A stretch of DNA of 5,690 nt. Source: an uncultured archaeon. Its GTDB lineage: Archaea > Iainarchaeota > Iainarchaeia > Iainarchaeales > CSSED10-239. The DNA is taken from contig CAZQEL010000029.1 in NCBI GenBank assembly GCA_964591795.1, positions 1,015-6,704 of the forward strand. Reading direction: 5' to 3'. Made by a program: the position numbers and the translations under genes. Shown piece after piece: positions 1 through 5,690 of the stretch. The notes beneath the pieces were generated by a model, which was not told where the DNA came from, searched no databases, and saw only the letters and a program-made list of their open reading frames with translations. The stretch's first letter is position 1, and every line of letters begins with the position of its first letter.

Positions 1-371
1 ATACAATTAAAGATAGATTCTATAAAGAATATCTATTACCTGAAGAAAAATTTATATATTCTGCAGAAATTATTAAAAAACCAAAATTTCTAATAACAGG
101 ACATACTAAAGAACAAGGAATATTTAAAGATTATAAATTTTTTGGAAAACTACCAAAAGAACCTATATTTCCTATGTTAAACTCTAAAAAAGAAAAAATA
201 AAATATACAGTTGATTTAATTTTAAAAAACATTGGTGTGAATAAAGAAATTTTAAAAAAAGATATAATTTTATTAAAATCACCTAAATATATTAAAAAAA
301 ATCTAAATGTAGAACAACAAACTAAACTAAAAGAAAGAATATTTAATTCTTTAAAAGAGAGATTTTTATAA
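1..371 (+). CDS. 3' portion of a longer gene truncated by the window edge (hypothetical protein, last ~123 codons). Possibly the partner of the downstream PEP-utilising swivel-domain protein.
   Basis: The frame of the listed 174..371 ORF stays open to the window start: from nt 3 it reads TIKDRFYKEYLLPEEKFIYSAEIIKKPKFLITGHTKEQGIFKDYKFFGKLPKEPIFP before the listed Met. The Met at 174 is therefore probably internal. Stop TAA at 369-371. The next gene starts 17 nt downstream on the same strand. I recognise no family motif in this fragment. Confidence 0.55.
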   Translation, partial: TIKDRFYKEYLLPEEKFIYSAEIIKKPKFLITGHTKEQGIFKDYKFFGKLPKEPIFPMLNSKKEKIKYTVDLILKNIGVNKEILKKDIILLKSPKYIKKNLNVEQQTKLKERIFNSLKERFL

Positions 372-388
372 CAAAAAGGAAAATAAAC

Positions 389-667
389 ATGGAATATTTA
401 ATAAATGGAAAAATTGAAGGCATCATAAAAATAATAAAGTCAGAAAAAGATCTTACCACTTCAAAAAATAAAATAATTGTAATTAAAGAAGTGACCTTAG
501 AAATATTACCAAGATTGCATAACGTTAAAGGCATTATCGTTGAAAAAGGAAGTAAACTATCACATATTACTATATTTTTAAGAGAAATTGGAATACCAAT
601 GGTAAGAATACCAAATGCTTTAAAGAAATATAAAGATAAAGAAAAAATTAATCTTCAAAAACTTTAA
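389..667 (+). CDS. Stand-alone PEP-utilising enzyme mobile ('swivel', phosphohistidine) domain protein, 92 aa
   Basis: KIIVIKEVTLEILPRLHNVKGIIVEKGSKLSHITIFLREIGIPMV matches the PEP-utilizers mobile-domain pattern (..ILV....P......aaGiite.Gg.tSHaAi.aRelGIPaV), including the Ser-His catalytic dipeptide. The N-terminal G..EG motif is also present. A purine-rich AAGGA lies 8 nt upstream of the ATG. Stop TAA. Confidence 0.8.
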   Translation: MEYLINGKIEGIIKIIKSEKDLTTSKNKIIVIKEVTLEILPRLHNVKGIIVEKGSKLSHITIFLREIGIPMVRIPNALKKYKDKEKINLQKL

Positions 668-1769
668 TTTTATTTAAATATGTTTGATACCCATACCATT
701 TAAATTCATTAATTATTGGGGTGTCAAATAAAATAGATTCTTTCATAAACAAGTCATTTTCAATAATGACCATATATAAATTTTCAAAATCATCTTCTTC
801 TAATAAATCTCCAAATTGAGGTTCAATTAAATATGAACTAAATAAAGATAAATGAACATCATCAGGAGTTTTTATCTCTTTATCTGTAATCATTACAACA
901 CAATGACCATTATATTCTCCTGATTGAGGATCATATAGATTTCCACAAGCTACATATGGATGTATGTAACCTTCTTCTAATTTATATTCTTCAACTCCTT
1001 TATCATAGTACCAATCACCATAAATAAAATAATTTTTGGTAGTATCAGAAAGAATAACCCCTTCTATTATAGGAATTTTATTTTTTTCAGTAATTACATA
1101 ATCTATTAAATATCTTAATTGTGCAGTAAATAATAATGAAAAATCTTCACAATCTCCACCTACACTATCATTTACAATATGGTTTAAATTTTGCAAATTA
1201 TCTTCTTTACCAGATGTCTTTAAATCAGGAATATATTCTAATTTTAAATATCGCTCATTAATATATTCTATACATGTAGTTTTAATATAACAATATTTAT
1301 TTTCACAATAAACACAAGAATTAGTAAGTCTACTTTTTGTAGAATTAATATTTTCAATATTATTAATTGTTGAATTTTGTTGAAACCAATCCATTAAATC
1401 TTTAATTACTTCTTTAAAATTAAATAAATCGTTTTTAATAGTTTCATAATCTTCAAGTAATATACTATTTTCATTTTCTAGGTCTGTATTTTGATTTGAA
1501 CTTTCTAGTAGTTTTTTTTCTAAAGAATTATAATCATTAGTTAGATTTTCTAGTTTTAGATTTAATAAGTCATAATTACTAGTTAAATCATCATGGTTTT
1601 CTAGTAATAGATTATGACTTTTTAATAATTCATTATACTCATTTACATTTAAACTATATTCTTTATATAAATTTTGATAGTTAAAGAGAAATATAAATAT
1701 AAAAATACCTAATATAATAAATAAACTGAGTTTAATATAAAAATAAATTGATTTTTTCTTTTTAATCAT
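648..1769 (-). CDS. Membrane-anchored (N-in signal anchor) coiled-coil protein with a C-terminal transglutaminase-like / papain-fold Cys-protease-like domain, 373 aa
   Basis: The long ORF is 648..1868. I place the start at the internal ATG 1769-1767 (MIKKKKSIYFY...) for three reasons: the upstream 33 codons overlap the RHH gene, GAGGT (1780-1776) sits 6 nt upstream of this ATG, and the RHH stop is only 1 nt away.
Domain order:
- K-rich N-terminus plus TM helix (IKLSLFIILGIFIFIFLF).
- About 90 aa of heptad-like Leu/Asn/Asp/Glu coiled coil.
- Cys cluster CVYCENKYCYIKTTC.
- GGDCEDFSLLFTAQLRYL, resembling the transglutaminase-core G.C..Fa.lf.allR motif, then GHCVVMI (candidate His) and acidic residues (TPDD / LIEPQ).
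The CDS call is solid. The fold assignment is motif-level only. Confidence 0.7.
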   Translation of the reverse strand: MIKKKKSIYFYIKLSLFIILGIFIFIFLFNYQNLYKEYSLNVNEYNELLKSHNLLLENHDDLTSNYDLLNLKLENLTNDYNSLEKKLLESSNQNTDLENENSILLEDYETIKNDLFNFKEVIKDLMDWFQQNSTINNIENINSTKSRLTNSCVYCENKYCYIKTTCIEYINERYLKLEYIPDLKTSGKEDNLQNLNHIVNDSVGGDCEDFSLLFTAQLRYLIDYVITEKNKIPIIEGVILSDTTKNYFIYGDWYYDKGVEEYKLEEGYIHPYVACGNLYDPQSGEYNGHCVVMITDKEIKTPDDVHLSLFSSYLIEPQFGDLLEEDDFENLYMVIIENDLFMKESILFDTPIINEFKWYGYQTYLNKIKVFED

Positions 1770-1770
1770 A

Positions 1771-2034
1771 TTAAAACCTCTTTTGTCTAAGTCTTCTAGT
1801 AGAATATCTTCCTTTATCTTTATATGAGTCTTTAAGATAAGAAGAATTTTCTTTTTGTAAAACTTCATAAGTAGGTTCAGTATAACCTAATTGTTTTAAT
1901 GCTTGATCAAATATTTTAGTAAAACTTAAGTTATTTTCTTGTACAAACTTATCTTGGCTATTTGTAATTCTAATATTTATCCTTACATTTCTTTTTTCTG
2001 GAGAATAGTCTTTTTTTACATCTTCTAATTTCAT
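1771..2034 (-). CDS. Small ribbon-helix-helix (CopG/Arc/MetJ-like) DNA-binding protein with a basic C-terminal tail, 87 aa (paralog copy 1)
   Basis: RNVRINIRITNSQDKFVQENNLSFTKIFDQALKQL fits the RHH pattern: a beta-strand of alternating residues, helix A, an N-x-S turn, then helix B. I place the start at ATG 2034-2032 (MKLEDV...) rather than the tracked GTG 2043. The paralog at 5279-5539 begins its homology exactly there, and both copies have GTGAT + 4 nt + ATG. The stop TAA (1771-1773) lies 1 nt from the next gene's start. Confidence 0.8.
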   Translation of the reverse strand: MKLEDVKKDYSPEKRNVRINIRITNSQDKFVQENNLSFTKIFDQALKQLGYTEPTYEVLQKENSSYLKDSYKDKGRYSTRRLRQKRF

Positions 2035-2122
2035 AATCATCACACTATGCAGTCATTGTACATACACTAGACACAGAATATTTATAAATAGATCGGAAAA
2101 GAAGTAAAATATAATAAGAAAA
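1808..2122 (-). repeat. Direct repeat copy A (~315 bp: most of the RHH CDS + 5'UTR + promoter)
   Basis: Hand alignment with 5313-5624 at a constant offset of 3505 nt through CDS and promoter. I count about 25 mismatches over the 227 coding nt (1808-2034 vs 5313-5539) and 1 mismatch over the 43-nt promoter block. Homology then continues with a small indel as agtaaaatataataa. It fades in the 3' coding tails and beyond about 2122/5624. Confidence 0.85.
2056..2098 (-). promoter_or_regulatory. Conserved promoter/operator block of RHH copy 1 (TATA-like TTTATAAATA at 2081-2090 plus downstream TGTA-CA-TACA inverted repeat)
   Basis: The 43-nt block ttgtacatacactagacacagaatatttataaatagatcggaa is 42/43 identical to 5561-5603. 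The TATA-like box sits 47 nt upstream of the ATG in both copies. GTGAT (2043-2039) is SD-like. Confidence 0.6.
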
Positions 2123-2322
2123 AAAGAAAGAAAAAATATAACTTCAAAAGTAGAAGTCATATTAAGTATTGGAAAAATAAAACTAATTAAATACGGTTTT
2201 TTGAAGAATTTATTTTTTTAATAAATTTATTCTGATTTATACTTTCTTTTTTATATACACCAATTAAACAACTTATTAATCCAATAAAAAATTATCTTTT
2301 TTTAATATCTATTTCTATTCAT

Positions 2323-3369
2323 TTATGTATTATTTGATTTCGCCATTACCTTTTCTAATAATTTTTTAGTTTCAGGGTTATCTATAAAATCCATTAAGTT
2401 AAATTGCTCATAGAATCTATCCATTGTATCTTCAAATCTTTCTTTAATTTCGTTTATTTCAAAAACTGTGTTTACAGATAATTCTTCTAAGTTAAGATTA
2501 TTTTCTATATAATAATTCTTCATATCACTTAAACAATTATGAATTGCTATATAATCCAAAAAAGAATTATAAGCTTCAATTCCTAATTTTTTTAATTGAT
2601 AATCTTCAATTTTATTATACATTTTAGTAAAATAAATAATAAAATCTGAAAAATTGTTTATTATATTGTATTCATCTTTGAAGTAAGGTTTTAGTTTTAG
2701 TAGCTTTCTAGTGTTTTCTTCTAAGAAATTAAAATTACCATTATATGCTTGTTCTAACATTTGATCTTTTAATTGATACAATTGATAAATTTCTGAATCG
2801 TTTGAATAATATTGTTTTTTTCTAAATTCTTTAGAACTCATTATCTTTGATTGTTCAATTATATTTTCACTAACTGTATTATAGATTTCTTCTTCTGATA
2901 TATCTTTTATATCTAGTTGTATTAATTTAGAATAATTTATTTCAGGATTATAAGATACAGGAGTAATTTGTCCATACTTATACCACATTACTGGTAATCC
3001 TAAATTTAGTTTGTTATTAATTTGAACAACTAGTTTTTGCATCTGTGTTCGTGTTGGTTTTTGCCCAATTATGCTATAAATATAATCATTTATTTTTGAA
3101 AATAAATAATATATTTTTTGTTTATGTTCTAATTTTATTTTAAAATTAAAATAAACGTCTGAAATTTGATTTACTTTGATATTTAGAAAAGCCTCTGATA
3201 ATAAATACACTTTATCATTAGCAACAACTAATTTTTCTTTAACTAGATTTAAAATAATTCTATTAACTGTTTCTTTAGGTATATTTATTCTTTTAGAGAT
3301 TTCATCAACAGTTGATTTGGGATTTTGAGTTAAATTTAACATTATTTTACTAAAATTTCCTAAGCTCAT
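2323..3369 (-). CDS. Winged helix-turn-helix (MarR/ArsR-like N-terminal domain) protein with a ~280-aa uncharacterised, largely helical C-terminal region, 348 aa
   Basis: The N-terminus KSTVDEISKRINIPKETVNRIILNLVKEKLVVANDKVYLLSE follows the classic wHTH pattern (recognition helix, then beta-hairpin wing). I see no Walker or nuclease motifs in the rest. A purine-rich AAAGGAT lies upstream of the ATG at 3369. Stop TAA at 2323-2325. Confidence 0.75.
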   Translation of the reverse strand: MSLGNFSKIMLNLTQNPKSTVDEISKRINIPKETVNRIILNLVKEKLVVANDKVYLLSEAFLNIKVNQISDVYFNFKIKLEHKQKIYYLFSKINDYIYSIIGQKPTRTQMQKLVVQINNKLNLGLPVMWYKYGQITPVSYNPEINYSKLIQLDIKDISEEEIYNTVSENIIEQSKIMSSKEFRKKQYYSNDSEIYQLYQLKDQMLEQAYNGNFNFLEENTRKLLKLKPYFKDEYNIINNFSDFIIYFTKMYNKIEDYQLKKLGIEAYNSFLDYIAIHNCLSDMKNYYIENNLNLEELSVNTVFEINEIKERFEDTMDRFYEQFNLMDFIDNPETKKLLEKVMAKSNNT

Positions 3370-3424
3370 TTTTAATTATCCTTTTTCAATCTTTAATATA
3401 TTTCAGTTTATCTAGATCTTTGTA

Positions 3425-3480
3425 ACATATATATGTGCAAACCTATATATATATGTTTGCTTTATTTAAACAATTAATTC
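3425..3480. promoter_or_regulatory. Palindrome-rich divergent control region between the wHTH gene and the PIN-like gene
   Basis: A perfect 12-nt palindrome ACATATATATGT (3425-3436) is immediately followed by GCAAAC-ctatatatatat-GTTTGC (3437-3460). The segment 3443-3480 recurs with small indels at 5174-5208. Confidence 0.45.
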
Positions 3481-3500
3481 GTATTTTGATAATTTAATAC

Positions 3501-3515
3501 CAAAAGCTTTATATA
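3501..3515 (+). promoter_or_regulatory. BRE/TATA-like promoter element for the PIN-like gene
   Basis: caaaagc TTTATATA: an A-rich BRE-like stretch followed by a TATA box at 3508-3515. It lies 45 nt upstream of GTG 3560 and 81 nt upstream of ATG 3596. Confidence 0.4.
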
Positions 3516-3559
3516 GGATTAGATATATAGATAAATATAACGTAAGATATACATAAATA

Positions 3560-4114
3560 GTGATTATTATTGATTCAAGAATATTAGAAATATTAATGTT
3601 ATTTGACAAAAAGTCAAAAATAGTGATTGATACTAACATGTACATATTTAATTATGAATTTATCACGGACAAAGTTCCAAAATATGATTGCCAAACAAAG
3701 ATAAAAAAAGAAAATGTAGGCCTTATTTTTAAATATTTAGAAGAGAAACAAATATCTGTAGTAGTACCCAAAATAATATTTAATGAAATTAAAAAAAAAA
3801 TGACTCAATTTAGATATATCTACAATAAAGACATAATCTTTGGTAAATTAAACATTATTGAAGACAAAGACGAAATCTTTGAAATAGATAATAGACCATT
3901 AGCAGAACAACTATTTTATGAATCATCAACTGATTTAATGATATACATTTACTGTAAGGAAAAAGAAATACAAATCATCATAACAGATAACACAACAGAT
4001 TTTGATGAATCTGAAAAAAGATACAACAGAAGCATAAACAAAAGCAAGATAATGATAACAATTGCAGGAATCGCAGACACTTACAAAGCAATAAGTAAAA
4101 AGAAGATAAAATAA
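3560..4114 (+). CDS. PIN-domain-like putative ribonuclease with a ~35-aa basic C-terminal extension, 184 aa (172 aa if ATG 3596 is the start)
   Basis: The PIN acidic signature appears in the right order and spacing: IVIDTN (first Asp), IIFNEIKK (Glu), SSTDLMIYIY (Asp), IIITDNTTDFDE (distal Asp residues). The tracked start is GTG 3560. ATG 3596 (MLFDKKSKIVIDTN) is an equally plausible start and gives a typical short lead-in to the DTN motif. The stop TAA at 4112-4114 overlaps the next ATG. Confidence 0.65.
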   Translation: MIIIDSRILEILMLFDKKSKIVIDTNMYIFNYEFITDKVPKYDCQTKIKKENVGLIFKYLEEKQISVVVPKIIFNEIKKKMTQFRYIYNKDIIFGKLNIIEDKDEIFEIDNRPLAEQLFYESSTDLMIYIYCKEKEIQIIITDNTTDFDESEKRYNRSINKSKIMITIAGIADTYKAISKKKIK

Positions 4115-4281
4115 TGGGAAAAATATTTGAATTAATCGCAGGAAGATTATTAGGATTAGTATTAATATTCGCGTTTATTGATTCTGGAAATCAAATACTT
4201 CGTTCTGCAGGATTAATGACTCTTGGAATAGTAGTTTTAGTTGTCGCATTGTTCTTAATTGCAATGTTCTTTAAAAAATAA
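4114..4281 (+). CDS. Untracked 55-aa two-transmembrane-helix microprotein, translationally coupled to the PIN-like gene
   Basis: My own translation: MGKIFELIAGRLLGLVLIFAFIDSGNQILRSAGLMTLGIVVLVVALFLIAMFFKK*. It has two hydrophobic helices, a polar DSGNQILRS loop and a KK C-terminus. Its ATG overlaps the upstream stop as TAATG (4112-4116). The region is noticeably more GC-rich than the surrounding spacers. A hairpin terminator follows directly. Confidence 0.6.
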   Translation: MGKIFELIAGRLLGLVLIFAFIDSGNQILRSAGLMTLGIVVLVVALFLIAMFFKK

Positions 4282-4286
4282 ACCTA

Positions 4287-4319
4287 AATAGCGACATAGT
4301 CGCTATTAATACTATTTTT
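4287..4319 (+). terminator. Hairpin + T-tract terminator-like element (possibly bidirectional)
   Basis: AATAGCGAC-ata-GTCGCTATT forms a perfect 9-bp stem with a 3-nt loop (4287-4307). TTTTT follows at 4315-4319. The opposite strand also runs into a T-tract (complement of 4273-4278). The element sits 6 nt after the micro-ORF stop and is the only GC-containing perfect stem in this AT-rich spacer. Confidence 0.5.
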
Positions 4320-4429
4320 AAATAAAGTAAATATTGTTTACCATTTCTAATAAATAATATTCACTATGAAAATTAGGATTATTTAATCACTATTTATTTT
4401 TTATTTCAATAATATCTTATTTAATTAAA

Positions 4430-4675
4430 TTATCTCTTTTTTATAAAATAAATCCACTTAATATTTCCTTGCCCAATAGTATAAAAATGAACTTTATAAA
4501 AATTACTTTTTCCTTTGAAATATTTTGTTTTATCATAAGGAGATTAACCATATTTTTTAATAAAATGATTATAATAAGATTCAGCTGATTTTACCACCCA
4601 TTTAGGAGGAGAAGATATTTCAACCCAATCTGAATAAGTTAAAAATTTAATTATTTTTTTTACTATAGATGTCAT
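4430..4675 (-). pseudogene. Small - strand frame of 81 codons interrupted by one in-frame TAA: either a 43-aa ORF (4544-4675) plus a 37-codon open extension, or a disrupted small gene
   Basis: My translation: MTSIVKKIIKFLTYSDWVEISSPPKWVVKSAESYYNHFIKKYG*SPYDKTKYFKGKSNFYKVHFYTIGQGNIKWIYFIKKR*. The internal TAA is at 4544-4546 and the final TAA at 4430-4432. Stop-free runs of this length are uncommon in DNA this AT-rich, and the region has locally raised GC. I have no confident family assignment. The tail K.FKG..NFYKV.. is only vaguely RelE/ParE-like. Confidence 0.3.
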
Positions 4676-4759
4676 AAATAATATATTTATGAATGTAATT
4701 TAAAGTTATCTTTCCAACAGCTAATAAGGGTATTTATTTTTTAATGTTATTATTTATAA

Positions 4760-4927
4760 TTAGTCGTTTTCTTTTATTTTTATACCTTCTTCTAATAATT
4801 TAGAATATAGTTTATTAGCTTTATTAAAATATTTATTAAAAGTTATTTCTTTAGAACTAAATTTATTTGTCAAATTATTTAATTTTTTAGCTAATTCAAT
4901 CCCTTCAATATTAAGTTTCCAACCTAC
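4760..4927 (-). other. 55-codon in-frame open extension immediately after the zinc-ribbon gene's TAA (no ATG of its own)
   Basis: Reading on in the same frame after the TAA at 4928-4930 gives VGWKLNIEGIELAKKLNNLTNKFSSKEITFNKYFNKANKLYSKLLEEGIKIKEND*, with the stop at 4760-4762. The composition is protein-like and helical. There is no in-frame ATG or GTG start, only one TTG. Confidence 0.3.
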
Positions 4928-5143
4928 TTAACAAATAGGACACAATAAATAATCATTAATTTTTAGTGGAAAAATAGGGATGAAAAATAAAGTAAACCAT
5001 TCTGTTCTTTTTATAAATTGATAATAAACTTCATTATTACAATTTGTACATTTAATAAGAATAGTAGATCCATAATTTTTTGTAGTTGTATAACCCCAAC
5101 CAAATATAATAAATCCTTTTTCATTCATTTTAATAATTTCCAT
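4928..5143 (-). CDS. Small zinc-ribbon membrane protein (CxxC...hydrophobic segment...CxxC), 71 aa
   Basis: FIIFGWGYTTTKNYG...CTNCNN...WFTLFFIPIFPL...CPIC contains two CxxC pairs flanking a hydrophobic FTLFFIPxxP segment. This pattern recalls a widespread family of small zinc-ribbon proteins, but I am not certain of the family name. The alternative start Met6 is at 5128. There is no purine-rich SD; only AT-rich TATA-like tracts lie 15-40 nt upstream, so the leader may be short or absent. Confidence 0.65.
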   Translation of the reverse strand: MEIIKMNEKGFIIFGWGYTTTKNYGSTILIKCTNCNNEVYYQFIKRTEWFTLFFIPIFPLKINDYLLCPIC

Positions 5144-5208
5144 TTATATATTAATAATTATATAAATATGATTCTATATATATGTTTCTTTATTTTTACC
5201 AATTATTC
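5144..5208 (-). promoter_or_regulatory. Upstream region of the zinc-ribbon gene, containing a copy of the motif also found at 3443-3480
   Basis: 5174-5208 (ctatatatatgtttctttatttttaccaattattc) aligns with 3443-3480 (ctatatatatatgtttgctttatttaaacaattaattc) with three small indels. TATA-like tracts lie between the motif and the ATG. Confidence 0.4.
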
Positions 5209-5278
5209 AACAAAACTTATACTTATTTTCAAACTTTTTCTTCCCAATAAATTAATCTTCATTTCCTATTCAAAATAA

Positions 5279-5539
5279 TTAATATCTCCTTTTATTAGAA
5301 GTATTATGCCTTCTTCCTTTATCTTTATATGAATCTTTAATATAAGATGAATCTTCTTTTTTTAAATTTTCAAAGGTTGGTTCAGTATACCCTAGTTGTT
5401 TTAAAGCTTGATCAAATATTTTTGTAAAGCTTAGGTTATTATCTTGTACAAACTTATCTTGACTATTTGTAATCCTAATATTTATTCTAACATTTCTTCT
5501 TTCTGGAGAATAATCTCTTTTTACATCTTCTAGTTTCAT
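5279..5539 (-). CDS. Small ribbon-helix-helix DNA-binding protein, 86 aa (paralog copy 2)
   Basis: MKLEDVKRDYSPERRNVRINIRITNSQDKFVQDNNLSFTKIFDQALKQLGYTEPTFENLKKEDSSYIKDSYKDKGR.. has 68/76 identical residues with copy 1 before the tails diverge. All 8 substitutions are conservative or between polar residues (K/R, E/D, Y/F, L/I, V/N, Q/K, N/D). I place the start at ATG 5539-5537 (GTGAT + 4 nt). The tracked ATG 5572 lies inside the conserved promoter block only about 14 nt from the TATA box, and copy 1 has no ATG there (C instead of T). Confidence 0.8.
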   Translation of the reverse strand: MKLEDVKRDYSPERRNVRINIRITNSQDKFVQDNNLSFTKIFDQALKQLGYTEPTFENLKKEDSSYIKDSYKDKGRRHNTSNKRRY

Positions 5540-5624
5540 GTTTATCACGATAGGAGTCTGTTGTACATACATTAGACACAGAATATTTATAAATAGATCG
5601 GAATAGTAAAATATAATAAAGAAA
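5313..5624 (-). repeat. Direct repeat copy B (RHH CDS + 5'UTR + promoter)
   Basis: See copy A (1808-2122). Same orientation, offset 3505 nt. Confidence 0.85.
5561..5603 (-). promoter_or_regulatory. Conserved promoter/operator block of RHH copy 2 (TATA-like box 5586-5595)
   Basis: 42/43 identical to 2056-2098, with the same 47-nt TATA-to-ATG spacing and the same GTGAT SD-like element (5548-5544). Confidence 0.6.
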
Positions 5625-5690
5625 TGAAGATATTATTAGTTAAAATTAATTTATTTAAGATTATTTTCTATTCTTTTGTTTCTTAATTTA

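Follow-up and report, generated by a model that had tools for sequence, protein, structure and literature searches.

Two old paralogous copies of a compact promoter-plus-regulator module, with proposed self-repression, in an AT-rich DPANN-type archaeon

The window analysed here, a stretch of 5,690 nucleotides from a very AT-rich DPANN-type archaeon with a 20% GC genome, contains two direct repeats, which we interpret (probability about 0.6) as old paralogous copies of a compact, self-contained regulatory module with proposed self-repression. Each repeat unites, in ~350 bp, a promoter and the gene for an ~87-residue protein, and the module belongs to a small, uncharacterised family in Diapherotrites/Forterrea-like DPANN archaea. 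The module is ordered as a T-rich element, a BRE/TATA element (ATCTATTTATAAA), a 10-bp palindrome centred on the predicted start of transcription, a short and fast-evolving leader in which only the Shine-Dalgarno is retained, and the gene. In the proposed mechanism, a dimer of the protein would bind the TGTA-NN-TACA palindrome, and the bound dimer would occlude the transcription start, so repressing its own promoter and anything co-transcribed downstream.

The repeats extend over 1807-2122 (copy A) and 5312-5624 (copy B), at most 1 nt from the limits of 1808-2122 and 5313-5624 given in the earlier note, whose hand-aligned mismatch counts were reproduced exactly on recount. A repeat search of the window identifies 1807-2106 and 5312-5611 as a gapless direct repeat of 300 nt with 86% identity, which alignment extends through a 3-nt indel into a 20-nt match (2103-2122 and 5605-5624). 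Both genes lie on the minus strand. The copy A gene (1771..2034 in the ORF list) encodes an RHH-like protein of 87 residues (MKLEDV...QKRF) and starts with the ATG at 2034, a start codon that is kept across the family. Copy B (5279..5539) encodes 86 residues and has a basic tail, RRHNTSNKRRY, unlike that of copy A.

The 43-nt promoter/operator block is conserved in all family loci and is located, on the minus strand, at 2056..2098 in copy A and 5561..5603 in copy B, with 1 mismatch in 43 positions. The BRE/TATA element is found at 2081-2093 and 5586-5598, and the palindrome (TGTA-TG-TACA in copy A; TGTACATACA on the plus strand in both copies) at 2057-2066 and 5562-5571. TGTANNTACA occurs nowhere else in the window, and 0.12 sites would be expected by chance. 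By its distance from the TATA box in the sequence, the palindrome occupies approximately −8 to +2 relative to the predicted start of transcription, the position expected for the operator of an autorepressor. The leaders that follow (minus strand; 22 nt at 2035..2056 in copy A, with a Shine-Dalgarno-like GTGAT at 2039-2043, and 5540..5561 in copy B) have diverged except for GTGAT, with 12 of the 21 nt between block and ATG mismatched. Upstream, the T-rich element (TTATTATATTTTA at 2099..2122 in copy A, 5604..5624 in copy B, both on the minus strand) forms the 5' edge of the module in alignments; it is common to both window copies and to L004, L007, L011, L017 and L032 despite their differing upstream genes, and homology to L032, a contig of a related strain, also stops at the copy B element.

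Across about 12 lineages the footprint consists of ATCTATTTATAAA, 14-16 nt and then TGTA-NN-TACA over the predicted transcription start; ATCTATTTATAAA and the two palindrome arms are invariant, and the central dinucleotide varies (TG, CT, CA or TA). The palindrome is essentially private to the promoters of the family: no other TGTANNTACA site in 195 kb of related loci has TATA context. A metagenome-wide scan with the promoter pattern returned 12 matches, and in 8 of them a family gene follows or the contig breaks off just short of one. That all family members found retain the block, with unvarying arms, agrees with the earlier reading of this non-coding DNA as a constrained regulatory site. 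Between A and B the block is more conserved than the leader (Fisher p = 1e-6) and than third codon positions (p = 0.008). The further claim that it outconserves the coding sequence applies marginally to the A/B pair (p = 0.057), where gene conversion could contribute, and does not extend to the family, in which mean pairwise identity is 0.83 for the block and 0.84 for the CDS (leader 0.48, third codon positions 0.76). As the footprint recurs throughout the family, the A/B similarity of the block is attributed mainly to functional constraint, with occasional gene conversion as a further contributor; the ends of the conversion tract lie within the identical stretches.

The N-terminal half of the protein is most likely an RHH DNA-binding domain, as judged from modelling and residue conservation. 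With an alignment of 80 sequences, AlphaFold predicts for copy A an extended segment at residues 8-24 and helices at 25-33, 38-48 and 56-73, with pLDDT of 94-97 over residues 21-50; an earlier run with a shallow alignment gave a single long helix. In the family alignment R18, N20 and R22 do not vary and have hydrophobic residues as their neighbours in an alternating pattern, and S37 and T39 are likewise invariant, so that R18-I-N20-I-R22-I would form the strand and an S/T cap would open the second helix. The HicB-like phrog_497 is matched by 10/10 members (best E 9e-4) and is the sole consistent library match, 74 remote relatives are mostly proteins of ~50-70 residues that cover query residues 1-53, and hhalign against CopG (its sequence verified against PDB 1b01/2cpg) aligns the region from the strand to helix B with an E-value of 0.0038. 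Curated RHH models in Pfam, NCBIfam and PADLOC gave no match, nor did Foldseek searches of PDB and BFVD with the model. The RHH designation of the earlier note is consequently retained on sequence pattern, predicted secondary structure and weak profile matches, but not on a database model.

CopG (pMV158) and ORF56 (Sulfolobus plasmid pRN1) are plasmid RHH autorepressors encoded by the first gene of an operon, with a dyad site that overlaps their own promoter. The window regulator resembles them in its small size, predicted strand-helix-helix core, operon-first gene and dyad site over its own promoter, but differs in matching no Pfam RHH model, in a C-terminal extension of ~35 residues that bears a conserved LKDSY motif and a basic tail, in downstream genes that are membrane or secreted peptidase-like rather than a replicase, and in being chromosomal in Ca. 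Forterrea. Arc and Mnt of phage P22 and F55 of the fusellovirus SSV1 are RHH switches of temperate elements. The R-x-N-x-R of the window regulator recalls the alternating polar residues of the Arc strand (Q-x-N-x-R), although no sequence similarity to Arc was detected (hhalign E 0.26), and the predicted operator lies in the TATA-to-start region as in these systems. A sister clade likewise adjoins SSV-type integrases within integrated elements, whereas the window copies are not beside one. RHH antitoxins (the HicB C-terminal domain, VapB-type partners of PIN toxins) offer a further comparison, through the phrog_497 match and a PIN-like gene in the bracketed cassette; unlike in those systems, neither RHH gene neighbours the PIN gene, which is divergent from a wHTH gene and coupled to a two-TM gene, L003 repeats the divergent wHTH/PIN pairing without an adjacent RHH gene, and the RHH cargo is an exported protein of 373-1673 residues, not a toxin.

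Copy A is predicted to be translationally coupled to a membrane-anchored transglutaminase-like protein, and the same arrangement is found in Ca. Forterrea. The ATG of this cargo gene (648..1769, minus strand) lies 1 nt past the RHH stop codon and its Shine-Dalgarno, GAGG, within the 3' end of the RHH gene. Its 373-residue product combines a single N-terminal TM segment with a coiled coil and a transglutaminase-like/BTLCP cysteine-peptidase-like domain; 15/21 homologs match Transglut_core (best E 3.5e-5), at the GDCEDF motif the family profile also matches PDB 4fgo, and C207, H289 and D304 are invariant or nearly so. The earlier note had assigned each copy a different cargo, and profile matches support the transglutaminase-like assignment for A; the zinc-ribbon gene downstream of B is a putative cargo, co-transcription across the 135-nt gap being only putative. 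What lies downstream of the module differs from one family member to another (a transglutaminase-like membrane protein, giant S8 peptidases or small ORFs), which bears out the earlier note's idea of a family of regulator plus variable cargo across genomes. The gene for a stand-alone PEP-utilizers mobile-domain protein (389..667, plus strand; PF00391, E 1.5e-12) serves as a synteny marker common to L012 and L018 and is 58% identical to the L012 gene two genes upstream of the RHH copy of that locus. The order PEP-utilizers gene, module, transglutaminase-like gene occurs in L011, L012 and L017, and in L032 a PEP-utilizers gene also precedes the B copy. In relatives one module lies between PEP-utilizers/PPDK-like and transglutaminase-like genes; at that place the window has an extra module copy and a 3.2-kb stretch of accessory genes.

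That stretch, headed by copy B, contains the zinc ribbon (4928..5143, minus strand, 71 aa; Zn_ribbon_15, E 4.7e-7, above cut-off), a 43-aa ORF from the ORF list (4544..4675, minus strand), a PIN/two-TM pair and a wHTH gene. The PIN-like protein (3560..4114, plus strand, 184 aa, start codon uncertain) matches PIN_12 with an E-value of 6.8e-6, below the curated cut-off, and the start of the 55-aa two-TM protein (4114..4281, plus strand) overlaps its stop codon by 1 nt; the 55-aa and 43-aa ORFs are also called in L032. The divergently encoded 348-residue wHTH protein (2323..3369, minus strand) has an N-terminal wHTH (HTH_24, E 2.8e-6; TrmB, E 4.4e-5) and 18 homolog clusters. The L003 homologs of the wHTH protein (36% identity) and the PIN protein (27%, E 5e-5) keep the divergent pairing.

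Over the shared coding part the copies differ at 25/228 nt, 14 of them third codon positions, and at 8/76 residues. The corresponding dN of 0.050 and dS of 0.53 (Nei-Gojobori) give an omega of about 0.09, in agreement with the purifying selection on both copies that had been suggested before any dN/dS was computed. The copies share 88% nt identity, against 90% between either of them and L004, which comes from another metagenome; because each is at least as close to the copy from elsewhere as to the other, A and B are, by sequence comparison, old paralogs (dS about 0.5) and not a recent duplication. The age of the A/B duplication is only approximate, as synonymous sites are near saturation in a 20% GC genome.

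Recombination between the copies, also considered in the earlier note, is supported by a mosaic allele in L032. At 5333..5572 (minus strand, 240 bp) the copy B sequence from inside the promoter block to codon ~69 is replaced by A-type sequence; the A-type tract as such reaches to about codon 76. The 240 bp hold 37 differences from the window, against 99.7% identity over 3818-5278 and 100% in the tail; 38/41 informative sites are A-type, with B-type sites on either side, a sharply bounded pattern like that of gene conversion between dispersed paralogs. Two contigs carry a record of the hybrid protein, P0084, although the allele, coming from metagenome contigs, might be a chimeric assembly. At 5 positions the tract does not match window copy A, a difference that is not simply explained by a chimera or by a very recent conversion. 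Homologous recombination has been documented in Ca. Forterrea populations (PMC5905446).

An assembly artefact that made the repeat or its arrangement is highly improbable. The source is a metagenome contig and both window ends coincide with ENA contig ends, yet three independent contigs from other assemblies (L001, spanning window positions 1-2637; L031, 4695-5690; L032, 3818-5624) cross each copy into unique flanks at 99.96-100% identity, so the repeat holds, and at 11% divergence collapse of the copies into one is not expected. Somewhat less remote, though still unlikely, is a block with no autoregulatory role, being a strong core promoter/initiator or owing its A/B identity to gene conversion, with the protein acting elsewhere or not being a DNA-binding regulator of the module promoter. 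Any archaeal promoter constrains its TATA box and initiator region, inter-copy conversion is indicated, conservation of the block across the family does not exceed that of the CDS, and the operator role is predicted only, from position, symmetry and conservation. Against this, invariant arms around a free central dinucleotide represent dyad symmetry typical of a dimeric binding site and not of an initiator, the motif is absent from the other window promoters and the 195 kb of related loci, and conservation between different organisms cannot come from gene conversion. An autoregulatory operator would therefore be the most economical reading of the block.

The most serious competitor, albeit improbable, concerns origin: a small circular element of ~3.5 kb, carrying one RHH module and the zinc-ribbon, 43-aa ORF, two-TM, PIN and wHTH genes, would have recombined in Campbell fashion with a resident chromosomal module, homologously or through an integrase supplied in trans, leaving one module at each junction, so that the repeats would mark the ends of an integrated plasmid- or virus-like element. 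This would account for two directly oriented homologous segments around an accessory segment, for module-cassette-module where relatives have a single module, and for an A/B divergence equal to that of different organisms' copies, as expected if one arrived from elsewhere. The copy B tail resembles that of the integrase-linked clade, a sister clade whose genes directly follow SSV-type integrases of integrated elements (L024 and L019 have tRNA-Arg and tRNA-Ser as targets, and in L016 a split integrase flanks about 6 kb); the module promoter also occurs on a virus/plasmid-like contig (L026), and the L032 crossover points fall inside the module. On the other hand, the repeats are old and 11% diverged, profile searches found no integrase, replication or partition gene in the cassette, and neither an integrase in the window nor a remnant adjoining either copy was found. 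IMG/VR contains no relatives of the RHH protein, the wHTH protein or the integrase, and plasmid and phage collections contain none of the RHH protein. An empty site, a circular junction and a deletion junction were not found; both strains seen carry the cassette, and the excision or inversion once considered for it gained no evidence. A site-specific recombinase using the 43-nt blocks as attL/attR cores, with the gene similarity incidental, is disfavoured and very doubtful: near-identical ~43-bp direct repeats do lie on both sides of the cassette, and the integrase stop codon falls inside the block in L024 and 9 nt upstream of it in L016, but the block is single in Ca. Forterrea and most loci and always serves one and the same gene as promoter, none of the integrase-linked loci uses it for recombination (tRNA genes are the sites in L024 and L019, and in L016 the site lies within the integrase gene, about 100 nt upstream of the block), and the similarity runs through the whole gene.

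Taken as old paralogous copies of one regulatory unit, the repeats would represent an uncharacterised, yet conventional kind of self-regulating gene switch.

The two RHH-like gene-plus-promoter modules of the window, copy A (1807–2122) and copy B (5312–5624), are read here, with a probability of about 0.6, as old paralogous copies of an autoregulated module, in which a palindrome at the start site would serve as the operator, copy A would control the operon of a transglutaminase-like surface protein, and the likeness of the copies would be kept by function together with occasional conversion. A repeat search of the window (5690 bp, GC ~20%, no tRNA gene found) gave one outstanding direct repeat, 1807–2106 and 5312–5611, which aligns over 300 nt without gaps at 86% identity and resumes past a 3-nt indel at 2103–2122 and 5605–5624. 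Each copy contains an ORF on the minus strand, of 87 aa in copy A and 86 aa in copy B, both beginning MKLEDV from an ATG at 2034 and 5539 respectively. The hand counts of the earlier note were reproduced exactly, with 25 mismatches in 228 nt of coding sequence, 8 changes in 76 residues and a single mismatch in the 43-nt promoter block (2056–2098 and 5561–5603). The leader between the block and the ATG differs at 12 of 21 nt. The two genes, which that note had taken to be under purifying selection, give a Nei-Gojobori dN of 0.050 and dS of 0.53 (omega ~0.09). Its further claim that the block is better conserved than the gene holds against neutral-like sites (Fisher p = 1e-6 for the leader, p = 0.008 for third codon positions), but against the whole coding sequence the excess in the A/B pair is marginal (p = 0.057).

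Neither copy matched a family model in Pfam, NCBIfam or PADLOC, and no curated RHH family in Pfam or NCBIfam matched the close family; among 80 relatives there were sporadic sub-threshold RHH matches (NikA-like in two, 56B_RHH in one and DUF6290 in one). The close family is tiny, with only 9 clusters among 5.8 billion proteins, and has the near-invariant core RNVRINIRITNSQDKFVQENNLSFTKIFDQALKQLGY, whilst a profile search of 1.84 billion representatives yielded 74 further distant relatives, mostly of 50–70 aa and matching residues 1–53. The family displays the strand pattern R18-I-N20-I-R22-I-T, in which R18, N20 and R22 are invariant, as are S37 and T39. The AlphaFold model built on an 80-sequence alignment (mean pLDDT 82.6, and 94–97 across residues 21–50) is extended over residues 8–24 and has helices at 25–33, 38–48 and 56–73. 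Between them, sequence pattern and model show the alternating strand, the two helices and the S/T cap opening the second helix. In this single-chain prediction the strand is extended and unpaired, and the topology is that of an RHH protein as seen in a monomer, in agreement with the invariant R18-x-N20-x-R22 and the S/T cap before helix 2. phrog_497 (‘HicB-like’) was matched by 10 of 10 members (best E 9e-4), and hhalign aligned the core with CopG at E 0.0038 with a probability of only 9%; sequence profile searches of the PDB (A2, A4) gave chance matches only, and Foldseek against PDB and BFVD gave no match with E < 1. Overall, an RHH fold for copies A and B is likely. A single-long-helix model from the first AlphaFold run, made with 10 sequences and of low confidence, was dropped for the 80-sequence run. 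A type II toxin-antitoxin pair of RHH antitoxin and PIN toxin was also rejected, the PIN-like gene (3560–4114, plus strand) being neither adjacent nor co-oriented: it lies on the opposite strand, at distances of 1.5 kb (copy A) and 1.2 kb (copy B).

The promoter block was compared across every locus encoding a family member and in a metagenome scan with the promoter pattern. Ahead of the gene, every lineage has ATCTATTTATAAA, followed by 14–16 nt including TG.GTC and by TGTA-NN-TACA. This palindrome has arms that are invariant throughout 12 lineages around a variable central dinucleotide (TG, CT, CA or TA), the signature of a dyad-symmetric protein-binding site. The site overlaps the regulator's own core promoter and predicted start, at about −8 to +2 when counted from the TATA box with the first T of TTTATAAA placed near −30, as is usual for archaeal promoters; it is here that archaeal repressors preventing the recruitment of RNA polymerase bind. 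Across ten lineages mean pairwise identity is 0.83 for the block, 0.84 for the coding sequence, 0.76 for third codon positions, 0.65 for the 30 nt further upstream of the block and 0.48 for the leader. The full promoter pattern returned 12 matches in the metagenome scan, 8 of them family promoters, 3 to 4 apparently chance, and one (L026, a virus- or plasmid-like contig) a close promoter copy ahead of a different operon. Two other readings of the DNA around the block were set aside: a search of the whole window against Rfam at E <= 1 gave no RNA family, so the block is no known RNA, and an upstream ORF, the MYVQ extension, is present only in copy B and in the relative P0005, whereas a stop codon interrupts it in copy A, which makes the block non-coding. 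The idea of a regulon around the cargo genes was likewise discarded, as 195 kb of related loci held no extra operators.

A single nt separates copy A from a downstream gene of 373 aa, and a GAGG Shine-Dalgarno sequence lies within the end of the RHH gene; the 373-aa product has one TM segment and a coiled coil. This cargo protein carries a transglutaminase-like Cys-His-Asp triad, with invariant C207 and H289 and a nearly invariant D304; PF01841 (Transglut_core) was matched by 15 of 21 cargo homologs (best E 3.5e-5), the window protein itself giving no match, and the cargo family profile aligns with PDB 4fgo across the GDCEDF motif. The complete genome of Ca. Forterrea multitransposorum, a DPANN archaeon placed in Iainarchaeota by NCBI and described as a Diapherotrite in its paper, has one detectable module copy followed by a Transglut_core membrane protein; BLASTP found no direct link between the window and Forterrea cargo, and the shared Transglut_core signal is the only link. 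For copy B the next gene, 135 nt downstream, is of the Zn_ribbon_15 type. Elsewhere the cargo consists of S8 peptidase/Kazal proteins of 1541–1673 aa (L004–L009) or small ORFs (L013–L015), or is absent (L016). The giant proteins combine Peptidase_S8, fervidolysin-like propeptide and Kazal inhibitor domains (L004:970–5595; L005:1343–6349; L006:595–5601; L007:1858–6879), and their genes begin 4–26 nt downstream of the RHH gene in L005–L009 and ~300 nt downstream in L004.

In several lineages the RHH module is found in synteny with PEP-utilizers-type genes, whose orientation differs. These genes encode stand-alone PEP-utilizers mobile domain proteins of 92–239 aa and a 509-aa PPDK_N plus PEP-utilizers protein (window 3–667; L012:33–2490; L032:19–738). 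Two related loci, L012 and L018, have the order PEP-utilizers, PPDK-like gene, module and next gene, and the window has two PEP-related genes at its left end, which share 58% identity with their L012 counterparts. With the Forterrea-type arrangement as reference, the bracketed cassette and a second module are gains of the window lineage, placed between the PEP-utilizers and transglutaminase-like genes. Set against L012, the window lineage appears to have in inverted orientation the stretch that runs from the PEP-utilizers gene preceding copy B as far as the transglutaminase-like gene.

Beside the zinc-ribbon gene, the cassette contains a 348-aa wHTH gene, an ORF of 43 aa, and a PIN-like gene to which a 2-TM gene is coupled. 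Homologs of the wHTH protein that are 80–87% identical to it (P0094–P0096) are encoded on contigs of 7.5–10 kb. The divergent pair of wHTH (348 aa) and PIN-like (184 aa) genes recurs at L003:16924–18722, with 36% and 27% identity, 7.4 kb from that locus's RHH copy and inside a defence-like gene island. On this 193-kb NCBI metagenome contig the RHH copy lies in an island (L003:1–20285) of defence- and mobile-type genes: DUF559, MazG-like, SLFN-like helicase, DNA methylase, DUF6036, AlbA_2/HATPase_c_4 and Bro-N. A 345-aa TrmB-like RHH neighbour in the same locus, considered as a homolog of the window wHTH protein, proved not to be homologous. In the window, the wHTH/PIN intergenic region (3370–3559) contains a palindrome, GCAAACCTATATAT/ATATATATGTTTGC at 3437–3460, a possible operator for the wHTH protein. 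A 1-nt overlap (TAATG, within 4111–4281) joins the end of the PIN-like gene, at its stop codon, to the start of the 55-aa two-TM gene, an arrangement that suggests a translationally coupled pair of PIN and small membrane protein. The regions upstream of the wHTH (3378–3476) and zinc-ribbon (5144–5278) genes are weakly alike (31 nt at 81% identity, or ~100 nt at 73% with gaps), possibly by chance in AT-rich DNA.

The age of the copies is indicated by a third sequence, L004, from a different metagenome. Over the first 64 codons A and B share 88% nucleotide identity and each shares 90% with L004; in every comparison the synonymous differences approach the plateau for such a composition, and the leaders are mutually unrelated save for the Shine-Dalgarno sequence. 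This makes A and B old paralogs, unless one was acquired from elsewhere. Their similarity stops exactly at the functional edges of the module. A cluster look-up uncovered a hybrid RHH protein, P0084, with an A-type body and a B-type tail, recorded on two contigs, both metagenome-derived. It comes from L032 (JGI 3300039186), the B locus of a closely related strain, which is 99.7% identical to the window over 3818–5278 and 100% over the tail. The 37 differences between L032 and the window are concentrated in 5333–5572, a tract in which L032 has the A state at 38 of 41 informative sites; flanking sites (3 upstream, 21 downstream) have the B state, and the switch points fall inside 31-nt and 21-nt stretches identical in A and B. 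The A-type tract differs from the window copy A at 5 positions. Such a mosaic would be the expected product of gene conversion or other homologous exchange between module alleles. It would provide a concrete case of gene conversion involving dispersed paralogs, in a lineage whose populations are already considered to be shaped by homologous recombination. Upstream of 5624 the window and L032 are unrelated, with a 239-aa PEP-utilizers gene in L032, which makes the module's upstream edge a rearrangement breakpoint as well. No informative match was obtained for the 66 nt preceding copy B, which are unrelated to the corresponding stretch of L032; in addition, window ends 1 and 5690 are exact ends of independent ENA contigs (L001 at 1, L031 at 5690), and these two observations together hint at repeats or strain-variable DNA just beyond the window.

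In a sister clade the module is linked to mobile elements. In L024 (1650–2570) a tRNA-Arg(CCT) gene passes directly into an SSV-type integrase of 289 aa (Phage_integr_3, E 4e-27) whose stop codon lies inside the RHH promoter block (ATCTATTTATAAA), and L019 (6134–7119) has the same layout with tRNA-Ser(GCT) and 297 aa; in both, the ‘Archaeal phage integrase’ ORF begins in the 3' half of the tRNA gene and the RHH-family promoter follows directly. L016 has a split integrase, of which the last ~30 codons (GKNHYL...NF*, 3040–3129) are directly upstream of the RHH promoter and codons 1–285 are 5 kb downstream at 8210–9064, ending exactly at the contig end. The two pieces flank the RHH gene and two further genes, of 368 and 1057 aa, and join into one complete integrase, so that a ~6-kb integrated element carries all three genes; such a split is the classic partitioned-integrase signature of SSV-type integration. 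L014 retains only an integrase remnant next to the module. The L026 promoter copy (859–1064, minus strand; ACATCTATTTATAAACC...TCTTAATGTATATACA) precedes no RHH gene and stands ahead of a 49-aa acidic ORF and a PD-(D/E)XK nuclease (E 6.8e-23), on a 2.8-kb contig with an EcoRI-methylase-like gene and small zinc-finger ORFs; it may reflect cross-regulation or promoter capture. No integrase or remnant was found beside the window-clade copies. IMG/VR searches with the RHH protein, wHTH protein and integrase gave no relatives, the promoter pattern gave one chance match there, inside a coding region, and nothing else, and tblastn of the RHH protein against plasmid and phage collections gave no match.

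These data bear on several other explanations of the repeat and its block. An assembly artefact is hardly credible: each copy is spanned by independent contigs from other assemblies with unique flanks at 99.96–100% identity (L001 over window 1–2637, L031 over 4695–5690), so the repeat is no misassembly. Use of the block as an att site is very improbable. Conservation of the block for reasons other than autoregulation is improbable, and here the palindrome motif, with 2 occurrences in the window against 0.12 expected by chance and few other TGTANNTACA sites in 195 kb of related loci, all without TATA context, is no general promoter feature. The more serious candidate, itself unlikely, is that a small element integrated by recombination into a resident module, with the repeats as its junctions. 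Direct repeats are present at both cassette ends, and both the synteny (a single module occupies the syntenic position in more distant relatives) and the sister clade's mobile-element link speak for it, but no integrase, replication or other mobility genes were found in the cassette, tblastn of the family-linked integrase returned nothing in the window, and no empty or excised form was seen, the cassette being present in both of the strains observed.

A broader and rather improbable version holds that the module is a regulatory, immunity-like switch and portable homology handle of undescribed small integrative elements in Diapherotrites-like DPANN archaea, the 3.5-kb unit of the window being an integrase-less element or relic that entered the resident module by homologous recombination. 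The operator ahead of the L026 nuclease operon fits cross-regulation, in keeping with such a switch. Were it true, resident copies would have been co-opted for surface or secreted peptidase operons (transglutaminase-like, giant S8-Kazal), possibly mediating host contact, and one repressor/operator pair would couple mobile-element immunity to symbiont surface biology.

On the preferred reading, that of old autoregulated paralogs, the module is conventional in kind, and the autorepressor mechanism proposed would be the standard one of CopG, Arc and ORF56-type RHH repressors. The protein family itself is new to the curated libraries searched and has no description in the literature searched. It combines an unusually clean cis-element, a 13-nt BRE/TATA followed by a 10-bp start-site palindrome in ~12 lineages, with recurrent linkage to large exported peptidase-like proteins and SSV-type integrative elements. 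To our knowledge, regulation in DPANN archaea is almost unexplored, and the protein with its 43-bp site offers a ready-made pair with which biochemical work on their transcription control could begin.

Follow-up and report, generated by a model that had tools for sequence, protein, structure and literature searches.

The window, by which we mean the whole 5,690-nucleotide stretch of archaeal DNA analyzed here, carries a head-to-head pair of genes that is inherited as a unit: one codes for a PIN-domain protein, and the other for a 348-aa protein that joins an N-terminal wHTH to a large helical domain. Both are genuine genes, unlike chance open reading frames, since homologues of each were found and AlphaFold2 (AF2) models of each are confident. 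We lean, with somewhat more belief than doubt, toward regarding the pair as a mobile cassette of two genes, found in uncultured AT-rich archaea, that acts in defence or in the manner of a toxin–antitoxin system; the nuclease activity, toxicity, neutralization, operator binding and any anti-virus role that such a module would possess are our predictions. Little has been charted of immunity and toxin–antitoxin (TA) biology in archaea, least of all in uncultured lineages of this AT-rich kind.

Layout of the cassette

All of the open reading frames listed in a first-pass annotation of this DNA are present in the window where that annotation placed them. The features of the cassette are these:

2323–3369, minus strand: gene for the wHTH protein, 348 aa (open reading frame, homologues, AF2)
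3172..3369, minus strand: wHTH DNA-binding domain, residues ~1–66 (Pfam HTH_24, Foldseek)
2326..3162, minus strand: C-terminal domain, residues ~70–348, mostly alpha-helical, ~280 aa (conserved columns)
3370–3559: shared divergent control region, 190 bp, between the wHTH and PIN genes
3437–3460: palindrome GCAAAC-N12-GTTTGC, 24 nt, the N12 TA-rich, over the conserved TATATATA block
3508..3515, plus strand: conserved TTTATATA block, ~45 nt 5' of the PIN-gene GTG, invariant in the spacer alignment
3560–4114, plus strand: gene for the PIN-domain protein, 184 aa, GTG start (AF2, Foldseek, hhalign)
4114–4281, plus strand: gene for a 55-aa two-TM microprotein, overlapping the PIN stop codon; homologues lie behind PIN genes elsewhere
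4287–4307: terminator-like GC-rich hairpin, 9-bp stem then T-rich, closing the unit

The PIN gene had been described as lacking an upstream, co-oriented partner, and no such open reading frame lies 5' of 3560. Its start could be placed at an alternative ATG (3596); the N-terminal extension that precedes this codon is conserved in homologues. The clean hairpin reported at the end of the unit is also real: four of the nine base pairs of its stem are G–C, its folding z-score is −4.4, and terminator-like sites number two, versus 0.1 expected in shuffled sequences. Scanned against Rfam (E ≤ 1), the window showed no RNA element over its full length, and a sigma-70 promoter scan, which is irrelevant to an archaeon, returned no excess of sites (22, against 23.1 in shuffles).

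The boundaries are those of a cassette, and suggest that it is mobile. DNA homology between the window and L002 is confined to 2333–4104, stopping at the outer limits of both genes, and the flanking DNA differs among the close relatives of the cassette.

The PIN-domain protein

What had been called PIN-like by eye does belong among the PIN-domain proteins, as both its fold and a profile–profile comparison show, although it falls below the Pfam thresholds. The AF2 model of the 184-aa protein is confident (pLDDT 86.9), and the structure prediction that had been suggested as a check returned the PIN fold: the best Foldseek matches in the PDB are 1y82, 1v96, 1ye5, 5h4g (VapC4) and 2bsq (FitB), at probabilities of 0.95–1.0 and target-normalized TM values of 0.5–0.65. 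HARP, a protein-only RNase P, is found among the weaker matches, at rank 37. Nine homologues were found, and when the family they form with the window protein (A2) was compared by hhalign with a Pfam-verified PIN family (A8), the two aligned over 117 columns with a probability of 95.8% and an E-value of 7e-9. The reference family is a secure one; all 14 of its members match PF01850 at E ≤ 0.01, and the member viewed in detail exceeds the gathering scores of both PIN and PIN_3.

The acidic residues fall where a PIN nuclease would have them. They are D24 (DTN), E76 (NEI), D125 (S-T-D), and D143 and D147 (ITDNTTDF), situated after beta1, in alpha3, before alpha5 and after beta4. D24, E76, D125 and D147, together with D/E143, are invariant or conserved in the nine homologues, and the first four align with D6, E52, D96 and [D/H]118 of the verified family. 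In Pfam itself, PIN_12 (PF16289) comes nearest, scoring 27.0 bits where the gathering threshold is 32 and covering only positions 1–49 of its 172; sub-threshold matches of this kind occur in seven of nine family members. A search of PADLOC-DB 2.0 with the PIN protein gave zero matches.

The wHTH protein and its C-terminal domain

The N-terminus of the 348-aa protein is conventional. Pfam HTH_24 matches residues 8–48 at 27.2 bits (cutoff 21.9), with TrmB, MarR and Rrf2 ranking below it, and Foldseek pairs this region, and no other, with AspA, Zalpha, IclR and Csa3 structures in the PDB. Matches in PADLOC and NCBIfam (Csa3, CasR, ArsR) are likewise at the level of the wHTH. The rest of the protein, for which the AF2 model is also confident (pLDDT 87.8 overall), is another matter. 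The first-pass annotation could not assign the C-terminal ~280 aa by eye, and the databases do no better: beyond about residue 65 Pfam, NCBIfam, PADLOC and PHROGs offer no match, and PDB sequence searches with close and broad profiles, and PDB and BFVD fold searches with the full-length model, matched the wHTH only. No Rep protein or other known family, which would have told against the proposed module, was matched, and the source records hold no database names for members of the wHTH family. The domain is nonetheless well defined within its own family, in which K112, P126 and G133 are invariant and Y130, Y187, Y198, F267 and W271 nearly so. It is a previously undescribed domain.

A word-indexed search found 18 homologues of the protein, and an exhaustive profile search at least 219 clusters. 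The family is consistently tied to a PIN nuclease.

Pairing and co-divergence

Co-occurrence of the genes across genomes had been proposed as a check, and the wHTH/PIN pair is indeed co-inherited, in contexts that resemble defence islands. It is present in every informative related locus except one, L005, which has the wHTH gene but no PIN gene upstream of it. Single divergent pairs occur in the window and in L002, L004, L007–L010, L011/L012, L006, L014, L016 and L049; L001, L015 and L050–L054 have two pairs each, some of them in tandem. Looked up from the PIN side, two of two PIN-like clusters have a wHTH neighbor. In no locus examined do the wHTH and PIN genes form one operon.

The two proteins also co-diverge. 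Relative to the window, L002 retains 87% identity in the wHTH protein and 80% in the PIN protein; pair L015a, about 80% (nucleotide) and 70%; L007 and L011, ~61% and 43–45%; and L006, 36% and 22–27%. Neighbors of the pairs include R-M methylases and endonucleases, SLFN, nSTAND, Fic, an AbiE-like pair and HsdR. In L004, and in the 193-kb contig L006, the pairs lie within chromosomal contigs and adjoin housekeeping genes.

The divergent arrangement, treated at first as characteristic, is true of the window and its close relatives but gives way to a tail-to-tail arrangement in a distant subfamily of the wHTH protein, with ~20–25% identity to that of the window. In all 15 distant loci that have enough downstream DNA—retrieved with a six-sequence subset of the broad alignment—the wHTH gene is followed by a convergent gene for a canonical PIN protein of ~135 aa, as in L029, where 5001–6104 (plus strand) faces 6072–6476 (minus strand); in L048 the PIN gene is divergent, instead. 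The wHTH gene in this subfamily often adjoins Type I R-M genes, and the PIN gene often lies on the same strand directly behind hsdR and other hsd genes. PDB sequence searches with two proteins encoded between hsdR and PIN (482 aa and 243 aa) gave no match. Because the fourth acidic position of the distant PIN proteins is often H (HF for DF), some of them may be inactive as nucleases.

Since the genes are head-to-head here and tail-to-tail in the distant subfamily, a link between the two by way of a shared operator alone is unlikely, and one at the level of the proteins is the likelier. The tie between wHTH and PIN survives the switch from divergent to convergent, and predictors of TA and defence systems that depend on operons would miss it.

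The microprotein

The TAATG overlap between the PIN and microprotein genes is as first described, base 4114 serving both as the last of the PIN stop codon and as the A of the microprotein ATG, and hydropathy bears out two hydrophobic segments in the 55-aa product. Homologues lie behind the PIN gene in L015/L016 (62 aa, 52% identity over 50 aa) and in L011/L012 (57 aa). None was found in L002, L006 or L007, and L002, with a PIN protein 80% identical to that of the window, is the closest relative of all. In total the microprotein, a genuine small family, occurs in 3 of the ~12 pair lineages examined; elsewhere its position is filled by other small genes. Genes behind PIN vary, and include the two-TM microprotein, an SNase-like gene and an HNH-like gene. 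The three-component unit first suggested thus shrinks to two: the wHTH/PIN pair is conserved, while the microprotein is facultative. It might act as an optional accessory, possibly as a membrane anchor or a second effector.

The spacer and a proposed mechanism

The spacer between the two genes had been called palindrome-rich. One near-perfect palindrome of 24 nt does stand out, that at 3437–3460, but the rest is largely (TA)n self-complementarity, in overlapping copies, and much of this is expected from the TA-repeat itself. Short arms of the AAC...GTT type surround the conserved TATATATA core in most of eight aligned relatives, and the palindrome is a candidate operator that would overlap the putative TATA box of the wHTH gene. 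The TTTATATA block is, in the same way, a candidate TATA box for the PIN gene. These two blocks are invariant across the aligned spacers. Spacer length is 164–197 bp in seven divergent relatives, and greater in L049 (267 bp) and in L006 (263 bp), the latter aligned separately.

How might such a pair work? The effector would be a VapC-like nuclease with a PIN domain, one that presumably cleaves RNA with the aid of Mg2+, and the ~350-aa wHTH protein its obligate partner. With its N-terminal wHTH the partner probably recognizes the palindrome that lies over a TATA-rich element of the 190-bp spacer; binding there would repress the wHTH gene and, perhaps, the PIN gene as well. Its ~280-aa helical domain, we propose, binds and restrains the PIN nuclease, or else senses a trigger. 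The two genes are transcribed separately.

In its most ambitious form—that this is a new archaeal conflict system, in which the wHTH protein acts as sensor and restrains a PIN RNase at the protein level, the pair being kept through deep divergence outside any operon and with accessory genes behind PIN—the proposal is tentative, and we would wager somewhat against it. The arrangement was not recognized at first as a described type, and no library holds a matching system; the system-specific models of PADLOC-DB 2.0 yield wHTH-level matches only (Csa3, CasR, CARF and the C-terminal wHTH of SoFic). Were the conflict-system reading true, this would be a new type of TA or defence system. Should the wHTH protein turn out to work at the protein level, as restraint or as sensor, PIN toxins would gain a new neutralizer domain, and non-operonic TA logic a test case.

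Alternative readings

The wHTH protein could be a ligand-responsive transcription factor, instead, that switches a solitary PIN gene on or off without contacting or neutralizing the nuclease and whose C-terminal domain binds an effector molecule. Its wHTH is of a type common among archaeal regulators, in the window subfamily a single spacer, with a palindrome and conserved TATA-like blocks, lies between the two genes, and the related DUF4935/PIN_12 genes are reported to be usually monocistronic (PMC5499597). The distant subfamily is what makes this unlikely: the genes there are tail-to-tail and have no common promoter region, the PIN gene often ends another operon (after hsdR, for example), and the pairing is kept nevertheless, in 15 of 15 loci, which is hard to explain by cis-regulation from a shared operator.

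A more specific suggestion came from the first-pass annotation, which saw in the wHTH protein a loose likeness to the Panacea (DUF4065, PanA) antitoxin domain. By this account a highly diverged Panacea antitoxin is fused to the wHTH, and PIN is its PanT toxin. The broad profile does align with a verified Panacea profile, over 89 columns and in the register of that annotation, and puts K112, P126 and G133 at the positions where Panacea conserves K (QKL), P (PLF) and G (GPV); against a column-shuffle null, a lenient one, only 1 in 200 scored as high or higher, a faint hint. Some PanA proteins carry an N-terminal HTH, moreover, and Panacea occurs in archaea (PMC8832971). Yet the claim failed the HMM test, and profile–profile comparison stayed short of ordinary significance. 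PF13274 matches none of 18 close members (E ≤ 10) and none of 63 broad ones (E ≤ 0.01), whereas 11 of 11 controls—phage proteins found with a Panacea consensus—match it. By hhalign, the probabilities are 3.4% and 1.2% for the close and broad profiles (P = 0.046), and with realignment off the best local alignment shifts to another segment. The C-terminal region is ~280 aa, versus ~110 aa for Panacea, and PanA/PanT pairs are described as operons (PMC8832971). On the HMM, hhalign and shuffle results we reject Panacea homology as unproven, and consider this account improbable.

That the module serves instead to replicate or maintain an integrated element, a small plasmid or a virus, with the wHTH protein a Rep-like initiator and the spacer an origin, might be suggested by the AT-rich, palindromic spacer, by the 300-nt direct repeats with paralogous RHH-like genes at the flanks, and by the shortness of the contigs. 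We give it very little credence. No signal of a Rep, primase, helicase or integrase emerged from any library or fold search, pairs sit in chromosomes beside housekeeping genes (L004, L006), tandem duplicate pairs occur, and the distant subfamily does without any shared spacer. With no library match in its support (Pfam, PHROGs, NCBIfam), the Rep/origin reading was rejected. A nuclease that processes RNA as a housekeeping task, guided by a specificity factor of its own, is just as hard to credit: PIN domains function also in rRNA and tRNA maturation, and the weaker PIN fold matches include the RNase P HARP, but the distribution is patchy, one short contig can hold two copies, the flanks vary, defence genes are neighbors, and the PIN gene has gone from one relative.

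Comparison with known systems

The toxin–antitoxin-like or defence module that we favor resembles several known systems in part. By its best Pfam match the PIN protein is nearest to DUF4935/PIN_12 (PF16289), and the PIN cores of both have helical insertions. Most genes for PIN_12 proteins are reported to be monocistronic, their function unknown (Matelska et al. 2017, PMC5499597). The proteins themselves differ in being ~350 aa in length and bacterial, with no wHTH partner described. In PanA/PanT systems, the antitoxin domain, which has toxins of many types as partners, is sometimes preceded by an HTH at the N-terminus (Kurata et al. 2022, PMC8832971). The resemblance of the window pair to these is a faint one, at the level of motifs, and both the size of the domain and the layout of the genes differ.

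VapBC is alike in several respects: the effector is a PIN protein of the VapC group with the conserved D/E/D/D set, the partner has a DNA-binding domain, and the module is mobile, multi-copy and patchy. But classical type II TA genes are co-transcribed and the antitoxin is small, whereas here there is neither a shared transcript nor a small upstream antitoxin. The partner is ~350 aa, instead, twice the size of the nuclease, and includes an undescribed domain; the PIN protein, too, is larger (184 aa), has helical insertions, and lies below the Pfam thresholds. The distant-subfamily PIN genes, embedded among hsd genes, recall PrrC, a nuclease embedded in Type I R-M loci, although PrrC, an anticodon nuclease that includes an ABC-ATPase domain, is no PIN protein; the window itself has no hsd genes.

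AbiE is a type IV TA and abortive infection system in which AbiEi, a large antitoxin, autoregulates through its N-terminal wHTH and handles the AbiEii toxin, a nucleotidyltransferase, by means of its C-terminal domain; the two genes form an operon. Here a PIN protein stands in place of the nucleotidyltransferase, and the genes are not in an operon. No sequence relation was found between the two systems, the AbiE-like wHTH protein of L006 scoring E = 2.4 against the family profile. In function, nevertheless, AbiEi is the closest analogy that we can offer for the 348-aa protein.

Organization of the locus

All three ORFs predicted by the first-pass annotation are present, in DNA of 21% G+C, along with two conserved blocks between the divergent genes:

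2323–3369, minus strand, gene for the winged helix-turn-helix (wHTH) protein, 348 aa
3560–4114, plus strand, gene for the PIN protein, 184 aa, GTG start
4114–4281, plus strand, gene for the microprotein, 55 aa
within the palindrome 3437–3460, invariant spacer block 1, from the spacer alignment
3508–3515, invariant spacer block 2 (TTTATATA), from the spacer alignment

Most of the proposed architecture held as well. No co-oriented ORF precedes the PIN gene; 190 bp separate it from the wHTH gene; base 4114 is common to its stop codon and the ATG that follows (TAATG); and a terminator-like hairpin with a 9-bp stem (4 GC) closes the unit at 4287–4307. Two terminator-like sites were found where shuffles yield 0.1, with a folding z-score of -4.4. 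The spacer, described as palindrome-rich, does contain one 24-nt near-perfect palindrome (3437–3460), but much of its complementarity is owed to a (TA)n run. Alignment of eight spacers reveals the two invariant TA-rich blocks, which are probably the TATA boxes of two divergent archaeal promoters; the palindrome, a candidate operator, would overlap the TATA box serving the wHTH gene.

The module is bracketed by a 300-nt direct repeat (1807–2106 and 5312–5611), whose two copies are 86% identical and 3505 nt apart. Each contains the gene for a ~90–97-aa protein (1771–2043 and 5279–5572, both minus strand), ribbon-helix-helix (RHH)-like by sequence pattern, together with ~60 nt of DNA conserved upstream of it. 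A related locus, L006, has a 94-aa homologue (2281–2565), divergent from an AbiE-like pair (345-aa wHTH protein plus DUF6036). Downstream of the second RHH-like gene lies that of a 71-aa Zn_ribbon_15 protein (4928–5143, minus strand; 31 bits, cutoff 28.9), whose upstream region (5175–5205) resembles spacer positions 3446–3476 (81% over 31 nt). The first RHH-like gene is overlapped for ~100 nt by a 406-aa ORF (648–1868, minus strand). This ORF encodes a single TM segment, a long stretch resembling a coiled coil and a C-terminal domain containing Cys, and has no family match; an internal ATG beside the RHH stop codon is its likelier start. At 389–667 (plus strand), preceded by an ORF that runs off the window's left end, is the gene for a stand-alone 92-aa PEP-utilising-enzyme mobile (swivelling phosphohistidine) domain (PF00391, E 1.5e-12).

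The two principal proteins

The N-terminal wHTH read by eye is borne out: residues ~8–50 match Pfam HTH_24 above cutoff, with TrmB, MarR and Rrf2 matches below it. The remainder, called unassignable, matches nothing in Pfam, PHROGs, NCBIfam or PADLOC. The AF2 model, built with 18 homologues, is confident (pLDDT 87.8) and predicts, in order, the wHTH, a mixed region of two helices, a beta-hairpin and short helices, and a long helical bundle. Foldseek matches of this model in PDB and BFVD are confined to the wHTH (AspA, Zalpha, IclR, Csa3), and sequence-profile searches of the PDB agree.

The 184-aa protein matches Pfam PIN_12 below threshold (27 bits, cutoff 32; first ~50 profile positions). 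Its AF2 model (pLDDT 86.9) has a PIN fold, the best PDB matches being the PIN proteins 1y82, 1v96, 1ye5, VapC4 (5h4g) and FitB, at probability ~1. Homologues keep D24, E76, S123, D125, T142 and D147 invariant or conserved, and relative to the predicted strands these residues occupy the positions of PIN catalytic residues. The predicted fold favors the PIN assignment of the first-pass annotation.

Conservation of the pair

Word-indexed search yielded 18 wHTH-protein relatives and, with a profile, nine PIN-protein relatives, all in metagenomes or unannotated MAGs. Wherever a related locus extends far enough on the relevant side, the genes stand head-to-head—L001 (two pairs), L002, L004, L006 (a 193-kb contig), L007–L010, L011/L012, L014, L015 (two pairs), L016, L049 and L050–L054 (two tandem pairs)—except in L005, where an HNH-like gene replaces both spacer and PIN gene. 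The two proteins diverge in step: identities to the window's wHTH and PIN proteins are 87% and 80% in L002, ~61% and 43–45% in L007 and L011, and 36% and 22–27% in L006. DNA similarity to the closest relatives is restricted to 2333–4104, the two genes and their spacer; the flanks differ, L001 and L002 carrying an LD-cluster4 gene and the window an RHH-like gene.

Diverged copies of the pair lie side by side on single short contigs in L001 (347–1402, 3018–4806), L015 (2–1641, 2319–4322) and L050 (106–1831, 1878–3693), which suggests paralogous cassettes arrayed in tandem.

The proposed three-gene unit survives as a pair. The microprotein has two hydrophobic segments and clear relatives, encoded directly downstream of PIN in L015/L016 (62 aa, in overlap with the PIN gene; 52% identity over 50 aa) and L011/L012 (57 aa); they share the motif FxFIxSG(D/N)...SAG..LG. 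The microprotein is absent from L002, L006 and L014, and in L007/L008, L049 and the second L001 pair an SNase-like or HNH-like small gene takes its place, accompanied in L007/L008 and L001 by an unrelated short TM peptide. The microprotein is thus a real, though facultative, accessory. The replacements (L007 8828–9215, L049 1332–1616, L001 2319–3014) are SNase-like, of 94–95 aa, or HNH_3-like, of 98 aa; the second TM peptide family (31 aa and 53 aa in L007 and L001) is 44% identical over 27 aa.

A distant subfamily

The wHTH family proved larger and older than the word-indexed search had indicated. When 1.84 billion representatives were searched exhaustively with a profile, at least 219 clusters matched at E <= 1e-3, 157 of them at E <= 1e-10; the matches listed are mostly 300–390 aa long and align over the greater part of their length. 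In 63 clusters Pfam, PADLOC and NCBIfam recognize the N-terminal wHTH alone, and no source names the family's members.

Members sharing only ~20–25% identity with the window protein (19 metagenome loci and L029) are organized differently. In each of the 15 loci that extend far enough downstream, the wHTH gene meets a ~135-aa PIN gene tail-to-tail, the 3' ends frequently overlapping, often by 4–33 nt (L029–L047; e.g. L032 1584–3080, L042 2068–3606); in L048 the PIN gene, of 160 aa, is divergent. All 14 PIN partners tested match Pfam PIN, and they are homologous to the window family (hhalign 95.8%, E 7e-9). The same two families, then, remain neighbors across deep divergence and a change of orientation; among the loci examined they never form a same-strand operon. 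Most distant partners read TRN..HF in place of the TDN..DF of the window family (alignment A8 of these partners); with the fourth acidic position often histidine, catalysis may be altered or lost in part of this subfamily. Several distant loci also share a ~93-aa and a ~100–130-aa gene, located upstream of the wHTH gene and divergent from it.

Function and relation to known systems

Around the window subfamily are R-M methylases and endonucleases, HNH proteins, SLFN-type ATPases, nSTAND NTPases, Fic, NUDIX and an AbiE-like pair. PIN genes of the distant subfamily are often located after hsdR and share its strand, frequently as the last of a co-oriented series; a 943-aa protein of L042 matches HsdR (PDB 2w00, E 3e-33), and the PIN gene of L029 directly adjoins an HsdM_N gene. 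Such neighbors, tandem duplicates and cassette-like boundaries are as expected of TA or defense modules. On balance we favor a PIN-based TA-like or defense cassette, in which the large wHTH protein would act as autoregulator and its new domain would restrain or sense the nuclease.

That the wHTH protein is purely a transcription factor seems rather unlikely. In the convergent subfamily the two genes share no spacer, and what links them throughout the family therefore cannot be cis-regulation.

Less likely still is a cryptic Panacea antitoxin, although the annotation had noticed a Panacea-like (DUF4065) motif. Eleven diverse phage DUF4065 proteins, retrieved and aligned as controls, all match PF13274; none of the wHTH-family members tested does. 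Against the Panacea alignment hhalign gives 3.4% for a close family profile and, for a broad one, 1.2% (P = 0.046). The broad-profile alignment keeps the proposed register, placing K112, P126 and G133 on the conserved Panacea K, P and G, and a column-shuffle null gave 1/200, but this null sets a lenient standard, and with realignment off the best local alignment moved. The resemblance is a faint lead rather than evidence of membership. One control gene, from a cyanophage (L017, Cylindrospermopsis phage Cr-LKS4, OQ625504.1 87380–89317), lies between features that are annotated as CRISPR arrays.

A Rep/origin unit is very improbable, and a housekeeping RNase equally so, the defense-type context, tandem duplicates and cassette-like boundaries being unlike what housekeeping genes would show.

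The feature is real, and its general class, the PIN conflict module, is already known. Our literature search found no paper on this wHTH/PIN pairing; the PIN classification paper (PMC5499597) reports only that many PIN clusters adjoin transcription-factor-like genes and that DUF4935 genes are usually monocistronic. What is new is the wHTH partner family, the pairing itself—non-operonic and independent of orientation—and the optional membrane microprotein.
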